Origin: Planctomycetota bacterium | GTDB lineage: Bacteria > Planctomycetota > UBA8108 > SXIK01 | Direction of reading: 5' to 3' | Assembly: GCA_965223265.1 (NCBI GenBank) | Contig: OZ244999.1 | Location: 8,992,001-9,056,000, forward strand | DNA: 64,000 bases | In this document: positions 1 through 64,000 of the stretch, piece by piece | Layout of the letters: each line of letters starts with the position of its first letter | Numbering within the stretch: position 1 is the stretch's first letter | Made by a program: the position numbers and the translations under genes | Notes under the pieces: generated by a model | Seen by the model: the letters and a program-made list of their open reading frames with translations, nothing else | Told to the model about the DNA's origin: nothing | Database searches by the model: none

Positions 1-2230
1 GCTGCGTCTGGCCAAAGATTTTCAAGAAGGCGTTGCCTTCTGTTTCGCTCAGAGCGTCAGGCGCTGGCAGACGGATCGCACGGCTGCCCAGGGGCAAGTG
101 GCCTAGATCATGCGGCACGTCGAGGACGCTAGAGATGGCTTCTAAGAGCTGTTCCGCCCCGAGGAGACGCGTGCGATACGAGGCGAAGTATTTGCCACTC
201 GGATCGCCGTTTGTCGTCGGCGTCGAAACGCTCTGGTACGTGCGACTCTTCAGAATTGTCCCGAGGATGTGTCGGCGGTCGAAACCGCTGGCGGCGAAGT
301 CTTCCGCGAGAGCGTCGAGAAGAGCTGGAATCGATGCGGGGTTGCTGATGCGAAAGTCGTCGGGAGGTTCAACAATCCCACGTCCCATGACGTGCGCCCA
401 AAGGCGGTTGGCCTCCACGCGAGCGAAGAACGGATTATCCGGCGCTGTGAGCCATCGCGCGAACGCCTGACGGCGGGTGTCTTCGCCCTTGGTGCTCGAT
501 GGCGGTTCGTAGCCTGGCGCCCACGGACGAGCGGGCTTGCCCGTTCGTGGATGGATCACTTCGCCGTCACGGTTTTCCCAAATGATCGTCGCGCCGGCGC
601 GCGACGACTCTTTACGTGTAACGCGGCCGAAGAATGCCGCCATGCCGTAGTAGTTGTCCTGGGTCCAGCGCTCGAATGGGTGGTTGTGGCACTTGGCGCA
701 TTGCAGGCGTGAGCCGAGAAAAACCTGAGACGTGGCCTCCATCACCTCTTGGGGATCGCCCGCGACGCGGTAATAGTTGGCTGTCGGCACTTCGAGCGTA
801 CTGCCGCTCGACGCCAGAAGCTGCCTGGCGAATTCGTCGTAGGGAAGATTCCTCCGGAAGGCCGACTCGAGCCAGCGATGGTACTTGTGAACGCCTTCGT
901 CTCCCACGCGGGCGCTCGTCAGACGCAGGAGGTCGCCCCACTTCAGCGCCCAAAAACTCGCGTGTTCTGGCCGCTCGAGGAGCGAGTCGATGAGCTTGTT
1001 GCGTTTGCTTCGATCTGTCGACGCGACGAACTGCTCAACTTCGCTCGGCGTCGGAAGAACGCCGATGGAATCGAGGTAGACGCGCCGGACGAACGTTGCG
1101 TCGTCACACATTCCGGAGGGAACGATTCCGAGTTGGTGCAACTTCGCATCGACGATTTCATCGATATAGTTGAGAGCTGGCATAGTCGGCAACGGCGACT
1201 GGTCGCTGGGATCAACGAGCGTCACGCGAGTTGAAGCGACGTGCTCGAGGTAGCGAGCGATCACCGCGACGTCGCCGCGCCGATGTCCGGTCAACTCACC
1301 ATCTTGGTTGATGGTGCCGACGGTGTCGTCGGAGACAGAGAAGATCGTCAGGGATGTCACGTCTCGACTTGAGCCGTCGGAGAACCTCGCGACCACAGAG
1401 AATCTTTGCCTCGCGTTCGACGTCGCCAAGACTCGCGCCTTGCTCGGCCACAGCTCGATCTCAATGCACTGTCGTCCGCTGTCTTCCTCGACAGGCGCCC
1501 CTGCCGCGATCCAATCGTACAAAAGCTGATAGCCGCGATCACTCTTCCGAAGCTGTACTCCACCTTCGTGGGGAACGGCTTGAGTAGGTTTCAAGAGCAG
1601 AAGGCTCGACGCTGGATTCGTGCGGCTCAGGCGGCGAGCGTCGAATTCCTTCAAGAGGGTGTAGCGGTCTAGTTCCGGATCGAATCCACGGAGCGATAGG
1701 CGAAACCCGCCCTTGCCGCTCGGTGAGCCGTGGCACGCTCCTTGGCTGCAGCCGTGCTTCGATAGGATCGCAAGCACGTCGAACTTGAATGACGGGGGTT
1801 GGCGCACTCTAACGCGCCTTACCTCCACCTGCACATGACATTGGTGGTCTCCGTATTCGATGCGCACGGTGGCCTTGCCGTTGCCCGTCGGCCGCGCGAT
1901 GCCGTGGCGGTCGATCTTGACGACGCTTTCGTCTGACGAAACGAACCGGGCGACTGCTGTGAGGTCGCGAACCGTCGAATTTGCAGCGTCAGCTCCGGTG
2001 ACGATGATGCGCCTCTCGGCGACTGCTCCGTCGAGGATGAAACGTTCCGGCGTCGCGGAGATTCCGGGTGTGAACGAATCGCTGTTGGCATCAGCAGCAG
2101 GCGTTGATTCCTCTGCACACAATGCGATCCCAAACGCAAAAGCGAAGGCGCTAAGAGCACGACTAGGTGCGGCGCTGCGGCGGCGACACAAGCGATGGCG
2201 CAAGGTGGTTCTCCACGTGAGTTCATGCAT
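1..2230 (-). CDS. DUF1549/DUF1553 domain protein with Ig-like (Big_2) domains, 3' end runs off the window
   Basis: Translated by hand, since it is absent from the ORF track (no stop in window). ATG at 2230, then ...SFKFDVLAILSKHGCSQGACHGSPSGKGGFRLSLRGFDPELD... and, in the same frame at the window edge, AFLKIFGQTQ. These are typical planctomycete DUF1549/1553 motifs. Confidence 0.85.
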   Translation of the reverse strand, partial: MHELTWRTTLRHRLCRRRSAAPSRALSAFAFAFGIALCAEESTPAADANSDSFTPGISATPERFILDGAVAERRIIVTGADAANSTVRDLTAVARFVSSDESVVKIDRHGIARPTGNGKATVRIEYGDHQCHVQVEVRRVRVRQPPSFKFDVLAILSKHGCSQGACHGSPSGKGGFRLSLRGFDPELDRYTLLKEFDARRLSRTNPASSLLLLKPTQAVPHEGGVQLRKSDRGYQLLYDWIAAGAPVEEDSGRQCIEIELWPSKARVLATSNARQRFSVVARFSDGSSRDVTSLTIFSVSDDTVGTINQDGELTGHRRGDVAVIARYLEHVASTRVTLVDPSDQSPLPTMPALNYIDEIVDAKLHQLGIVPSGMCDDATFVRRVYLDSIGVLPTPSEVEQFVASTDRSKRNKLIDSLLERPEHASFWALKWGDLLRLTSARVGDEGVHKYHRWLESAFRRNLPYDEFARQLLASSGSTLEVPTANYYRVAGDPQEVMEATSQVFLGSRLQCAKCHNHPFERWTQDNYYGMAAFFGRVTRKESSRAGATIIWENRDGEVIHPRTGKPARPWAPGYEPPSSTKGEDTRRQAFARWLTAPDNPFFARVEANRLWAHVMGRGIVEPPDDFRISNPASIPALLDALAEDFAASGFDRRHILGTILKSRTYQSVSTPTTNGDPSGKYFASYRTRLLGAEQLLEAISSVLDVPHDLGHLPLGSRAIRLPAPDALSETEGNAFLKIFGQTQ

Positions 2231-2289
2231 GGTGTAACGGTAGCGATGTTACGAAAGCCGGAGTACCCTTGTCCATGCCGCATGAGGCC

Positions 2290-2341
2290 AAGCTGCCGTT
2301 GAAACAGCGACACGGCCGAAAACGCCCGGCCTTTCACGCCC
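2290..2341 (+). repeat. degenerate copy of the left end of the MITE at 2399-2557
   Basis: agctgccgttgaaacagcgacacggccgaaaacgcccggcctttcacgccc aligns with the MITE left end cagctcgttgaaaaagtcattcggctgagaaaccggcctcttcacgccc. Confidence 0.5.
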
Positions 2342-2398
2342 TTCTCGGCCGTGTCAGTACGCGCCGTGATCATGGAATGGAGAGACACGGAGCCTTAA

Positions 2399-2557
2399 CA
2401 GCTCGTTGAAAAAGTCATTCGGCTGAGAAACCGGCCTCTTCACGCCCAGATCAGCCGCGGCGAGCCTCGAAAATCTCGGAGATTACCTGCGTTCGCCGCG
2501 GCTGATCTGGACGCGAAGCGACCAGTTTTCAGCTCGAAGCACTTTTTCAACAGGCTG
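2399..2557. mobile_element. MITE-like non-autonomous element (159 bp)
   Basis: Terminal inverted repeats CAGCTCGTTGAAAAAGT / ACTTTTTCAACAGGCTG, TTAA on both flanks (2395-2398, 2558-2561), and an internal nested palindrome CAGATCAGCCGCGGCGA...TCGCCGCGGCTGATCTG. Confidence 0.75.
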
Positions 2558-2568
2558 TTAAACACTGA

Positions 2569-3816
2569 ATGAACATCTACGAATCGCTTGGCTTGACTCC
2601 CAGCATTAATGCGTCCGGTCCCGTGACCCGCCTGGGTGGAGCGCGTATGCCACAGCGTGTGATCGAAAGTTGGTGCGCCGCCGCCGTCGACACCGTTCCT
2701 CTCGAACTCCTCCAGGCTGCAGCTTCGCAGCGAATCGCTCGAGCCAGCGGCGCCGAGGCTGGACTGGTGACTGCGGGCGCGGCTGCGGCGTTGACACTCG
2801 GTGCTGCTGCGATCATGACTGGATACGACGTCGCGCGCATGGAGAAGCTACCGCACGCCGCGGATTTCCCCTGCGAATTCGTCGTCGCGCGCGAGCACCG
2901 CAGCGGCTACGATCATGCCGTGCGCGCTGCTGGCGCCAAACTCGTCGAGGTCGGATTCAACGAAATGGTCGCCGGTGCAGGCGTGCGACGCACTGAGGCG
3001 TGGGAATATGCTGCCGCCTTTGGCCCACGCACCGCCGGCGTGTTGTACGTCGACCTCGTCGACGGTCGGCCGCGGCTGGACGAGCTTGTCGAGGTTGCTC
3101 ACGCGCGGGGGGTGCCCGTGCTGGTCGATGCCGCGGGTCGGCTGGCCGTGCGGCAGCGGTTGCGCGCGATTCCTGCCGCCGGTGCGGACCTTGCGTGCTT
3201 CAGCGGCGGCAAGGCGCTCCGGGGGCCACAGGCGAGCGGAATTCTCTGCGGTCGTCGCGACCTCGTCGGCGCCGCCGCGCTGCAGATGCTCGACATGGAC
3301 GATCACCCTGAGCTGTGGGAGCCGCCGGAGGAGCTCATCGATCGCAATCAACTGGACGGCATGCCTCGGCACGGCATCGGTCGGGCTCTGAAGGTCGCAA
3401 AGGAAGAGATTGTGGCGCTGTTGTCGGCGCTCGAGCTCTTCGAAAGCGACGGGCCGGATGCCGGCGGCGACGATGAGCGGCGGCGTCTCGAAATGATCGC
3501 GGCGGCGATTCAGAGTGACTTGGCGTCGTCTCGGCTCGTGGAGCGCGCTAGCGAGATGGAACATGTTCGCTCGCTTGAGATCTCTATCGACGAGGCGCGT
3601 CTCGGACGCACAGCATTCGATCTGTGTCGATCGCTGCGCCGCGGCACCCCGCCCATCTACGTAGGGCACGCCGAGCTCGCCGCTGGCATGCTGGTGATCC
3701 ACCCCGCATGCCTTGACGATGGCGGCGCCGCAGAGATCGCAAGACGGCTCAATGAGGAACTTCTCGCCAGCGTCACCCCGCCTGCGGCAGCGCCTCGAAA
3801 GCGGAAACCTCGCTGA
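2569..3816 (+). CDS. SelA-like / DgaE-family PLP-dependent enzyme
   Basis: N-terminal INASGPVTRLGG, VLVDAA, PLP-lysine motif FSGGKALRGPQASG, GIGRALKV. Confidence 0.85.
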   Translation: MNIYESLGLTPSINASGPVTRLGGARMPQRVIESWCAAAVDTVPLELLQAAASQRIARASGAEAGLVTAGAAAALTLGAAAIMTGYDVARMEKLPHAADFPCEFVVAREHRSGYDHAVRAAGAKLVEVGFNEMVAGAGVRRTEAWEYAAAFGPRTAGVLYVDLVDGRPRLDELVEVAHARGVPVLVDAAGRLAVRQRLRAIPAAGADLACFSGGKALRGPQASGILCGRRDLVGAAALQMLDMDDHPELWEPPEELIDRNQLDGMPRHGIGRALKVAKEEIVALLSALELFESDGPDAGGDDERRRLEMIAAAIQSDLASSRLVERASEMEHVRSLEISIDEARLGRTAFDLCRSLRRGTPPIYVGHAELAAGMLVIHPACLDDGGAAEIARRLNEELLASVTPPAAAPRKRKPR

Positions 3817-3848
3817 CTTGACGTATTGAGTGATGTACCTTGAGCTGT

Positions 3849-5069
3849 ATGCGCGTCGCCCTTCAACACAGCGATCTCTCGACTGAGCATACGTGGCGAG
3901 GTCGTGTTCACTACGCTTGGCTCTTACTGAGTTGGATCATGGCCGCGAGTTTACCTTCGAATGTAACGGCTCAGCTCAAGTCGGGGCCTGCGGACAGTGT
4001 CGGCATGTCGGCTGAGCATCTCGCTCGCGCGTCTGCGCTCATCGAGGCTGCCGTCGAGGAAAAAAAGATCACCGCGGCGGCGCTCGTTGTCGCGCGTCGT
4101 TCGATCGTTGTCATGGCGTCAGGCTTCGGCCGTTTGCAGCCGACCGAGACAGCGCCTGAGGTGCAGCCTGATTCCGTATTTCTCCTTGCGTCGATCACCA
4201 AGCCGGTAACAGCATGTGCGCTGATGCTCCTGGTCGAAAGGGGGCTCGTCGGTCTGGAGGATCCCGTCTCCAAGTACCTGCCTGAGTTCGAGGGAGGCGA
4301 GCGCCATCTCGTCAAGGTGCGCCATCTTCTGTCGCACACTTCGGGACTTCCGGACATGCTGCCTGAGAACACGCAGCTGCGACGTGCTCACGCGCCGCTG
4401 AAGGAGTTCGTCACGCGGGCCACCAAGACCCCGCTCCTCTTTACGCCAAACACCGAGTTTAGATACCAGAGCAAAGGCACGCTGCTGGCGGCAGAGATCG
4501 TCGAGCGCGTCACGGGGAAGCCGTTGCGCGAGTTCGAGCACGAAGAGATTTTTCAGCCACTCGGTATGAATCGCAGTGCTTTGGGCCTCGGTGGAATGCG
4601 CATCGCTGACACCGTTTGGTGCGGCACTTCCATGGATTTCGGCTCGGAGGACCAGCGGCGTTTTGGGCCGAACAGTGGGTACTGGCGAGATATGGGGCAT
4701 CCATGGGGCGGCATGCACAGCTCAGCGCTTGACCTTGCGGTTCTTCTGCAAACGTTTCTGAGCGGCGGCGAGTATGGCGGTCGCCGTGTGTTCAGTCGTG
4801 CAGTTGTGCGAGAGATGACGCGGAATCACAATGGCAGCCTCGAAGCGCCTTGGGGGCTCGGATGGGCGCTCGGTCGCTCGGTGGTGTGGAACGATTTCGG
4901 GGATCTTGTTTCACCAGCGACTTTTGGGCACACGGGAGCAACCGGAACGGTCGCGTGGGCGGATCCCAGCCGTGATCTTCTCTGCGTCATTTTGACGAAT
5001 GAACGCTTCGACGGAGGCGCGTTCATGCGGCGAGTCTCCAACGTCGTCGTGGCGGCCGTGCTCGACTGA
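3849..5069 (+). CDS. serine hydrolase, beta-lactamase class C-like family (start uncertain)
   Basis: SxxK (ASITK), LLSHTSG, FRYQS, FGHTG and a hydrophobic signal-like N-terminus. Confidence 0.85.
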   Translation: MRVALQHSDLSTEHTWRGRVHYAWLLLSWIMAASLPSNVTAQLKSGPADSVGMSAEHLARASALIEAAVEEKKITAAALVVARRSIVVMASGFGRLQPTETAPEVQPDSVFLLASITKPVTACALMLLVERGLVGLEDPVSKYLPEFEGGERHLVKVRHLLSHTSGLPDMLPENTQLRRAHAPLKEFVTRATKTPLLFTPNTEFRYQSKGTLLAAEIVERVTGKPLREFEHEEIFQPLGMNRSALGLGGMRIADTVWCGTSMDFGSEDQRRFGPNSGYWRDMGHPWGGMHSSALDLAVLLQTFLSGGEYGGRRVFSRAVVREMTRNHNGSLEAPWGLGWALGRSVVWNDFGDLVSPATFGHTGATGTVAWADPSRDLLCVILTNERFDGGAFMRRVSNVVVAAVLD

Positions 5070-5116
5070 ACACTGTCGCTCTCCTTGACAGTGCTCGTCG
5101 CAGATCGAGGAGCGCA

Positions 5117-5144
5117 GCTGTTGTTAGGTGAAACAACGGTTTTT
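5117..5144 (+). terminator. possible intrinsic terminator
   Basis: GCTGTTGTT-loop-AACAACGGT hairpin followed by a T run, 48 nt after the serine hydrolase stop. Confidence 0.4.
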
Positions 5145-5505
5145 GTCAGGGAAATACACGTATATCGTTTGCTTTGCTTTAGGTTGTCTGAGTCTGCACC
5201 AACGGCGCCGGAGACATGACGCCTAAGGCAGCTGCTAGCTCTCTTTACACACTGCTTGGTCCCAGCCGGGCGCGCCCCAATGCATCAAACTGCTGATGGG
5301 ATCAATGGATGCGAAAAAGTCGAGGTCGCTGGCCACGCGTTTGCGAAGACTCTTCAGGACGGCGGTGCGGTTTCCCCCGCGCTGCTGAAGTGGAGTCGCC
5401 GAGCTCGCTCGGACGGAAGGAAACAGCAGGACGTTCAGTGGCTCTCTTGCTTCGGCTTGAGAGTCACTGCGCCTTTTCCTCGAAGCCCCACCACTTCCCG
5501 CGTGC

Positions 5506-6297
5506 CTAGCAGCCCGGTCGGCCGCGCACTGCGCCGGTGATTTCACCCGCGGCACGTGTCAAGAGGAGAAAATCCGCTCCCATCGTGAGCCACTTTGCGC
5601 CGCGGTCGGCCCACTCGCTCAGGATACTCGGGTCGGTTCCAACCGCGATGCCTGGTGGCACCCCGGCGGCGTTGGCGCGGTCGAAGACGTGACCGATCGT
5701 CTCGAGGACGTTCGGGTGGCGCGGTTCGCCTGTGTATCCCATGGAGCTGGAAAGATCGTTCGGGCCAACGACGACGGCTGTGAGGCCGGGCACAGCGACG
5801 ATCTCGTCGATGCACTCGACAGCATCTTTATGTTCGATCTGCACGATCACGATCATCGCGTCGTTCGCAGCTCTGCAGAACTCTTTGCCCGATCGACGTC
5901 CATGCTCGCCCGGCCTCTTGGGGCCGTAGCCGCGTTCACCGGCGGGCGGATAGAGCGTCGACGCCACGGCTCTGGCGACGTCATCGGCGGAACGCACCAT
6001 TGGAATGATCACACCGGCAGCGCCGGCGTCCAGCACAGGTTTCACCAAGACCGGATCGTTCCAAGGCACCCTGACGATGGGAGCCGTGTCGTAACTCTTC
6101 GCCGCCAAGATATGTCCTTGGACCGATTCGATAGTGAGTGCGCCATGTTCCATGTCGATCCAGAGGTAATCGACATCAGGGCAGAGCGCCTCGCTGACCG
6201 TCGGATCCGAGAATGTTATGCAGACGCCCATACACAACTGGCCGTCTTTCAGTTTCTGCTTGAATGAGAGCGCTTGTTCAAACATGTCGTGGATCAC
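5506..6297 (-). CDS. HpcH/HpaI family class II aldolase
   Basis: WIDMEHG, VRVPWND, LDAGAAGVIIPMV, QIE, GPNDLS; GTGA overlap with the upstream LLM gene. Confidence 0.92.
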   Translation of the reverse strand: MIHDMFEQALSFKQKLKDGQLCMGVCITFSDPTVSEALCPDVDYLWIDMEHGALTIESVQGHILAAKSYDTAPIVRVPWNDPVLVKPVLDAGAAGVIIPMVRSADDVARAVASTLYPPAGERGYGPKRPGEHGRRSGKEFCRAANDAMIVIVQIEHKDAVECIDEIVAVPGLTAVVVGPNDLSSSMGYTGEPRHPNVLETIGHVFDRANAAGVPPGIAVGTDPSILSEWADRGAKWLTMGADFLLLTRAAGEITGAVRGRPGC

Positions 6298-7400
6298 CGG
6301 GTGGCAGGGACAGCTCCGATCGCCTTGTTGAGGCGCGGCATCAGCTCGTGAGCGAACAGTTCCATACTACGAAGCCAAGATTCCTTGTCGTCCCAGTCGT
6401 AGCTCATGCATACGAGCGTGCCGAAAGGACCTGTCTCTTCCATCATCAGAAGAATCCGCCGCAGTACTTCGTCAACGTCGCCCGCGATGATTTGTTCGGT
6501 CATGAGAAAGTCAAGGTTGCAATCGGCGTCACTCATTTCGAGGTCACGCTTGTAAATCTGACGGCCTAACCCACGGTCAAAGAGCTTGCCGATGTACTCG
6601 TAGTTTTGTCCGAGAGAATTGGTTCTCGCTTTTTCTTGTGCTTCGCGGGTTGAATCGGCGAGGAAGATCGACCGTGCGATGCGCCAATCGCGTGGATCCG
6701 CTGTGCGGCCGGCCGCCGCGGCACCACTTTCATAGCTTTTCCACGTTTCCGCGACGACGTTCGAAGTGATCAAGCAGTGACTGAAAGCACCGAATCCTCG
6801 TTCGCCAGCGAGTTTCATGGTCTTCGAGTTTCGGCTCATTCCGGGCATGGAAATCGGCGGGTATGGCTTCTGAAGGGGCCGACGGATGTATCCGATGCCG
6901 GTCTCGGTATCGAGCGTCTCGTGGAGCCGGATGTTCCAGTACTTTCCTTGGAGGTCATACGGCGGATCGCTCGTCCACAACTTGAGAATCATGTCGAGCG
7001 ACTCGAGCACCATGTCTGACGCCTGCTTCATGTCGAGCCCGTAAAGCTCATGATCGGCCGTGACGCTGCCTGGGCCAAAGCAGACATTGAGCCGACCGTT
7101 TGACAGGTGATCGAGGAACGAAAGGCGACTTGCCACATAGGCGGGGTGGTGTTGATTGATGCACACTGGCGCGGGACCCATGCGGATCTTCTTGGTGTCG
7201 CCCAAGGCGCGTGCGATGAAGATCTCCGGCACAACAATCGGCTCGTAGTTCATCGTGTGATGCTCGCCGATCCAGAATTCACTGAATCCGAGCTCCTCCG
7301 CCCGAACGATGAGCTCGAGGTCTTCGTCAAGGCACTGAGCTAGCGACTTTTCCGGCGGGTGGAAAGGCATGATGAACATGCCATAGTCGATCGAATGCAT
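6294..7400 (-). CDS. LLM-class (luciferase-like) flavin-dependent oxidoreductase
   Basis: YGMFIMPFHPP, AEELGFSEFWIGEHH, LDHLSNGR; start set to ATG 7400 (MHSIDY) after GAGG. Confidence 0.9.
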   Translation of the reverse strand: MHSIDYGMFIMPFHPPEKSLAQCLDEDLELIVRAEELGFSEFWIGEHHTMNYEPIVVPEIFIARALGDTKKIRMGPAPVCINQHHPAYVASRLSFLDHLSNGRLNVCFGPGSVTADHELYGLDMKQASDMVLESLDMILKLWTSDPPYDLQGKYWNIRLHETLDTETGIGYIRRPLQKPYPPISMPGMSRNSKTMKLAGERGFGAFSHCLITSNVVAETWKSYESGAAAAGRTADPRDWRIARSIFLADSTREAQEKARTNSLGQNYEYIGKLFDRGLGRQIYKRDLEMSDADCNLDFLMTEQIIAGDVDEVLRRILLMMEETGPFGTLVCMSYDWDDKESWLRSMELFAHELMPRLNKAIGAVPATR

Positions 7401-7635
7401 CGTCAGACCCTCATGAGGCGGCCGCGACAAATAACGCCCGACGGAAGGCAACGCTCGGGCGCCGTGAATATCGTAAACGTTAGAATGAGCGTTATGGTAC
7501 CGAAGACGCGGCGTCGCGCATAGCCAGAGGCGGAGACACCTAACTCCCGCGCCCACGCGACGCCCACAAGACCGAGCGCATTCCACACCACGAATGTGCT
7601 AAATTCTCCTTTTTTCAAGAGCTGGTAACTCCCTC

Positions 7636-8607
7636 ATGACCAACAACCCTCGTACCATCGTTTGCACCGGTCCGATCACGTCTCAGGCGACAACGATCCT
7701 CGAGCCGTTCGGTGAAATCATCGTCGCATCGGATCTCCGCCCCGAGACGCTTCAGGCCCTTGTATCCGATGCCGTGGCGCTCGTTGTGCGCGGTGAAGGC
7801 GAGATCACCGCGACGATTATGGACCGCGCGCCTCGCTTGAAGGTCATCGGCCGCAGTGGTGTCGGTTACGACAACGTTGACATCGGCGCCGCCACGGAGC
7901 GCGCCATCCCGGTCGTCTACACCCCTGGAGCGGCCACGGACTCAGTGGCAGAGGCCGCGATCATGTACATGCTCGCGTTGGCGAAGAACGCCAGCATGTG
8001 GGACCGCGAGCTGAGACGTGGTAATTGGCGGAGCCGATTCGGCGCCTCGAACGGCGATCTTGGTGGTGCAACGCTGGGGATCATCGGGCTCGGCCGCATC
8101 GGCAGCAGGGTGGCGCAATTGGCGCGTCGCTTCGACGCTCGTGTCCTCGCGTACGATCCGTATGTCGAGGATGCGGCCGCGAAGAGCGTCGGGGCGTCCC
8201 TGATCGACCTCGACGCCTTGCTGCGAGAATCGGACTTTATCTCGATCCACGCGGCGTTGACTGACGAGACGCGCGGGATGATCGGCGCGGCAGCGCTCAG
8301 CCGCGTCAAGCCCGGCGCGTTTCTGATCAATTTGGCCCGGGGCGGCATCGTTTCGAGTCTGAACGATGTCGATGCGGCGCTAGAGAACGGAGCGCTCGCG
8401 GGCTGCGCGCTGGACGTCTTCGAACCGGAGCCTCCGGACGTGGGACACCCGCTGTTCCGGCGCGACAACTGTCTGTTTGCACCGCACGTTGTTGGTCTCA
8501 GTCGTGGTGCGATTGAGCGCATCTTTCGGTCGATGGCCGACGACGTCGCGGCGGTTCTCAGCGGCCGCACTCCCAAATGGGTGGTCAACCCCGAGGCGCT
8601 TGGCTGA
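7636..8607 (+). CDS. D-isomer-specific 2-hydroxyacid dehydrogenase (SerA-like, no ACT domain)
   Basis: GVGYDNVD, GIIGLGRIG, LINLARG, LDVFEPEP, APH. Confidence 0.92.
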   Translation: MTNNPRTIVCTGPITSQATTILEPFGEIIVASDLRPETLQALVSDAVALVVRGEGEITATIMDRAPRLKVIGRSGVGYDNVDIGAATERAIPVVYTPGAATDSVAEAAIMYMLALAKNASMWDRELRRGNWRSRFGASNGDLGGATLGIIGLGRIGSRVAQLARRFDARVLAYDPYVEDAAAKSVGASLIDLDALLRESDFISIHAALTDETRGMIGAAALSRVKPGAFLINLARGGIVSSLNDVDAALENGALAGCALDVFEPEPPDVGHPLFRRDNCLFAPHVVGLSRGAIERIFRSMADDVAAVLSGRTPKWVVNPEALG

Positions 8608-8622
8608 GCTTCGTCGCACGGC

Positions 8623-8661
8623 AAAAAAAAGAGAGGGAAACGAAAATCGCTTCCCTCTCTC
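8623..8661 (-). terminator. intrinsic terminator after mscS
   Basis: minus strand GAGAGAGGGAAGCGA-TTT-TCGTTTCCCTCTCT followed by a T run. Confidence 0.7.
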
Positions 8662-8713
8662 ACTCCACCACCCTCTTTCCTTTGGGCGTAGGTGATCCTG
8701 TATAGCTCGCGAG

Positions 8714-10012
8714 TTACGTCGTCGTGACCTGGTGCATGTGGACGTCTTGCTGTGGGAATGGGATTGAGATGCCTTCGGCATCGAATCGCTCCTTCACCGC
8801 GCGGGTCAGATCCCAATAGACAGCCCAATAGTCACTTGTCTTCGTCCACGGTCGGCAAACGAAATTGACCGACGAGTCTGCGAGTTCGTTCACCTTGACC
8901 ACGGGCGCGGGGTCTTTGAGGACGAGTTCGTGACTGGCGACAAGTTCCTCGAGGATCTTTTGCGCTTTCCCGATGTCGTCGTCGTACCCGATGCCAAACA
9001 CCAAGTCGACACGTCGCGTGTCGTTGCCCGTGATATTGGTGATGATTCCGCCCCAGATCGACCCGTTCGGCACGACTACATTCTGATTGTCCGGCGTCTT
9101 GAGTGTCGTCGAAACCAGACTCATCGCATCCACTTTGCCGGTCACTCCCGCGACGGTGACGACGTCGCCGATATCGTAGGGCCTGTAGAGAAGAATCATA
9201 ATGCCACACGCGAAGTTGCTGAGCGTGCCCTGAAGCGCGAAGCCAACGACGAACGCAACGCCGCCGAACGCGGCCAAAAGCGGCGTGATGTTCACTTCGA
9301 GCATCGACAGGGCAACGATCAGTCCGACGAAGAAAACGACTTTGCGTATGGTGGTGACAAAGAAATCTTTCAGCAGCGCTGAGACGTTGACACGCGACAT
9401 AGAAAGTGCCTTGGCGACGATCTTGCCGGCGATCGCAGCTAGGATCTTGAAAGCGATGAGGATGGCGACAAAGGCGGCGATGTTTTTAGCCCAGCGGATG
9501 CCACCTTCGGATGACAGTGCCCAGTTCTTCAGCGCGACCAACACCGCGCTCGGTTCCTTGACGTTTCCGAGTTCGATCGGACTCGAAACGGCGCCCATAT
9601 AATTCGAGAACGCGTTGGCTTCCTCTTCTCCGCCTTTGGATGTGAGTTCGCCCAAGACAGCCTTGAGCCGATCGGCAATTCGAGTGCGCTCGTCGGCCAG
9701 CGCCGTGATCTTCTCCATGATCTGGGACTTGGCGGCGGCATCCTCTGTCTTCATCTGCTGAACTTTTTGCGCGCTGATTTCGGAAGCCTTAGCCTTGAGC
9801 ACGCCTTTCCAAGCATCCGCGAGCTTCACGAGCTCGTCCTTGTCGAGTGGGGTCAGCTGAAGTTCCAGCTCTGCGAGGTCAATCGTCGGATCGGTGAGCC
9901 CTGGCGGCGGTGCATCCGACTGTGCGGCGAGCGGCGCCACTGTCAACCCGAGCGCGAGACCGAGGGTTCGCAACGCGCGACGGGTGCGATCGAAGAGGTT
10001 GCAATGTCTCAT
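8714..10012 (-). CDS. mscS: small-conductance mechanosensitive channel with an N-terminal exported helical extension
   Basis: GFALQGTLSNFACG, RPYDIGD, VVVPNG, RRVDLVFGIGY, GISIPFPQQDVH; signal peptide ending LAA|Q. Confidence 0.92.
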   Translation of the reverse strand: MRHCNLFDRTRRALRTLGLALGLTVAPLAAQSDAPPPGLTDPTIDLAELELQLTPLDKDELVKLADAWKGVLKAKASEISAQKVQQMKTEDAAAKSQIMEKITALADERTRIADRLKAVLGELTSKGGEEEANAFSNYMGAVSSPIELGNVKEPSAVLVALKNWALSSEGGIRWAKNIAAFVAILIAFKILAAIAGKIVAKALSMSRVNVSALLKDFFVTTIRKVVFFVGLIVALSMLEVNITPLLAAFGGVAFVVGFALQGTLSNFACGIMILLYRPYDIGDVVTVAGVTGKVDAMSLVSTTLKTPDNQNVVVPNGSIWGGIITNITGNDTRRVDLVFGIGYDDDIGKAQKILEELVASHELVLKDPAPVVKVNELADSSVNFVCRPWTKTSDYWAVYWDLTRAVKERFDAEGISIPFPQQDVHMHQVTTT

Positions 10013-10954
10013 GAGTTCCTCAATTCCTTACACCGTATATCCCCGTCAAGGCACTCCACTCGGGAAGCCTTGATCCTCCCAGCTCGTGCGAAGGGCTTCG
10101 ACGAGCTCCGTACTCCGATCAGAAGTGATCTGACCGTCTATCGACGCGGCGTACCGGCAGCGCGCCGCTGGCGTCGTTCCCGCCGACGACAAGCAAAAAC
10201 CCGAAATCGGATCTGGCAACCTGTTGTCTCGAGCTCTCACAGTGAGATCCCAAAGTTGCAGCGCCACCCTTCCTCGACGCCCTTGCAACTCTCCTGGTCT
10301 CTCATGACTCGCCACGGTTCGATGAAACGATACCTGGCGAAGTTGCTCCGACCACCAGTTCCAGCGCCAGCAGAATACTGACTAACCGCGGCGTCTGCAA
10401 GGGGGTGGGCGCGGCGCCACGGTCCGGGCTCTGGACCTGCTCGCGACGAGCTTCAGAGCCCATTTGGCAACCCGTTTCCGCAAGGTGGAGACGACTCTAG
10501 CGTAGCTAAACAATAGATCTCACCGAGGAGCCAAGAGGCCACTGGGGCGGTTTGAAAAAAGGGCCCCGCCACGTCGCTGTCGGTTCGGCGGGAAACCTGG
10601 CGATCGCGACGGAGCCGTCAACTTCTCATTCGCACGGCGATCGTCGGCACGGCTGAGTGCGCGGCGTGGCCGGCACTTGTAGGTCAGCTGGGTCGAGTTC
10701 GGCCGTTGCGATGTCATCGTAGCCATCGAGCGAGACCGTGCTATCGGGAGGTGCCCGACCTGGAGCCTCGCGATTCCTGACGCCTGAGAGCTGCCTGAGC
10801 GACGCCGGTCGTGCACTCGAGGCTGACGATTCTCGCTCGCCGTAGAAGTCCATGGAGGTCGCACGCGTTTGAGGAGTATGCCTGATCTCGGGTCGAGCTG
10901 GCAGCCGCGGCTCCGCCTTCGTTGGCCCCGGGCAGTGTTGGAACGGGCAGCTAG

Positions 10955-11368
10955 TCAATAGGCGTGCAACCGTTCTCGCAGCGCATTGGGATCGCAATCC
11001 TTGAGAACTAGCTCTCCCGCTCCAGCTGCGAGCACGTGAGCGACGAGCCGGGCGTCGGCGAACAACGACAGTGCGATCACCCGCGGTCGACTGGGTGATG
11101 TCGCGACATCTCGGATGACCCCCCGGAGCTGTGGCGACGAGACGTCGATCATCACGACGTCGGGCTTTCTCTCGAGTACGAGCCGGATGGCGTCCTGCGG
11201 GAGTGATCCTTCGCCGACAACGCGCAGTCGGTGATCGAGCTCGATGATCCCTCTCAGGCCGCGCCGGAACACTTCGTGCGGATCGCACAGTACGATGCGC
11301 ACGCCGGTTGGGCGCACGCCGGTTGGGCGCACAGCGGTTGGGCGAACGGAGGTCGGGCGGGCAGACAT
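10955..11368 (-). CDS. stand-alone NarL-type receiver (REC) domain protein without an HTH
   Basis: IVLCDPHEVFRRGL, VVGE, PDVVMID, VIALS, VLKD; ends right after the REC domain. Confidence 0.7.
   Translation of the reverse strand: MSARPTSVRPTAVRPTGVRPTGVRIVLCDPHEVFRRGLRGIIELDHRLRVVGEGSLPQDAIRLVLERKPDVVMIDVSSPQLRGVIRDVATSPSRPRVIALSLFADARLVAHVLAAGAGELVLKDCDPNALRERLHAY
11297..11356 (-). repeat. in-frame 15-bp tandem repeat x4 (encodes (V)RPT[S/A/G]) at the 5' end of the REC gene
   Basis: GCGCACGCCGGTTGG x2 plus two degenerate copies. Confidence 0.8.
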
Positions 11369-11693
11369 CGGGACACCGAAGGGATTGGGCGTGGGAGAAC
11401 GCCGTCGCTGCCCGCCCAAACGATGCTCCAAGCCCGATTCAGATCAGTTGACCACTCCGCCTCGAAGAGAAGAGATGACGCGTAATGACCACGTGTGGCT
11501 GAGCCGCGCGGTTCTCCGCGGCCACTTCTTCGCGTCATTGAGATTGATCGCAGCGTTCTCGCCGCCGACTCTACAGCTCGATCCGTGACGGCGCGATCGG
11601 GGATTGCCTGAACTCACCTAGTGATTCTCCCGACAGCGGACGCAACCAGTCGTCAAGCAGAGAGGGTCGTGTGGCCACCGGTGCGTCGCCCAT

Positions 11694-12347
11694 TCACTGG
11701 TCAAGCGAAGTGTATCCCTCGCGAATGGCGTACTTCGTTAGCTCGGCTATGCTGTTGAAATTGAGTTTCGCCATGATGTGTTGGCGGTGTGTCTCAATGG
11801 TTTTTGCGCTGACTTTGAGATCGAGCGCCGCCTGCTTTGTGGTCTTGCCCTCGGCCAGGAGTTGAAGGACTTCTCTTTCGCGCGGAGTGAGTTGATCGCC
11901 GCCGACATCTCGACCTTGTTCAAGTTTATGCACGTAGTCGTCGATCACGACGCCGGTGATCTGGCCGCTCAGATAGACTTGTCCGTCGAGTACTGAGCGG
12001 ATCGCATCCCGTAGCTCGTCGACAGCACAGTCTTTGAGAAGATAACCCACAGCGCCGGCCTGGAACATCCGGCTGACGTGGCTACGATCGGCGTGCATTG
12101 ATAGGGCGATGACTTTCGTTCGTAGGTCGAGGCCTGCGATCTGTCGCGCCGCCTCGACGCCATTGAGGTCTGGCATGCTGATGTCCATGACGACAATGTC
12201 CGGGTGCAACTCTTCGGTCAACTTGACAGCTGTGCGACCGTCGGACGCTTCGCCGACGACTTCCATGTCCGACTGTTGACTGAGCCAAGTGCGAAGGCCG
12301 TCCCGGACGATTCGATGATCATCGGCGATCAGAATTCGCGTAGCCAA
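11694..12347 (-). CDS. NarL/FixJ-family response regulator (REC + LuxR HTH)
   Basis: ILIADDH, PDIVVMDISMP, GYLLKD, LTPREREVLQLLAEG...KTIETHR. Confidence 0.95.
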   Translation of the reverse strand: MATRILIADDHRIVRDGLRTWLSQQSDMEVVGEASDGRTAVKLTEELHPDIVVMDISMPDLNGVEAARQIAGLDLRTKVIALSMHADRSHVSRMFQAGAVGYLLKDCAVDELRDAIRSVLDGQVYLSGQITGVVIDDYVHKLEQGRDVGGDQLTPREREVLQLLAEGKTTKQAALDLKVSAKTIETHRQHIMAKLNFNSIAELTKYAIREGYTSLDQ

Positions 12348-12655
12348 GTTAGATCTCCGTGTCGTTGTCTACCGGTTCCCTCTAAGCGAACGCCGGCAGA
12401 GGATGGAGGAAGGTCGCCACCGCTTTCGTGCTCTTTTGGTTGAGGGGCGCTGTGCGTGCCTGGGGATTAATCCGCGCGCGAGCAGGCGGCGCGGTGCGGC
12501 GGAACGTGGCGATAGGGTGATGGACGCGTTCTGCTTGGGAGCGCGCGCTTCGTTCCGAACGCCGAAATGTGGTAGAATCCTGTCCACGTTTTAATCTGTA
12601 TTGCGCGGCGACTGCGCCGTCAAGTTTTTCCCCCAGCCGTCAGGGCGAGACCGAG

Positions 12656-13315
12656 ATGCATCACGCCAACGACGAGGATTTGAGGGCGTCAGCGGAGGGC
12701 CGGCAGGTGGATTCTCGTCCTCTGGATCGAGTACGTGAGATCCTGATCGGTTCGCAGATGCGAGCGCAAGAACAAAACTTGGCGCGCTTCGAGGAGAGAA
12801 TGCTGCGTGTGGCCGAGGGTGTGAGAGAGGAGCTGTGTCGTCGCGTTGACGAGCTGTCTCGCCAGATGGCCGATCGAGTGGGGGTGCTCAGGTCTGAATT
12901 AGAGTCGGAGAAAAGCGGCCGCACTGATGCCACGGCGCAGATTCACAACGAGATCGAACAGCTGCAGCGTCTTCATCGCGAGGAAGTGGAGCGACTGCGG
13001 GATGAATCGATCCGGGCTCAGGGCCGATTCCAGGCGGAACTACAAGAGCGATGCGATCAGCTGAGGCGTGAGATTGAAGCGCAGCAGAAACTACGCTTCG
13101 ACGATCAGAGGCAGAGCATCGAAACACTCCGTTTCGACAAAATGGATCGAGTTGAACTGGCAAGTCTGTTGGCGGAGCTCGCTATGCGCCTTGACGAACA
13201 GCCGTTGGGTGTAGACGGTGTCACACCCCGCGTGGTTGAAGGGGATCGAGACGACGTTGGTCATAGCGAAAAACCTGCCGGAACCGAAGATGGTCGTGGC
13301 ATCCATCGACCGTGA
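12656..13315 (+). CDS. conserved coiled-coil hypothetical protein, first gene of the OmpA/small GTPase operon
   Basis: LDRVREILIGSQMR...KMDRVELASLLAELAMRL, with a heptad E/R/Q-rich middle; start set to ATG 12656. Confidence 0.75.
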   Translation: MHHANDEDLRASAEGRQVDSRPLDRVREILIGSQMRAQEQNLARFEERMLRVAEGVREELCRRVDELSRQMADRVGVLRSELESEKSGRTDATAQIHNEIEQLQRLHREEVERLRDESIRAQGRFQAELQERCDQLRREIEAQQKLRFDDQRQSIETLRFDKMDRVELASLLAELAMRLDEQPLGVDGVTPRVVEGDRDDVGHSEKPAGTEDGRGIHRP

Positions 13316-13511
13316 TATTGCGATGCCTACGCCGATCTCGGACCAGTGATGACGCTGCGCGGATTCTCGCCGCGAGTTTCGAATGTCGATTGTGGTTGGC
13401 AAGTTGAAGTATTGACTGAGTCTTTTCGCGACGAGTCGTTTGGCGGTAGGTCGATTGGCCGACTTTCGTAAGCGACGAGAATTGAAAGAAGGATTCTGCG
13501 CGGCGATTGAG

Positions 13512-15851
13512 ATGGTAGAAGACAGTCGATCCAACAACCATCGGTCGAAACCGTCGGCCTCCGAGCAGGCGCCTGTTGACGACGAGATCGAGGAGCTCCG
13601 TTCTTTGCTCTTTCAGGAGGAGCGAAATCAGCTCGATCGTATCTCTCGACGGTTGGACGACCCGCACACTCGTGCGGTTGAAGTCGGCCGCGTTCTTGGC
13701 GAAGCGATCGATCATGGCAAGCGCCACGATGGCCACTTGGCGGAAGTGCTGCAGCCCGACGTCGACCAGGAGATTCGAAAGAGTGTGCGGCGAGACCCGG
13801 ATGTGTTCGCTGACGCGATTTTTCCTGCGCTCGGCCCGGCGATTCGCAAGTCGATCGCGGATTCTCTGCGCCGTCTTGTGCAGGTTTTTCACCAGACGCT
13901 GGAACATAGTCTTTCACCTCGATCACTGCGTTGGCGACTGGAGGCGTTTCGCAGCGGACGGTCTTTCGCCGAAGTCGTGTTGATCCATATTCTGCCGTAC
14001 CGAGTGGAACAGATGTTTCTGATCCACCGGGAATCTGGGCTCTTGCTGCGTCACGAATACGCCGACACCGTCAGCGTTAGAGATAGCGACCTCGTCTCCG
14101 GAATGTTGACAGCGATTCGAGACTTCGCGACCGACTCCTTCGAGCTCGACGACGGCGCATCGCTCGATGCTCTACGGGTCGGCGAACTGACCGTGTGGGT
14201 CGAGAGCGGCCCCGCCGCGATTCTGGCGGCCGTCATTCGCGGTGCACCGCCGCAGGAGCTTCGCGTTCGTTTGCAGGCGACGCTCGAAGATATACACCGG
14301 GAATTCGGCGAACAGCTGTCAAGTTTCGACGGACGTGCGGACGCGCTGCAGACGGTGGGGCCGGCGCTACAAGAGTACATGCTCGAGTCGACACCGGAAC
14401 CGGTCCCGGAGGCCAGACAAGGGCGCGTCGGAAAGGTCGCTGCTGCGATCTGCGCTCTTCTACTGGTTGTTGGTCTCGCCTTTTGGACGTATCGCTCATG
14501 GGATGAGTCGAGGACCTGGGCGAAGTACATCCGAGATCTTGAAGAGGCACCAGGACTTGTTGTTGTGGATCACGGCCGGGACTCGGACGGATACTTCGTG
14601 CGAGGTCTTCGCGACGCGCTCGCCGTCGACCCGGATAAGATCGTGAACGGTGGAATGCTGGCACGTTCTGAGTGGCGTCCGTACTACTCCGTCGAACCGG
14701 AGATTGTCGTCGAAAGGGCGGTTCAGCTGCTCGAGCCGCCGCCAACAGTGACTCTCGACGTCGACGGTGAAACGCTCAAGATTTCTGGACGCGCGCGGTC
14801 CACGTTTATTGAGTCTGCGCGCCGACTGGCACCAACGATCCCAGGCATCGCCCGGGTTGCAGACAGCGAGCTCGCAGTCGTGGATCAGGAGGCGCGGATT
14901 CTCGACGCCGCAAACGGGAAGCTTCGGCCGCCGGAGACGGTCGCGATGTCTCTCGATGGCGGCATACTCAGGCTCCGCGGCAAAGCGCCAGAGCGTTGGA
15001 TCGAATCCGCTGCAACTCTTGCCCGTACCGTCGACGGAGTCGACGACGTTGACTTGAGTGAGCTTCAGATCGATGGACTGAGTGCTCGTCTCTTAGCGCA
15101 GGCGATAACCCTCCTCAAACCGCCCGAAAGCGTCGAGCTGTCGTTGACCGGCGGACGGCTCAGCGCCTCGGGATCGTGTCGCCAGGAGTGGCTCGAGGCC
15201 GCCCGTGCGCTTGTCCGTGTGCTCCCGGATGTTTCTGATTTTGACACAGCCCGGCTCCGCGTGGCGGATATCGACCAGGTGCTTCTAGGTCGCGCCGAGC
15301 TTCTCCTGTTGCCGCCCGAGACCGTGCGATTAAGTGTCGAGGAGCGAGTTCTCAGGATGACCGGAGAAGCTTCCCATGATTGGGCGTCGCGAGCAAAGCG
15401 CTTCGCGGGGCGGATTCCCGAACTCCTCCGCGTCGACGCTTCACGACTCATCGATGTCGATGTGCGTTACTTGATCGCCGCCAAGGATCGAATCGAAAGC
15501 GTACGGTTCAGCTTCGCACGCAACGCGAGCGATCCCTCCGGCACGGCCGCCCAGTCGCTTGCCGAAGTCGCGGTGCGAATCGACGAGGTGCGGAGTTACG
15601 CGCGACGCGTGGGCGACGGCGTGGTGGTCGAGGTCGTCGCCTATACGAACGACACCGGCGACGACGACTACAATCGACGCTTGGCGCTCGCTCGCGCGGA
15701 GCGTATCGTCGATCTCCTGGTTGAGCAGGGCGTTCCTCGAGAACTGCTTTCCGCTCGCGGGCATGGCGCGGCATCTTCCAAGGGTGTGCGCAAGACACGC
15801 CGTGATCGCCGCGCGGAGCTCCGTGTGATCTTAACAAGCAAGACGCCGTGA
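13512..15851 (+). CDS. membrane protein: cytoplasmic helical + longin/roadblock-like domain, one TM, four BON-like repeats, C-terminal OmpA-like domain
   Basis: MFLIHRESGLLL...DSDLVSGMLTAIRDF; TM VAAAICALLLVVGLAFW; four LxPPx(T/S)V repeats; OmpA motif NRRLALARAERIVDLL...DRRAEL. Confidence 0.8.
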   Translation: MVEDSRSNNHRSKPSASEQAPVDDEIEELRSLLFQEERNQLDRISRRLDDPHTRAVEVGRVLGEAIDHGKRHDGHLAEVLQPDVDQEIRKSVRRDPDVFADAIFPALGPAIRKSIADSLRRLVQVFHQTLEHSLSPRSLRWRLEAFRSGRSFAEVVLIHILPYRVEQMFLIHRESGLLLRHEYADTVSVRDSDLVSGMLTAIRDFATDSFELDDGASLDALRVGELTVWVESGPAAILAAVIRGAPPQELRVRLQATLEDIHREFGEQLSSFDGRADALQTVGPALQEYMLESTPEPVPEARQGRVGKVAAAICALLLVVGLAFWTYRSWDESRTWAKYIRDLEEAPGLVVVDHGRDSDGYFVRGLRDALAVDPDKIVNGGMLARSEWRPYYSVEPEIVVERAVQLLEPPPTVTLDVDGETLKISGRARSTFIESARRLAPTIPGIARVADSELAVVDQEARILDAANGKLRPPETVAMSLDGGILRLRGKAPERWIESAATLARTVDGVDDVDLSELQIDGLSARLLAQAITLLKPPESVELSLTGGRLSASGSCRQEWLEAARALVRVLPDVSDFDTARLRVADIDQVLLGRAELLLLPPETVRLSVEERVLRMTGEASHDWASRAKRFAGRIPELLRVDASRLIDVDVRYLIAAKDRIESVRFSFARNASDPSGTAAQSLAEVAVRIDEVRSYARRVGDGVVVEVVAYTNDTGDDDYNRRLALARAERIVDLLVEQGVPRELLSARGHGAASSKGVRKTRRDRRAELRVILTSKTP

Positions 15852-15864
15852 CGAGCTTGCAGCG

Positions 15865-16368
15865 ATGATCCAGCGTAAAGTGTGCTTGCTCGGGGCATTT
15901 GCCGTCGGCAAGACGAGCCTCGTGTCGAGATTCGTTCACGGTTTCTTTTCGGATCGTTATCACACGACCGTCGGCGTCAAGATCGACAAGAAGCTGCTTG
16001 CAGTCGACGGTGAGGACGTTCAACTCATCGTCTGGGACCTTGCTGGTGAGGACGATCTTGTGCCCCTGCGTACGTCGTATCTTCGTGGCGCGTCCGGTTG
16101 CCTCGTCGTTGTTGACGGGACGCGGGGCGAGACGCTCGATGTCGCTCGCGATCTATGTCAGCGCGTGAAGAGCGCAGTCGATGATTGCGAGATCGTGTTC
16201 GTTCTCAACAAGTCGGATCTCAAGGGCGAATGGGAACTAGCCTCGGACGTCCGAGAGACGTTGACGGCGGACGGTTACGACTCGGTCGTCTCGAGCGCGA
16301 AGTCTGGCGACGGTGTAGAAGCGGCGTTCGCGATTTTGGCCAAGAGAATGTTGAGCCGTCGTCCGTGA
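15865..16368 (+). CDS. Rab/Ras-like small GTPase (prokaryotic Rup-type)
   Basis: G1 GAFAVGKTS, G2 TTVG, G3 WDLAG, G4 NKSD, G5 SAK in a 167-aa protein. Confidence 0.93.
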   Translation: MIQRKVCLLGAFAVGKTSLVSRFVHGFFSDRYHTTVGVKIDKKLLAVDGEDVQLIVWDLAGEDDLVPLRTSYLRGASGCLVVVDGTRGETLDVARDLCQRVKSAVDDCEIVFVLNKSDLKGEWELASDVRETLTADGYDSVVSSAKSGDGVEAAFAILAKRMLSRRP

Positions 16369-18062
16369 GAGAGTTGCCCAAAGTCGTGAAGGATTACGTC
16401 GGCGGAAGCGCGACGGAGCGCTGGGCACCGGCCTTTCTCTCGCTCGACGGGCGCGGTCGTGTGCTCAAGGCGGGGGGTGATCTCGGGCGCTACGGGCTTG
16501 GCGATACCTACATAGGAGACGCTGTTGTCGGTCGATTGGCTTGCCTTTTTGGCGCTTTGCCACACGCATCGCCGACAGCACTCGTTCTGCCTCGGGTTGA
16601 GCTTGAGAACGGGCGCTTTGCCGATGTTCACATCTTCACCAGCGACGAGAGCTGTGGCGACCAGGACCGGCGTGGCCAGGACTGGGTCGTGCTTCTTGAT
16701 GCGACGGATGCGACACAAGCTCAGCAACGTCTGCAGCAAAGCTCGAATGAGGCGAGGCTATTGCGGTCGCGGCTGCGAAAGGTGGAAGCGCGAGCTTTAC
16801 ACCCTGTCACGAGTGAGCGGCGTGCGCTCCTGGCCCTCGAGACGGTCGTGTTGGAATCAGTCGACGGCGATGAGTTGATCGCCTGCGGCGCGCTACCAGC
16901 TTGGTTTCGACGTCTCGCGGGGATGGAGAGAGAGTGTGTCCGATTCGACGCGAAGTTTTGGATGCGATTTCCTTTCGTTGAGAATTTCCTCGCCGATGCG
17001 CGCCAGCTTTGGCAGCAGGCTACCGGCGGGCGGCTCGAGTCGGGCCCGTGGGTGGAGGTGTCGGAGAACGGCGAGGAGGTCCTGCTTCATGCTTCTGCAG
17101 TGAGACGTGACGGCGCCCGATTTCTACTGATCGAGAGACGCGAGCGAGACGCGGCGATGCAGCAGCGCATCGTGCAAGCGGCACGGAGTCAACGGCTGAC
17201 GACGCAGAAGGTTTTGGACCGAGAGCAGGAGGCGAATCGCTCCCTGCGCCAAGAACGACGCTCGCTCGAGCGATCTGTCATCGAGCATACTGAAGATCTT
17301 GAACGAATGAACGCTGAGCTTACCCGCGAGATCGTCGAGCGCGAACGTGCCGTGGAGCTATTGATTGAACACCAGGAGCGCCTGCGCTCGCTCGCCCTCG
17401 AGCTGTCGCGAACTGAGGAATGCGAGCGACGTCGGATCGCTCAAGGGCTTCATGATCAAGTCGGACAAACGCTCGCTCTGAGCAAAATGAAGCTGGCGAG
17501 CATGCGGCAGACGAACGACGACGCTGGCTTGATTCAAGAACTCTCAGTCGTCTATGACCTCCTCAGCGAAGTCGTGGAGTTCACCCGATCCCTCACGTTC
17601 GAATTGGGATCTCCCCTTCTCTACGACCTTGGGCTCGAACCGGCGCTCGATGGTTTAGCAGAGCAGATCGCGGCCCAATTCGATCTACAAGTTAGTTATC
17701 GGGATGACAGCGCGCCGAAACCTCTGAGCGAAGAACTGAAGGTCGTACTCTTTCAGATCGTGCGTGAGCTACTCTTCAACATCACGAAGCACGCCAACGC
17801 ACGCAGCGTCCAGATTGCATCGCAGCGGCGTGATACCGACGTCGAGATTCGGGTTGTCGATGATGGGGATGGTTTTGACGTAGGCGCCGTTTTGGCGGAC
17901 CCGTCGCGAGAACGAGGTTTCGGACTTTTCAGTATTCGCGAGCGTCTCAAGTACCTCGGCGGTGAGGTGACGATCGAGTCCGAACCTGGACGTGGAACGA
18001 CCGTCAGCCTCATTGCGCCCCTGGACGGCGAAGGCGATGGGGCATCTCCGCCGCAGCCTTGA
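16365..18062 (+). CDS. cytoplasmic sensor histidine kinase (HisKA_3 + HATPase) with PAS-like N-terminal domains
   Basis: GTG start overlaps the GTPase stop (GTGA); ERRRIAQGLHDQVGQ, ELLFNITKHA, DDGDGF, GFGLFSIRER; no TM seen. Confidence 0.9.
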   Translation: MRELPKVVKDYVGGSATERWAPAFLSLDGRGRVLKAGGDLGRYGLGDTYIGDAVVGRLACLFGALPHASPTALVLPRVELENGRFADVHIFTSDESCGDQDRRGQDWVVLLDATDATQAQQRLQQSSNEARLLRSRLRKVEARALHPVTSERRALLALETVVLESVDGDELIACGALPAWFRRLAGMERECVRFDAKFWMRFPFVENFLADARQLWQQATGGRLESGPWVEVSENGEEVLLHASAVRRDGARFLLIERRERDAAMQQRIVQAARSQRLTTQKVLDREQEANRSLRQERRSLERSVIEHTEDLERMNAELTREIVERERAVELLIEHQERLRSLALELSRTEECERRRIAQGLHDQVGQTLALSKMKLASMRQTNDDAGLIQELSVVYDLLSEVVEFTRSLTFELGSPLLYDLGLEPALDGLAEQIAAQFDLQVSYRDDSAPKPLSEELKVVLFQIVRELLFNITKHANARSVQIASQRRDTDVEIRVVDDGDGFDVGAVLADPSRERGFGLFSIRERLKYLGGEVTIESEPGRGTTVSLIAPLDGEGDGASPPQP

Positions 18063-18155
18063 CGTTTCGACGCCTTCGACGAATTTGAGCATCAGCCCAA
18101 ATCGCCGGTGAACTCGTTCGGCCAGGCCACCGCGAAATGGCCAACTCGAGGTGAA

Positions 18156-18200
18156 CAGCCTGCTGAAAAAGTCAGCTCGAAGCACTTCTTCAACAGGCTG
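18156..18200. mobile_element. internally deleted 45-bp copy of the MITE
   Basis: CAGCCTGCTGAAAAAGT-CAGCTCGAAGC-ACTTCTTCAACAGGCTG flanked by TGAA/TTAA; the right part nearly matches the right end of the 2399-2557 element. Confidence 0.7.
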
Positions 18201-18277
18201 TTAAGATCGCCCAGGTTCCTGTCCGATAACGAAGTGTTGTCGTGCGGCGATGCTTCCCTCGGACGTGGACATAGGCA

Positions 18278-19150
18278 ATGCTGGAAATCGTCAAGGAGAC
18301 CTGGCGCAACCTTTGCCGAACCGGCGATGCACATCGCGGTGTGCCGCCAAGTTTTCTCATCGTTGGCGCCCAGAAAGCGGGAACAACCGCCCTCTTTCGG
18401 TATCTAGCCAAACACCCGTGCATCAAACCCCCGGAAGTGAAGGAGATCGACTTTTTCAGCTGCACGGCTCGTTATAGCCGCGGCGAAGAATTCTATCACT
18501 CTCACTTCCCGGCTGCCTCTTCTCTACCGGACGGAGGCTCGACCTTCGAGGCGTCACCGAGCTATCTCGTCAACGAGTCTGCCCCTGCACGTATCCACGC
18601 CTACAACGCGCGTATTCGTCTCGTCGCGATTCTGCGCGACCCGGTCGAGCGTGCTTACTCGGCATGGAACATGTACGAGGAGAGATTTCGACGCGATAAG
18701 AACTGGCTTAGGGAGTGGACCCGTCGCTGTGAGGGGTGCGCCGCAAGGAAGGGTGTGAGGACGCGCCAACTCACGCGCTTCGACTCCTTCGAGGCGGTCA
18801 TCTCTGAAGAGGAAGAGGCCATCGCCTCGGGCGAGGCGATTGAGGCCCCCGTTCTGCTGCATGGGTTCTATTCCGAGCAGTTGCAGCGCTACTTTGAGTA
18901 CTTCGATCCAAAGCAGATTCTTGTCGTCGAAAGCAGTGCACTCAGGGATGATCCGGTAGAGTGCCTCGGCGAGGTTGAGAGGTTCCTGGCTCTACAACCG
19001 CACGACTGGTCGCAGGAGGACACCGCTCCTGTGTTCGAGGGCACGTATTCTGACCCTATCCCGGAGGCCGCGGCTGCCCGCTTGCGCGAGTTTTATCGAA
19101 CTCACAACGCGGCGCTGTACGAGCTTCTTGGGCAGCAATTCGACTGGTGA
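18278..19150 (+). CDS. PAPS-dependent sulfotransferase (heparan sulfate sulfotransferase-like fold)
   Basis: 5'-PSB loop GAQKAGTT, KEIDFF, EASPSY, 3'-PB LRDPVERAYSAW. Confidence 0.9.
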   Translation: MLEIVKETWRNLCRTGDAHRGVPPSFLIVGAQKAGTTALFRYLAKHPCIKPPEVKEIDFFSCTARYSRGEEFYHSHFPAASSLPDGGSTFEASPSYLVNESAPARIHAYNARIRLVAILRDPVERAYSAWNMYEERFRRDKNWLREWTRRCEGCAARKGVRTRQLTRFDSFEAVISEEEEAIASGEAIEAPVLLHGFYSEQLQRYFEYFDPKQILVVESSALRDDPVECLGEVERFLALQPHDWSQEDTAPVFEGTYSDPIPEAAAARLREFYRTHNAALYELLGQQFDW

Positions 19151-19295
19151 GTCACGATGAGACTGCTCGCAGGCCACGCTCGGGCTGTCCGTCGCTGCCG
19201 CGATTCTTGCCCCGAACGTACGCTCCAGCGGCTGGGTTTGATACAATCTCCGTTCGTTCCTCAACGACGGATCCATCCAGCCGGGAGACTCAACG

Positions 19296-21548
19296 ATGTC
19301 GGTGTTGCACCGCAGGTTCCAAAACCTTCGTGGATTGACTCTTTCATTCTCTGTTTGGTGCGCTGCAGTGTTGACGGCAGCGGACAATGCTCCGTATCGG
19401 ATCGGTAAGTTTCCGCAGGAAATCGCCGAGCGTTACACGACGTCGCATGGGCTTCCGTCAAACGACGTCGTCCGTTTGGAAGTTGACGAGAGCGCGCGTG
19501 TCGTGGCGATCACGACAGAGGGAAATGCCGTCTTCGTGGAGGGACGCTGGATCGCCGAGACGCCTCGAAAGGGGCATGAGCCACGTTACGTCGATGTGAT
19601 ACGCCGCGGCGACGCGTTGATCCTCGCCGGCAGCGACGGACTTCTCGTGCGCGATGGAAACGGTAAAGAACGCAGGCTCCACGACGGTGACGTGAGACAG
19701 GTGGCGGTACAGTCGAATGGCAAGCTTGTTGTTGCGAGCGAGGAGGGACTCTTTGTCGAGACCGCCACAAACGAACTAGAGCGCTGGCTGGTCGCTGACG
19801 GCATGGGGCGTCACTGGGCGAGATACGACGTTCGAGGCGTAGCCGTCGACGCAGACGGCGGCGTATGGTTCGCAACCCTTGCCGGCGCGGGCGTTTCGTC
19901 AGATGGTGATTGGCGTTTCTACACCGGCAAGGAAGGGCTACCGTACAACGACTTCTCCCGGCTTGCTGCGACTCCCGGAGGCGGCGTCTGGTTCGGCACG
20001 CGGATCGGCGCCGTTCAGTTCGACGGTCGGGAGTGGAAGTATCGCCAGGGGAAAAGGTGGCTGCCACATGATGACGTGCGCGACGTTCGCGTCGCCGCTG
20101 ACGGATCCGTTTGGTTTGCAACAGCAGGCGGCGTCGGGCGTATCCGCTATCGATCGATGACACTGGCAGAGAAGGCCGAGTTCTACGAGGCAGAGATAGA
20201 GAAGTACATTCGCCGAACGCCTTTCGGCTACCTGTCGGAAGTCGGTCTCTCGGCGGTTGGGGACAAGTCGAGCAAGATCATCTATCACGACAGCGACAAC
20301 GACGGGCTGTGGACGAGCATGTACGGTGCTGGCGAGTGTTTCGCCTACGCGGCGACTCGTAGTCCGGCAGCAAAGGATCGGGCGCAGCGTGCTTTTGAGG
20401 CCCTTCGTTTCTTGCAGAAGGTGACACAGGGGTGTGAACACAGCCCGCCTAAGGGATACGTCGCGCGGACGATCCGTTCCGTCGATCTGCCTGATCCGAA
20501 CGTTGGTCGAGTCGAGCGTGATCGCCTGCATCAAGCGCATCGCGATAAGCTCTGGAAAGTCTACGAGCCGCGATGGCCAAAGAGCGCCGACGGCAAGTGG
20601 TACTGGAAGAGTGACACGAGTTCCGACGAACTCGACGGCCACTACTTTTTCTATCCCGCGTACTACGACCTTGTGGCGGAATCGGAGGCTGAGAAGGAGC
20701 GGGTCCGCGAGGTTGTGCGTGATCTAACCGATCACCTCATAGAGTATGGCTTCACAATGGTCGATCACGATGGGCGGCCGACGCGATGGGCGATCTACGG
20801 TCCACGATCGCTCAACCATGACCCGATGTGGCGCGTCGAAAGGGGCCTCAAGTCTCTGAGTATTCTATCGTACCTGGCTGTAGCCGAGCACATGACAGGC
20901 GACGCCAAATATGGCGACGCAGCGCGCCAGCTACGCGAGAGGTATGCCTACGACACCAACGCGATGGTATCGAAGATCCAGATGGGCATTGGGTCAGGAA
21001 ACCAATCCGACGACGAGATGGCATTTATGTGCTTCTACAATCTCATCAAGTATTCCAAGGACGATGCGCTCCGCGAGCAGATCTTGTACTCCTTCTACAC
21101 CAACTACGCGCTCGTTCAGCCGGAGATGAATCCCTTCTTCAACTTTGCGTACGCCGCGGCAGGATTGGGCGCCACGTACTCAGATCCGTGGGGCGAGCAC
21201 TCGATAAACCCTTGGGAGGGCTGGCTCGAAGATTCGATGAAGACCTTGACCGGCTTTCCACTCGATCGCATCGATTGGTCGCATCGAAACAGCCACCGCC
21301 TCGATATCGTCTTTCTACCGCGCCAGCAGGCAGTGGAGTTGACGGATGAGATGCAGCCCGGAAGGCGCGGCTACCTCGTCAACGGCAGGGTACTGCCGAT
21401 CGAGAATCGTCACTTCAACCACTGGAATAGTGATCCGTGGCGCCTCGACACTGGTGGCGGTGGGCGAGGTCTAGCGAGCGGCACGGTCTTTCTATTGCCG
21501 TATTACATGGGTCTCTACCACAAGTTCATCGCCGAAACCGAATCGTGA
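19296..21548 (+). CDS. secreted protein: two-component-regulator-propeller-like repeats + C-terminal (alpha/alpha)-barrel hydrolase-like domain
   Basis: signal peptide; GLPSNDV / GLPYND / WLPHDDV and DGxVWFAT repeats; HDSDNDGLWT, KSDTSSDELDGH. Confidence 0.7.
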   Translation: MSVLHRRFQNLRGLTLSFSVWCAAVLTAADNAPYRIGKFPQEIAERYTTSHGLPSNDVVRLEVDESARVVAITTEGNAVFVEGRWIAETPRKGHEPRYVDVIRRGDALILAGSDGLLVRDGNGKERRLHDGDVRQVAVQSNGKLVVASEEGLFVETATNELERWLVADGMGRHWARYDVRGVAVDADGGVWFATLAGAGVSSDGDWRFYTGKEGLPYNDFSRLAATPGGGVWFGTRIGAVQFDGREWKYRQGKRWLPHDDVRDVRVAADGSVWFATAGGVGRIRYRSMTLAEKAEFYEAEIEKYIRRTPFGYLSEVGLSAVGDKSSKIIYHDSDNDGLWTSMYGAGECFAYAATRSPAAKDRAQRAFEALRFLQKVTQGCEHSPPKGYVARTIRSVDLPDPNVGRVERDRLHQAHRDKLWKVYEPRWPKSADGKWYWKSDTSSDELDGHYFFYPAYYDLVAESEAEKERVREVVRDLTDHLIEYGFTMVDHDGRPTRWAIYGPRSLNHDPMWRVERGLKSLSILSYLAVAEHMTGDAKYGDAARQLRERYAYDTNAMVSKIQMGIGSGNQSDDEMAFMCFYNLIKYSKDDALREQILYSFYTNYALVQPEMNPFFNFAYAAAGLGATYSDPWGEHSINPWEGWLEDSMKTLTGFPLDRIDWSHRNSHRLDIVFLPRQQAVELTDEMQPGRRGYLVNGRVLPIENRHFNHWNSDPWRLDTGGGGRGLASGTVFLLPYYMGLYHKFIAETES

Positions 21549-21789
21549 GATTCTGCTACGCATGAGGGCAGCGACGTCCGAGCTTTGATCTACGAGCGGG
21601 GTTTGGTGCCTCACCCTCGCAGCGGTCGAGATCAAACTGTGCCCACACGCGGAGTTCGTTCGCTGTTCGGTTTCAGTTCGCTTCAATCGTTTCCGCAAAC
21701 CTGCGAGAATCGAGGAGCGTATCGAACGGAGTGTGGATGCGGCGTCGTAGTCTTCGCTCCGGCTATTGATGAATCTGGGAGGGAGTTCT

Positions 21790-23616
21790 ATGCGTCGCTC
21801 GCTTTCGAGGCCAACCTGGATAGCCTTTTCGCTGTCAATCTTCGCGACCTCGAGTCTCTGTGCCTCGCCGCAGATCCATCTGGACGAGGCGATGTCCCCG
21901 CCGACATGGGCACTGCTCGAAATCGAAGTGCTCGAAACCAGCAGTCGCGCGTGCGAAGAGTTCTACGCCAAGTATTTCGACACGCGGGGCTGGCTCAAGT
22001 GTGTCGAGCGGTGGGGCGGCGATGATGGCCCTGACGACGCCATCGAAAATTGTGGCGACTGGCCGATCCTTCACGCGCTTGGCGGCTCAGACAACGTTCT
22101 GAGGCTTTACAAGAAAGCATGGGAAGGCCATCTCGAGCAGTACACCAAGGCGCGCACGGTCGAAGTGCCGTTCGCCCGCGAGGGAATGTACCACAAAGAG
22201 TTTCCAGTCATGTTCGACTGGCAACACAACGCCGAAGGACTCCGTGTGTTCAACCTTCAGGGCCTCTCCGATCCGCATGATCGCGAGTTCCTGCGCCGTG
22301 TACGCCGATACGCTGGTTTCTACATGGCAGAGGACCCCGGGGCCCCGAACTATGATCCCAAGTACAAGGTGATTCGAAGCCTCTTCAACGGCAGTCGCGG
22401 CCCGCTCCTGCGCAAGACTAACGGGCTCGATTGGGCGGGAGACCGTATCGACATCGTTAACCGGTTCAATCCGCTTCATGGTGAACGCAACTACGCCGAG
22501 ATGCTCGAGCACTTCAAGGACTACAACGAAACAGTGGGCGACCACCCACTCAATTTGCTGGCGACGACATTGGCTCTCAACGCCTATATGGCGACAGGCG
22601 ATCAGAAGTACAAAGATTGGCTCCTCGAGTACGTCGACGCGTGGTACGACCGCATGGTTGAGAACGGTAACATCCTACCGAGCAACGTCGGCCTTGACGG
22701 TACGCTCGGTGGCGAGTGTGACGGTCGTTGGTACGGCGGAACGTACGGTTGGGGATTCACGGTGATCGTGCCGCAAACCGGGGGGCTCGCACATCGCAAC
22801 CGCGTGCCACGGGGTTTCGACGGATTCATGAACGCGTATCTGCTCAGCGGCGGCGATGATCGGTACCTTGAGATTTGGCGCAAGCAGATGGCGGTGGTCA
22901 ACGCTCAGATGAAGATGGTCGACGGCAAGGCCATGTATCCTCGTATGTATGGTGACGACGGTTGGTATGCGTACACCGATCAGAAGTACACGGAGAACTC
23001 GCTCCAGATTTACTACTTGTCGATGCGCGATGAAGACCGTTCTGTGGTGCCACCGAATCCTTGGCTGGAGTTCCTCGACGGCTCGCGTCCTGACTATCCA
23101 GAGCGTGCTCTGGCTGAAGACCTGGCTCGAATCCGCTCCCGCGTGCTCGCCATGCGAGCTGACACGACGAGCGCCGACACGCGCCTCGCCGATGATCCCA
23201 TGGGATACAATCCCGCCGTCGTCCGCGCCGTGCGCGAGCTCATGATCGGCGCACTCGACCCCGGACGACGGGCGAGTGCGCTCTTCAGCCGCATTCGCTA
23301 TTTCGATCCGACGACGCGGCGCGCAGGCATACCGCCGAAGGTTGCATCTCTGGTGCACAAGATGACTGCGGACGAAACCGCTGTGACGATCGTCAACACC
23401 GATCAACTCACCTCCCGCGAGCTCATCGTGCAGGCTGGAGCCTACGCCGAGCACGAGTTCGTGTCAGTTGAGGTCAACGGCAAAACGTATCCTGTGAACG
23501 GCCCTCGCTTCACGGTCTTCTTGGACCCGGGAGCCGGTGCTGATCTCCGCTTGCACATGCGCCGTTTCGTGCGTCAGCCAGCCATGGCGATGCCTTGGGA
23601 TCGCGCTGGGAAGTAA
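21790..23616 (+). CDS. conserved secreted hypothetical protein (aromatic-rich, possibly glycoside hydrolase-like)
   Basis: RBS GGGAG before ATG 21790; signal peptide; RWGGDDGPDDAIEN, DWQHNAEG, WYGGTYGW. Confidence 0.7.
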   Translation: MRRSLSRPTWIAFSLSIFATSSLCASPQIHLDEAMSPPTWALLEIEVLETSSRACEEFYAKYFDTRGWLKCVERWGGDDGPDDAIENCGDWPILHALGGSDNVLRLYKKAWEGHLEQYTKARTVEVPFAREGMYHKEFPVMFDWQHNAEGLRVFNLQGLSDPHDREFLRRVRRYAGFYMAEDPGAPNYDPKYKVIRSLFNGSRGPLLRKTNGLDWAGDRIDIVNRFNPLHGERNYAEMLEHFKDYNETVGDHPLNLLATTLALNAYMATGDQKYKDWLLEYVDAWYDRMVENGNILPSNVGLDGTLGGECDGRWYGGTYGWGFTVIVPQTGGLAHRNRVPRGFDGFMNAYLLSGGDDRYLEIWRKQMAVVNAQMKMVDGKAMYPRMYGDDGWYAYTDQKYTENSLQIYYLSMRDEDRSVVPPNPWLEFLDGSRPDYPERALAEDLARIRSRVLAMRADTTSADTRLADDPMGYNPAVVRAVRELMIGALDPGRRASALFSRIRYFDPTTRRAGIPPKVASLVHKMTADETAVTIVNTDQLTSRELIVQAGAYAEHEFVSVEVNGKTYPVNGPRFTVFLDPGAGADLRLHMRRFVRQPAMAMPWDRAGK

Positions 23617-23619
23617 CGA

Positions 23620-23715
23620 GAGACGGAGACAGACGCCGTCGTTGCGAAAGAGAGGCGCTTCTTAGCCATGCGGGATGCGATTGCGTGTGGGAGTGGAGTG
23701 GGCGAGTGCGAGTGC
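23620..23715. repeat. hexamer-array locus B
   Basis: GAGACG GAGACA GACGCC 3 nt after the stop at 23616, then an oppositely oriented block (CGATTGCGTGTGGGAGTGGAGTGGGCGAGTGCGAGTGC). Confidence 0.6.
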
Positions 23716-23718
23716 TCA

Positions 23719-23870
23719 AGTAGCAAGCACACTCCGAGCTGGGAAGTTTTTGAAACGTGCCGTCGCAACTCACGGAACCCTCCGGAACGGCACACGGCGT
23801 GTGCCTGCTACTATAGAGACGTCGCCAACGCGCTCTTCAAAGTAGCAGGCACACGCCGTGTGCCGTTCCG
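23719..23870. repeat. GTAG-family REP cluster (REPIN-like)
   Basis: perfect 30-bp inverted pair 23783-23812 / 23841-23870 (AGTAGCAGGCACACGCCGTGTGCCGTTCCG), plus an interrupted copy starting at 23719. Confidence 0.85.
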
Positions 23871-24035
23871 AACGCGGGTCCAACGGGCGCCAGTTCAGTC
23901 GAAGGTCCGAATTGGCCGACACGGCACATCGGCAACCTCACCAAGCGTGAGTTCGCCGCGACGCCCCACAATCGCCGATCGCGCCTGAGGAGAAGGGTTT
24001 AAAAGCCCTTCCTGCGAAAAACTTATGCAACTGCA

Positions 24036-24110
24036 GGGGCAGAGACGGAGACTGAACGCCCACGCCCACGCACAACGCACAACGCACAACGCACAACGCA
24101 CAACGCAAAC
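24036..24110 (+). repeat. hexamer/heptamer array locus C
   Basis: GGGGCA GAGACG GAGACT, CACGCC units, then CGCACAA x5 (24069-24103). Confidence 0.8.
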
Positions 24111-24181
24111 CTCTCCGCGCCACCCAACGATCGCACTCCGACTCTCGGCCGCGTTCCTGGAGCGGGCGCTGTCCTCGCGGC

Positions 24182-25441
24182 CTAGGGCGCCCGAGCGTCC
24201 GCCCGGCGCTGGCGCCAAATCGGCAGGCTCACCCATGTGAAGAGGATCGCCGCGGCGATGCAGAGTGTGCCGATGACCACGTAGAGTCCGTTCCAACCGA
24301 ACCACGTGACGACGTAGCTCAGTGCGGGCGCACCGGCGAACAGTCCGATGTCGATAGACATCAGCGCTAGCGTCGACCCGGTGCCGCGCACGTCGCTTGG
24401 GAATCGGTCGAGACAGAGAGAGGCGATCGTGTGGAACGATAACGCGTGACCGGTGCCGCAGATGATGCCAGGAATGATCATCAGCCGTGGAGAGTCCACC
24501 GGTACCAGTAGAAAGGAAAACATCCCGAGACCCATGAACAGCATGCCTGCGATCAGTACTTTGCGCCTGCCGCGACGGTCCGGCACTCGGCGGGAGGCCA
24601 CCCGCACGATCAGCCCCCAAAGTCCATAACCAAGAAAGTAGACGGCGATCGGGGACGTAGGGTGGGCCGAAAGCCCCACGTCGTCGACGTATTTCGCAAC
24701 CCACACCGACGGCACGGTCATGCAGACACCAAAGACGACGTTGATGGCGATGATCGCTCCTGGCCAATAGCGCCGCACGTTGGCAAAGAATTCTCTTAGG
24801 CCGACGTTTGCTGCTTGGTCGCGGCCGTGCGGAGTGGTGCGCAAGGAAGCGACGAGGATAGCCGGAAGAAGGAGCGCGACAGCGGCGACGATGAAGAGGA
24901 GCTCGAAGTCTTCGCGTGTTCGATCGCCACTGCCGAGAATCACGACACCCAAGTATGGCCCGACGAGCATCCCGATGAATCCGCCGCCGCCGAGGATGCC
25001 GATCGCTTCAGTGCGACGTGAGCGCGGCGCACTCTGCGAGATGTAGGTCATGCTGCTGGCGAACGCGAACGCCGGCCCCAGGACGAGTGCCCCTCGCACC
25101 AAAAAGATGCCGACGCCGAGGTCGTGGAGAAAGAGATTGCCGAGGGAACCGACACCGAAGATGGCATAGCCCAGAAGCCAGGTCGAGCGTGCGCCGAATC
25201 GATTGATCAGCTCTCCAAGCCAGGGGCGCAGTACGACGCTGGCGATCGAACCGACGCCCATGATCCAGCCGACGCTGGTGACGTCGCCACCGAGCTGCGT
25301 GATCCAGCGAGCGTAGTGGTTCATCAGGTTGACAGCCAGCGTGAAGCAGGTCTGGCTGATGAACGCGAAGAGGAAGCCTCGGTCGTAGAGTCTGCCGCTG
25401 GTGAACTCGTCGTCTTCTGCTGGTGGTTGGCTCGGCTGCAT
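24182..25441 (-). CDS. MFS transporter
   Basis: about 12 hydrophobic segments; motif-A-like GELINRFGAR and PDRRGRR. Confidence 0.9.
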   Translation of the reverse strand: MQPSQPPAEDDEFTSGRLYDRGFLFAFISQTCFTLAVNLMNHYARWITQLGGDVTSVGWIMGVGSIASVVLRPWLGELINRFGARSTWLLGYAIFGVGSLGNLFLHDLGVGIFLVRGALVLGPAFAFASSMTYISQSAPRSRRTEAIGILGGGGFIGMLVGPYLGVVILGSGDRTREDFELLFIVAAVALLLPAILVASLRTTPHGRDQAANVGLREFFANVRRYWPGAIIAINVVFGVCMTVPSVWVAKYVDDVGLSAHPTSPIAVYFLGYGLWGLIVRVASRRVPDRRGRRKVLIAGMLFMGLGMFSFLLVPVDSPRLMIIPGIICGTGHALSFHTIASLCLDRFPSDVRGTGSTLALMSIDIGLFAGAPALSYVVTWFGWNGLYVVIGTLCIAAAILFTWVSLPIWRQRRADARAP

Positions 25442-25586
25442 TTTCGGTCTCCTACGGTACAGCCGAACCTTTGCTCTTGCTACGGGGATTCTGGGCCTAC
25501 CATGGGACGTGGCTTTTTATGCACCCGAATCTACGGGCCTTGAGTTAAGCTCACGAATCCGTTGAAAGCCGCCAGGAGACGAAACG

Positions 25587-26588
25587 ATGGAATACCGCAA
25601 TGTGGGCAAGGCCGGAGTGAAGGTTTCGCCGATCTGCCTCGGGACGATGATGTTTGGTGGACAGACGTCCGAGGCCGACTCGATCGAGATCATGCACAAG
25701 GCATTCGATCTCGGTATAAATTTTTTCGACACGGCGAACATCTACAACGCTGGAGAGTCGGAGGCCGTGGTCGGCAAGGGCCTGAGAGACCGGCGTGACA
25801 AAGTGATCATCGCCACCAAGGGACGATCACCCATGGGCAGCGGTCCGAACGAGAGCGGCGCCAGCCGCGTCCACCTGATGCACGAGCTCGATGCGAGCCT
25901 CAAACGCCTCGGAACCGACTACGTCGATGTCTACTACGCGCACGCTCCGGACTACACCACCCCGATTGAAGAGACGCTGAGAACCCTCGACGACATGGTG
26001 CGGAGCGGGCGAGTTCGCTACATCGCCTGTTCAAACTATCGCGCTTGGCGCGTCGCCGAGGCGCTCTGGACAAGCGACTGTCGAAACCTGAACTCATTCT
26101 GTTGCGTTCAGCCGCTCTACAACATCTTCAATAGAGACATTGAGGTCGAGCTCTTGCCGCTTTGCCAGGAGCATCGTCTCGGGGTTGTCACTTACAGCCC
26201 GCTGGCTCGAGGTATCCTCACTGGCAAGTATCGTCCCGGCGAGAAGTACCCAGAGGGAAGCCGTGCTTCGCGCAACGACCCGCGCATGCAACAGGCCGAG
26301 ATCCGAGACGCGAGCTTTGAGCTGTCACAGCAAATTGCAACTCACTGCGAGAAGAGAGATGTGGCGATGTCGCAATTTGCGGTTGCTTGGTGCCTCGCGA
26401 ATCCGATCGTCACCGCGGTGATTCTCGGACCACGGACGATGGCGCAGTTTGACGACAACATGGGCTGTCTCGATGTGACGATCGGCGCGGACGACGAGGC
26501 CTTCGTCGACGGCCTGGTGCCACCCGGCGAGCACAGTGGCAAAGGGTTTCCGGATCCGGCGTATCCGATCACCGGCAGGGGGAAGTAG
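25587..26588 (+). CDS. aldo/keto reductase
   Basis: ICLGTMMFG, FFDTANIY, IATK, SLKRLGTDYVDVYYAH, YSPLARGILTGKY. Confidence 0.95.
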   Translation: MEYRNVGKAGVKVSPICLGTMMFGGQTSEADSIEIMHKAFDLGINFFDTANIYNAGESEAVVGKGLRDRRDKVIIATKGRSPMGSGPNESGASRVHLMHELDASLKRLGTDYVDVYYAHAPDYTTPIEETLRTLDDMVRSGRVRYIACSNYRAWRVAEALWTSDCRNLNSFCCVQPLYNIFNRDIEVELLPLCQEHRLGVVTYSPLARGILTGKYRPGEKYPEGSRASRNDPRMQQAEIRDASFELSQQIATHCEKRDVAMSQFAVAWCLANPIVTAVILGPRTMAQFDDNMGCLDVTIGADDEAFVDGLVPPGEHSGKGFPDPAYPITGRGK

Positions 26589-26637
26589 CCTCGCCGACTG
26601 TTACGCCGCGGCAGGACAGACCAGCGAGCCGCGACAC

Positions 26638-26680
26638 AAAAAAGGAGGACGCAGCTACGGGGCTCGCCAGCTGCGTCCTT
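26638..26680 (-). terminator. intrinsic terminator after the dockerin/cohesin gene
   Basis: 11-bp stem AGGACGCAGCT / AGCTGCGTCCT with an A6 run on the + strand (U tail on -). Confidence 0.7.
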
Positions 26681-26727
26681 GGTGGACCGGGCCTCGAGTT
26701 GGGTCAGCGTATCTGCGCGCTGCTGCG

Positions 26728-28527
26728 CTATTCGTCGGAGATTCCACCGCGGCAGACGAGTGGATCGTCCGGCGTCGGATCCTTGCCAAGAGACGGGAAC
26801 GGTTCAGGGAGTTCCGTGTCGTCGACAAAGAGCGCTTGGAGAGTCATGATCGGATCGGAGATGTCCACACCGCCGTCGTCGTTGGCGTCCGCGGCGTCGA
26901 GACAGTTGGGAGCCTCACCGCTGACGAAGAGGTAGTTGAGCGTGAAGCGTGGATCGGAGATGTCGACGGCGCCGTCGGCGTTGGCGTCGCCGCGCAGGAA
27001 GAAGGCGCTGACGTCGGGCAGGATGTTGAGCGTGGCGTCGAAGAACAACATCGAGTTGAGTTCTTCGGGCAGGACAGACACACCGAACACGGTGATCAAA
27101 TTGATCACGCCAGGGTCAGTGCCGCCGACCCGGCCGCCATCAAGAAAGCGCAGTTCCGTCGCTTGGGCCTGCGTGCCCTCCTCGATTCGGAACTTGATGA
27201 ACACCACCTCATTGTCAGTTTCGGCTGGAAGGCTCGGTGCCACCCCGAGGAGATCGACGACGCCGGCTGCGACAACGAAACCCTCGTCCACACCACCATT
27301 TCCTGGAGTGTCATTGGCGTTGTCGAAGTCCGCTCGGAAGAACGGTGTCGCACCTGGTTGGATGAAATTCTCGTTCACTTCGAGAACGTCCAATACTTCT
27401 TCGTCGAAGTCGATAGACACCGAGAAACCTTGCACTTCGTGGCTGGCACGAATGACGAGAGGTATGTCGACCGTCTCGCCAGGGGAGGCAGAGGTGCTGC
27501 GGAGAAGGTACTGCGCATCGACTTCAGAGACGTCGGGCGGCGGTGGATTTGGATTTGGATTCGGTCCGGAGCCATCGCCTCCCGACGATGAATTCTCGCT
27601 GAGCTCACCGGAGGCGACACAAGTCGCGCCGTCCGCGAGCGTCGAATCTACCGCCAATGTCGTGCCGACGAGCTGCGGCGTGATTCCTCGGCCGGCCTCG
27701 GAGCAGCCGGTTTCGCCGCATCCCGAGACGAGCTCACCGCTCAGCATAGTGATGGCGTATTCACCGGCGGTGGTGCCGGGTTCGAGGCAGAAGCCGACCC
27801 GGGCGAACGTCAGATCTTCGCCCGGTGAGACCGAGGTTCGTGCCAGTAAGTCCGGTACGGCGATGATCTCTACGACCCCGTCTTGTTTGAACGCACTGAA
27901 GAACGACGGTCCGTCGTCGATGCCGGGGAATTCCGCGCCAGCTGCGGCACCGTCGGAAATGATGCCGTCATCGTCGGCGAAAGTGAGCGCTAAAGCCGAG
28001 ATGGGGTGTGAGCTGGAGAACCCGATAGTGAGGATGATGCTTGAATCGTCCTCATCTGCGGTGACGCTCTCTACGATGGAGATCGAAGCGTCCGGATCGT
28101 TGATCGACGTTCCACCACCGTAGGCGTCGCAGTCGAGATCATCCTCGTTGGGGTCGGCGCCCGTGTCGGGAAACGGGGCCGCGAGGCTCATGCCAGATTT
28201 CGAAAGGTAGTGCAGCGTCCGAATCGGGTCGCTGATGTCGACGTCGCCGTCGTCGTTGGTGTCCAACGCATCGAAGCAGGTGGGGGGCTCACCGCCGCTG
28301 AAGAGAAACGCTAGCGTGTGGATCGCGTCGGCAGTCGTGACGGTGCCGTCGGAATTGGAGTCACCGCGCAGGAAGTCAACCGCGGGCAGCTGCGTGCTCA
28401 GAGTCAGCGCGCAAATCAAGACGCCGCTGAGGATTCTCCACGACGAGGTTGTCGGGCGTCGTTGCGATCGTGGTGTGCCGCCTCCGCGGAGTACGGTCGG
28501 CCGGTGCACTGCTCGAAATTCTTTCAT
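26728..28527 (-). CDS. secreted dockerin-cohesin-cohesin-dockerin-like protein
   Basis: ATG 28527 after GGAGGGAG; signal peptide; N-terminal FLRGDSNSDG...DTNDDGDVDISD and C-terminal FLRGDANADG...DANDDGGVDISD duplicated Ca-loops; two beta-rich domains joined by GPNPNPNPPPP (cohesin identity is inference). Confidence 0.75.
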   Translation of the reverse strand: MKEFRAVHRPTVLRGGGTPRSQRRPTTSSWRILSGVLICALTLSTQLPAVDFLRGDSNSDGTVTTADAIHTLAFLFSGGEPPTCFDALDTNDDGDVDISDPIRTLHYLSKSGMSLAAPFPDTGADPNEDDLDCDAYGGGTSINDPDASISIVESVTADEDDSSIILTIGFSSSHPISALALTFADDDGIISDGAAAGAEFPGIDDGPSFFSAFKQDGVVEIIAVPDLLARTSVSPGEDLTFARVGFCLEPGTTAGEYAITMLSGELVSGCGETGCSEAGRGITPQLVGTTLAVDSTLADGATCVASGELSENSSSGGDGSGPNPNPNPPPPDVSEVDAQYLLRSTSASPGETVDIPLVIRASHEVQGFSVSIDFDEEVLDVLEVNENFIQPGATPFFRADFDNANDTPGNGGVDEGFVVAAGVVDLLGVAPSLPAETDNEVVFIKFRIEEGTQAQATELRFLDGGRVGGTDPGVINLITVFGVSVLPEELNSMLFFDATLNILPDVSAFFLRGDANADGAVDISDPRFTLNYLFVSGEAPNCLDAADANDDGGVDISDPIMTLQALFVDDTELPEPFPSLGKDPTPDDPLVCRGGISDE

Positions 28528-28623
28528 GTCTCCCTCCATGTTCGATGAAAATGCTCGGTGGGTCGCTGCCGCGGAGTTCCCGGGAAGCGGCAGTGAAGGG
28601 CCCTCTCTTCGAACAGCTCGTGA

Positions 28624-28639
28624 AGCAATCGCCGTGCCG
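28624..28639 (-). promoter_or_regulatory. putative sigma54 (-24/-12) promoter for the dockerin/cohesin gene
   Basis: minus strand CGGCACGGCGATTGCT matches YGGCAC-N5-TTGCW, about 97 nt upstream of ATG 28527; a sigma54 activator gene is divergent. Confidence 0.7.
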
Positions 28640-29139
28640 CGGGCCCTTGGTATGGCTGCAGAAAGTGATCATGGGAAGGACGAACAAGTGATCGTAAGTG
28701 ATTCGATCGTGGTTGGTAACGTCAAGTGCTCCTGTCGACTCCGGGCAGGCTGTTTCCATGACTGAAACGCTTCGACTCGTCCTTTGGTAAAGGCTCGCTT
28801 ACATCTGCCTCGAGAGGAAACAACATCGGGTTGAGAGTGCGCCACCGCGTCGATGTTCGGCCTGGACCCGAGTGAGGCGAGCCTCAGTTCAGGGTTCGCG
28901 TTCTTGATCCGCCCGGCGGGCTGCGAGTGGCGGCCAGGCATTTGCTCCTCCTTTCGCCGGCGCCGGGGGCGCTCGCCGTGACGGACTGACAATGGCTCGT
29001 GGCACCCGGAGGGACTAAAAAAGCCGGGTTTCTCGCGCCCCCGACCCGATCCGCTGCGACGGGGGACCCGGACGATGGCGTCGCCGGGGTGTAATATGGA
29101 ATTTACGTTATAGGGTGACGATTCAACCCCAGGTTGAAG

Positions 29140-32100
29140 ATGCCTCTTCACAGCTCAGCACTTCCAGCGACGGTTTGCGGCTATCGTGTGCATCGCCTCT
29201 TGGCATCCGGGTCGTCCGCGCAGGCGCGAGCATACGTTGTGTCGCGTCCCGGCCACCGCCGCCCGTCCATTGTTCTTAAGGAACTTTCTGGAATTCACGG
29301 CGAACGTCTTGACCGTTTGCGCTCCGATTTCGCCGCGCTCTGCAGCCTGCAACACACCGCGCTACTGTTACCGACGGGCTGTTGCCGAGAGCCTTCCACG
29401 GGGCGCTGGTATCTGACACGGCCGTTCGTCGAGGCGACCGATTTTCTTGCAGCCGCCGGGTCGAGGCCGGCTCAGCTTCTCAGCTGGCTGATCGCGGCAG
29501 CTCAGTCACTCGAGCTTCTGCACCGTTTCGGATATGTCCACGGCAACGTGAAGAGCGAGAACCTGCTGGTGCCGAAGGCGCAGCGCAGTGCCGGTGGTTC
29601 CGGTGCTCGTCGGGTCCTGATCACAGATCCGGCGTGGTGGCCTCTCGATGGCCGTCGTCCATCCCGGCGACGCGCTAGCAACCCGCCGGCCGAACACGCC
29701 AACGATTTTGCGGCCGATCTTCACGCACTCGGGTCGGTTTTCTATCACCTCCTCAGGGGCGAGTCGCCAACAGGGGAGGCGAGTCACTTCTCCGACGTCG
29801 CCGAGAATTCGGATGCCCTCAGCCGTGACCTAGCACGCGTCATCCGAAAGCTGCTGCAGCCGCACCCGCAGCAGCGTTATCGAAGCTGCGCGACTCTGCT
29901 CGACGACTTGTATCGACTCCGGCCCTCTGGTTCCGACCGCAAGCTGGAAGTGCCGGAGTGTTTTGTCGGCCGCGAAGAAGAGCTCGAACGCGCCGACGGG
30001 CAGCTTCGCGCCCGAGGCGGCGACGGCATCGTTGTGATCGGCGGCGCTGCAGGAATGGGAAAGACGAGCTTCGTGCGACACCTGTGTGTTGCGCGCGAGA
30101 TCGAGGGCTACCGATGCGCTGTGCTCGCCCTCCGCATGCAGGCCGATTCGTCTCCAACCGTGTTTCGCGCGTTGGCGGCGTCGCTGATTCCAATCGGCGC
30201 CGAGGGGCGCAAGCTGCGGTCTCGATTCCGTTTTCTCATGGAGCAGCTTCTGACCGAGTCTCCTGATCACTGGACAGAGCCGGCGCATCGATTTGTCGTC
30301 CAGCAACTCGTCGACCTGTTTCGTGACGCGCTCGCTCGCTCGCGGACCTGTCTGGTTTTCGAGGACTTGCAACTCGCCGATCGACTCGCCATCGAGTTTG
30401 TCGTCGCTCTGATCAAACGTCTATCCTCTGGATGCTTTTGGGACGTTGAAGAGTCGTCACCTGTCGAGTCGCGTTTGCAAGTCATCGTCACCCACCGCAG
30501 CGAACGTCCGTTTCAAGCCTCCCTCGCATCACTTCTTCAGGCACTGCGGCGCGCAGAGGCGGTCGCTCTTCGCCTGGAGCTTCTTCCTCTGCACCGCAAG
30601 TGCGTCGATGAGTGGATCGATACGGCGACAGAGGGCTCGGGTCACACGCCTCGCGATCGGGTCCCTGAGCACGTGCGGGCGTCGGGGATTCCGCTTGCCG
30701 TTCACGAAGCTCTGCGGCTTGGCGGCGGATTGGCCGACGAAGGTCCGAGAATGGAAGGGCTCTCTGACGTCCATCGCCGTTATTTGGAATCGCTGCCGCC
30801 GGACGACCAGGCGATACTGACGGCGCTCGCCTTGCTGAATCGGCCAGCTTCAGAGCACGTCCTAGCTGCAGTGACGGGACGGCCAAAGAGCGCCGTGCGG
30901 TCCTGCCTTCAAGCGCTGGTGAGCGATTCGACACTCGTCGAAGATGCTGACCTCTATGTGTTTCGTCACAACTCATTCTCCGCTTGGCTTCGCGAGGGAC
31001 TAGAGCGCGATGAGAAAGCGAAGCTGCACAGCCGTATAGCAAGTTGGCTTGAGACTGATCCAGCCGCAAGTATCGAGGAGAACGCGCACCACTGGCTGCG
31101 CTCGCACGATCCCAGGCGCGGCCTCGAGTCTGCAGTTGAAGCAGCTCGAAACTTGGCGCGCAACTACGAGTATCAACGCGCTATCGACTACTACGAGGCG
31201 GTCGTGAAGTTACTCTCGGAGGAGAGTCCGGACCGCCGCAGCCTGGTGGAGGAGATGGCTGAGGCCTACTCGCGTGCTGGCCAGCATCGGCGGGCATTCG
31301 AGATTGCGAGCTCCTTGATCGGAACACAGGGGTCTCCGGAGGCGGAAGGCCGCCTGCAAGGTCGGATTGGTTCGTTCGCACACCGCGCCGGTGAGATCGA
31401 CGACGCCGTGGAGCATCTGGAGCAGGGCCGACGCCTCCTCGCCTCCTCAACTCAGGCGGACCTCGTGCGGGAGCGCGGTTGGATCGAGTCCGAACTCGCC
31501 GAAATCGCCAGCAATCGAGGCGACTATGCTAGCGCGGAGGCGCTGTGCAGCGAGGGTTTGAGAGCCGTCGATCAATGCACCGAGGATTCGCGAAGTCGGC
31601 GTCTTATGATGATTCTCGTGGAGACCCTTGCTCACGTCCACCTGCGGCGTTTCGAGTACGACGAAGCCCGACGCCTCTTCGAACGAAGCCTCCGCATCAG
31701 CGAAGAGCTCGGCACAGCCCCCGAGACGAGCCTCATTCTCAATAACCTTGGCATTCTCCACAACCAGCAGAATCGATTCGAGCAGGCAATCGAGTGTTAC
31801 TCTCAGGCCTCGGCGCTGTCGCAGCAACTGGGAGACGAGGTGGCACTCGTCAACGTCGAATCGAACTTAGCGCTCCTTTACGCCAAGACCGGCGATCTTC
31901 GGCATGCCGACGCCGCGCTGCGTCGCGCCGTTCGCTACGAGTCGCAGTGTGACTCTAGCCGCAGCCGATTCATGCGTCTGCATTCTGCGGGAGTGGTCGA
32001 CTTACTGTTTGGCAGGTATGCCGCTGCGTCCGACTCTCTTCGACGCGCCATTCAGTTGGGGCAAGAGCTGAAGGATTGGTTTCTCGTCGCTTTCGACTTC

Positions 32101-33933
32101 GTTTACCTCGCAGAGAGTCACCTTTTTCGCGGTGAGGCCGGTGCTGCGCTCACGCCACTCGATCGTGCGCTGTCGTTGCCGTCGACTCCTCCAGTACTCG
32201 CAAGCATGGTCGCGGCGCGCAGAGCGCTGGCCTACGCGCTGCGCGAGCAGGAGAAGGACGCGCTGCGCGAGCTGGGGGCGGTCGAAGATCCCTTTCCCGG
32301 CGCCGACTACCTACGGGCTTGGAATCTCTACTTTGTCGGCTGGAGCCGGCGACTGTTGGGGCACCACGGTGCCGCCGTAACGGCATTCGAGGAGGCACGA
32401 TCTCTCTTCAAGCGAGCTGCCGCGTGGGCAGGATTTCTGCACGTCGAACTCGAACTCGTTGCGTGTGAGCTCGAGCAGCAACCGTCCCGAGCGAAAACTC
32501 GTCTTCGCGGCCTCGCCCGCGAGTATGTATGCGGTGTGCCGCCACTGACGAACGCCATGCTGTGCGCGCGCTTTCTCGGATTCCAGTCGAAGCTCCTTTT
32601 TGAGCGGGAGCCACCCGACATCGACGCCGCCGCATCCACGCTCCTAGAGGCGGAGGCATATTTGATCGGTCGCCGACTCGGGGAGGTGGAGATGTTCCTC
32701 AAAGCGCAGCGACGCGAGCTCCAGCGCGCGACCCTGACATCCTTGCCAGCATCCGATCGCGCAGTGGCGAGTCGGAAGCACACACAGGATGAGAGTGACC
32801 TCTTCGCTCAGACCGTACACGACTTGGCCGAGGAGTTCATTGGCAGCTGGGAGACTGAGTTGGGCGCCGAGCGGATGGCGCCTCTGCGTCGTAGTCTGCA
32901 TGAATTCCACCGACAACTGGAGCAGACTCAGCGTGCTCGGGAGTCCGAGCAGGCCACGCCTTGGACGTGCGATTGCAGTTCAATCATCGGTCGATCCGCG
33001 GCGATCGACGCCCTGACCTCGGCGATTCGACAGCTTGCCGCGTCCGACCTACCTGTGCTCATTCGCGGCGAAACCGGAGCTGGAAAGGAACTCGTCGCAC
33101 GCGCGATTCACGGTGAGAGCCCGAGACGCGCCGGCCCATTCGTGTCGATCAACTGCGCGGCCTTGCCGGAGGAGCTGCTCGCAGCGGAACTGTTTGGACA
33201 TCGCAAAGGAGCCTATTCAGGAGCGGAGGAGGACCGCATCGGATTGATCGTGAGCGCGCAAGGGGGCACGCTGCTTTTCGACGAGGTCGGCGAGATGACT
33301 TTGTCGCTTCAGGGAAAGCTGCTGCGTGTCCTCGATCGAAAGCGTGTGCGTCCTCTTGGAGGCAGCGAGGAAATCGAAGTCGACGCGCGCTGTCTTTTCA
33401 CGACCCATCGAGACCTTCCAGCTCTCGTCGAGGAGGGCGAGTTTCGGGCAGACCTCTACTATCGGTTGCGAGGTTTCGAGGTGGAGGTGCCTCCGCTCCG
33501 TCAACGCTTGGAAGACTTGCCCCTTCTGATCGAGGAGACGCGGATGAACTGCGGCCTGGACCGGCCTCCCACGGTCGACAGCGAAGCTCTGCGCGTGCTC
33601 GCGAGTTACTCGTGGCCGGGGAACGTCCGCGAACTTCAGAACGTTATGACACGGCTAGTGTTTTCCGTGCAGGAAATCGTGCGAGCTTCCGACGTCGAAC
33701 AACTCCTCGAAGACGTCAGCGGCGGTGGAGTGTACAGCGCCGCGTTCCTTCGCAGCCGGCCTCTCAGTGAGCTCGTACGAGAGCTCGAAAAGGAATACTT
33801 CGAACAACTCTCTCGCGATAAGAACGGGCGGGTCCAGGATATGGCGCGCGAGCTTGGGGTCTCAGTGCAGGCACTCTACAAGAGGTTCAAGTCTCTTGGG
33901 ATATCGAAGACGCGGCGCTCGGATCGCCGTTAA
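29140..33933 (+). CDS. Ser/Thr pseudokinase - AAA (STAND) ATPase - TPR - sigma54 activator (AAA+, Fis-type HTH) fusion
   Basis: VLKE, HGNVKSENLL; FVGREEEL, GAAGMGKT, LVFEDLQLAD; TPRs (LNNLGILH); GETGAGKE, ELFGHRKGAYSGA, FDEVGEM, FRADLYYRL, WPGNVRELQN; MARELGVSVQALYKR. Confidence 0.9.
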   Translation: MPLHSSALPATVCGYRVHRLLASGSSAQARAYVVSRPGHRRPSIVLKELSGIHGERLDRLRSDFAALCSLQHTALLLPTGCCREPSTGRWYLTRPFVEATDFLAAAGSRPAQLLSWLIAAAQSLELLHRFGYVHGNVKSENLLVPKAQRSAGGSGARRVLITDPAWWPLDGRRPSRRRASNPPAEHANDFAADLHALGSVFYHLLRGESPTGEASHFSDVAENSDALSRDLARVIRKLLQPHPQQRYRSCATLLDDLYRLRPSGSDRKLEVPECFVGREEELERADGQLRARGGDGIVVIGGAAGMGKTSFVRHLCVAREIEGYRCAVLALRMQADSSPTVFRALAASLIPIGAEGRKLRSRFRFLMEQLLTESPDHWTEPAHRFVVQQLVDLFRDALARSRTCLVFEDLQLADRLAIEFVVALIKRLSSGCFWDVEESSPVESRLQVIVTHRSERPFQASLASLLQALRRAEAVALRLELLPLHRKCVDEWIDTATEGSGHTPRDRVPEHVRASGIPLAVHEALRLGGGLADEGPRMEGLSDVHRRYLESLPPDDQAILTALALLNRPASEHVLAAVTGRPKSAVRSCLQALVSDSTLVEDADLYVFRHNSFSAWLREGLERDEKAKLHSRIASWLETDPAASIEENAHHWLRSHDPRRGLESAVEAARNLARNYEYQRAIDYYEAVVKLLSEESPDRRSLVEEMAEAYSRAGQHRRAFEIASSLIGTQGSPEAEGRLQGRIGSFAHRAGEIDDAVEHLEQGRRLLASSTQADLVRERGWIESELAEIASNRGDYASAEALCSEGLRAVDQCTEDSRSRRLMMILVETLAHVHLRRFEYDEARRLFERSLRISEELGTAPETSLILNNLGILHNQQNRFEQAIECYSQASALSQQLGDEVALVNVESNLALLYAKTGDLRHADAALRRAVRYESQCDSSRSRFMRLHSAGVVDLLFGRYAAASDSLRRAIQLGQELKDWFLVAFDFVYLAESHLFRGEAGAALTPLDRALSLPSTPPVLASMVAARRALAYALREQEKDALRELGAVEDPFPGADYLRAWNLYFVGWSRRLLGHHGAAVTAFEEARSLFKRAAAWAGFLHVELELVACELEQQPSRAKTRLRGLAREYVCGVPPLTNAMLCARFLGFQSKLLFEREPPDIDAAASTLLEAEAYLIGRRLGEVEMFLKAQRRELQRATLTSLPASDRAVASRKHTQDESDLFAQTVHDLAEEFIGSWETELGAERMAPLRRSLHEFHRQLEQTQRARESEQATPWTCDCSSIIGRSAAIDALTSAIRQLAASDLPVLIRGETGAGKELVARAIHGESPRRAGPFVSINCAALPEELLAAELFGHRKGAYSGAEEDRIGLIVSAQGGTLLFDEVGEMTLSLQGKLLRVLDRKRVRPLGGSEEIEVDARCLFTTHRDLPALVEEGEFRADLYYRLRGFEVEVPPLRQRLEDLPLLIEETRMNCGLDRPPTVDSEALRVLASYSWPGNVRELQNVMTRLVFSVQEIVRASDVEQLLEDVSGGGVYSAAFLRSRPLSELVRELEKEYFEQLSRDKNGRVQDMARELGVSVQALYKRFKSLGISKTRRSDRR

Positions 33934-34030
33934 CGAGCGTCTTTGTGATCGACTGGATCCTACGAAACGGTCCTGTTCTTTCTTCTCCTTTCGGTTCTTT
34001 GTCGCTGCATTCATTTTTTTGCGGGCGCTG

Positions 34031-34372
34031 GGGACGGAGATGGAGACAGACTTAGAGACAGATTCAGACGCAGAGGCAGATTCAGAGACAGAGACAGAGA
34101 CAGATTCAGACTCAGATTCAGACTCAGACTCAGATTCAGATTCAGATTCAGAGACAGACGCAACGCGCCCACGCACACGGGAACGGGAACGGGAACGGCC
34201 GAGCGCACGCCGACAAGGCCGGACGGCACACGGAGAGGCTGTGAGTTTTTGAGAACGAGTGGTGGCGACGCACGGTCACAGTCACGTTCGACGGTCGCGT
34301 CCAGAACGGCACCCGGCGCGTGCCTGCTACTTGAGCACTCGCACACCCCACACGCACACGCACTCGCTCACG
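34031..34372 (+). repeat. hexamer-array locus D (bipartite) with embedded REP sequences
   Basis: about 22 GANNCR-type units (GAGACA/GATTCA/GACTCA) at 34031-34162, then CACGCA/AACGGG units, with further CACGGT/CACGCA units around the REP. Confidence 0.85.
34304..34331 (-). repeat. GTAG-family REP
   Basis: reverse complement AGTAGCAGGCACGCGCCGGGTGCCGTTC, same family as 23841-23870. Confidence 0.8.
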
Positions 34373-34465
34373 GTCTTGAAGTGTTTCTCTTTCGCAACAT
34401 TGGGGAAGGTTTCCGAGCTCTCTCGACGAGACATTTGCGCGACTGTAGGGTCTGAGTCGCACAGG

Positions 34466-35398
34466 TTAACCCGCGAACCTTTGCACGATGGAAACGCAGC
34501 CCTCGAGGTAGCTGCGCCCAAAGAGGTTGAGATGGTTGAGGAGGTGGTAGAGTTTGTAGATCTCCATCCTTTCCTCGGCACCATCGGCGAGCGGCCACGC
34601 TTCCTCGTAAGCCGAGTAGAACCGGGCGTCGAAGCCGCCGAACAGGCGCGTCATCGCGAGGTCTGCCTCGCGCCGGCCGTAGTAGACGGCCGGATCGATC
34701 AGTACCGGGTTTCCGGCCGCGTCGCACATGTAGTTGCCGCTCCAGAGGTCGCCATGGAGAAGGGCCGGCGGCTCCTCCGGCTCAGCGATGAGTGATTCGA
34801 GCCGGTCAAGAAGTCGATCTCCGAGCCTGTCGAGTCGTGCGTCGCTCACACCTTTGGTGCGGGCGAGGTCGAGTTGAAACTGCAGGCGCTGGAAGCGCCA
34901 AAACTGCGTCCAATCGCTGTCCCAATCGTTTCGCTGCGGCGTGCTACCGATGTAGTTGTCGCTGCCGAACCCGAACTGCTCTGCGGCGGCGGCGCGATGG
35001 AGCGCTGCGAATTGCCGGCCGAACGCCTCGTAGAATCTCGGGCCTGGTCGAGACGAGTCGATCGCTTCCATCACAATAAAAGGGATGACTCGGTGCGGAT
35101 CGCGCTCCATTGAACCGCCAGTGCCGATCGGCCTTGGCACGCGAATCTTGCCGCTCTCCGCAAGCGCTTCGAGCCCGTCGCACTCACATTCGAACATACG
35201 CGGCAAAGGGGCGGGGTTTGACTTGAGGAAGAACGTACGCTTGTCCTCGAGCTCGATGATGCGCGCGTCGTTGATGCACCCGCCGCCGGCGCTGCGGCTG
35301 GAGCGGATCGTCGCGTTTCGCCCAGTTTGGCGCGTGATCAACTCTTCGACGGCACGGCGTAGGGTGTCATCGATCATCGCAGGAGTCTTTCGAGCCAA
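34466..35398 (-). CDS. fructosamine-3-kinase family protein (ketosamine kinase; alternative start 35377)
   Basis: GGGCIN, FFLK, FGFGSDNYIGSTPQ, LLHGDLWSGN, IDPAVYYGRREADLAM. Confidence 0.93.
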   Translation of the reverse strand: MARKTPAMIDDTLRRAVEELITRQTGRNATIRSSRSAGGGCINDARIIELEDKRTFFLKSNPAPLPRMFECECDGLEALAESGKIRVPRPIGTGGSMERDPHRVIPFIVMEAIDSSRPGPRFYEAFGRQFAALHRAAAAEQFGFGSDNYIGSTPQRNDWDSDWTQFWRFQRLQFQLDLARTKGVSDARLDRLGDRLLDRLESLIAEPEEPPALLHGDLWSGNYMCDAAGNPVLIDPAVYYGRREADLAMTRLFGGFDARFYSAYEEAWPLADGAEERMEIYKLYHLLNHLNLFGRSYLEGCVSIVQRFAG

Positions 35399-35407
35399 AT
35401 TCTGGAG

Positions 35408-35890
35408 TCAGTCATCGAGGAGATGGGCGAGGATTGCCGGACACGCGGCCTCGATCATATCGAGGACGTGTTCGAACCCTCTCGCGCCGCCATAGTATGG
35501 ATCGGGAACATCGATTCCCCATTTGTGGTCGAGAAAAGAGCTGAGCAATCTGACGTTGTCCGTGTCGCGACCTCTCGCGAGGGTGCGGAGATCGGCGAGG
35601 TTGTCTCGGTCCATAGCCACGACCAGAGAGAATTCATCAAGATCTCCACGCGTGACCTGCCGGGCGCGACTGAGCAGCGCGTAGCCTCGCCGCGTGGCGG
35701 CTTGTCGCATGCGCTCGTCGGCAGGATTCCCAGCGTGATAGTCGATCGTGCCGGCGGAGTCGACGACAACACTCTCGGTCAATCCGCGGGATTCGACGAG
35801 CGCCTGGAAAACACCTTCACCCGCCGGTGACCGGCAGATGTTTCCCATGCAGACAAACAGCACGCTCTTTCGTTGCACCGATTCGTTCAT
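35408..35890 (-). CDS. low-molecular-weight protein tyrosine phosphatase
   Basis: VLFVCMGNICRSP, DSAGT, DVPDPYYG. Confidence 0.95.
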   Translation of the reverse strand: MNESVQRKSVLFVCMGNICRSPAGEGVFQALVESRGLTESVVVDSAGTIDYHAGNPADERMRQAATRRGYALLSRARQVTRGDLDEFSLVVAMDRDNLADLRTLARGRDTDNVRLLSSFLDHKWGIDVPDPYYGGARGFEHVLDMIEAACPAILAHLLDD

Positions 35891-35980
35891 GAAGACCTGC
35901 ATCAAGGCTGATGATCGCGTCGTTTGAATCTCGATCCACTATCCAACCGTCGGTGAACGTGAGATGGAATCCTTTTTTGT

Positions 35981-36157
35981 GGGGCAGAGACGGAGGCGGA
36001 AGGCGCAGAGAACGATTGACCTCGCTGCGCTCGGGCGGCGACCACGTTCGCCTCTCTTGACTTTCTGGCCTCTCATGGAAGGCAGCTAGCGCCGACGCCG
36101 ACCCCCACGGTCACGCTCCCTCCCCCTCCCTCTCCCACCCCACGCCCACGCCCACGA
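35981..36157 (+). repeat. degenerate hexamer-array locus E with cassette-like motifs
   Basis: GGGGCAGAGACGGAG (identical to the start of locus C), CCTCGCTGCGCTCGG, CCACGTTCGC, then CACGCC units. Confidence 0.5.
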
Positions 36158-36365
36158 CGGGGGCCGCCGAGTCGGAGGCCCGGGCACAAGGCTTGGGTCG
36201 TAGACCGTGCTCGGACAGCCAGGATCCTGCGTGTGGCTAAGGACTTCGAGGGTGCCCTGGTCTTTTTTCAGAAAACCTGTCTGCAATCCAGCTCGAGGGG
36301 CGTTGGAGCTTCGTGGCCACACCACACGGACCAAAAATCGGACCTCAAGCACAAGGAGTTTTGTC

Positions 36366-39191
36366 ATGAAGCGTTTCACCAATTCTCTCTCTCTCGTCAT
36401 GGTTGCCGTGCTTCTTTCGCTCTTCTCTCCCGCTCTCACTCGAGGTAACGACTTCGCTGGGATTGCCGCCGGAGATTTTGGCAACATTGGCGACATCGTC
36501 ATTATCGACGACGTGATCATCTTGCCGCCGCCACCAAGCGACGGGCGGCGGATCAACGGCCGCATCACGCAGTGCGAAAGCGGCGCCGAGGGGTACACCA
36601 TCGAGGTGTACGCCCATGTCAAGGTGGGGCAGCTGGACGTCCTTACGGCGAAGACTCAAAAGCTCGACCAGCCGAAGATTCCCCTGCCCGGCGATGACGA
36701 CGTCATCATCGATGACAACCCCCCACCGCCTCCGGAAGTTGTCTGCCGCGAACGAAATCAAGTTCAGAGGATCGGTACCGCTGTCACCGGGCCGGACGGC
36801 ACGTACACGGCCTTCCTGCCGGACGCGATCGCTCCAAGCAGCGCCTGTAGCTTCGAAGAAACGGGCACTATGTTCGTCCGCGTTCTTGAGCCTGCTTCCG
36901 GTGACGTGATCCACACGAGCGACGATATGCAGCTTCTTTTTCTTAACTCCTTCGACACGGAACTCGAGTGCAGTGCTATCGCGGGTGTCATGCGGGAGGT
37001 AGCGTTGGAGGTGCCGACAACTCCTGGTGACGGATCCGCCATCCGCGGCACCGTCAAGCTGGGCAGCCGCGCCGCGCGGAACACGACCGTGCACCTATTC
37101 GCCAGCCGGCCAGACATCGTCAGCTTGCCAAGTTTTGTCGTCGTTGCGGCAGGAGCATTCGAAGCCAGTTTCGACGTCGAGGTCCACTCGGCGTTGTCGA
37201 CTCGTGTCGAGGTGTTCGCTAAGTCTTCAGGTCAGGTTCTTTCCACACCCCTGAATGTCTCTCCTGCGCTCTATCGTCTTGGCGATACGAACGCCGACGG
37301 TGGCCGGGACATCTCGGACGGCATCGCGGTTCTCAGTTACCTCTTCGTCGGCAACAGTCCGATCGTGAGTGGCTTCTCGGACTTCAATCTCGACGGCGAC
37401 ATCGATATCTCCGACGGCCTGTCGATTCTTCAATTCCTGTTCGCGGACGGTGACGGTCCGCCGCCCTGTGAGGATGCCCCCGTCGTCACGGGCCATTTTC
37501 CTGATTTCGCTACGGACGGCGACGAGATCAGCATCGCCGGTGAATTTCCCGCGCGCGCCTATCGCGTTGTTATCCGCGGCTTCAAGTACACCCGGGAACC
37601 GCTCTTCGACGAAAACGGCGTGATTCCTCTGACGTTCGAGCGCGAGCAGATCTACTGCGGCTGTGACGACGTCAGCCCGCTGCGGCTGGAGGAGATCGGC
37701 GACATGATGGTGGTTAGAGTTCCTCTCGACGCGCCGAGCGGCGAGTACGAGTTCACGTTCCACGAGTTGACGGAAGATGCTCCGAGCTGCTCCGGCGGCG
37801 TCTGTCCCGAGGTTGCCTGCCAAAGCTCTCCGGTCGTCGTCTATGTCCGACCCAGCCATGTCACGACGCGCGTCACGGAAATGGAAGTGATCGGCAATGG
37901 CGAGGACGACTTTGTCCCAGAGCTGAGTTTCACATTTTCCAGCTCCTACGGCGTGCCGACGCAGCGCGAAGATGGCTCGTTTCGATTTCCGATCGAATTC
38001 GGTGGTGCCTGGCCTGGCGGCTTTGAGGGTTCGGCGCACCTGACAGTGCCTGACGGGGAGGTCGTCGAGCCCGACCTGCCGATCTTCATCGGCAACGAAG
38101 CGCGGATGGATCCGTTCGAGTGCGCCGAGGAATGCGCCGGCAGCAACGACCCGAACTGTATCGAGAAGTGTCTCGATCAGGAGAGTACCCACTCGGACGT
38201 GTTCGAAGCCGCGTTCTCCGGCATCGAAGCCGACACGGAGCGTTGGTGGAGCGATCTGATCGATATCCCTGCCACCGCCGCCCTCTGCTACGCTGCCAAC
38301 AAGGCGGGCGCTGCGGACCCGGACTGCAAGCAGTCGGCGAGTATCGCTCAGTCGCTGGAGTCAGCCGTGAAATCGGCACTCGACGAGGACGACGACTTCA
38401 TGGGGTCGCATCTCGTCACCGGAGCACGGGATGCTTCGAGCCTCGGCTGGGGCATCGGCAGTACGGGTGGCCCCTTCGAGCTCAGTGGCCGCGAGGAGCA
38501 CGTCGGGCCGATCAACATCACCACGGAGACGGCCCGCATGGGTAGCCCGCGAGTGATCGGCTACAACGTCCGTGTCAAAGAGATGCGTTTGATCGAAGGC
38601 TACGAGGAGTGCTCGAGCAACGGCACCGACGTCAACGAGCTCTTCATGGAAGCCCGCGCACAACTGTTCCGCTCCGATCGCGCGCTGCGGACGACGTCAC
38701 GATTCTCCGACAACACCGGCCGCTGGATCGTCGCGGAAGGAAGCGATGTTGATCTTCGCGGCGGATTCGACGTTCAGCCCGAGAGCGTTAGTTCGAACGG
38801 CTTCGGTGAAGACAGTCCAGTCCTCTTCGTCGAGATGAACGTCTGGGAGCAGGACGACTCCGACGAACAAAAGGACCTTGTCGGTCTCTACTCACGGACA
38901 ATTCCATTGGCTCGATTTGTCAGCGGTGACGTTACCGACGCCGCGGTGAGCGACACGGTTCTCCCTGGAGGGCGTCTGGCCCGACAGATCGTCCGCGAGA
39001 TCACGGTCGACACTCACGGCTGGTGGGGAAGCGACTGCGAAGATTGCCGAGGGTTTTTTGGCGGTGCTTGCAATGGTCCGCACTACGATCGCGATGGCGA
39101 CGGTGTCCGCGAAACGCTCGACTTTGACAAGGGTCGGGTTCGTTTCACCTACGAGGTGAGCATGACGGTTCTCAAGTATCCCGAAATGTAG
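36366..39191 (+). CDS. large secreted multidomain protein with a dockerin-like pair and Cys-rich segments
   Basis: AAGGAG RBS and ATG 36366, signal peptide, LGDTNADGGRDISD...DFNLDGDIDISD, CAEECAGSNDPNCIEKC. Confidence 0.75.
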   Translation: MKRFTNSLSLVMVAVLLSLFSPALTRGNDFAGIAAGDFGNIGDIVIIDDVIILPPPPSDGRRINGRITQCESGAEGYTIEVYAHVKVGQLDVLTAKTQKLDQPKIPLPGDDDVIIDDNPPPPPEVVCRERNQVQRIGTAVTGPDGTYTAFLPDAIAPSSACSFEETGTMFVRVLEPASGDVIHTSDDMQLLFLNSFDTELECSAIAGVMREVALEVPTTPGDGSAIRGTVKLGSRAARNTTVHLFASRPDIVSLPSFVVVAAGAFEASFDVEVHSALSTRVEVFAKSSGQVLSTPLNVSPALYRLGDTNADGGRDISDGIAVLSYLFVGNSPIVSGFSDFNLDGDIDISDGLSILQFLFADGDGPPPCEDAPVVTGHFPDFATDGDEISIAGEFPARAYRVVIRGFKYTREPLFDENGVIPLTFEREQIYCGCDDVSPLRLEEIGDMMVVRVPLDAPSGEYEFTFHELTEDAPSCSGGVCPEVACQSSPVVVYVRPSHVTTRVTEMEVIGNGEDDFVPELSFTFSSSYGVPTQREDGSFRFPIEFGGAWPGGFEGSAHLTVPDGEVVEPDLPIFIGNEARMDPFECAEECAGSNDPNCIEKCLDQESTHSDVFEAAFSGIEADTERWWSDLIDIPATAALCYAANKAGAADPDCKQSASIAQSLESAVKSALDEDDDFMGSHLVTGARDASSLGWGIGSTGGPFELSGREEHVGPINITTETARMGSPRVIGYNVRVKEMRLIEGYEECSSNGTDVNELFMEARAQLFRSDRALRTTSRFSDNTGRWIVAEGSDVDLRGGFDVQPESVSSNGFGEDSPVLFVEMNVWEQDDSDEQKDLVGLYSRTIPLARFVSGDVTDAAVSDTVLPGGRLARQIVREITVDTHGWWGSDCEDCRGFFGGACNGPHYDRDGDGVRETLDFDKGRVRFTYEVSMTVLKYPEM

Positions 39192-39386
39192 GGAACGCTT
39201 TGAGAGGTGTCGCTGACCGATTGAGCTCACCCTGTCCCCTCAGCCCCGACATGAGAGTTGCGGCTGAGGGGGATTTTGATGGCGCACGACTTCGAGCTGG
39301 CCGCCGGCGGCGGCCTTGAGCAGTTCTCGGCGTGGTCGACGGCGGTGGTGGCTGGCGGTCAGCCGTGGATCCTTTAGAATGTCGTC

Positions 39387-40427
39387 ATGGCGAAGAAAGT
39401 CACGACCCGCACGAAAAAGAAGGCCTCTCAAAAGAAGACGCGGAAGCGTGCGACGACGAGAAAAACGTCGTCGCGCTCGCGTCTGAAAATCAGCAAGGAG
39501 AAACGCGGTCTCGAGTCAAGCCAGATCGCTCTGCCGCTCACCGCTCCTGAGGTCGCGAATCTCGTGCGCGAGGTGGAAGGCGTAGGCGGCGCTGCGGTGG
39601 GTGCCTACCGCGAGCCGCTCTCGGGTCGCCCGATCCTCGTCGCGTCGCTGCCGATCAAATCTGTTGAGCCGACACCGTTTCAGCGCAATCTATCACCGAC
39701 GCACACCAAGAGGTTGGCCCAAAAGATCGAAGAGAGTGGTTCGTTTCTCGATCCGCTCATCGTCGTGCGCGGCGACGATGGCCGACTCTGGACGCCGAAC
39801 GGTCGCCATCGCTTGGCAGCGGCGAAGATTCTCGGTCTGCGTCAGATCACAGCGCTAGTCTCGCCCGACGAGGGCCTCGCGTTCAAGATTCTGGCGCTCA
39901 ACACTGAGAAGGCGCACAACCTCAAGGACCGTAGCCTCGAGGTGATTCGTATGGCGCGGGAGCTGGCGCGACGTCACAAGCGTGCAAAGGAGTCCGATTT
40001 CGCCGCGGAGTTCGAAGCGCCTGAGCTTTTGACCTTGGGCATCATCTACGAGGAAGCGGCGCGCTTTGCAGGCGGCGCGTATAGTCCGTTTCTCAAAAAG
40101 GTCGATCGGTTCACGCATCGCACGCTGGCTGCTAGTTTGCGGCAGCGGGAAGGGTATGCGGCGCGTCTACTCGAGATCGAAGAGCAAGTCAAAGAGATCA
40201 TCGAAGAGCTGCGTGAGCGTGGATTTAAGTCACCTTATCTACGGGCGTACGTCGTCGCACGGATCAATCCGGTGCGTTTCCATCGCGCCAAGAAGGGCGA
40301 TACGAAGCCACCGATGACGCTGGCCGCTGGCTTGACGCGGATGGCTGCGGCGGCACGGAAATTTGACGTCGGCTCGGTTAAGCCTGGAGACTTGGCGATC
40401 GTTGCGGCGCTGGCGCCCGATGAATGA
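39387..40427 (+). CDS. ParB/Srx N-terminal domain protein with a basic N-terminal tail
   Basis: PTPFQR, DPLIVV...PNGRHRLAA; N-terminus AKKVTTRTKKKASQKKTRKR. Confidence 0.85.
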   Translation: MAKKVTTRTKKKASQKKTRKRATTRKTSSRSRLKISKEKRGLESSQIALPLTAPEVANLVREVEGVGGAAVGAYREPLSGRPILVASLPIKSVEPTPFQRNLSPTHTKRLAQKIEESGSFLDPLIVVRGDDGRLWTPNGRHRLAAAKILGLRQITALVSPDEGLAFKILALNTEKAHNLKDRSLEVIRMARELARRHKRAKESDFAAEFEAPELLTLGIIYEEAARFAGGAYSPFLKKVDRFTHRTLAASLRQREGYAARLLEIEEQVKEIIEELRERGFKSPYLRAYVVARINPVRFHRAKKGDTKPPMTLAAGLTRMAAAARKFDVGSVKPGDLAIVAALAPDE

Positions 40428-41370
40428 GCTCGGCGTGAATCTGCCGCGCGGCATCGTCCCGGTGGTGCAGACTCCGTTCGAGCCGGAAGGCGCGATTGAC
40501 TTCGAGTCGTTTGATCGTTTGATCGAGGACGCGATCGCAGCCGGGGCAACGGGCTTTCTGGTTCCGGCCGTCGCCAGCGAAGTCGCCGCTTTGAATGCAG
40601 AAGAGCGAGGGCAACTCGCCCGTCGCGCTGCATCGCTGACGCGGGGACGAGCGGCGCTGATTGCCGGCGCGTCGGCGGCGACCGAAGCAGAGTGCGTTCA
40701 CTACGGCGAGCTGGCTGAAAGTGTGGGCGCTGCGGCATGGCTGGTGGCGGTACCCAGCGAGCTCTACGCACGACGACCCGAAGAGATTGTCAGCTACTTC
40801 GTGCGGCTGACCGACTCTTGCCGCGAGCCACTGATCATCCAGGATTTGGAGTTCAGCGGCAGCGGTCTGTCGCTCGAGACGATCAAGCAACTGCGAGCCG
40901 GCGTGCCAACGCTCGCTGGCATCAAGATTGAGACCGTCCCTGCGGGACCGAAGTACAGCCAAGTTCGCGCGGCGCTCGGACCGGAGTTTTACATCGCTGG
41001 GGGCTGGGCTGTGCCGCAGATGATCGAAGCGCTGGATCGTGGCGTCGATGCGATGATCCCGGAGAGCTCGATGGTACGGGTCTACGCCAGAATCGACGCC
41101 CTTCACAGATCTGGACGGCGTCAGGAGGCGCTACGACTTTTTCGCAGGCTGCTTCCCGTCCTCGCATTTGCCAATCAGGAACTCTTCCTTTCCATCGCTT
41201 TTTTCAAACGACTACTGGTGCGCAAAGGGATCTTCCGGAGTGAAACCATGCGCTGTGGGCCAAACCCATGGGACGCTCCGGGACAGCGCATCGCCGACGA
41301 GCTGATCGAGTATTACCTCGAACTCGAGGCGAGTCTTGAAGCGCCGGCGGATGATGGGCGGGAGGGGTAG
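40420..41370 (+). CDS. dihydrodipicolinate synthase (DapA-like) family aldolase/dehydratase
   Basis: GIVPVVQTPF, PAVASE, IIQD, Schiff-base lysine IKIE; start overlaps the ParB-like stop. Confidence 0.85.
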   Translation: MNELGVNLPRGIVPVVQTPFEPEGAIDFESFDRLIEDAIAAGATGFLVPAVASEVAALNAEERGQLARRAASLTRGRAALIAGASAATEAECVHYGELAESVGAAAWLVAVPSELYARRPEEIVSYFVRLTDSCREPLIIQDLEFSGSGLSLETIKQLRAGVPTLAGIKIETVPAGPKYSQVRAALGPEFYIAGGWAVPQMIEALDRGVDAMIPESSMVRVYARIDALHRSGRRQEALRLFRRLLPVLAFANQELFLSIAFFKRLLVRKGIFRSETMRCGPNPWDAPGQRIADELIEYYLELEASLEAPADDGREG

Positions 41371-41371
41371 G

Positions 41372-41612
41372 GAGGCGGAGACAGAGACGGACACAGAGAC
41401 AGAGACGGATACGGAGTCAGATACCGATGCGGAGACAGAGACGGACACAGAGACAGAGGCGGATACGGAGTCAGATACCGATGCAGAGACAGAGATAGGA
41501 GAGACACAGAGACCGAGTCGGACTCAGAGGGGACGCGAACGCCTACGCAAACGCAGAACGCCCACGCCCACGCCCACGCCCACGCAAACGCAAACGCAAA
41601 CGCAAACGCAAA
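41372..41612 (+). repeat. hexamer-array locus F (bipartite) with a 54-bp higher-order duplication
   Basis: GANNCR block starts 1 nt after the stop; 41377-41430 and 41431-41484 differ at 1 nt; CACGCC/AACGCA block ends just before the next ATG. Confidence 0.9.
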
Positions 41613-41627
41613 GCAGGACTACCACCG

Positions 41628-42992
41628 ATGCGCACCTCTACGGACCCAAGCGTTGTTCTTGCCTTCTTCGTCGCCGTTGCGCTCACCAATGCCTCGTTTG
41701 GTGCGCCGCGAGACGCGTCTCCTTCGGCGCTCGACAACTGGCACCAGTGGCGCGGGCCGCTGGCGAACGGGTCTGCGCCGCGCGGCGATCCACCGCTGGC
41801 GTGGGATCAGCAGCGAAACATCAAATGGAAGGTAGAGATTCCTGGCGTCGGCAGTTCGACCCCGATCGTTTGGGATGATCGCGTGTTTTTGCTGACCGCC
41901 ATAAGGACTGACCGCGTTGACGAGAGCGTGCCACCCGCTGACCAGCAACCCGATCGACCGTTCGGTATCAAGTTTCCGCGGCATGTTTACCAGTTCGCGG
42001 TCATGAGCCTGCGTCGAGCTGACGGGAAGATCGAGTGGCAACGCGTTGTCCACGAAGGATTGCCGCATGAGGGGCACCATCCGGACAACGACTTCGCGTC
42101 GTCTTCGCCAACCACAGACGGGAAGCGCCTCTACGTCTCCTTTGGCTCGCGCGGCATCTATTGCCTCGGACTCGACGGCGAGACGAAGTGGTCACGTCGC
42201 CTCGGCGAGATGAAGACTCGGCTCAGTTTCGGCGAAGGTACGTCACCAACCCTTCACGAGGACTCACTCATCGTCAACTGGGACCACGACGGTCCGTCGA
42301 GAATCTTTGTGTTGGACGCGCACAGTGGAGACACTCGGTGGCAAAAGGATCGTGATGAGATGTCCGCGTGGTCGACGCCGCTTGTCGTTGAGGCTGCTGG
42401 CAAGACCCAGGTGGTGGTCAACGGCAGCAACCGCGTGCGCAGCTATGATCTCGCCAGTGGCGATTTGATTTGGGAGTGCGGTGGGCAAGTGAAGAACGTC
42501 ACGCCGTCGCCGGTTGCCCACCGCGGCCTGGTTTTTTGTATGAGCGGCTACAAGGGCAGTGCCGTTGTCGCGATGCCGCTCGATGCGACTGGCGACATCT
42601 CCGGCACGTCGCGGATCGCATGGCAGCACGAGCGAGGCGCGCCGTACATTCCGTCGCCCCTTCTCGTCGGTGACGTGCTCTACTACACCCAGTCGAACAG
42701 CGCGATTGTGTCGTGCGTCCGCGCTGCAACCGGTGAGCCGCTCTATGGTCGCCAGCGCCTGCCCGGGTTGCGGAAGATCTATGCCTCACCTGTGGCTGCA
42801 GCCGGTCGCGTCTATATCGTCGATCGCGAGGGCACGACGATTGTTTTGGCGGCGGGATCTGAAATGAAGGTGCTGGCGACGAACCGCCTGGACGATCCGA
42901 TCGATGCGTCACCGGCGATCGTCGGCAACGAGCTCTTTCTTCGCGGTCAACGCTACCTCTACTGCATCGCGGCGGCGCCAGCCGGTTCGTAG
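41628..42992 (+). CDS. PQQ-binding-like beta-propeller protein (planctomycete family)
   Basis: signal peptide, NWHQWRGP, NIKWKVEIPGVGSSTPIVWDDRVF, repeated SSP/ASP motifs. Confidence 0.92.
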   Translation: MRTSTDPSVVLAFFVAVALTNASFGAPRDASPSALDNWHQWRGPLANGSAPRGDPPLAWDQQRNIKWKVEIPGVGSSTPIVWDDRVFLLTAIRTDRVDESVPPADQQPDRPFGIKFPRHVYQFAVMSLRRADGKIEWQRVVHEGLPHEGHHPDNDFASSSPTTDGKRLYVSFGSRGIYCLGLDGETKWSRRLGEMKTRLSFGEGTSPTLHEDSLIVNWDHDGPSRIFVLDAHSGDTRWQKDRDEMSAWSTPLVVEAAGKTQVVVNGSNRVRSYDLASGDLIWECGGQVKNVTPSPVAHRGLVFCMSGYKGSAVVAMPLDATGDISGTSRIAWQHERGAPYIPSPLLVGDVLYYTQSNSAIVSCVRAATGEPLYGRQRLPGLRKIYASPVAAAGRVYIVDREGTTIVLAAGSEMKVLATNRLDDPIDASPAIVGNELFLRGQRYLYCIAAAPAGS

Positions 42993-42993
42993 G

Positions 42994-44601
42994 TCATTCC
43001 GGGAGCTTGGTCGATCGACCCGCTGTGCGCCAGCTCGGTGAGCGAAAGATCTCGGGCGCATAGAACGGATACGTATCCCACGGGCTCTTGCCTGTCACAC
43101 GCGGGTCTTCAGTCAGCTTGAGGTATGCCTTCAGTCGCTCCGCGAGCTCGGCGCGCGTGGCCTCAAGCTCTGGCTGACCGGCGAGATTGGTGAGCTGATG
43201 CGGATCCTCTTTCATGTCGTAGAGCTCTTCTGCGGGGCGGCGGCCGAAGGCGAGCTGGAACAGGCGCGCGACGGCCGGGCGATCGGCAGCCGCGATCATG
43301 AAGCTCTTCGAGGCGCCGCGGTCGATGTCGCCGTAGAACCCTTGATGCGAAGAGACGAAGTCCGGCGCCCCTGCAGGCCAACGGTCCGGTTCGTAGTTGC
43401 GGATGTAGGTGTAGCGATGGGTATGGATGGCCCGCATCGGATAACCGAGCCCATCGCGGCGACAAATGGTGTGGCGTTCGAAGGCGGTGACGACGAAGTC
43501 GCGATCGGGGTCAGTACGTCCTTCGGCGGTCGAAACCAGCAGGTTCCGTAGACTGCGGCCGGTCATCGACGAGGGGACGCCGATCCCGGCGATCTCCAGG
43601 AGTGTCGGTGCGATATCGGTGAGCGACGTGAAGTCATCAAGTGTCCGCCCTGCAGGGATCCTTCGCGGCCAGCGGATCGCGAGCGGAACTCGGACCCCAA
43701 CGTCGTAAAGGTTGCATTTGGCTCGCGGCAGCGGATTGCCATGGTCGCTTGTGACGATCACGATGGTGTTATCGCTGAGCCCTCGGGCTTCAAGCAGATT
43801 GAGCATCGAGGCGAGATGCCGGTCGAAATGCTCGATCTCGAGGCCGTAGTCGAGAATCTCACCCCGCGTCGTTGGGTCGTCGGGCAAGCACCTTGGTAAG
43901 CGCGCGTCGGCCAGGTTCTTGCCAGCGCGCCGCCATGCCCCAACGTCGTAGCTCTGGTGCGGCTCGCTCGCGCCGAACCAGAAGAAGAACGGCCGGTCGA
44001 CGTCGCGCTCATCGATGAACTGAGAGAAGTTCGCGGCGTAGTCGATCGAACTGAGACCGCGCGTCTTCGTTTGCAGCCGCAGCGTGTTGTAGGCCTTCCC
44101 GGTGGGTGGTCGTTTCCAGCCACCGGGCTGCAAGCGACCAGGCGACCAGGTTTTTCCGGTCGAGGCGATCTCGTACCCTGTGTCCTCGAGAAGACGTGTG
44201 AACGTTGGGAATCTCTTGGGCAGGAAGCCCATGAGAACGCCGCCTTCCTCAAGTCGATAGATCTGTTGGCCGGTCAGGATGGCGCTACGGGCGGGCGTGC
44301 AAGACGGGCACGCGGTGAAGGCGTAGTTGAACAGCACTCCTCCGTGGGCGATGCGGTCAAAGGCCGGAGTCTTTGTGCCGCGGTCTCCGTAGGCGCCGGC
44401 GTGCATCCACGACTGATCGTCTGAGATCGCGAACAGGATGTGTGGGCGTTCGTCGACATGGGCTCCTGACTCTTCGCGTGCTGCACATGCGAGAGTCGAC
44501 GTGAAGCACACAGTGAACACAAGAACGTGCCTTGCGATGCCATACCTTCGAGGTGGCGACCACGATGGCCTGCTGCTGCTCCAGAGGTGATCCATACGCA
44601 T
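42994..44601 (-). CDS. sulfatase (N-sulfoglucosamine sulfohydrolase-like)
   Basis: HILFAISDDQ, FGly motif CTPARSAILTG, TSDHG, EELYD; start set to ATG 44601 just after the upstream stop. Confidence 0.92.
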   Translation of the reverse strand: MRMDHLWSSSRPSWSPPRRYGIARHVLVFTVCFTSTLACAAREESGAHVDERPHILFAISDDQSWMHAGAYGDRGTKTPAFDRIAHGGVLFNYAFTACPSCTPARSAILTGQQIYRLEEGGVLMGFLPKRFPTFTRLLEDTGYEIASTGKTWSPGRLQPGGWKRPPTGKAYNTLRLQTKTRGLSSIDYAANFSQFIDERDVDRPFFFWFGASEPHQSYDVGAWRRAGKNLADARLPRCLPDDPTTRGEILDYGLEIEHFDRHLASMLNLLEARGLSDNTIVIVTSDHGNPLPRAKCNLYDVGVRVPLAIRWPRRIPAGRTLDDFTSLTDIAPTLLEIAGIGVPSSMTGRSLRNLLVSTAEGRTDPDRDFVVTAFERHTICRRDGLGYPMRAIHTHRYTYIRNYEPDRWPAGAPDFVSSHQGFYGDIDRGASKSFMIAAADRPAVARLFQLAFGRRPAEELYDMKEDPHQLTNLAGQPELEATRAELAERLKAYLKLTEDPRVTGKSPWDTYPFYAPEIFRSPSWRTAGRSTKLPE

Positions 44602-44603
44602 GT

Positions 44604-45812
44604 TCAATTGCCGACCGCAGCGTCGCGCAGAGCCAATCGGCAAAAGAGCTCGACACCTGTTGAGATGATCTTGTCGTTGAAGTCGAACTCCGCCTGGTGC
44701 AGCTGTGCCGTACTTTTGATCCCGCGTGGACAGGAGCCTACAAAAAAGAAGCACGAGTCGACTTCGTGGCAATAGAAGGAAAAGTCCTCACCACCCATGA
44801 CGGGAGATTCGACAGGCCGGACTCTCTCCTCTCCGAGCGCCCGCCGCGCGACTTGCTCGAACGCCCGGACGGCAGTCGCTGCATTGAACGTCACCGGATA
44901 CGCCTCATGGAGCGTGATTTCGGCGCTGCATTCATGGGCTCGGGCGGTGCTGGTGACGATTTCATGCAGTCGACCTTGCGCGCGTGACGTCGTCTCAGAG
45001 TTGAGGGTTCGGAGCGTCCCGGAGATCGTCGCGCTCGCCGGGATGACGTTGTAGGTCGAGCCCGCCAGAACCTTCGTCACCGACACGACGACCGAGTCAA
45101 GGGGGTCGACGGTTCGCGACGCGATCGTCTGCAGAGCCGAGATCACATGCGCCGCCGCAACAACCGGGTCTTTGCCGCGGTGGGGGAACGCGGCGTGAGC
45201 TCCGACGCCGGCAATGTTGATATCGAAGGATTGAGCAGCCGCGAGGAGGGGGCCTTGGCGTGACCCGACGAGCCCTTCGTCCCACGCGGGCCAGTTGTGG
45301 AGTCCAAAAATCTCAGTGACCGGAGCGCCGAGCTTTGATCCGTCGAGGCAGCCGTCCGCCACCATCCGCTTGCCGCCCGCGCCGACTTCTTCCGCAGGTT
45401 GGAAAACGAACATCACTGGACGCGGCAGCGGCGCACGCTGAGACAGCTGCGCCAGCACCCGCGCGGCGCCGAGAAGGATCGCGGTGTGCCCATCGTGTCC
45501 ACACGCGTGCATGACTCCTGGTGTGGTCGATCGGTGCGGGACTGTCGTCTTCTCCTCGATTGGTAGTGCGTCCATGTCGGCCCGTAGGCCGATCGCCTCT
45601 GAGGCGTGACCGGGGAGGTATCCAAGGACTCCGGTGCCTCCAGCGAGACCGGAGACGAACTGAACTCCGGCGCCCTCGAGCTCGCGCACAACGACCTGCG
45701 CAGTACGTTTCTCTTCATACCCGAGCTCAGGATGGGCGTGGAGGTCGCGACGAATCCGGATGAGTTCGTCTAACTGGTCATGAATGCAGCGTCGTAGGTC
45801 GTCGTCGCTCAC
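44604..45812 (-). CDS. M20D family amidohydrolase
   Basis: LHAHPELGYEE, LRADMDALP, MHACGHDGH, FQPAEE, GGEDF. Confidence 0.95.
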   Translation of the reverse strand: MSDDDLRRCIHDQLDELIRIRRDLHAHPELGYEEKRTAQVVVRELEGAGVQFVSGLAGGTGVLGYLPGHASEAIGLRADMDALPIEEKTTVPHRSTTPGVMHACGHDGHTAILLGAARVLAQLSQRAPLPRPVMFVFQPAEEVGAGGKRMVADGCLDGSKLGAPVTEIFGLHNWPAWDEGLVGSRQGPLLAAAQSFDINIAGVGAHAAFPHRGKDPVVAAAHVISALQTIASRTVDPLDSVVVSVTKVLAGSTYNVIPASATISGTLRTLNSETTSRAQGRLHEIVTSTARAHECSAEITLHEAYPVTFNAATAVRAFEQVARRALGEERVRPVESPVMGGEDFSFYCHEVDSCFFFVGSCPRGIKSTAQLHQAEFDFNDKIISTGVELFCRLALRDAAVGN

Positions 45813-45875
45813 AAGACTCTCCTGGTTGGCGGTAGGTCAGCCGACGCCCGGCACTCGGCAGAACGAGGCGTTCGT

Positions 45876-47054
45876 TCACTTTGAAGCGCTGCGATCGGCG
45901 GACGGATGCTCCGGGCGCAGGAGCTTTCCTTTTTTGTAGTCGACTCGAGTCTTATCGAGAATGTTCCCCTGGATAAGAATCGCTTTCTGCTCGGCGGTTT
46001 CGTCGTTGACCTCGATGATCACGTTTTCGAGCACGTTGCCGCTGACAATCGTATTCCCTGCCGAGAGCTTCACCAGCAGGGGTTTCGTTCGGTCAGTCGT
46101 ATGGAGGTGGTTGCTCGTGATGAGCGCGCCGTAGCCGCGCGCGTCGATTCCGTATTTACAACGTCCGCCGCGGTCGACGGTCAGGACGTTGCCGCTGATG
46201 ACGTGGCGCTGCGAGTTGGCCCACGAGCGAAAGGCGATGTCAAGGTCGCCACCCTCGAGGACGTGTACGATGTTGTCTGCCATGAGGATGGAGTTGGCGC
46301 GATCCGTGCCGATCGCTACGTGTGTGCGGCCTGTGATTTCGACGTAGTTGCCACGGATCTCTCCAGGCCCGGTGAGAATCTCCACCGAGTCGGACATCGC
46401 ATTGCCGAGAACGTTGTCGATCACTTTCATATTGTGACCTTCGAGCATGATGCCGAGGCGGCGCGCATTCACAACATGACAGTCGCGGACGGTTACGTGG
46501 TGGTTTGGCTTGCCGCTCGGTCCGCCAGGGCGCCGGTAGTACGCCTTGATGCCGCAGAATTCGAAGCGGGCGTGCGACACATTGGGGTCGCCATCGCCAT
46601 GCGGGTTTTGGTCGCGGTTGGCATCCACATAGAGGTCGCGAATGGTCACGTATCCGACATTCGATCCAATGATTCGGATGACGTTGGTGTTCTGCTCGGG
46701 CGCCTGAATGAGTCGAGTGCTTGGACCCTGACCGGAGAGCGTCACATTGCTGCGTTCGATCAGCACTCCACCGAGCCGTTTCTCGACCTTGCGAATGTCG
46801 TACGTACCCTCCATGAGCAGCACCATGCCGCCCGCAGCAGGAAGAGACTTGATGGCGCGGTTGATCTCCTCCTGGTCGCCGTCGCCATCGCCGACGAAGT
46901 CGGCAACGTCGCGAGATTTCGCAGCCGAGTCATGCGTCGCGACCACAACGGTAGCCACCGGCGCGGCGATGATCAGCGGAGCGCACAAGACGCCGCTGGC
47001 TAGAAGCGACCAACCGCGTGCCGACGACGCTGAGAGGTGTTTGAGGAGGTGCAT
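45876..47054 (-). CDS. secreted right-handed parallel beta-helix protein
   Basis: signal peptide, DGDGDQEEINRAI, GGMVLLMEGTY, repeated I-x-x-N ladders. Confidence 0.8.
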   Translation of the reverse strand: MHLLKHLSASSARGWSLLASGVLCAPLIIAAPVATVVVATHDSAAKSRDVADFVGDGDGDQEEINRAIKSLPAAGGMVLLMEGTYDIRKVEKRLGGVLIERSNVTLSGQGPSTRLIQAPEQNTNVIRIIGSNVGYVTIRDLYVDANRDQNPHGDGDPNVSHARFEFCGIKAYYRRPGGPSGKPNHHVTVRDCHVVNARRLGIMLEGHNMKVIDNVLGNAMSDSVEILTGPGEIRGNYVEITGRTHVAIGTDRANSILMADNIVHVLEGGDLDIAFRSWANSQRHVISGNVLTVDRGGRCKYGIDARGYGALITSNHLHTTDRTKPLLVKLSAGNTIVSGNVLENVIIEVNDETAEQKAILIQGNILDKTRVDYKKGKLLRPEHPSADRSASK

Positions 47055-47115
47055 GAGTTTCTCCTGCGCTTTCCGTGTCCGATGTGGGGTGCTCGATGTT
47101 CGTCTCTGACGGTCC

Positions 47116-47378
47116 GACTGTGCGCCGACTGCGAGTGCGAGTGCGATTGCGAGTGCGAGTGCGTGTGCGTGGGCGTGGGCGTGGGCGTGTGCGTGTGCGT
47201 GTGCGTGTGCGTGTGCGTGGGCGTGGGCGTGCGAACCTCCCCGCCTGTCTCTGTATCCGCCTCCGCTTCTGCCTCCGCCTCCGCCTCTGGTATCTGTCTC
47301 TGTATCCGCCTCCGCCTCCGCCTCTGTAGCTGAATCTGTATCTGAATCTGTATCCGCTTCTGCCTCCGCCTCTGCCTC
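47116..47378 (-). repeat. hexamer-array locus G (bipartite)
   Basis: minus strand: GAGGCA/GAGGCG/GATACA/GATTCA block abutting the RluA stop, then CACGCC/CACGCA/CACTCG block. Confidence 0.9.
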
Positions 47379-48416
47379 CTATCTCCCCTCAACTCCGCCC
47401 GTCTTCGGACTCCTCGACTCGTCACTCTCACCGTTGAACCACGCGGGTGCTTGGACCACGAACGACATGAAACGACCTGCGCTTGGGTGGCGCAGCCGGA
47501 TCGACTGGGCATGGAGCGCCAGGCTGCCAGTCGCCGTTGTGAACGCGTCGCTGCGCGTGGGACCTTGCGGCGGCAGGTCGGAAGACGAAGACGTGTCGCC
47601 ATAGACCGTGTCGCCGACGATCGGACAGCCGATGAGTTGTAAGTGAAGCCGGATTTGGTGCGTGCGACCGGTGAGCGGTTCGACGCGAACGAGCGCGCTT
47701 CCATCGTCGAGGCGGTGGAGAGTACGGCAGCGAGTCACGCAGCGCCGTCCTTCGTCTAAGACCTGCCGTGAACCCGCGTGCCGTGGCTCTTTGGAGATCG
47801 GTGCGGTGATCGTGAGATTCTTGGAAGGTGGAGCGTCTCGGACGTGTGCGACGTAAATCTTTCTGACCCGACGGGCTTCAAACTCGCGCTGCAGTGCTCG
47901 GGCTGCCTGTTGTGTCTTGGCGATCAACTGAACGCCGGTCGTATCCGCGTCGAGCCGGTGCGGCAGACGCCATGCGACTTCCGGGTGGGCTGCAGTGAGG
48001 ATCGAGACGAGCGTGTTCTTGTTGAAACGTCCGCTTGGGTGGACGGGAAGCGGGGCCGGCTTGTTCACGGCGAGCAGCTCGTCGTCTTCGTAGAAGACCC
48101 GTATGTCATTGTCGACAGGTGGCTCGACGACCTTGGGCAAGAGGTGGACCAACGCCGCGCCGGCGCGGACCACCTCGTTGGCTTTGAGTGGCTTCCCATC
48201 TCGCAGGATGAGATGTGAGTCAACTTCGAGCTCCCATGCCGCTCGTGAGATGTGTGGAAAACGATGGCTCAGGAAACGTAGCAATCTCCATCCGTCGAAG
48301 CGTCCGGGTACGCGCAGCGGACGAGCGTTGTCGTAAGGCCTACTTCCCGGGAGCGGCGTTGTGTGCGCCGCGATTCTGACACGCCACTCCCTCAGCGAAG
48401 TCTTCGCAGCCGTCAT
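47379..48416 (-). CDS. RluA/RluD-family pseudouridine synthase
   Basis: VNKPAPLPVHP, HRLDADTTG, TGRTHQIRLH, PIVGDTVY, LHA. Confidence 0.93.
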   Translation of the reverse strand: MTAAKTSLREWRVRIAAHTTPLPGSRPYDNARPLRVPGRFDGWRLLRFLSHRFPHISRAAWELEVDSHLILRDGKPLKANEVVRAGAALVHLLPKVVEPPVDNDIRVFYEDDELLAVNKPAPLPVHPSGRFNKNTLVSILTAAHPEVAWRLPHRLDADTTGVQLIAKTQQAARALQREFEARRVRKIYVAHVRDAPPSKNLTITAPISKEPRHAGSRQVLDEGRRCVTRCRTLHRLDDGSALVRVEPLTGRTHQIRLHLQLIGCPIVGDTVYGDTSSSSDLPPQGPTRSDAFTTATGSLALHAQSIRLRHPSAGRFMSFVVQAPAWFNGESDESRSPKTGGVEGR

Positions 48417-48422
48417 GTACAC

Positions 48423-49631
48423 TCAATTTCCGCTGTCGAGAGAAACGGTTCCCGAGAACAACCCATCGGATTGACCCCACGCAATCACGGCCGTCTCGGA
48501 GTCGATGCAATGCGCCGCAATCGCCGTCACGTTCTGCGGTTTCAGGGCCGTTCGGATCACAGGCCTAAACGCCTTTCGCGAGATCTTCCAATACCCAACG
48601 TGTCCGTCGCCTGGTTTCGCTGTAGCGTCGTCTGGCACAGCCTCTTCCGTGATGCCGAAGAGGAACGCAACGCCGCCCGGCGTTTGCGCGAAGCAGAAGT
48701 TGCTACCGCGCCCGACCTTCGATTGAATGCGTGCGAGCTCGACGAAGCGTTTCTTTGGTCGACCTGCTGCCACCCACATCTCGAATGGTGATTCTGAGCC
48801 AGTCGTGTCTCCGTCAAGCGGAACCAGGACGTAGACAGGGCCGCGGGAAGAAGGGAAGATCGACGCTCCTCCCAGTGCGACGAAATCGAGCCCTTTAACT
48901 TTCTCGCTCGAGGCGGTTGGCTTGAATCGGTTGCAGGGCGACCAGAAAAGTTGTTCGTTCTTGGCGTAAAGCAATTGCGCGCGATTGGCGGTGGAGCCGA
49001 CGACACGGGCGTACAGGACAGTACGGTTGATCTCGGGTTGCTTGGGCAGCGACTCGAAGAGCTTTTTGTATCCCCTGCGGGAAATTTCTCCGGCGAAGAG
49101 ACCTGTTCCACGCGGCCCGGTGCCCTGAGAGTAGGCAACGGCTCGGCCTCCCGATTTTGGGAAGAGTACCGGCACGCGGCGCTGAGAACGAAACTTGGCT
49201 GCAGCGGTGACGTTGAACCAATCGCTTTCGGGCTGCGCACGGCTGGAGTACTTGCGGTGGAAAACATGAGTGAGTTCTCCGACGCGTGCTGCAACGGCGA
49301 TATGAAGCCGCTCGTTTCTGTCGAGCACGAACGTGAGCCCGGAGAACGATTTGATGTGCTCGTTGTCATCGGCGGAAGCGATCTTGAAGCGTTCGCTGAA
49401 GGCCCCGTCTCGCCAGTGAACGTACGAAATGTCTCGCCCATCCGTCGTCAGGATCGCGAACCCTCCCTTGGTGTCACTGGCTGTCGCCAGGTGGGCCACT
49501 CCTGATTTGTGGAGCTGCTCGCCCGAAGACGGGGCGACGGCCGGATCCGCAGCACTGACCGTTGCCGCGGCGACCGTCGCGGCGGCTAAGAGGAGGCACC
49601 CGATCTCCCACCTGTCCACTCGTGGCTTCAT
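48423..49631 (-). CDS. secreted hypothetical protein, basic and beta-rich (propeller-like)
   Basis: GGAGG RBS, ATG 49631, signal peptide ending VSA|A; no recognised motif. Confidence 0.65.
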   Translation of the reverse strand: MKPRVDRWEIGCLLLAAATVAAATVSAADPAVAPSSGEQLHKSGVAHLATASDTKGGFAILTTDGRDISYVHWRDGAFSERFKIASADDNEHIKSFSGLTFVLDRNERLHIAVAARVGELTHVFHRKYSSRAQPESDWFNVTAAAKFRSQRRVPVLFPKSGGRAVAYSQGTGPRGTGLFAGEISRRGYKKLFESLPKQPEINRTVLYARVVGSTANRAQLLYAKNEQLFWSPCNRFKPTASSEKVKGLDFVALGGASIFPSSRGPVYVLVPLDGDTTGSESPFEMWVAAGRPKKRFVELARIQSKVGRGSNFCFAQTPGGVAFLFGITEEAVPDDATAKPGDGHVGYWKISRKAFRPVIRTALKPQNVTAIAAHCIDSETAVIAWGQSDGLFSGTVSLDSGN

Positions 49632-49728
49632 GGTTCCTCCGCTCCTGTCACCGACGCCTTCCGACACGCCAAGCGTGCCGTGGGAGCTGTAGCCGCGGCG
49701 TTTACACGTGACAACCCGTTCACGCGTG

Positions 49729-50589
49729 TCAACTCCGCCGCGGCGGAGAATTCGCCGACGGCGCCCGGCCCGCTATCTTACCATCGGCACAGTAGAGGCA
49801 CGCAACGTTTGGGATGTAACTCGGGAGCTTCTGTTCTGCCGTCGTCAGTGGCTGGCCGCAGCTGAAACATTGGATCGTGTCGGTTTCTGCTAGGTCTCCG
49901 TCGAGTGCCACGCGCCGATCGTAGACGAAGCATTCGCCTTCGTAGTGTTCGTCGCCAACTTGCTCGAAGTAGCGCAGGATGCCACCGTCGAGCTGATAGA
50001 CTTCCGGGAAACCGGAGGAGACCAGTAGAGCGGCTGCTTTCTCACATCGAATGCCACCGGTGCAAAATGTCACGAGCGGTCGTGACGGTTCGACTTGGTC
50101 TTTGAGACGCTCGACCGCGCGCGGAAACTCGCGGAACGTGGAGATGTTCAGGTGCTCGGCGCCGCGAAACGTACCGAGGCGCACCTCGTAGTCATTGCGC
50201 GTGTCCAAGAGTGTCACTTCTTTCGCCGAGTCTAACCACTTCTTCAATGCGGCCGCCTGGATCCTCGGTGCGGTTGACTGCGCCGGTGCCACATCTGGGA
50301 CGCCAAACGCTATGATCTCTTTTTTGAGTCGGACGAGCATGCGGCGAAATGGGGCATACGTCGAACAGCTTTCTTTGTAGTCGAGGTCACGAAACTGCTC
50401 GAACGATCCGATCCACGTTTTGAACGATTTCGCAGCGTCGGCCGTTCCGGCGACATTGATGTTGATGCCTTCGTGGCTGAGGAGGATCGTGCCGCGCAGG
50501 TCGAGGCGTTCGCATTCCTGACGCAACTCTTGACGCAGCGATTCGAGGTTGTCGAGATCGACAAAGCGATAAGCGGCGAGATTTGTCAT
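49729..50589 (-). CDS. trhO: rhodanese-domain protein of the TrhO/YceA (tRNA U34 hydroxylase) family
   Basis: AYRFV, LRGTILLSHEGIN, LDTRNDYEVRLGTF, FCTGGIRCEKA, LDGGILRYFE, C-terminal CxxC...CxxC. Confidence 0.8.
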   Translation of the reverse strand: MTNLAAYRFVDLDNLESLRQELRQECERLDLRGTILLSHEGININVAGTADAAKSFKTWIGSFEQFRDLDYKESCSTYAPFRRMLVRLKKEIIAFGVPDVAPAQSTAPRIQAAALKKWLDSAKEVTLLDTRNDYEVRLGTFRGAEHLNISTFREFPRAVERLKDQVEPSRPLVTFCTGGIRCEKAAALLVSSGFPEVYQLDGGILRYFEQVGDEHYEGECFVYDRRVALDGDLAETDTIQCFSCGQPLTTAEQKLPSYIPNVACLYCADGKIAGRAPSANSPPRRS

Positions 50590-50623
50590 CGGTCCTGTCT
50601 TTGTCACAAGCTCACCAACACGT

Positions 50624-52186
50624 TCATGCCGTTCCCAGCAGAGCGCTCGCTTCAGACCAAACTGCCCAAACTGCGAAGAACCCGAAAAAGAGAATTGCCC
50701 ACAACATGATCAGCAATCGAGGCCAACGCATTCGAATCGCCGGCGGGAGCTTCCATCGATTGAGGCACACCAGGGTGATGCAGTAGAGAAACATCACTAA
50801 TCCGTTCATTGCTGCGCTGAACTTGAAGAGGGCAAAGGCGCTGAATCTTTTCTCGCCGATCCAAAGGATCGTGCAGCCAATAAGGATCGTGGCCCAGAGG
50901 AAACAGTAGTAGACGCGGCTTTCGGTCCAGCGGTCACTCTCACGTAACCAATTGACCTTGACGATATCCGTGGAGACGCGACTCGCTGCGTCGAGCACGC
51001 CGAATTCGGTCGTCAGGAGCAGGGCGATTCCCATAAGCAGAAAGAGGAGCTTCGGGATGGCTCCGAACAACTCATCGATCCGCACGGCTTCACCCCAGAT
51101 GAAGCTCATGTTCTTCTGATACTGCTCCGCGCCGACGGCGAGCGTCCCGTCCGGCTCATAGAAGATGCAGTAACTGATCAGCGTCAGCAGGACAAGGCAG
51201 GCGAGACAGGTGCAGAAGAAGGACACGAAGTGTTCGGTGTTCGTTGCCTTCCACCACCGGCGCCAACGAGCAAGATTCTCTGCCGTTGGAGGGAACTGGT
51301 AGCCGACTTCGGAGATGGCCTCCTCTTGGCCGGTGATCGGGCTAGTGATACGGCCGATGAATCGCCCCATACCGTAGCCCTTATCTTTGATGTAGTTGCT
51401 CTGACACAGATTGAGTGTCCCGCCGACACCGGCAAACGCGAGAGCTCCAAGTAGCGTTGCCGCCGTGAGCTCGCCGCTGAGCTCCGGCAGTCCCCCGAAG
51501 TTGAGCGCACCCTCGATCTGCGCGGCAATCGCGTCCGGTCGAACGAGATAGGCGGCGAGAACGACAACGAGTAGGAGCGCCAGTGACACCAAAACCAGCT
51601 GCACCTTTTCGATCGTCTCGTAGAGAACTTTTCCAGCCGTAAGAATCATGCCGCAGCAGAGAAGTCCACCGATTGCCAGCGGCGTTTCCGCCGGTGACGG
51701 CGACGAATCGCCCGTCCAAATCCAGCAAACGATCTTCGCCGAGCCGCGCGCCCAGCTTGGAACTACCCACGGTACGATGTTGAGCACCAAAAAAACCCAT
51801 GCCCAATGCTTGCTCAGCCGGGCAAACCCCGCGATCGCCGTTTCGCCAGTGGCGAGACTCCAGCGCGCGACTTCCATATTGATGAAGAACTGCGTCGTGA
51901 CACCCAGAAGGCAGGCCCAGAAGAATACGAACTGACTGGCGTACGTGATGTACGGCCAAAACACAAACTCGCCGCTGCCGAGCGCCAATCCGGCGAGAAT
52001 TACGCTCGGTCCCAGCATGCGCCGAAATGGGACGGGTTCGGGCAGGTCAGCAACCTTGAGAGGTGGCAAATCCCCGGGCGAGATCATGTCCTTTGACTCG
52101 TTTGCGGCCCCGACGCCGGACGGGCGCGGTGGCGTGGGCTGCGGAGCCGAAGGTTCGGTCGGATCGGAAGCGTCAGGGTCGTGCAT
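50624..52186 (-). CDS. Nramp-like (YcsG-type) APC-superfamily transporter
   Basis: LGPSVILAGLALGSGE, many TM segments. Confidence 0.85.
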   Translation of the reverse strand: MHDPDASDPTEPSAPQPTPPRPSGVGAANESKDMISPGDLPPLKVADLPEPVPFRRMLGPSVILAGLALGSGEFVFWPYITYASQFVFFWACLLGVTTQFFINMEVARWSLATGETAIAGFARLSKHWAWVFLVLNIVPWVVPSWARGSAKIVCWIWTGDSSPSPAETPLAIGGLLCCGMILTAGKVLYETIEKVQLVLVSLALLLVVVLAAYLVRPDAIAAQIEGALNFGGLPELSGELTAATLLGALAFAGVGGTLNLCQSNYIKDKGYGMGRFIGRITSPITGQEEAISEVGYQFPPTAENLARWRRWWKATNTEHFVSFFCTCLACLVLLTLISYCIFYEPDGTLAVGAEQYQKNMSFIWGEAVRIDELFGAIPKLLFLLMGIALLLTTEFGVLDAASRVSTDIVKVNWLRESDRWTESRVYYCFLWATILIGCTILWIGEKRFSAFALFKFSAAMNGLVMFLYCITLVCLNRWKLPPAIRMRWPRLLIMLWAILFFGFFAVWAVWSEASALLGTA

Positions 52187-52337
52187 GAGTTCTCGCGGCT
52201 AGCGGACTTCGTTCGAAGCGGCCAATGATAGCGGTTTACGAGGACGGCTCAAAGGCGAAGTTGGCTTCCGCATCTTCCTTGACCGCAGATACGAAACCGC
52301 GAGAATTGACGAGGGCGCCACTTAGGAGGACGCAGCG

Positions 52338-53663
52338 ATGTCAGGCATGGGAACTTCTCGTTCGAATCCGTCAACCACAGCCACGCGCCGAGCGTTTTTG
52401 CAGAAAGTGTCTCTGGCGACGGCTGGATTCCTGGTGAGCTCTCCTCTGCCCCGCCTTTGGAGCGGGTCGCCAAATGAGAAACTCAACATCGGTATCGTTG
52501 GCGTCAGCGGGCGTGGGGGCGCGAATCTCAAGGGAGTTGCGCACGAGAATATCGTCGCTCTATGCGACATCGATGACCAGAAGCTTAGTCAAGCCGCGTC
52601 GCAGTTTCCCGGCGCGAAGAAGTACAACGATTTTCGCCTTCTCCTCGACCAGAAAGACATCGACGCGGTTGTGATCAGCACGCCTGATCACATGCACGCG
52701 CCGGCCACGGTAGCCAGCCTGAAGGCTGGAAAACACGTCTACTGTGAAAAGCCGCTGACGCACTCGGTGTACGAGGCCGACGTCGTTCGTACTCTCGCCA
52801 TGGAAAGCAAGCTGGCGACGCAAATGGGAACGCAGATTCACGCGCTCGACAATTACCGTCGCGTCGTCGAACTCATTTCGACCGGAGCGATCGGGAACGT
52901 CCACGAGGCGCATGTTTGGGTCGGGAAGTCATGGTCGGGCGGAGATCTTCCGAAAGAGCGTCCTCCCGTTCCCGCGCATATCCATTGGGATCTTTGGCTC
53001 GGGCCGGCTCCAGCGCATCATCGTTACCATCCGACGTTGCTGCCGGCGAATTGGCGTCGCTGGTGGGACTTCGGCGGAGGCACTCTCGCCGACATGGGAT
53101 GCCACTACCTTGACCTGCCGTTCTGGGCTCTCAATCTTCAACACCCCACGAGAGTCAGCCCTCTTGCTGGTTCGCCCGTGCATGCTGACGGCGCTGGCGA
53201 CAAACTCGTGATTCGCTACAAGTTTCCGGCGCGCGGTACGCTGCCGCCCGTGACCCTGACGTGGTACGACGGTGGCCAGAGGCCGCCGCACTTCGCTCAA
53301 GGGCTTTTGCCCGAATGGGGCGACGGAGTTCTTTTTGTCGGTCAACGAGGAATGTTGATTGCCGGCTATTCGAAATACCAGCTCTTACCCGAGAGCGATT
53401 TCTCCGAGTTCGAGCCGCCAGCGCCATTCATCCCAACTTCGGTCGGGCACCATCAGGAGTGGATCGACGCTGCCAAGACGGGAGCGCCGACGACGTGCAA
53501 CTTCGGGTATGCGGCGACGCTGACGCAGACGGCGCTTCTCGGCAACGTCGCGCATCGTGTCGGTCGGGAATTCGCCTGGAACGGGCAAGACCAACAGGCG
53601 CCGAATTGCCCCGAGGCCGGCCGCTACTTGCGGCGTGAGTACCGTCGAGGCTGGACGCTGTAG
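52338..53663 (+). CDS. Gfo/Idh/MocA oxidoreductase with Tat signal
   Basis: TRRAFLQ, STPDHMH, HVYCEKPL, DMGCHYLD. Confidence 0.93.
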   Translation: MSGMGTSRSNPSTTATRRAFLQKVSLATAGFLVSSPLPRLWSGSPNEKLNIGIVGVSGRGGANLKGVAHENIVALCDIDDQKLSQAASQFPGAKKYNDFRLLLDQKDIDAVVISTPDHMHAPATVASLKAGKHVYCEKPLTHSVYEADVVRTLAMESKLATQMGTQIHALDNYRRVVELISTGAIGNVHEAHVWVGKSWSGGDLPKERPPVPAHIHWDLWLGPAPAHHRYHPTLLPANWRRWWDFGGGTLADMGCHYLDLPFWALNLQHPTRVSPLAGSPVHADGAGDKLVIRYKFPARGTLPPVTLTWYDGGQRPPHFAQGLLPEWGDGVLFVGQRGMLIAGYSKYQLLPESDFSEFEPPAPFIPTSVGHHQEWIDAAKTGAPTTCNFGYAATLTQTALLGNVAHRVGREFAWNGQDQQAPNCPEAGRYLRREYRRGWTL

Positions 53664-53728
53664 CTATTTGGCACTGGCCGATCGCGCTGAGACGAGAAAG
53701 GAGCGCGAAGGCGGGAGGGCGACCGCGG

Positions 53729-53810
53729 CGATTGCGTGGGAGTGGGAGTGCGGCCCGTCTCCGTGTCTGGATCCGTATCTGTTTCTGATGCTGCCTCCGC
53801 CTCTGAATCT
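53729..53810 (-). repeat. hexamer-array locus H (left direct repeat of cassette)
   Basis: + strand CGATTGCGTGGGAGTGGGAGTG...GCCCGTCTCCGTGTCTGGATCCGTATCTGTTTCTGATGCTG... Confidence 0.85.
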
Positions 53811-53862
53811 GTAGCAGGGGTCACTGTACGGCGGCGGTCATTGTCGAGTGTACGCGGTGCTC

Positions 53863-53917
53863 GGGGCAGTCAAGGGTGCCCTCGCTGCGCTCGGCGCTTC
53901 GCGCCCTTGACTGCCCC
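53863..53917. other. palindrome upstream of the four-helix-bundle gene
   Basis: perfect 14-bp IR GGGGCAGTCAAGGG / CCCTTGACTGCCCC enclosing CTCGCTGCGCTCGG-CGCTTCGCG mini-hairpins. Confidence 0.8.
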
Positions 53918-53995
53918 TCCGCTCCGCGTTGGGGGTGGAGTACCGCCGCCCGGACGTGGCGGGCTTTCGACTCACCTTTTCTGCGGAGGCTTCAC

Positions 53996-54319
53996 ATGCG
54001 TTTCATCGCTCTCGATGTTAGTCTCGCTTTGATTGGCGATTTGCGAATTCCTTTGGCGCGGCTTCGGCGGCTCGATCCCGATCTGCATCGGCAGCTTCGG
54101 CGCGCTGCTTCTTCGGTGGCGCTCAACCTCTCGGAAGGCGCCGAGCGCGCTGGGAAAGATCGCCAGCACCTCTTTCGCGTCGCGCGCGGCAGTGCGCGCG
54201 AGGTCGAGACCGCGCTACGACTGGCTCTGGCTTGGGGCGATCTGAGAAGCGACGACGTCACGACGCCTCTCGAGACGCTTGATCGCCTGCTCGCGCTTCT
54301 TCGCGGGCTGACTCGCTGA
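53996..54319 (+). CDS. four-helix-bundle protein (23S rRNA-IVP / Avd-like family), 107 aa
   Basis: GGAGG RBS + ATG 53996; hallmark QLRRAASSVALNLSEG and FRVARGSAREV. Confidence 0.9.
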   Translation: MRFIALDVSLALIGDLRIPLARLRRLDPDLHRQLRRAASSVALNLSEGAERAGKDRQHLFRVARGSAREVETALRLALAWGDLRSDDVTTPLETLDRLLALLRGLTR

Positions 54320-54388
54320 GCGTGCGAGCCCATGCGCCCGCCACGTTCGCGGCGGGCGCACTCCCTTACGTTTTCGATGAGGCGGCGC

Positions 54389-54528
54389 CCGTGGGCGTGA
54401 ACGATTGCGTGTGCGTGTGCGTGTGCGTGGGCGTGGGCGTGCCCGTCTCCGTCTCTGGATCCGTATCTGTTTCTGATGCTGTCTCTGCCTTTGCCTCTGA
54501 ATACTGCCTCTATCTCTGTCTCCGCCTC
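54389..54528 (-). repeat. hexamer-array locus I (right direct repeat of cassette)
   Basis: starts 5 nt after the stop of the FAD oxidoreductase with GAGGCGGAGACAGAGA (as locus F), then CACGCC/CACGCA block containing CGATTGCGTG on +. Confidence 0.88.
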
Positions 54529-54533
54529 TTGAC

Positions 54534-55763
54534 TCAGCTACCACGCGTCCAGCGGACCAGCGCGTCGCTGAGACCCGGCCAGCCCGCGGCCGTAGCGACC
54601 ACCAGCTCTGCCATTCTTGGCCGCAAAAGCGCCGCCTGAAGCAGCCCACCGACGCGAAGTCGCGTTCCGTATTCCTTCTCCCATTGGCGATGCCACGCCG
54701 CGCCGCGCCAAGGCTTGTCCATCACGTCGGTGCCTGGCTGCGGCGTGAGCCGCCGCGCGAGCGCGCGAGCGCTGTCGAGCGCCATGGCCTGTCCATCGCC
54801 GCAGAGCGGCGAAATCATGCCGGCGGCGTCGCCGACGCGCGGGAAGTCGCTGTCGATTGAACGCGTTCTCTCCATGGCGCCGGCGGCAATGGTGAGAGTC
54901 GGTGTCGCCTCCGGAATGAGGGTCGCGAGGCGCTCGGCAAGAAGCGGGTTCTGACGACCGAGGGCAAGCGCGAGCGTCTCCCAGCGCGAGCTTTCCAGGC
55001 GTTTGATGAACGACGCTCTCAGGAAGGCACAGACATTGACCAGCTGATCTTGGATCGCGACGATTCCACAGTACCCGCCTCGGACGAGGTGGACCTCGAC
55101 CGTGCGTTCGAGAGCGCGACGTCCTTCCAGAGCCGTGGGTGCGAAACGATGGTGGCGTTTGACGCCAACGAAGAGAGGTCGTCGCCTCACTCTCAGCGGT
55201 TTCCGGTGGCGTCTGGGAGCACCGGCGACCGGTTGCACGGTTTGTTCCAAACGCCCTTCGCGACCATACGCTCCGATGACAAGCGCCGCCACGACGGACT
55301 CTTCGCGTCGGCGGTTTTCCATGCAGCGATAGGTGACTCGGCGAACCTGGTTTGAGCTTGTCGCTCCCTCGACGCGGATAACCTCCGTGCCTTCGCGCAC
55401 CGAGACTCCCGACGTCACTGCATTCTTGAGCAGAATCGAGTCGAACACACGGCGGCTGATCCCAAAGCCGTCGCCGGGCAGGCTCGTCTCGACCACGCGT
55501 CCTGCCGGTGTGGAGAATCGTGCCTGGGAAACGCGGGAAGCACCGGCTGCGACGACGGCATCCAGACAGCCCAGCTCTTGAAGGACGGGTAATGATTCGG
55601 GCGAGAGGAACTCACCGCAGAGCTTGTCACGTGGAAAGTGCTCGCGCTCGAGAAGAACCACTCGCTGTCCTGTCCGCGCCAGAAGCGTCGCCACGGTACT
55701 GCCGGCGGGACCACCACCAACGACGGCGACATCGAACGGCTCTGGTTCCAAGCGCTGAATCAC
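54534..55763 (-). CDS. NAD(P)/FAD-dependent oxidoreductase (geranylgeranyl-reductase-like), type III PKS associated
   Basis: VVGGGPAG, FPRDKLCGEFLSPE, VGDAAGMISPLCGDG. Confidence 0.9.
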   Translation of the reverse strand: MIQRLEPEPFDVAVVGGGPAGSTVATLLARTGQRVVLLEREHFPRDKLCGEFLSPESLPVLQELGCLDAVVAAGASRVSQARFSTPAGRVVETSLPGDGFGISRRVFDSILLKNAVTSGVSVREGTEVIRVEGATSSNQVRRVTYRCMENRRREESVVAALVIGAYGREGRLEQTVQPVAGAPRRHRKPLRVRRRPLFVGVKRHHRFAPTALEGRRALERTVEVHLVRGGYCGIVAIQDQLVNVCAFLRASFIKRLESSRWETLALALGRQNPLLAERLATLIPEATPTLTIAAGAMERTRSIDSDFPRVGDAAGMISPLCGDGQAMALDSARALARRLTPQPGTDVMDKPWRGAAWHRQWEKEYGTRLRVGGLLQAALLRPRMAELVVATAAGWPGLSDALVRWTRGS

Positions 55764-56500
55764 AATCGATCGCGCGCCTCGGCTGGCGTTGTCAGAGTGG
55801 GCTCTTTAGAGAGTACCGCGAGCCATCGAAACGCCCAATGCCAACTGATGTGCGGCGCTGGTAGACCGGCCGCCTCGAACGCCTCAACGAGATCGGCCTT
55901 GTGAAAAGCGCGCAGTACCGACAGCGGCGCGTCGTGGCGGATCAGACGACTACGCGAAAAACAGCGCGTTAGCGCACGAATGGAATGATAGGCAAGCGGA
56001 TGCCTCTGGAGGTCGTTAACGATCATGCCAAGGCGCGAAAGATTGTACATCTTCTTAAGTAGCGGCGTGAGGCGCTCGGCTTCGAAGTGATGAAGCGTCA
56101 GCGCGGAGTGCACGACATCGAATGGCTGCTGCGACTCCAAATCGAAGACGTCGATCTGTTCAAACGATACGCCCTCGAGTCTATCCCACTTAGCGCGTGC
56201 GTATCCGACCGCCGTTGCCGAGAGATCGATTCCGACGATCACCGTGTCGATGCCGCGACGTTTAGCCCACCGCTGTATGACGTGCGGTGTGTCTCCGCCA
56301 CCAGTGCCAACATCAAGGATTCGCAGCTGCGAACAATCCTTCGGCAACAGACGCTTGAGTCCGATCAACGACGGTCGATAGCCGCCCAGTGTGCGATTGA
56401 TGAACGCGAGCTCGTCCAGGGTCGCGTGCATCTCGTCGGCTGAAATGCTCGGGTCGTCCATGAGCTCTAGCTCTCGGGTACGGCAGGAAAAGTCCGGCAT
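55760..56500 (-). CDS. SAM-dependent methyltransferase, type III PKS associated
   Basis: ELMDDP, INRTLGG, ILDVGTGGGD, LTLHHF, HDAPLSV. Confidence 0.9.
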   Translation of the reverse strand: MPDFSCRTRELELMDDPSISADEMHATLDELAFINRTLGGYRPSLIGLKRLLPKDCSQLRILDVGTGGGDTPHVIQRWAKRRGIDTVIVGIDLSATAVGYARAKWDRLEGVSFEQIDVFDLESQQPFDVVHSALTLHHFEAERLTPLLKKMYNLSRLGMIVNDLQRHPLAYHSIRALTRCFSRSRLIRHDAPLSVLRAFHKADLVEAFEAAGLPAPHISWHWAFRWLAVLSKEPTLTTPAEARDRL

Positions 56501-56680
56501 TCACTCCTCCCGATGACGGCCGTCCCATGGACGTTTCTGGCGGTTCTGCCGTCCGCATGCTAATGAATGGTTGACGGGTCGCCGTCGCGATCCTGTCGCC
56601 ACGTAGCGAGTTGCGCACGAGACTCTCTGGATTCCGTGTTCCCGATACCACATAGCTGGATCTTACATGACGGTGCACCT

Positions 56681-57109
56681 ATGGCCATGTCGATAAGCGA
56701 GAACCTGCATGTTCAGGGGATCGACCATGTGACGATCGTCGTCGACGATCTTGAACGCAGCCGCGCGTTTTACGGCGACCTGCTCGGAATGGAGCTGATC
56801 TCGCGACCGAAATTCCCCTTCGGCGGGCTCTGGTTTCGCGCTGGAAACACCCAGCTGCACCTCATCGAGAGACACTCCACGTCGGCGACGAGCGGCTATC
56901 CGAATCTAACGCGCGAGACGATGCAGGGAGTCGCTCATCACTTCGCTTTCCGGGTCGACGACGCGAATCGCGCTAGTGAGGTCTTGCGTCAACATGGAGT
57001 GATGATCATGGGAGGTCCTGTCTCGCGCCCGGACGGCGCGATCCAAGTGTGGTTCTATGATCCCGACGGCCATGTTGTCGAGGTCTTCCATGGTGGTCCG
57101 GCAGGTTGA
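56681..57109 (+). CDS. VOC/glyoxalase family protein
   Basis: IDHVTIVVDDLERSRAFY, QLHL, HHFAFRV, DPDGHVVE. Confidence 0.9.
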   Translation: MAMSISENLHVQGIDHVTIVVDDLERSRAFYGDLLGMELISRPKFPFGGLWFRAGNTQLHLIERHSTSATSGYPNLTRETMQGVAHHFAFRVDDANRASEVLRQHGVMIMGGPVSRPDGAIQVWFYDPDGHVVEVFHGGPAG

Positions 57110-57202
57110 CCTCAACGCCTGCAAAGAACGGCGAGCAAAAATGGCGAAGAGTGCTTCAGTGGCAGAATTTCGAGACGCGCCGTATCTATGGAGTGACTGG
57201 GC

Positions 57203-58336
57203 GTGATCGGTCCGCCCCGCGGAGGCATCCTTTCGCTTGCTACTGGCGTCCCGCCTCACGCCGCGACGCAGGAAGAGATGCTGCGCTTTATGCAGCGGCT
57301 CTTTGCGCACAACCTATCAGCCACCGAGTCGCGGCGGTGGCAGCCACGGCTTAGGGCGCTCTACGGCCGAAGTGGCATCCAAAAGCGTCACAGCGTCCTG
57401 GCCGATTTTACTGCGGATGACCTAGCGGCGTGCGAATTGCAGCCGCACTTACTCCGCGGGTCCGGGAGTGCATCGACCGCAAAACGCATGGAGATTTACG
57501 AGCGCGAATGTGTCGGAATGGCTGCGCCTATCGCACGCAGGGCGATCGACAAGGCTTCGATTGATGCGGCTCAAATCACGCATCTCGTTTTTTGCAGTTG
57601 CACTGGATTCTATTCTCCCGGGCCTGATCTCGACCTGATCGAAGCGTTGGATCTGCGCCCGAGCGTCCAGCGGACAGTGGTTGGATTCATGGGGTGCCAT
57701 GGTGGCTTCAACTCGCTCCGCCTCTGCGATCAAGTGGTCGCGGCGCATCCCGACGCGAAAATCCTGCTGATCTGCGTTGAGCTGTGCACCCTTCACATGC
57801 AGCCCGAGCCGACGAAGTCGTCTGTGTTATCCAATTGTCTCTTTGCGGACGGGTGCGCCGCTCTCATCTACGGTAGACCGGCGGACCGCGATGCCCGAGC
57901 TGTGCTGGTGGCGAGCGCGTCTGCGGTGGCGCCCACTTCGAGGCAAGCCATGGCGTGGCACATTGGCGACGCCGGATTTCGGATGACGCTGAGCGCAGAG
58001 GTTCCAGAGCGTCTCATGGGGGAGTTAGCCGGGTTCAGCCACCATCTTCTCGACCTCGCGGCAGTGAACCGTGGGCAGCGTTGTCGGTGGGCGATTCATC
58101 CTGGCGGACCACGCATCCTGAAGGCTGCACGTCATGCTCTCGCTCTCGAGGCAGACGACATCGCAGCCTCCACAGGGGTGCTGCGCGATTACGGGAACAT
58201 GTCGAGCCCGACGATCTTTTTCGTCCTCGAGCGGCTGCTCGCAGAGGAGCGAGAGAATCGCACCACGAGTCCCGTGGTCATGCTGGGGTTTGGTCCCGGA
58301 CTGACGATCGAGGGCGTCGTTCTTAGCAGCCCTTGA
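57203..58336 (+). CDS. type III polyketide synthase
   Basis: catalytic triad GFMGCHGG (Cys), IHPGGPRIL (His), YGNMSS (Asn); ELCTLH, GFGPGL. Confidence 0.95.
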   Translation: MIGPPRGGILSLATGVPPHAATQEEMLRFMQRLFAHNLSATESRRWQPRLRALYGRSGIQKRHSVLADFTADDLAACELQPHLLRGSGSASTAKRMEIYERECVGMAAPIARRAIDKASIDAAQITHLVFCSCTGFYSPGPDLDLIEALDLRPSVQRTVVGFMGCHGGFNSLRLCDQVVAAHPDAKILLICVELCTLHMQPEPTKSSVLSNCLFADGCAALIYGRPADRDARAVLVASASAVAPTSRQAMAWHIGDAGFRMTLSAEVPERLMGELAGFSHHLLDLAAVNRGQRCRWAIHPGGPRILKAARHALALEADDIAASTGVLRDYGNMSSPTIFFVLERLLAEERENRTTSPVVMLGFGPGLTIEGVVLSSP

Positions 58337-58375
58337 ACAAGTCACTCCGCCGAGAAACCGGCCTCTTCACGCCCG
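58327..58375 (+). mobile_element. 5' fragment of the MITE overlapping the PKS stop codon
   Basis: TTAG|CAGCCCTTGAACAAGTCACTCCGCCGAGAAACCGGCCTCTTCACGCCC aligns with the left end of the 2399-2557 element. Confidence 0.65.
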
Positions 58376-58401
58376 GCTGGACTGAGACTGCTGGGTGAAC
58401 G

Positions 58402-60060
58402 TTATAGCAGCGCGCCGATCGCCTTTGCGAGCAGCATCCCGATCGGTACGCCGGCGAGGAGAAGTCCGGCAACCCAAAGGCTCGCGAGCGTTGACCAGCG
58501 GTGTGGCAGCCCCTGCACGTGAATGCGCCGTTCCGTGCCGTAGAGCCAAGCCTTGAACCTCGGTGTGCGGCCACGCGGCCCCTTGATCTGGACGTCAACC
58601 GACACGACCGGCACCGATTCAATCTCGACGCTGGAGCGGAGTACCTTCACCTGGTCGCGGTCCGCCTCGAAAGGCGACGAATCGAAGTGAGCGCGTATCT
58701 TCTTTTCGAGGATCCCGGACGACACCTCTTGCGAGAATTCAGCTGCGCACTTCGCGCCGAGGCCAGGGTCGAACGCGTCTGTGTCGACGGCGGAACGAGT
58801 AACACTTTGCTTCTGCGTGCCGCCCGCAGCGTCAACGATTTCACGGAGAATCGTCGCTGCTGCGTCGGTGGCTCGCAGAGACGTCGGCGCATACGTCGTT
58901 GTGACGTTGTCGTCCGTCGTGCGCCCCGCTCGATTGGCACGGGGTACCGATACGGGTCGTTTCCAGAGGGCGGAGGCTGCTGCGGAGTCACCATCGACTT
59001 CCTCACGCTTCGCCCACAAAGACCGAATCGATATGCGAGTGAATGAATCATCGGAGATGCTGGTGAAGTGGATCGATTCGTCGTGGTGAATGGGAAAGAA
59101 AGGCATCCTTTTCGACAACTTTTGCAGGTGGCTGCGCAGCGCGAGTTCGTCTTTCTCGTCGAGGCGAGGTTTGCGGGCCTTGGCGGGAGACTTGGGCTGT
59201 TTGCGCTCAGGTGTCAATTTTTCGGTTCGGCTGCCCGGTCTTTTCGCCGCTTTCGACTCCTCTTCTGCGTCTTGCTGGCGTCGAGGACGGGCAAGCGGAG
59301 CATTGATCGTCAGGGACAGCTTTTTCGGCTGCGCGAGAGCCTCCAGCGGTAGGTCAGATTTTTTGATCCGGATGCTCCCAAGCATCATCTTGAGACCGAT
59401 TCCGCGCAGGGTCTCAGACTCGTCTTGCGACGACTCGGAAGAATCGTCATCGTCGTCTTCGCTTGCGTTCGGCTGAGGTGCCGTCGCGGGTTTGTCTTCA
59501 GACTTGCTCTCGGGGCGCGGCGAAGTCTGCAGTCCGCGACGTTCGATTTCGCCGAAGCTCTCTTTCATCATGCGTCGCGCTTGCGACACTTTTTCCTGTA
59601 GAACGGAGATGCGTGTTACCGATTGTCCCATCGATTTACGACATTCGCCGTTCTTCACCTTGCCGAGGAAGACTCGAGCTGCGGTCACCTTGTACAACGG
59701 CTCGAGGACCTCGCCAGTGTCGTTAAGCAGGGCTTGAGCACCTGTGAGCTCGGCAAGCGTGGCGCATCCGATGTCGGACTGTTGCGCAACTTCTTCGAGA
59801 AGCGCATTTCGCTTCGCAGGATCGCCTAGGTCCTGTCGTAGTTGGCGAACGGATTTGAGGCTGGCACTCATCCGTTCTGAGAGCTCTTGAAGAAGTGTCA
59901 CAAGTTCTTCGAGCGCATCGCGCAATTCGCCTTCGTCGACAGGCGAATCTTTCAGCGCTCTCATTTGCCCGAGAACCCACGCGACCAGCTCCGCGATGTA
60001 CTGGTCGTTACGCTCGGAAGTTTCTACTGGGGGCGATTCAGCGATCGTTTCCGTCGTCAT
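58402..60060 (-). CDS. hypothetical protein: N-terminal coiled coil, acidic/basic linker, C-terminal domain and tail TM
   Basis: 552-aa ORF, ATGA overlap with the upstream gene, C-terminal LASLWVAGLLLAGVPIGMLLAKAIGALL. Confidence 0.75.
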   Translation of the reverse strand: MTTETIAESPPVETSERNDQYIAELVAWVLGQMRALKDSPVDEGELRDALEELVTLLQELSERMSASLKSVRQLRQDLGDPAKRNALLEEVAQQSDIGCATLAELTGAQALLNDTGEVLEPLYKVTAARVFLGKVKNGECRKSMGQSVTRISVLQEKVSQARRMMKESFGEIERRGLQTSPRPESKSEDKPATAPQPNASEDDDDDSSESSQDESETLRGIGLKMMLGSIRIKKSDLPLEALAQPKKLSLTINAPLARPRRQQDAEEESKAAKRPGSRTEKLTPERKQPKSPAKARKPRLDEKDELALRSHLQKLSKRMPFFPIHHDESIHFTSISDDSFTRISIRSLWAKREEVDGDSAAASALWKRPVSVPRANRAGRTTDDNVTTTYAPTSLRATDAAATILREIVDAAGGTQKQSVTRSAVDTDAFDPGLGAKCAAEFSQEVSSGILEKKIRAHFDSSPFEADRDQVKVLRSSVEIESVPVVSVDVQIKGPRGRTPRFKAWLYGTERRIHVQGLPHRWSTLASLWVAGLLLAGVPIGMLLAKAIGALL

Positions 60061-62504
60061 GGCATTCGATCCAATTCTTTCCCTGTCCCTGGCGAGCGCA
60101 ACACGAGTTCGATTCCCTGGTGTTGATCGACTCGTTTGACTTGTGAGCTGGTCGTCGTCTCCCTGGGACTATGGTTGAATGCGCCCGGCGAGAACAGCAG
60201 CCCGAGAGTGATTCCGAACAACAGCCCACAGGCGCCGTACCATCTGAAGTCGAGAAGACCGCGCTTCCTCGTCAGGGCGGCTAATACGATGGCTCCGCAG
60301 ATCGATCCGATCGCAGCGATCGCCACGGTCGCGACGTAGACGCCGCGCCCACTGTGCTGGCTGTGACTCGCTTTCGCAGCCGCCGCGCCCGTAGCCGGAT
60401 CTGGCCCGCCCCGGCCGGGACGATGCGCAGCGACCCGGTCGCCGGCGACGATGCGTGCGGCCTCCCAATCCGAATCTGAGACGACGTCCGAAAACGCTGC
60501 CGGCCGCGGCGATTCTTGTGTTATTTGACCGTCGAGCATTGAATCCACAGCTGCGGCGATCTGGGGCTGCTGACTGACGTGTCGGACGACGATCGGTCGA
60601 ATGCTACCGACGGCCTCGGGGTGAGCCCGGAGATAGAGGACGGCGTGCCGCGTCGCATCGCCGTCAGACGTTCGAACCAGTTCGCGCACCAGTCTTTGGT
60701 GAGACTCCGCGAATCCCGTCGGCGCCTTCTCCGCAGGGCATTCCCGCAGGTAAGTGTCGATACATTCCTTGAGTAGAGGCCAGTTCTTGGCGTTCGCGGC
60801 GTCGCCCGCGAGTTTCCAAAGCCGCGCTACGGCGCGAGGCTTGAGCTCGTCTGGCTCCTCGCGGCTCAGAATTGCGGTCTCGCGTGCGATTTTGAACGCT
60901 TCGCTCGGCCCGGAAACATCGTCGAGGCGCGTCAGCCACGACTCCTGCGTCTGTTCGAAGAGCGTTTGGCAGCGTTCGGTGCCGGCGGTGGTCCGCATCT
61001 TGCGCACGGTGTCTCGGATCAGCTCCTGAACTCGCCGACCGCCGTGGCGTTCGAATGCCGTCGACAACTCGCCGATGTCTTGCAAAAGAACCTGATAGAG
61101 ACACCTGTCGAGATTCTCCATAGCCTGCCGGTCATGCGGAAAGGCAACCAGCATGCGTTCGCATTCCTGGGTCGCGGCGCGAGCGTCGCGCGGGAGTAGG
61201 TGGGCGACGAACCGCGCGTAGTAGCGGTGGAGTTTCTTTGCTACGAGCTGTTCCTCGTGGTTGTTCGATGTCAGTCTCTGGGCTTGCCCCAGCACGTCCT
61301 TTGCGGCAGCGAATTCTGCCTGCCGCAGGAGACCCTCGGCGCCTCGCAGCGCCGAGTTGACGAGGGTCTTGCGAAACGCTTCGATGCTGGACTCCTTGGC
61401 GCCGTGAGATCGCAGGTTCGTCGCCCTGCGGAACTCCTCGAGTGCCTTCTCATAGCGGTGCGCGGAAACGTGGCGAGCGCCGATGCGATCGGCGGAGAGC
61501 TTGATCAGAGCGTCCGCTTGCTGGTCCAGATAACGATCCTTATCGCGCGCCGCAACAGCAAGTGATAGCGACTCTTTGGGGTCGGCGGTGGCTCGGGCTC
61601 GCGCCAGCATGACGGCTGCGTCGGCGCGTCTGAGTTCGCGTTCCCACCGCTCGCGCCCTGGGAGTTTTTCGGCTCGTTCGCGGATTTCTCGGAGCCGCCG
61701 CTCCATCGCTTCGACGACGGACATGCTCGGAGCGCTGCGAATGCTGTCGAGAGCTGTCTCGTGAGCGGCTCCTGGCGAACTGGGCTTGGCCTCGTCCGTC
61801 GCATCCATGATCAACGCGAACACGGCGAGGGCGTTGTCATGACGACCACGTTCGCGATCGGAATCCACCCACTTCTGCCAGGCTCCCTCGTAAAGGCGCG
61901 TCTGCCGGCTGAACTGGGTTCGATCCAGCTTCCGCAGGCTGAGCAAGTGAAACACTGACGCAGCGCCGTGAATCTCAGTCTCACGGGCGATCGCTTCAGT
62001 GTGTACAGCGATCAGATGTTTGTCGATCGCTTGGGCGACGCCGGAGGCGTTCGTGGCGAAGTCGAGATACTCTTTCGTCTCCTGATCCTCGGAGCTCGCG
62101 GCTTTCGCCGCGAGAGACTCGAGGATGCTGTTGATTTGAGCGCTCTCGGTCTGCAGCTTCTCGCCGAGCGTCTCACCGCGGCGCCAGGCGTCTTCGAACT
62201 GTTCCCGGTCGACGGCCTTCCAGCCATCGATTTCTTCGGTGAGAAGGGCATGCTCACGCAGACTCCGCTGGAATCGCCCGAGCGCGTTCTGCAGCGCGAT
62301 CCGGTCCGCGTCGGTGATCTGAAGGCGCTCGGAATCACTGCCCAGCTCGGCGAGTCGGCGCGACGCCGCGTGGAGCTTCTTCGAAAACTCTCGGGTTACC
62401 TCCGAGCCGCTGCGCTGGGGTGGGTCGCTCGATTTGCAGCGGCACAAGACCAAAGTCAGCGCCGTCAGGACACAGCTCAGCAGCAGTTGATCTCTACGTG
62501 TCAT
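60057..62504 (-). CDS. all-helical TPR-like membrane protein (N-terminal signal, two C-terminal TMs)
   Basis: 815-aa ORF; hydrophobic N-terminus with Cys; YEKALEEFRRA-type helices; two C-terminal hydrophobic segments. Confidence 0.7.
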   Translation of the reverse strand: MTRRDQLLLSCVLTALTLVLCRCKSSDPPQRSGSEVTREFSKKLHAASRRLAELGSDSERLQITDADRIALQNALGRFQRSLREHALLTEEIDGWKAVDREQFEDAWRRGETLGEKLQTESAQINSILESLAAKAASSEDQETKEYLDFATNASGVAQAIDKHLIAVHTEAIARETEIHGAASVFHLLSLRKLDRTQFSRQTRLYEGAWQKWVDSDRERGRHDNALAVFALIMDATDEAKPSSPGAAHETALDSIRSAPSMSVVEAMERRLREIRERAEKLPGRERWERELRRADAAVMLARARATADPKESLSLAVAARDKDRYLDQQADALIKLSADRIGARHVSAHRYEKALEEFRRATNLRSHGAKESSIEAFRKTLVNSALRGAEGLLRQAEFAAAKDVLGQAQRLTSNNHEEQLVAKKLHRYYARFVAHLLPRDARAATQECERMLVAFPHDRQAMENLDRCLYQVLLQDIGELSTAFERHGGRRVQELIRDTVRKMRTTAGTERCQTLFEQTQESWLTRLDDVSGPSEAFKIARETAILSREEPDELKPRAVARLWKLAGDAANAKNWPLLKECIDTYLRECPAEKAPTGFAESHQRLVRELVRTSDGDATRHAVLYLRAHPEAVGSIRPIVVRHVSQQPQIAAAVDSMLDGQITQESPRPAAFSDVVSDSDWEAARIVAGDRVAAHRPGRGGPDPATGAAAAKASHSQHSGRGVYVATVAIAAIGSICGAIVLAALTRKRGLLDFRWYGACGLLFGITLGLLFSPGAFNHSPRETTTSSQVKRVDQHQGIELVLRSPGTGKELDRMP

Positions 62505-62818
62505 GCCTAACTTTCGCCCTTAAAATCCTTTCAGGGTCTTGGAAGAAGCCGCCGCTGACGACTGTTTCCCCCTGATCTGGGAAAGCGGTGGGAGTTGTCA
62601 AAGAGTCGCATCTCCTGCGCCGGAGAGGCAAACCGAGGCGGTTGTGAGCCGATTCTTATCGGCCATTCGGCCCTTCGGAGGTACTTTTCGAATTCCAGAC
62701 GGCGTCCAATTCCCGTACACTGTTGGGGTGGAGCGCAGCGGGTAACGGAAGCTGCGCCAGGCGGCCGTCGCCACCACGACGACCAATTCCCTTGCCGAAG
62801 AGCAGAGAGCTTAGACTG

Positions 62819-64000
62819 ATGCTTACAATCGTTGGCGATCCGAGCCGAGAGCGTTTTTGCGATGGCATGAGCCGGCGCAGCTTCCTGCGTTTGGGTGGTC
62901 TGTCCGTTGGCGGTTTATCGCTCGCCGACCTCTTGCGTGCTGAGTCAACACCAGCGTCGCGACCGAAGACCGAGGCCAAGCGGGGGCGTCAGAAGTCGAT
63001 CATCATGATCTTCCTCCCGGGTGGCCCGCCGCATCAGGACATGTTCGACCTGAAAATGGACGCGCCGTCGGAGATCCGCGGCGAGTTCAAGCCGATCAAG
63101 ACGAACGTTCCGGGCATCGAGATCTGCGAGCTCTTCCCGCGCATGGCTGCGATGATGGACCGACTTGCGATCATCCGATCGATCGTTGGCGCACGCGGTT
63201 CTCATTATGCTTTTCAGTGCATGACGGGGCGCTCCGGTCGCGCGCCGGAGCCGCAGCCGCAAGGCGGCTGGCCGGCTCTCGGTTCCGTGCTTTCGAAGCT
63301 CGAAGGGCCTGCGCATCCTGCAATGCCGCCTTACGTCGGCCTGGCACCGCATGACATGGGGCATAGGCCGTGGGCAGATCCGGGCCGTCCGGGTTTCCTT
63401 GGCCCCGCTCACGCGCCGTTCCTGCCATCGGGAGCAGGGCGAGGCGACATGGTGCTCAACGGGGTTTCTGCGGATCGACTTTCAGATCGCAAGACGCTTC
63501 TGGCCAGCTTCGATCGATTTCGCCGGCACGCAGATGCCAGTGGGCTCATGGACGGGATGGATTCGTTTCAGCAGCAGGCGTTCGGGATTTTGACATCGAG
63601 CCGCCTGGCGGAGGCGATGGATCTCGAACGCGAAGAATCTCGAGTACGTGATCGGTACGGGCGCGGCTCCGCCAAAAAGCAGGCGGACGGTGCGCCGAAA
63701 TTGTTGGATCACTTCTTGGTGGCGAGGCGGCTCGTCGAGGCTGGGGTGCGATGTGTCACCCTGGCGTTCAGCCGTTGGGACTGGCACGGCGGCAACTTCC
63801 ACCGTGCTCGGCAGGACTTTCCGATGCTCGACCAAGGGGTCACCGCATTGGTCGAAGACCTGCAGCAACGCGGTCTTGACCGCGACGTGTCGGTCGTCGT
63901 CTGGGGTGAGTTCGGGCGCACGCCAAAGATCAATGAGCGCGCGGGGCGCGATCACTGGCCGCGCGTCTCGTGCGCGCTGATGTACGGCGGCGGAATCCGC
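62819..64000 (+). CDS. DUF1501 domain protein, 3' end runs off the window
   Basis: translated by hand: [27 protein letters not shown]...[21 protein letters not shown]...WDWHG...[14 protein letters not shown]...RDHWP. Confidence 0.92.

Follow-up and report, generated by a model that had tools for sequence, protein, structure and literature searches.

We conclude that a gene cluster of a Planctomycetota bacterium (contig OZ244999.1 of assembly GCA_965223265.1) is a Group 1 Rup module, as assigned from the motifs of its GTPase, its neighboring genes and a glutamine in its output protein. The cytoplasmic domain of its membrane protein is, from structure prediction, well supported as a longin fold, and this domain probably docks the GTPase. 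We think it probable that the cluster encodes a complete Group 1 Rup GTPase signaling module with a two-component output. Positions are counted within the window, that is, the whole stretch of 64,000 nt that was analyzed.

The Group 1 Rup neighborhood is known from an in silico study by Wuichet & Sogaard-Andersen (Genome Biol Evol 2015; PMC4316618), and the group is called Rup1 in later papers. The cited passages of PMC4316618 list a coiled-coil protein, a protein with an unknown domain, a transmembrane helix and an OmpA domain, a GTPase without the G3 glutamine, and an output protein. They assign no identity to the domain of the membrane protein or to the output N-terminus, and they reach the same system-level hypothesis from gene context. 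The gene set itself is not new; the structural reading is. The window copy resembles the published group in all four genes, in the GTPase lacking the G3 glutamine and in the invariant glutamine of the output protein's N-terminal part. It differs in the longin fold and the tandem PAS-like domains recognized (by prediction) here. In addition, the window copy has four BON-like repeats, whereas forms of about 580 aa lack the extra repeat blocks, and its output is a HisKA_3 kinase with a NarL-type partner.

Genes of the cluster

The first gene of the module (12656..13315, + strand) encodes the coiled-coil protein; its open reading frame begins with GTG at 12569, and the likely start is the ATG at 12656. 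Its product has no hydrophobic span and matches no Pfam family above the cut-off. The next gene (13440..15851, + strand) encodes a bitopic membrane protein of 803 aa in our reading of the window (798 aa in the database gene call, P0001), with predicted cytoplasmic helices and a longin-like domain, one transmembrane helix, four BON-like repeats and an OmpA-like domain. The gene for a 167-aa Ras/Rab-like GTPase (15865..16368, + strand) starts 13 nt past the stop of the OmpA-domain gene, and the GTG start of the kinase gene (16365..18062, + strand) overlaps the TGA of the GTPase gene in the sequence GTGA. A NarL-type response regulator with REC and GerE/LuxR helix-turn-helix domains (11694..12347, - strand; Pfam Response_reg 8.7e-31, GerE 7.4e-20) is encoded divergently. 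All of these features, and the DLAGE motif of the GTPase, lie where a preliminary description of this DNA had placed them.

Conservation of the gene order

The gene arrangement is conserved far beyond chance. We compared 80 loci from other genomes, picked only by the N-terminal domain of the membrane protein; they are the best 80 of 574 confirmed matches and thus not a random sample. Of the 80, 76 have a coiled-coil gene, 71 have the GTPase and 70 have the PAS-like domain. Among the 64 loci with at least 2 kb of downstream flank, the GTPase was present in 63 and lay directly downstream of the membrane-protein gene on the same strand in 62; the N-terminal (PAS-like) domain of the kinase was also found in 62. 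A coiled-coil homologue was upstream in 74 of the 76 loci with at least 1 kb of upstream flank. The order, which the preliminary description had proposed to check, is kept across phyla, in Acidobacteriota, Verrucomicrobiota, Cyanobacteria, Chloroflexota, Desulfobacterota, Nitrospirota and Planctomycetota.

The same description had noted a nearby mscS gene (8714-10012, - strand). None of the 80 loci carries mscS; a link of this gene to the module is not supported, and we regard it as an unrelated neighbor.

A longin-like domain in the membrane protein

The membrane protein has one hydrophobic span, a single transmembrane helix at aa 330-351 (14427..14492, + strand; highest 19-residue Kyte-Doolittle mean 2.43). 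The predicted periplasmic part has four repeats of 64 aa (14700..15509, + strand), with PPxxV motifs at aa 433, 497, 561 and 625, that match Pfam BON weakly (E 2.5e-4, below the cut-off); PF04972 is precomputed on the homologues P0032 and P0066. An OmpA-like peptidoglycan-binding domain follows at aa 728-788 (15621..15803, + strand; Pfam OmpA 2.1e-8, 34.8 bits against a cut-off of 27.2). The profile of the membrane-protein family matches solved OmpA-like domains (e.g., 6jfw_A, 1.8e-15), and its matches to solved structures run through the OmpA part only, with none through the cytoplasmic domain.

It had been suggested in the preliminary description that a cytoplasmic segment resembles a longin or roadblock fold, and structure prediction bears this out. 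The domain (aa 186-320; 13995..14399, + strand) has the topology b-b-a-b-b-b-a-a in the AF2 model, with predicted strands at fragment residues 129-137, 143-148, 185-188, 191-197 and 201-208 and predicted helices at 157-175, 213-235 and 242-256. Block means of pLDDT within the domain are about 62-94, mostly 86-94. Foldseek gave 13 matches at E <= 0.001, including Mon1-Ccz1 (5ldd_B, 8.9e-5), MglB (1j3w_A, 5.8e-4), TRAPP, FLCN-FNIP and Rag complexes, so that GTPase-regulator domains are among the matches. The top VIA-align Z was 13.4, for the VAMP7 longin domain (4afi_B, rmsd 2.3, 118 residues aligned), and the other matches include 7q3d_C (Z 13.4), Sec22 (Z 13.0), 5ldd_E (Z 11.3) and MglB (Z 9.4); all 50 matches listed were longin or roadblock domains. 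The longin fold is what we add for this previously uncharacterized cytoplasmic domain.

We consider it very improbable that the genes are unrelated neighbors and the longin resemblance an accident of modeling. The domain does lack a sequence-level family match: a Pfam search of the N-terminal domain at E up to 10 returned 0 families, with no Longin or Robl_LC7 match. Confidence in the N-domain model as a whole is also moderate (mean pLDDT 72.7, pTM 0.50), and the helices N-terminal to the longin-like domain are poorly defined. However, in two independent structure aligners all of the leading matches are longin or roadblock domains, and the gene order is kept in 62 of 64 informative loci from many phyla; the VIA-align result and the gene order already contradict such a reading. 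The N-terminal domain is also about 50% identical between phyla, and 4258 cluster representatives match it at E <= 0.001, with at least 574 matching stretches confirmed in a set of species-representative genomes.

The GTPase and its predicted complex with the longin-like domain

The GTPase is a single-domain protein of the Group 1 Rup type (Pfam Ras 7.6e-29, spanning aa 5-163). All five G motifs noted in the preliminary description are conserved in comparison with 71 family members (G10/G15-K16-T17-S18, T35, W57-D58-x-x-G61, N115-K116-x-D118 and S144-A145-K146). Among proteins of solved structure, Sec4, Rab1, Rab8 and a Thorarchaeota Rab come closest (about 1e-20); of 724 such matches, the best 60 are Rab-type, with MglA absent among those 60. 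The residue after DxxG, at position 62, is glutamate (DLAGE), and over 72 sequences this position is E in 47, A in 8 and Q in 7. Without the catalytic glutamine, hydrolysis would need a partner. The preliminary description had made the same point from the glutamate, which is indeed there, but the missing glutamine and a catalytic partner had already been published: the cited passages of PMC4316618 suggest catalysis by a partner, and their candidate GAP is the N-terminus of the output protein, not the membrane protein.

A modeled complex supports binding between the GTPase and the longin-like domain, a further check raised in the preliminary description. The model contained two longin domains, the GTPase, GTP and Mg, and the dimer is an assumption of the model. 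The complex scored 0.79, and the highest-scoring of 3 controls reached 0.40. Of 80 solved complexes, 58 reach the score mark, as do 2 of 110 mismatched pairs; this calibration holds only roughly for the present complex because custom alignments and a riding ligand went into the model. Separate runs share at least 89% of contacts, with partner pLDDT of at least 87. In the predicted docking, the longin dimer places a conserved helix face on the N-terminal strand, the interswitch strands and switch II of the GTPase. Residues in the interface are more conserved than those elsewhere, both on the longin side (0.85 vs 0.70, permutation p 0.006) and on the GTPase side (0.84 vs 0.64). The complex score may derive from likeness to the solved MglA-MglB, Ypt7-Mon1-Ccz1 or Rab-TRAPP complexes.

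What docking would do to the GTPase is less certain. We regard it as possible, although tentative, that the longin domain itself regulates the nucleotide state of the Rup1 GTPase, as a genuine GEF or GAP. The longin-GTPase partnership by which eukaryotic Rab activation is defined (Mon1-Ccz1, TRAPP, DENN) would then serve bacteria too, as a transmembrane device through which kinases, c-di-GMP enzymes and other outputs are informed of the state of the envelope. It seems unlikely that the domain is instead a passive membrane platform, like Ragulator for the Rag GTPases, with the kinase N-terminus as the GAP that supplies in trans the glutamine following its PAS-like domain. Longin and roadblock domains are pure platforms in some of the solved complexes among the structural matches, but the modeled interface, which takes in switch II and the strand that directly follows switch I, would be nucleotide-sensitive rather than neutral.

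The kinase and its response regulator

The kinase is 565 aa from its GTG start, equal to the database gene call P0121. Its core (17424..18026, + strand) consists of HisKA_3 (aa 354-415; Pfam 1.3e-9 to 1.5e-9) and HATPase_c (aa 462-554; 5e-14 to 5.9e-14). Since it has no hydrophobic span (maximum Kyte-Doolittle 1.36), we take it to be soluble, in agreement with the preliminary description.

The N-terminal part of the kinase is predicted to form two PAS-like domains, A (about aa 2-140) and B (about aa 150-290), encoded at 16368..17234 (+ strand), with a long helix after each (AF2, mean pLDDT 87.1). Foldseek matches include the LOV-PAS-HK 6pps_A (1.6e-7), PpsR, FixL and DosP; in a Pfam search up to E 10 the region matched no family. 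These domains were absent from the preliminary description. Our reading of this N-terminus as tandem PAS-like domains, which elsewhere are joined to many outputs, is another addition to the published module.

Gln271 (codon 17175..17177, + strand) opens the helix that follows PAS-like domain B. Across 69 sequences no other column is invariant, and this residue is equivalent to the invariant glutamine reported in the cited passages of PMC4316618. This invariance, the shortage of G3 glutamines in the GTPase family and the hypothesis printed in that paper favor the kinase as GAP. However, in the AF2 model Gln271 sits in a long signaling helix that runs on into the dimerization helix of the kinase, and PAS-like domain A is followed by the same motif. 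For these two reasons the invariance of Gln271 may be structural and not catalytic.

In other genomes the PAS-like domain is fused to varied outputs. In 86 open reading frames these were HATPase_c (34), HisKA (18), REC (9), Hpt (9), HD_5 (4) and SpoIIE (3), with EAL, GGDEF, a sigma-54 activator and a cyclase once each, as expected of an input module that can feed one output or another. At the window locus, the HisKA_3-HATPase_c kinase is adjoined by the REC-GerE regulator, and of 5 loci from related genomes, 4 combine the GTPase, a kinase of the PAS/HisKA_3 type and an adjoining NarL-like regulator. The NarL-type regulator is the likely cognate of the kinase.

These outputs bear on the direction of signaling. 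Flow could be the reverse of what we propose, from a sensing PAS-kinase to the GTPase, the longin domain and the wall-anchored protein, with the envelope as the output. Such an order has been proposed for the conservon, and the cited passages of PMC4316618 argue that the GTPase is the output in conservons. Moreover, PAS domains are typical sensors, and the predicted periplasmic part has binding modules only (BON-like and OmpA), with no obvious ligand-sensing domain. Against this, the membrane protein and GTPase are constant while the PAS-like domain occurs on many unrelated enzymatic and DNA-binding outputs, a signature of shared input, and the NarL regulator here and in the related loci is an ordinary downstream target for a kinase. 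We therefore find the reverse order quite improbable and prefer flow from the envelope to the kinase.

A model for the module

We postulate that the periplasmic BON-like repeats and OmpA domain anchor the membrane protein to peptidoglycan, and that the longin-like domain is displayed, probably in dimeric form, on the cytoplasmic side. With its conserved helix face this domain would dock the GTPase, and by this docking the membrane protein would keep the GTPase at the membrane and regulate its nucleotide state. The membrane protein could be a GEF, a GAP or a GAP co-factor for the GTPase. Active GTPase would then act on the tandem PAS-like domains of the translationally coupled kinase, and the kinase would set phosphorylation of the divergently encoded NarL-type regulator.

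Comparison with known systems

In the MglA-MglB polarity switch of Myxococcus and Thermus (PDB 3t12, 1j3w), a small Ras-like GTPase likewise has a roadblock/longin-superfamily partner that is dimeric and uses its helices to bind the switch side; for the window module, the dimer and the docking are modeled. However, MglB is a small soluble Robl_LC7 protein, whereas the domain in the window belongs to a wall-anchored membrane protein and aligns better to longin domains. A Pfam search found no Robl_LC7 protein beside the GTPase in the cluster; the two canonical Robl_LC7 genes of the genome are at C1:6568380-6570207, about 2.4 Mb from the window.

Eukaryotic longin Rab GEFs (Mon1-Ccz1, TRAPP, CPLANE Fuzzy-Inturned and DENN), which are among the top structural matches, are paired longin-fold platforms for Rab-type GTPases. 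The likeness is in predicted fold, as sequence identity to the window domain is only 7-17%. The eukaryotic GEFs are cytosolic multi-longin complexes, whereas the bacterial domain is single and part of a bitopic envelope protein.

The conservon of Actinobacteria (CvnA-D; Mfp in mycobacteria) likewise groups the genes of a small GTPase, a histidine kinase and a roadblock-superfamily partner into a single signaling unit. According to the cited passages of PMC4316618, the conservon combines a HAMP kinase in the membrane with a free-standing Robl_LC7 protein, a functionally uncharacterized CvnC protein and an MglA-family GTPase. In contrast, the window kinase is soluble and PAS-linked, the GTPase is Rab-like, and it is an OmpA-type membrane protein that carries the roadblock-like domain. 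Neither HAMP nor DUF742, which we take to be CvnC, had a Pfam match in the cluster.

Implications

In the cited part of a recent preprint (bioRxiv 10.1101/2024.02.28.582541), Rup1 is the bacterial group that clusters with eukaryotic Rab, Ras, Rho and Ran and with Asgard RasL proteins. In the literature consulted we found no experiment on any member of the Rup1 module, and no function or partner demonstrated for Rup1 GTPases. The membrane-protein domain represents a large, unnamed family, and the module is widespread. If the longin domain docks the GTPase as predicted, a 'conserved unknown' domain becomes a defined biochemical hypothesis, and the domain would be a bacterial counterpart of eukaryotic longin-based Rab regulators. 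This reading would also revise the statement, in the cited passages of PMC4316618, that Rup GTPases are uncoupled from MglB homologues and lack roadblock-type partners. We suspect that the module couples the peptidoglycan layer to cytoplasmic signaling, by a route that is experimentally unstudied in bacteria.

Genes of the module

The NarL-type regulator gene (11694-12347, minus strand; Response_reg 8.7e-31, GerE 7.4e-20) is divergent from four co-directional plus-strand genes. These encode a coiled-coil protein (ORF 12569-13315, likely ATG at 12656), an 803-aa protein (13440-15851) with a single hydrophobic span at aa 330-351, a 167-aa GTPase (15865-16368; Pfam Ras 7.6e-29) and a kinase of 565 aa that runs from a GTG at 16365 to 18062, the same length as the database gene call P0121. 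The coiled-coil protein, the GTPase and the kinase have no hydrophobic span. The GTPase gene starts 13 nt past the stop codon of the 803-aa protein gene, and the GTG of the kinase overlaps the GTPase stop codon (GTGA). All five G motifs are present in the GTPase, with DLAGE as G3. The periplasmic part of the 803-aa protein contains four 64-aa repeats that are weakly BON-like (E 2.5e-4, under the cut-off) and an OmpA domain (2.1e-8), and the kinase has C-terminal HisKA_3 and HATPase_c domains. This gene and Pfam evidence bears out all of the genes and features that the preliminary description listed in the region.

Approximately 340 N-terminal residues of the kinase have no Pfam match, and neither Pfam nor NCBIfam has a family for the kinase N-terminus, the coiled-coil protein or the cytoplasmic part of the membrane protein (the N-domain). 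Promoter and terminator scans were not above shuffled sequence (1 vs 1.2 and 9 vs 6.2, respectively). We suspected an N-terminal motif common to the coiled-coil and membrane proteins and dropped it (BLASTP E = 11). A MotB/stator reading, hinted at by some database names, was set aside; its sole basis is the OmpA domain.

Two other genes flank the module. A receiver-only protein (Response_reg 2.8e-13) is encoded at 10955-11431 (minus strand), between mscS and the NarL-type gene, and a 15-nt tandem repeat (11297-11359, 4.2 copies, 87% matches) codes for its N-terminus and yields a repeated RPT-x-V peptide. Downstream of the kinase, at 18278-19150 (plus strand), is a gene of the sulfotransferase family (Sulfotransfer_1 2.5e-12).

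A predicted longin-type fold in the membrane protein

An AlphaFold2 model of aa 60-345 (33-row alignment; mean pLDDT 72.7, pTM 0.50) has helices that are poorly defined and, after them, a well-defined unit. This unit is composed of strands at fragment residues 129-137, 143-148, 185-188, 191-197 and 201-208 and helices at 157-175, 213-235 and 242-256, with pLDDT block means of ~62-94, mostly 86-94. Foldseek returned 13 matches in the PDB at E <= 0.001, and those listed include Mon1-Ccz1 with Ypt7 (5ldd_B, 8.9e-5), MglB (1j3w_A, 5.8e-4), a TRAPP subcomplex, and FLCN-FNIP and Rag complexes. VIA-align, which is independent of Foldseek, was run against 48,161 representative chains, and all 50 of the entries listed are longin or roadblock domains. 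Among them are the VAMP7 longin domain (4afi_B; Z 13.4, rmsd 2.3, 118 aligned), CPLANE (7q3d_C; Z 13.4), Sec22 (Z 13.0), Mon1-Ccz1 (5ldd_E; Z 11.3) and MglB (3t1r_A; Z 9.4). Longin domains align over ~118-133 residues vs ~100 for roadblock proteins, because both C-terminal helices are matched too. The resemblance to longin or roadblock folds, proposed earlier from the sequence, is thus supported by both structural searches, and the cytoplasmic domain is predicted to be of the longin type. The longin core spans aa 186-320, and its conserved helix has the sequence SGMLTAIRDF.

A sequence-level link to longin or roadblock families was not found for the N-domain, with no Pfam family at E up to 10. 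The profile of the membrane-protein family matched sequences of solved structures through the OmpA part only, and the ESM Atlas gave unnamed clusters only, every score being < 0.9.

Elsewhere in the same genome, ~2.4 Mb from the window (G000:C1:6568380-6570207), two canonical Robl_LC7 (MglB-type) genes lie near each other. The genome therefore probably has a classical MglA/MglB-type module as well.

Conservation of the gene order

The N-domain is highly conserved: of 8000 candidates scored, 1806 proteins reach E <= 0.001. Identity is 47-57% in the best 120 matches, which come from several phyla and are typically ~580-600 aa. The 159-aa core alone, compared with 1.84 billion cluster representatives, gave 4258 matches at E <= 0.001 and 947 at E <= 1e-30. 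A collection of species-representative genomes gave 599 pattern matches, of which 574 could be confirmed. We fetched the best 80 loci, a non-random sample, and searched their six-frame ORFs with the proteins of the window (E <= 1e-5).

Matches to the coiled-coil protein were present in 76 of the 80 loci, to the periplasmic/OmpA part in 74, to the GTPase in 71 and to the kinase N-terminus in 70; the kinase core (2/80) and NarL-like proteins (20/80) also had matches. Most missing matches are due to contig ends. Where at least 2 kb of downstream sequence was available (n=64), the GTPase was found in 63 loci, in 62 of them on the same strand and directly downstream, and the kinase N-terminal domain was found in 62. 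Where upstream sequence reached 1 kb or more (n=76), the coiled-coil gene was found in 74 loci. The gene order is thus conserved, and chance adjacency of the genes is highly improbable. The suggested link to the nearby mscS is rejected, with no MscS homologue in any of the 80 loci.

Among relatives, the N-domain is patchy: 8 of 41 genomes (own genome counted) have it at E <= 0.001, six of these at E <= 1e-60, and the genome of the window carries a single copy. In four of five loci fetched from related genomes, the GTPase, a PAS/HisKA_3-type kinase and a NarL-like regulator occur together. The fifth has the coiled-coil and membrane genes only. In one related genome (L091, G002:C239), these two genes are present, and no GTPase or kinase was found in ~8.9 kb downstream.

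Some loci depart from the common arrangement. In three from Dehalococcoidia (L002, L003 and L013), the membrane-protein ORF is just 338-347 aa and without the OmpA part, a coiled-coil gene was not detected, and the GTPase and PAS-like genes still follow. The arrangement would fit a lineage whose envelope differs. In three from Desulfomonile (L012, L016 and L023), the PAS-like gene is upstream of the coiled-coil gene, and in L012 the GTPase gene is downstream of the membrane gene on the opposite strand. At L043:5009-7924, the longin-containing N-domain has matches in two tandem ORFs (6e-64 and 3e-76), which may be a local duplication.

A modelled dock for the GTPase

A complex was modelled from two longin cores, the GTPase, GTP and Mg, the dimer being an assumption. 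The complex scored 0.79 vs 0.40 for the best of three controls. Of 80 solved complexes, 58 reach the mark for this score, as do 2 of 110 mismatched pairs; these counts are only rough here because we used our own alignments and a riding ligand, and the pass may stem from likeness to the solved complexes MglA-MglB, Ypt7-Mon1-Ccz1 and Rab-TRAPP. Contacts agree by at least 89% between runs, and partner pLDDT is at least 87. In the model, both longin copies would use the b1-b2 loop and the long conserved helix, and the GTPase would be contacted at residues 1-5, 36-42, 53/55/57 and 71-76, which comprise the N-terminal strand, interswitch strands and the end of switch II. The modelled interface is conserved above the rest on both the longin side (0.85 vs 0.70; permutation p 0.006) and the GTPase side (0.84 vs 0.64).

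A constant adaptor with variable outputs

The kinase N-terminus, used in a word-indexed search for homologues, gave two proteins, the query included, so homologues were drawn from the fetched loci. Matches in these loci split the N-terminus into units A (aa ~2-140) and B (aa ~150-290), which are fused in the window kinase and a few other loci; in many loci, B alone precedes the output domain. An AlphaFold2 model (69 rows, mean pLDDT 87.1) has a pair of PAS-like folds with a long helix after each, and Foldseek matched LOV-PAS-HK (6pps_A, 1.6e-7), PpsR, FixL and DosP.

In Nostocales, A and B are separate genes. Separate PAS-like genes occur in L018, L021, L029, L031, L034, L045, L047, L050, L055, L056, L058, L065, L068, L070 and L081, mostly Nostocales, with a ~130-aa protein directly past the GTPase and then a ~375-aa one (about 9170-10800 in most), unlike the window, where both units and the kinase core form one fusion protein.

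Gln271, which opens the helix that follows B, is the sole invariant column in 69 sequences, and the same motif closes unit A. According to Wuichet & Sogaard-Andersen (PMC4316618), the invariant glutamine of the output protein is proposed to be a GAP residue supplied in trans. In one alternative, this PAS-linked glutamine is the GAP residue and the longin domain is a passive platform; we consider this unlikely.

The outputs fused to the PAS-like domain vary widely. Among 86 ORFs, HATPase_c is present in 34, HisKA in 18, REC and Hpt in 9 each, HD_5 in 4, SpoIIE in 3, HisKA_3 in 2, and EAL, GGDEF, a sigma-54 activator and a cyclase in 1 each. A constant trio (coiled-coil, longin-OmpA and GTPase), a constant PAS-like adaptor and swappable outputs make up the pattern of an input module. 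Signal flow could be reversed, as proposed for conservons, but the variable outputs argue against this, and we regard it as quite improbable.

Proposed mechanism and relation to earlier work

The best reading, which we hold to be fairly probable, is a path from a wall-anchored longin dimer through the GTPase and the PAS-like domains to the kinase and the NarL-type regulator. The wall-anchored protein would display the longin dimer, which would dock the GTPase and control its nucleotide state. The active GTPase would then work on the PAS-like domains, and the kinase would set phosphorylation of the regulator. The BON-like and OmpA modules of the periplasmic part point to membrane and peptidoglycan as contacts rather than to a small ligand.

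The neighborhood of Group 1 Rup GTPases, a class of bacterial Ras-like GTPases, was already described by Wuichet & Sogaard-Andersen (PMC4316618). That paper describes a coiled-coil protein, a second protein in which a conserved but unknown domain is combined with a membrane helix and OmpA, a GTPase without the G3 glutamine, and an output protein, either a c-di-GMP enzyme or a histidine kinase, whose N-terminal part has an invariant glutamine. A 2024 preprint (bioRxiv 10.1101/2024.02.28.582541) groups bacterial Rup1 with eukaryotic Rab/Ras/Rho/Ran and Asgard RasL. In full-text literature outside subscription journals, we found neither a longin or roadblock assignment of the N-domain nor a test of a Rup1 system. 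The system is thus of a kind already described in silico. The new elements, with all activities putative, are the assignment of the N-domain to the longin type, the docking surface seen in the model and the PAS-like adaptor.

Follow-up and report, generated by a model that had tools for sequence, protein, structure and literature searches.

What kind of unit is a small gene that stands alone between two convergent genes, wrapped in direct repeats, palindromes and inverted repeats? The locus lies in a 9.18-Mb Planctomycetota-like genome on one single contig, and was studied in a window of 64,000 nucleotides, the whole stretch of DNA that was analysed. The ORF at 53996-54319 is flanked by a Gfo/Idh/MocA gene at 52338-53663 (+) and a FAD oxidoreductase gene at 54534-55763 (-). 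From the letters alone it had been proposed that this ORF encodes a four-helix-bundle protein within a transposase-free mobile or RNA-based element, and that the inverted repeats on either side could pair and loop out the ORF (the original prediction).

A four-helix-bundle gene in a layered repeat cassette

All of the features listed in the original prediction are present where it had placed them. Profile searches assign the 107-aa product to the predicted four-helix-bundle family, with scores above the cut-offs for both PF05635 (49.6 bits, cut-off 33.8) and TIGR02436 (49.5 bits, cut-off 24). The structure model has a pLDDT of 95.8 and superimposes on 2GSC (XCC0516) and 2RLD (BT_0352) with TM scores of 0.84 and 0.85, respectively; the sequence match to 2GSC has an E value of 3.6e-10. 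This gene is the sole ORF of a 0.54-kb unit that is separate from the flanking genes and carries no transposase or recombinase of its own, as had been predicted. The unit is also multicopy, and the genome contains 38 PF05635 matches. The 36 intact ones fall into two 107-aa paralog types, 19 A and 17 B, whose proteins are about 50% identical. The locus described here is a type-A copy with the following features, all on the plus strand.

53728-53752, +, short G-type hexamer array (GCGATT/GCGTGG/GAGTGG units; repeat detection and homology to sister copies)
53753-53822, +, T-type hexamer array T1 (TCYGYC units; direct-repeat detection)
53823-53995, +, conserved leader, common to A and B cassettes (homology, compensatory pairs, fold z)
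53826-53860, +, hairpin P0, in the leader
53863-53917, +, palindrome P1, in the leader; arms 53863-53879 and 53901-53917 (17 nt, 94% complementary)
53926-54371, +, long-range 5'/3' helix of this copy, pairing 53926-53964 with 54336-54371 (minimum-energy fold)
53943-53962, +, hairpin P2, in the leader, 7 bp
53985-53989, +, strong GGAGG Shine-Dalgarno site, in the leader
53996-54319, +, type-A four-helix-bundle gene, S23p / 23S rRNA IVS protein family, 107 aa (profiles, structure model)
54333-54360, +, GC-rich 3' hairpin P3, immediately 3' of the stop codon, no U tract; arms 54333-54345 and 54348-54360
54361-54400, +, linker after the 3' hairpin (sister-copy comparison)
54401-54441, +, G-type hexamer array (GCGTGT/GCGTGG units; repeat detection and homology)
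54441-54530, +, T-type hexamer array T2 (direct-repeat detection)

Searches for known RNA, regulatory and defence features gave little: Rfam returned zero matches over 53500-54700, PADLOC zero hits on type A and type B, and scans for sigma-70 promoters (16-18 nt spacing) and intrinsic terminators 0 and 0. An outward-facing minus-strand promoter, TTGACT-N15-TACACT, had been proposed in the left arm of the palindrome; its letters are there, the promoter scan with 16-18 nt spacing does not report it, and it is not conserved in type B. As a family feature it was rejected, with TTGAC[AT]-N15-TAnnnT present in 11 of the 19 A copies and TTGAGG or other hexamers in type B.

The leader and 3' hairpin are conserved local structures

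The leader folds markedly better than shuffled sequence (z = -4.08; 0/200 shuffles as good). The upstream palindrome at 53863-53917 was confirmed with its inner 14 nt perfect, and in 28 genes it lies 82-93 nt upstream of the ATG. A 39-nt palindrome is nearly identical between A and B leaders despite the ~50% identity of the proteins. Across the leader and 3' hairpins 93.7% of cells are paired and 7 pairs (21 cells) show compensatory change, a level reached by 0/500 shuffles; invariant G-U pairs in these hairpins favour the sense strand. For P3 itself, 99.2% of cells are paired and 2 pairs have compensatory changes. The bracketing inverted repeat is likewise present (arms 53951-53964 and 54336-54349, 14 nt, 93% complementary), and each arm does fall in a small hairpin as described, the 7-bp hairpin 53943-53962 on the left and 54333-54345/54348-54360 on the right.

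Cassette boundaries and a cassette-less paralogous site

The cassette has discrete boundaries. Comparison of copies places the conserved unit at ~53823 to 54360 (0.54 kb), and P3 is its right end, a boundary given by a paralogous site that lacks the cassette. At that site, 6961656, the array-linker-array backbone is kept while the leader, ORF and 3' hairpin are exactly missing. The linker 54361-54400 is common to the four youngest copies and occurs in diverged form at the cassette-less site. The only candidate for a duplication is the trinucleotide GCA, which flanks the cassette on both sides and occurs a single time at the one cassette-less paralog, an observation that comes from only one junction pair. 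Neither end of the unit (53823 and 54360) shows an apparent terminal inverted repeat. This filled/empty pair could equally come from deletion. A systematic search for flanks landing side by side yielded a tandem REP/array tract and a single weak case, but no further clean empty site. Among 40 relatives the FAD oxidoreductase gene turns up once, at 47% identity, and on metagenome contigs it reaches ≤43%; a close relative is absent from the collections searched. Contigs from 4 sequencing runs of one study end at 53855 and resume at 54413, and none of them joins across an empty site here, which speaks neither for nor against one; no RNA run was listed as containing the stretch.

Outside the conserved unit, homology to copies 749573-, 2073030- and 6976310- begins at 53727-53733 of the window. 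The array 53728-53752 forms the left end of a homology block common to the three youngest sister copies, and the array 54401-54441 forms its right end. Within the youngest subfamily (dS 0.045-0.08) this common block is ~700 bp long and starts and ends in G arrays. The predicted direct repeats around the unit are real: the 41-mers 53753-53793 and 54441-54481 match at 40/41 positions, CGATTGCGTG is found near the left end of both arrays, and the T1/T2 repeat as a whole extends over 59 nt at 90% identity. They were considered as target-site duplications and rejected as such, being two members of an array head that occurs in 9 copies genome-wide (T1 head, 53753-53793, 41 nt). T2 runs to within 4 nt of the stop codon of the FAD oxidoreductase.

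The cassette protein is under purifying selection, with a median dN/dS of 0.13 and 0.14 for the two paralog types. Between subfamilies dS is 0.4-0.9, and decayed and truncated cassette copies also occur in the genome. The age of most copies, together with purifying selection, also fits a host-useful gene family.

Hexamer arrays, their link to the gene and their replication polarity

The genome contains 199 period-6 arrays, compared with 1 and 3 at the control lags 5 and 7. They reach ~300 nt in length and are built as [GCGTGN]n followed by [TCYGYC]n, directly oriented, and each array type has one strand rich in pyrimidines or in C. Neither type folds better than chance against dinucleotide shuffles (z = -0.18 and +1.06). 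Pairing of the G array with the T array as arms of a hairpin was tried and rejected, being worse than chance against mononucleotide shuffles (z = +1.1 to +4.7) and equal to chance against dinucleotide shuffles. The cassette is statistically tied to these arrays, here and in distant genomes. In this genome 25 of the 38 four-helix-bundle genes lie ≤500 nt from an array, compared with 5.4% of random intergenic positions, and convergent gaps, with 14% of the intergenic length, contain 58 of 158 intergenic arrays; these intergenic statistics rest on a crude ORF model for gene calls. The arrays abut stop codons, and their orientation relative to the gene is fixed, with type A sense and type B antisense to the arrays.

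Both the arrays and the cassettes have a preferred direction relative to replication. With origin and terminus placed from GC skew only (a DnaA-family gene lies near, at 7.96 Mb), 79 of 106 array clusters point the same way with respect to the fork (p = 4e-7). The bias persists in clusters that lack a neighbouring four-helix-bundle gene (62 of 84) and in those that lack a neighbouring REP element (61 of 78). Among the genes themselves, 16/17 of type B are co-directional with the fork and 4/19 of type A; the copy described here is in the minority orientation. In tandem gaps array direction is unbiased with respect to the adjacent genes (17/13 and 17/16). Such clear polarity points to a fork-linked process at the DNA level rather than one at the level of the transcript.

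Related loci in other genomes

PF05635 is absent from each of 3 genomes of the same family (0 matches) and present 13 times in one genome of the same order. The combination of leader, gene and array recurs in that order, in another genome, and in Myxococcota MAGs. Period-6 arrays accompany 28 of 69 related loci, against 4 arrays at control lags; where arrays lie on both sides (n = 9), 8 pairs are direct and 1 inverted. A leader motif, CAAGRN..NYCTTG, occurs in 23/69 related loci, and the same leader palindrome in 4/8 G007 loci. In fragmented relatives the copies are located at contig ends.

Explanations for the cassette

The reading that we favour, and consider on balance probable, is that the locus is a solo type-A copy of a selfish cassette of 0.54 kb that is array-borne, has no transposase and is related to the ORF-bearing intervening sequences (IVSs) of rRNA. 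Such a cassette would comprise the structured leader, a four-helix-bundle gene of the S23p/IVP family and the 3' hairpin, and would have spread to ~36 intact copies as a selfish module without a transposase. Recombination or copy-choice between dispersed arrays may add and remove copies, probably while the DNA is single-stranded at the replication fork. The basic, putatively ring-forming protein would act on array or leader nucleic acid, and arrays that carry no gene would be relics or landing pads.

Two mechanisms for the inverted repeats and palindromes compete with this reading, and both appear distinctly improbable to us. In one, which follows the ORF-bearing 23S rRNA IVS, base pairing of the 5' and 3' inverted repeats in the transcript loops out the ORF, and RNase III cuts the resulting helix. 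The minimum-energy fold of 53860-54372 in this copy does contain a ~33-bp helix (53926-53964/54336-54371; z = -3.62 for the whole fold), its 14-bp core is pairable in 89% of cells over 14 copies, and the protein family and neighbouring short tandem repeats resemble the Coxiella IVS as described in PMC4990558. This helix, however, appears in the minimum-energy fold of just 3/19 A copies (25-33 pairs), and 0/17 B copies exceed 11 pairs. Its covariation is nowhere above shuffles, and cognate and non-cognate arms are equally stable (-49.2 and -49.3 kcal/mol). Each arm instead belongs to a local hairpin that is conserved and carries compensatory changes. The arrays are directly oriented and, against dinucleotide shuffles, do not fold better than chance; the locus itself lies outside rRNA genes, between two protein-coding neighbours. 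Given a helix in 3/19 A copies and no covariation, IVS-like looping out does not appear to be a conserved mechanism, and the pairing that the original prediction had suggested for the inverted repeats is not supported as a general one. In the other mechanism the cassettes are moved in trans, with the leader palindrome serving as the site for a serine recombinase element or for the single RAYT-like Y1 transposase. A 2.74-kb element encoding a 702-aa serine recombinase (Resolvase, Recombinase, Zn-ribbon) is inserted 6/6 times at the same point, the base of the type-A leader palindrome; the RAYT-like gene with its 11 REP-like hairpins exists in the genome, and REP hairpins are also replication-biased (188/271). 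Yet the recombinase elements are 99.4-100% identical and therefore recent, while the cassettes that they interrupt belong to diverged subfamilies. On insertion they disrupt the leader, and the cassette stays where it was instead of being moved; 0/6 are in type-B leaders. REP hairpins lie ≤600 nt from only 7/38 four-helix-bundle genes, and cassettes of the same grammar are found in other phyla.

A host-serving role is also unlikely in our view, if less so than either of these mechanisms. Here the arrays would be unstructured, C-rich spacer or terminator tracts occupying the ends of genes, for example for two-way Rho loading, and the proteins multicopy small nucleic-acid-binding regulators. The concentration of arrays in convergent gaps, their position against stop codons, their pyrimidine- or C-rich strand that does not fold better than chance, the dN/dS of 0.13 over old copies and the strong Shine-Dalgarno site are all consistent with this. 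Against it, array orientation follows replication and ignores the direction of neighbouring genes, no intrinsic-terminator-like sites were detected, and decayed and truncated copies exist. The PF05635 family is patchily distributed in the order, with no match in the three same-family genomes, and in fragmented relatives its copies lie at contig ends.

Taken together, these data make this genome a well-resolved case on a single contig, with 36 intact copies, two paralog types, 199 arrays and a filled/empty paralog pair. To our knowledge PF05635, a large family recognised since the 1990s, has no assigned function apart from that of Avd in retroelements, and we know of no explanation for the short-period intergenic arrays of many bacteria. 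A limited full-text literature search found no published description of array-embedded PF05635 cassettes outside rRNA. The vague idea of a 'selfish IVS' becomes concrete in the form of two questions, namely which strand or hexamer A and B bind, and whether cassettes are copied between arrays. In a broader and speculative version, to which we give a low probability, S23p/Avd-like proteins would be the trans-acting factor of widespread transposase-free cassettes that copy via single-stranded arrays at the fork, A and B would each read one strand, and the short-period intergenic arrays of many bacteria and the ORF-bearing rRNA IVSs would all stem from that one system. A recently active serine-recombinase element, moreover, targets the leader palindrome exclusively, and the two form a natural pair of attachment site and recombinase.

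Comparison with known systems

Avd, the accessory protein of diversity-generating retroelements (DGRs), is a pentamer. The cassette protein has the same four-helix-bundle fold (TM 0.80-0.85 to 4DWL and 8UB7) at a sequence identity of 8-10%, and the titles of the structure entries describe Avd as a ring-forming, nucleic-acid-associated RNP partner. No reverse transcriptase lies nearby, the 4 PF00078 matches being at 1.9, 3.4, 3.5 and 5.9 Mb, and no template/variable repeat pair is apparent, the arrays being tandem hexamers. DGR-like adenine mutagenesis of the arrays was considered only as an idea; the reverse transcriptase genes are distant and mutually identical in score.

REP/BIME sequences with their RAYT enzymes and the IS200/IS605 family share with the cassettes and arrays a high copy number in intergenic DNA, hairpins and a preference for one strand with respect to replication; such a bias is known for IS608-type elements. 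A REP-like family also occurs in this genome, where 11 REP-like hairpins flank one RAYT-like gene. The GTAGCAGGCAC..GTGCC REP hairpin does not occur in 53700-54540, and its only copies in the window are at 23789, 23842 and 34308. Unlike IS200/IS605 and RAYT, the cassette encodes no HUH/Y1 enzyme, and unlike palindromic REPs the arrays are tandem hexamers whose bias persists with no REP near.

Among the systems closest to the cassette are the ORF-bearing 23S rRNA IVSs of Coxiella burnetii, Leptospira, Xanthomonas and Brucella, whose S23p ORF belongs to the same PF05635 family. Both are units of ~0.4-0.55 kb with a small ORF and hairpin-forming ends. According to PMC4990558, the 28-bp terminal stem of the Coxiella IVS is cut by RNase III, 2-3 GACAGAT heptamers precede the ATG, and ORF-bearing IVSs have long been suspected of being selfish or mobile. 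The GACAGAT repeats of that account resemble the GRCRGA reading of the T-type hexamers described here. The cassette differs in lying between protein genes rather than in rRNA and in having a terminal stem that does not appear to be conserved, and its arrays are long, direct and non-pairing. Whereas the Coxiella ORF is reported as decaying and probably untranslated, the cassette gene is intact in 36 copies, has a strong Shine-Dalgarno site and is maintained by purifying selection.

The four-helix-bundle gene and its paralogs

The region reads as the original prediction described it, with a 107-aa open reading frame (ORF) between two genes and a set of surrounding repeats; the direct repeats around the unit, the palindrome upstream of the ORF and the bracketing inverted repeat were each recovered.

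Features of the focal locus (window coordinates)
52338-53663, + strand: Gfo/Idh/MocA oxidoreductase gene, neighbour of the four-helix-bundle ORF
53753-53811 and 54441-54499: direct repeat, 59 nt, 90% identity (repeat search)
53823-53995: leader, three hairpins (fold analysis)
53863-53879 and 53901-53917: palindrome arms (repeat search)
53951-53964 and 54336-54349: bracketing inverted repeat (repeat search)
53996-54319, + strand: four-helix-bundle ORF, 107 aa, between the two oxidoreductase genes
54333-54360: 3' hairpin (repeat search)
54534-55763, - strand: FAD-dependent oxidoreductase gene, neighbour of the four-helix-bundle ORF

In profile searches the focal ORF matched PF05635 with 49.6 bits (cut-off 33.8) and TIGR02436 with 49.5 bits (cut-off 24), and a sequence search of the PDB with its product returned XCC0516 (entry 2GSC; E 3.6e-10) as the sole match. 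The predicted model of the protein (pLDDT 95.8) superimposes on 2GSC and 2RLD with TM scores of 0.84-0.85, and on the diversity-generating retroelement accessory protein Avd (DGR Avd) with scores of 0.80-0.85 at 8-10% identity. A GGAGG motif lies 6 nt before the ATG. Elsewhere in the window, a 520-aa predicted multi-pass membrane protein (50624-52186, - strand) gives no Pfam hit at E <= 0.01.

The source genome consists of one 9.18-Mb contig (60.8% G+C); its 98 matches to the PSD1 domain, which is typical of Planctomycetota, suggest a genome of that type. It holds 38 PF05635 matches, 36 of them above the cut-off, and two paralog types of 107 aa each, A (n=19, including the focal copy) and B (n=17). 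Identity is ~50% between A and B and 84-90% among A copies. The median dN/dS between copies is 0.13 for A and 0.14 for B; dS is 0.4-0.9 between subfamilies and 0.045-0.08 for three young sisters of the focal copy. No member of the family was found in three same-family genomes, while one same-order genome gave 13 matches, several located at contig ends. At seven loci A and B form convergent pairs (for example C1:7450527-7451661 and C1:8303311-8304435 of the source contig), in a module of ~1.7 kb that is 86-97% identical from copy to copy, is bounded by inverted leaders and reads G array, A forward, T array, B reverse, T array. The ~220-nt spacer array between the paired genes is inverted at 7450611 relative to 7189350, 8303383 and 9141739.

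Hexamer arrays and the boundaries of the cassette

A lag-6 autocorrelation scan of the genome found 199 arrays totalling 23.4 kb, compared with one array at lag 5 and three at lag 7, and periods 6, 12 and 18 were likewise over-represented in the TRF results. G-type arrays are built of GCGTGG/GCGTGT/GCGTTT units and T-type arrays follow the consensus TCYGYC, the two usually being ordered [G][T]. Array sequences show no more folding stability than dinucleotide shuffles (z = -0.18 and +1.06) and less than mononucleotide shuffles, so they are ruled out as hairpin arms. An array lies within 500 nt of 25 of the 38 four-helix-bundle genes, against 2.0% of random genome positions and 5.4% of random intergenic positions, and the relative orientation is fixed, with A genes in sense and B genes in antisense orientation to the [G][T] arrays.

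Further gene-less [G][T] arrays in the window (23676-24107, 34047-34372, 36090-36156, 41375-41626 and 47116-47378) fill intergenic gaps as far as the stop codons, and some are joined with REP-like hairpins and a recurring GTTGCRAAARAGA linker, present in 41 copies genome-wide. The genome has 271 copies of the REP-like hairpin itself (GTAGCAGGCAC..GTGCC) and none of the reversed control; 90 copies lie <=300 nt from hexamer arrays, and those in the window are at 23789, 23842 and 34308.

The focal copy and its three youngest sisters have a block in common that extends from 53727-53733 to 54422-54441, beginning and ending within G arrays; outside it their flanking sequences show no relation. Genome-wide there are nine copies of the 41-nt T-array head: two at the focal locus, one upstream of each of the three sisters, one downstream of a single sister and three at gene-less sites. 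One gene-less site, 6961656, aligns to the focal locus through G array, T array, linker and next G array, and is without precisely about 53816-54356, that is, the leader, ORF and 3' hairpin; GCA stands at both junctions of the focal locus and once at 6961656. From the nine-copy head and this cassette-less site it follows that the direct repeats around the unit represent two [G][T] modules belonging to a recurring backbone, and not a target duplication. At another site, 5573570, the leader is kept as far as the palindrome and then breaks off, and a systematic search of the genome did not find a second clean empty site. The layout fits a cassette copied or lost via recombination between arrays, with insertion and deletion both compatible.

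Conserved hairpins and the proposed IVS-like loop-out

The conserved unit, delimited by aligning the 19 A loci and by BLAST searches against every copy, spans about 53823-54360. Its leader folds with z = -4.08, and 0/200 dinucleotide shuffles fold as well. In 28 genes, drawn from both types, the central palindrome stands 82-93 nt 5' of the ATG, and it is near-identical between A and B despite their diverged proteins. For the palindrome together with the 5'-UTR and 3' hairpins, 93.7% of cells in a 14-copy alignment are paired, with compensatory changes in seven pairs (21 cells); 0/500 shuffles reach these values, a figure that is not a probability as the copies are related. The presence of two invariant G-U pairs speaks for folding of the sense strand.

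The original prediction also suggested that the inverted repeats could pair to loop out the ORF, as in an rRNA intervening sequence (IVS). In the focal copy such a loop-out may form: the minimum-energy fold of 53860-54372 joins 53926-53964 to 54336-54371 by 33 pairs, and no other of the 36 copies has a 5'/3' pairing this strong (duplex -62 kcal/mol). The idea does not extend to the family, where a long-range helix (25-33 pairs) appears in only 3/19 A folds and type B (n=17) never exceeds 11 long-range pairs in the minimum-energy fold. Cognate A arms are not more stable than non-cognate ones (-49.2 vs -49.3 kcal/mol), and the 14-bp core, pairable in 89% of cells, has no covariation above shuffles. 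The arms are complementary through a GGCGGGC/GCCCGCC motif common to two independently conserved local hairpins, and the loop-out is not conserved across the cassette copies. We consider IVS-like RNA processing improbable as an account of the cassette.

Replication polarity and the nature of the cassette

Cumulative GC skew places the origin near 7.9 Mb, with a DnaA-family gene at 7.96 Mb, and the terminus near 3.5 Mb. The GRCRGA/CCACGC reading lies on the leading strand in 116/164 oriented arrays and 79/106 array clusters (p = 4e-7), a bias kept in clusters without a nearby four-helix-bundle gene (62/84) or REP element (61/78). The direction of the fork is shared by 16/17 type B genes and 4/19 type A genes, the focal copy among the four. 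A host-serving module, combining spacer or terminator with regulator, would find a place in convergent gaps, which by our own crude gene calls hold 58/158 intergenic arrays in 14% of intergenic length; on the same calls, arrays in tandem gaps have no orientation preference relative to neighbouring genes (17/13 and 17/16), and we regard such a module as unlikely. A polarity tied to replication and indifferent to transcription suggests a DNA-level process. We lean, by a modest margin of belief, towards a transposase-free selfish cassette of the S23p/IVS family, resident in dispersed hexamer arrays and probably spreading through them. Its copying step would be driven by homology or copy choice and tied to the replication fork, and its protein would presumably bind nucleic acid of the arrays or the leader. 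That the resident serine recombinase or the RAYT-like gene mobilises the cassette in trans seems to us as doubtful as the IVS-like reading.

The recombinase, of 702 aa with Resolvase, Recombinase and Zn-ribbon domains, is encoded by a 2.74-kb element present in six copies that are 99.4-100% identical (G000:C1:6779060-6781799, locus L102; 2581200, 7186400, 8597854, 8835401 and 8979589). All six sit at one point, the base of the type-A leader palindrome (..GCGGGTG^TCAAGG..), so the palindrome serves as the attachment site of the element; in one of the six hosts the four-helix-bundle gene is internally deleted. The single RAYT-like Y1/HUH gene (215 aa; locus L133, G000:C1:4205381-4208593) is flanked by 11 REP-like hairpins in a REPtron-like layout. 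Four reverse-transcriptase matches (G000:C1:1895554, 3424405, 3516453 and 5913461; 127.7 bits each, ORFs of 449-455 aa) appear to be copies of a single retroelement, perhaps a group II intron, and none has a four-helix-bundle gene nearby.

Related loci and comparison with known intervening sequences

Scanning species-representative genomes with the A+B alignment gave 69 loci, mostly in Myxococcota MAGs at 40-60% identity. Period-6 arrays occur at 28/69, mostly flanking the gene directly (lags 5 and 7 gave four arrays), and many of their units read CGGANN, as the source-genome T type does on its complement; among nine loci with arrays on both sides, eight are direct and one inverted. A CAAGRN..NYCTTG pair stands upstream of the gene at 23/69 loci, against about two by chance on our estimate. 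One Myxococcota locus (L052) has a full convergent pair, a GTCAAGG..CCTTGAC leader and direct GGAGAC arrays, and in a same-order genome (G007) a near-same palindrome is found at four of eight loci examined, three of those with adjacent arrays.

Our full-text literature search brought up no account of array-embedded PF05635 cassettes outside rRNA. The Coxiella IVS, as described in PMC4990558, has a length of 428-444 nt; RNase III cuts its 28-bp terminal stem, the loop contains an S23p ORF that is apparently decaying and untranslated, and 2-3 tandem GACAGAT heptamers stand ahead of the ATG. The same paper cites a homopentameric ring for the Xanthomonas S23p protein and an earlier proposal that the IVS is mobile and that its ORF assists in the movement.
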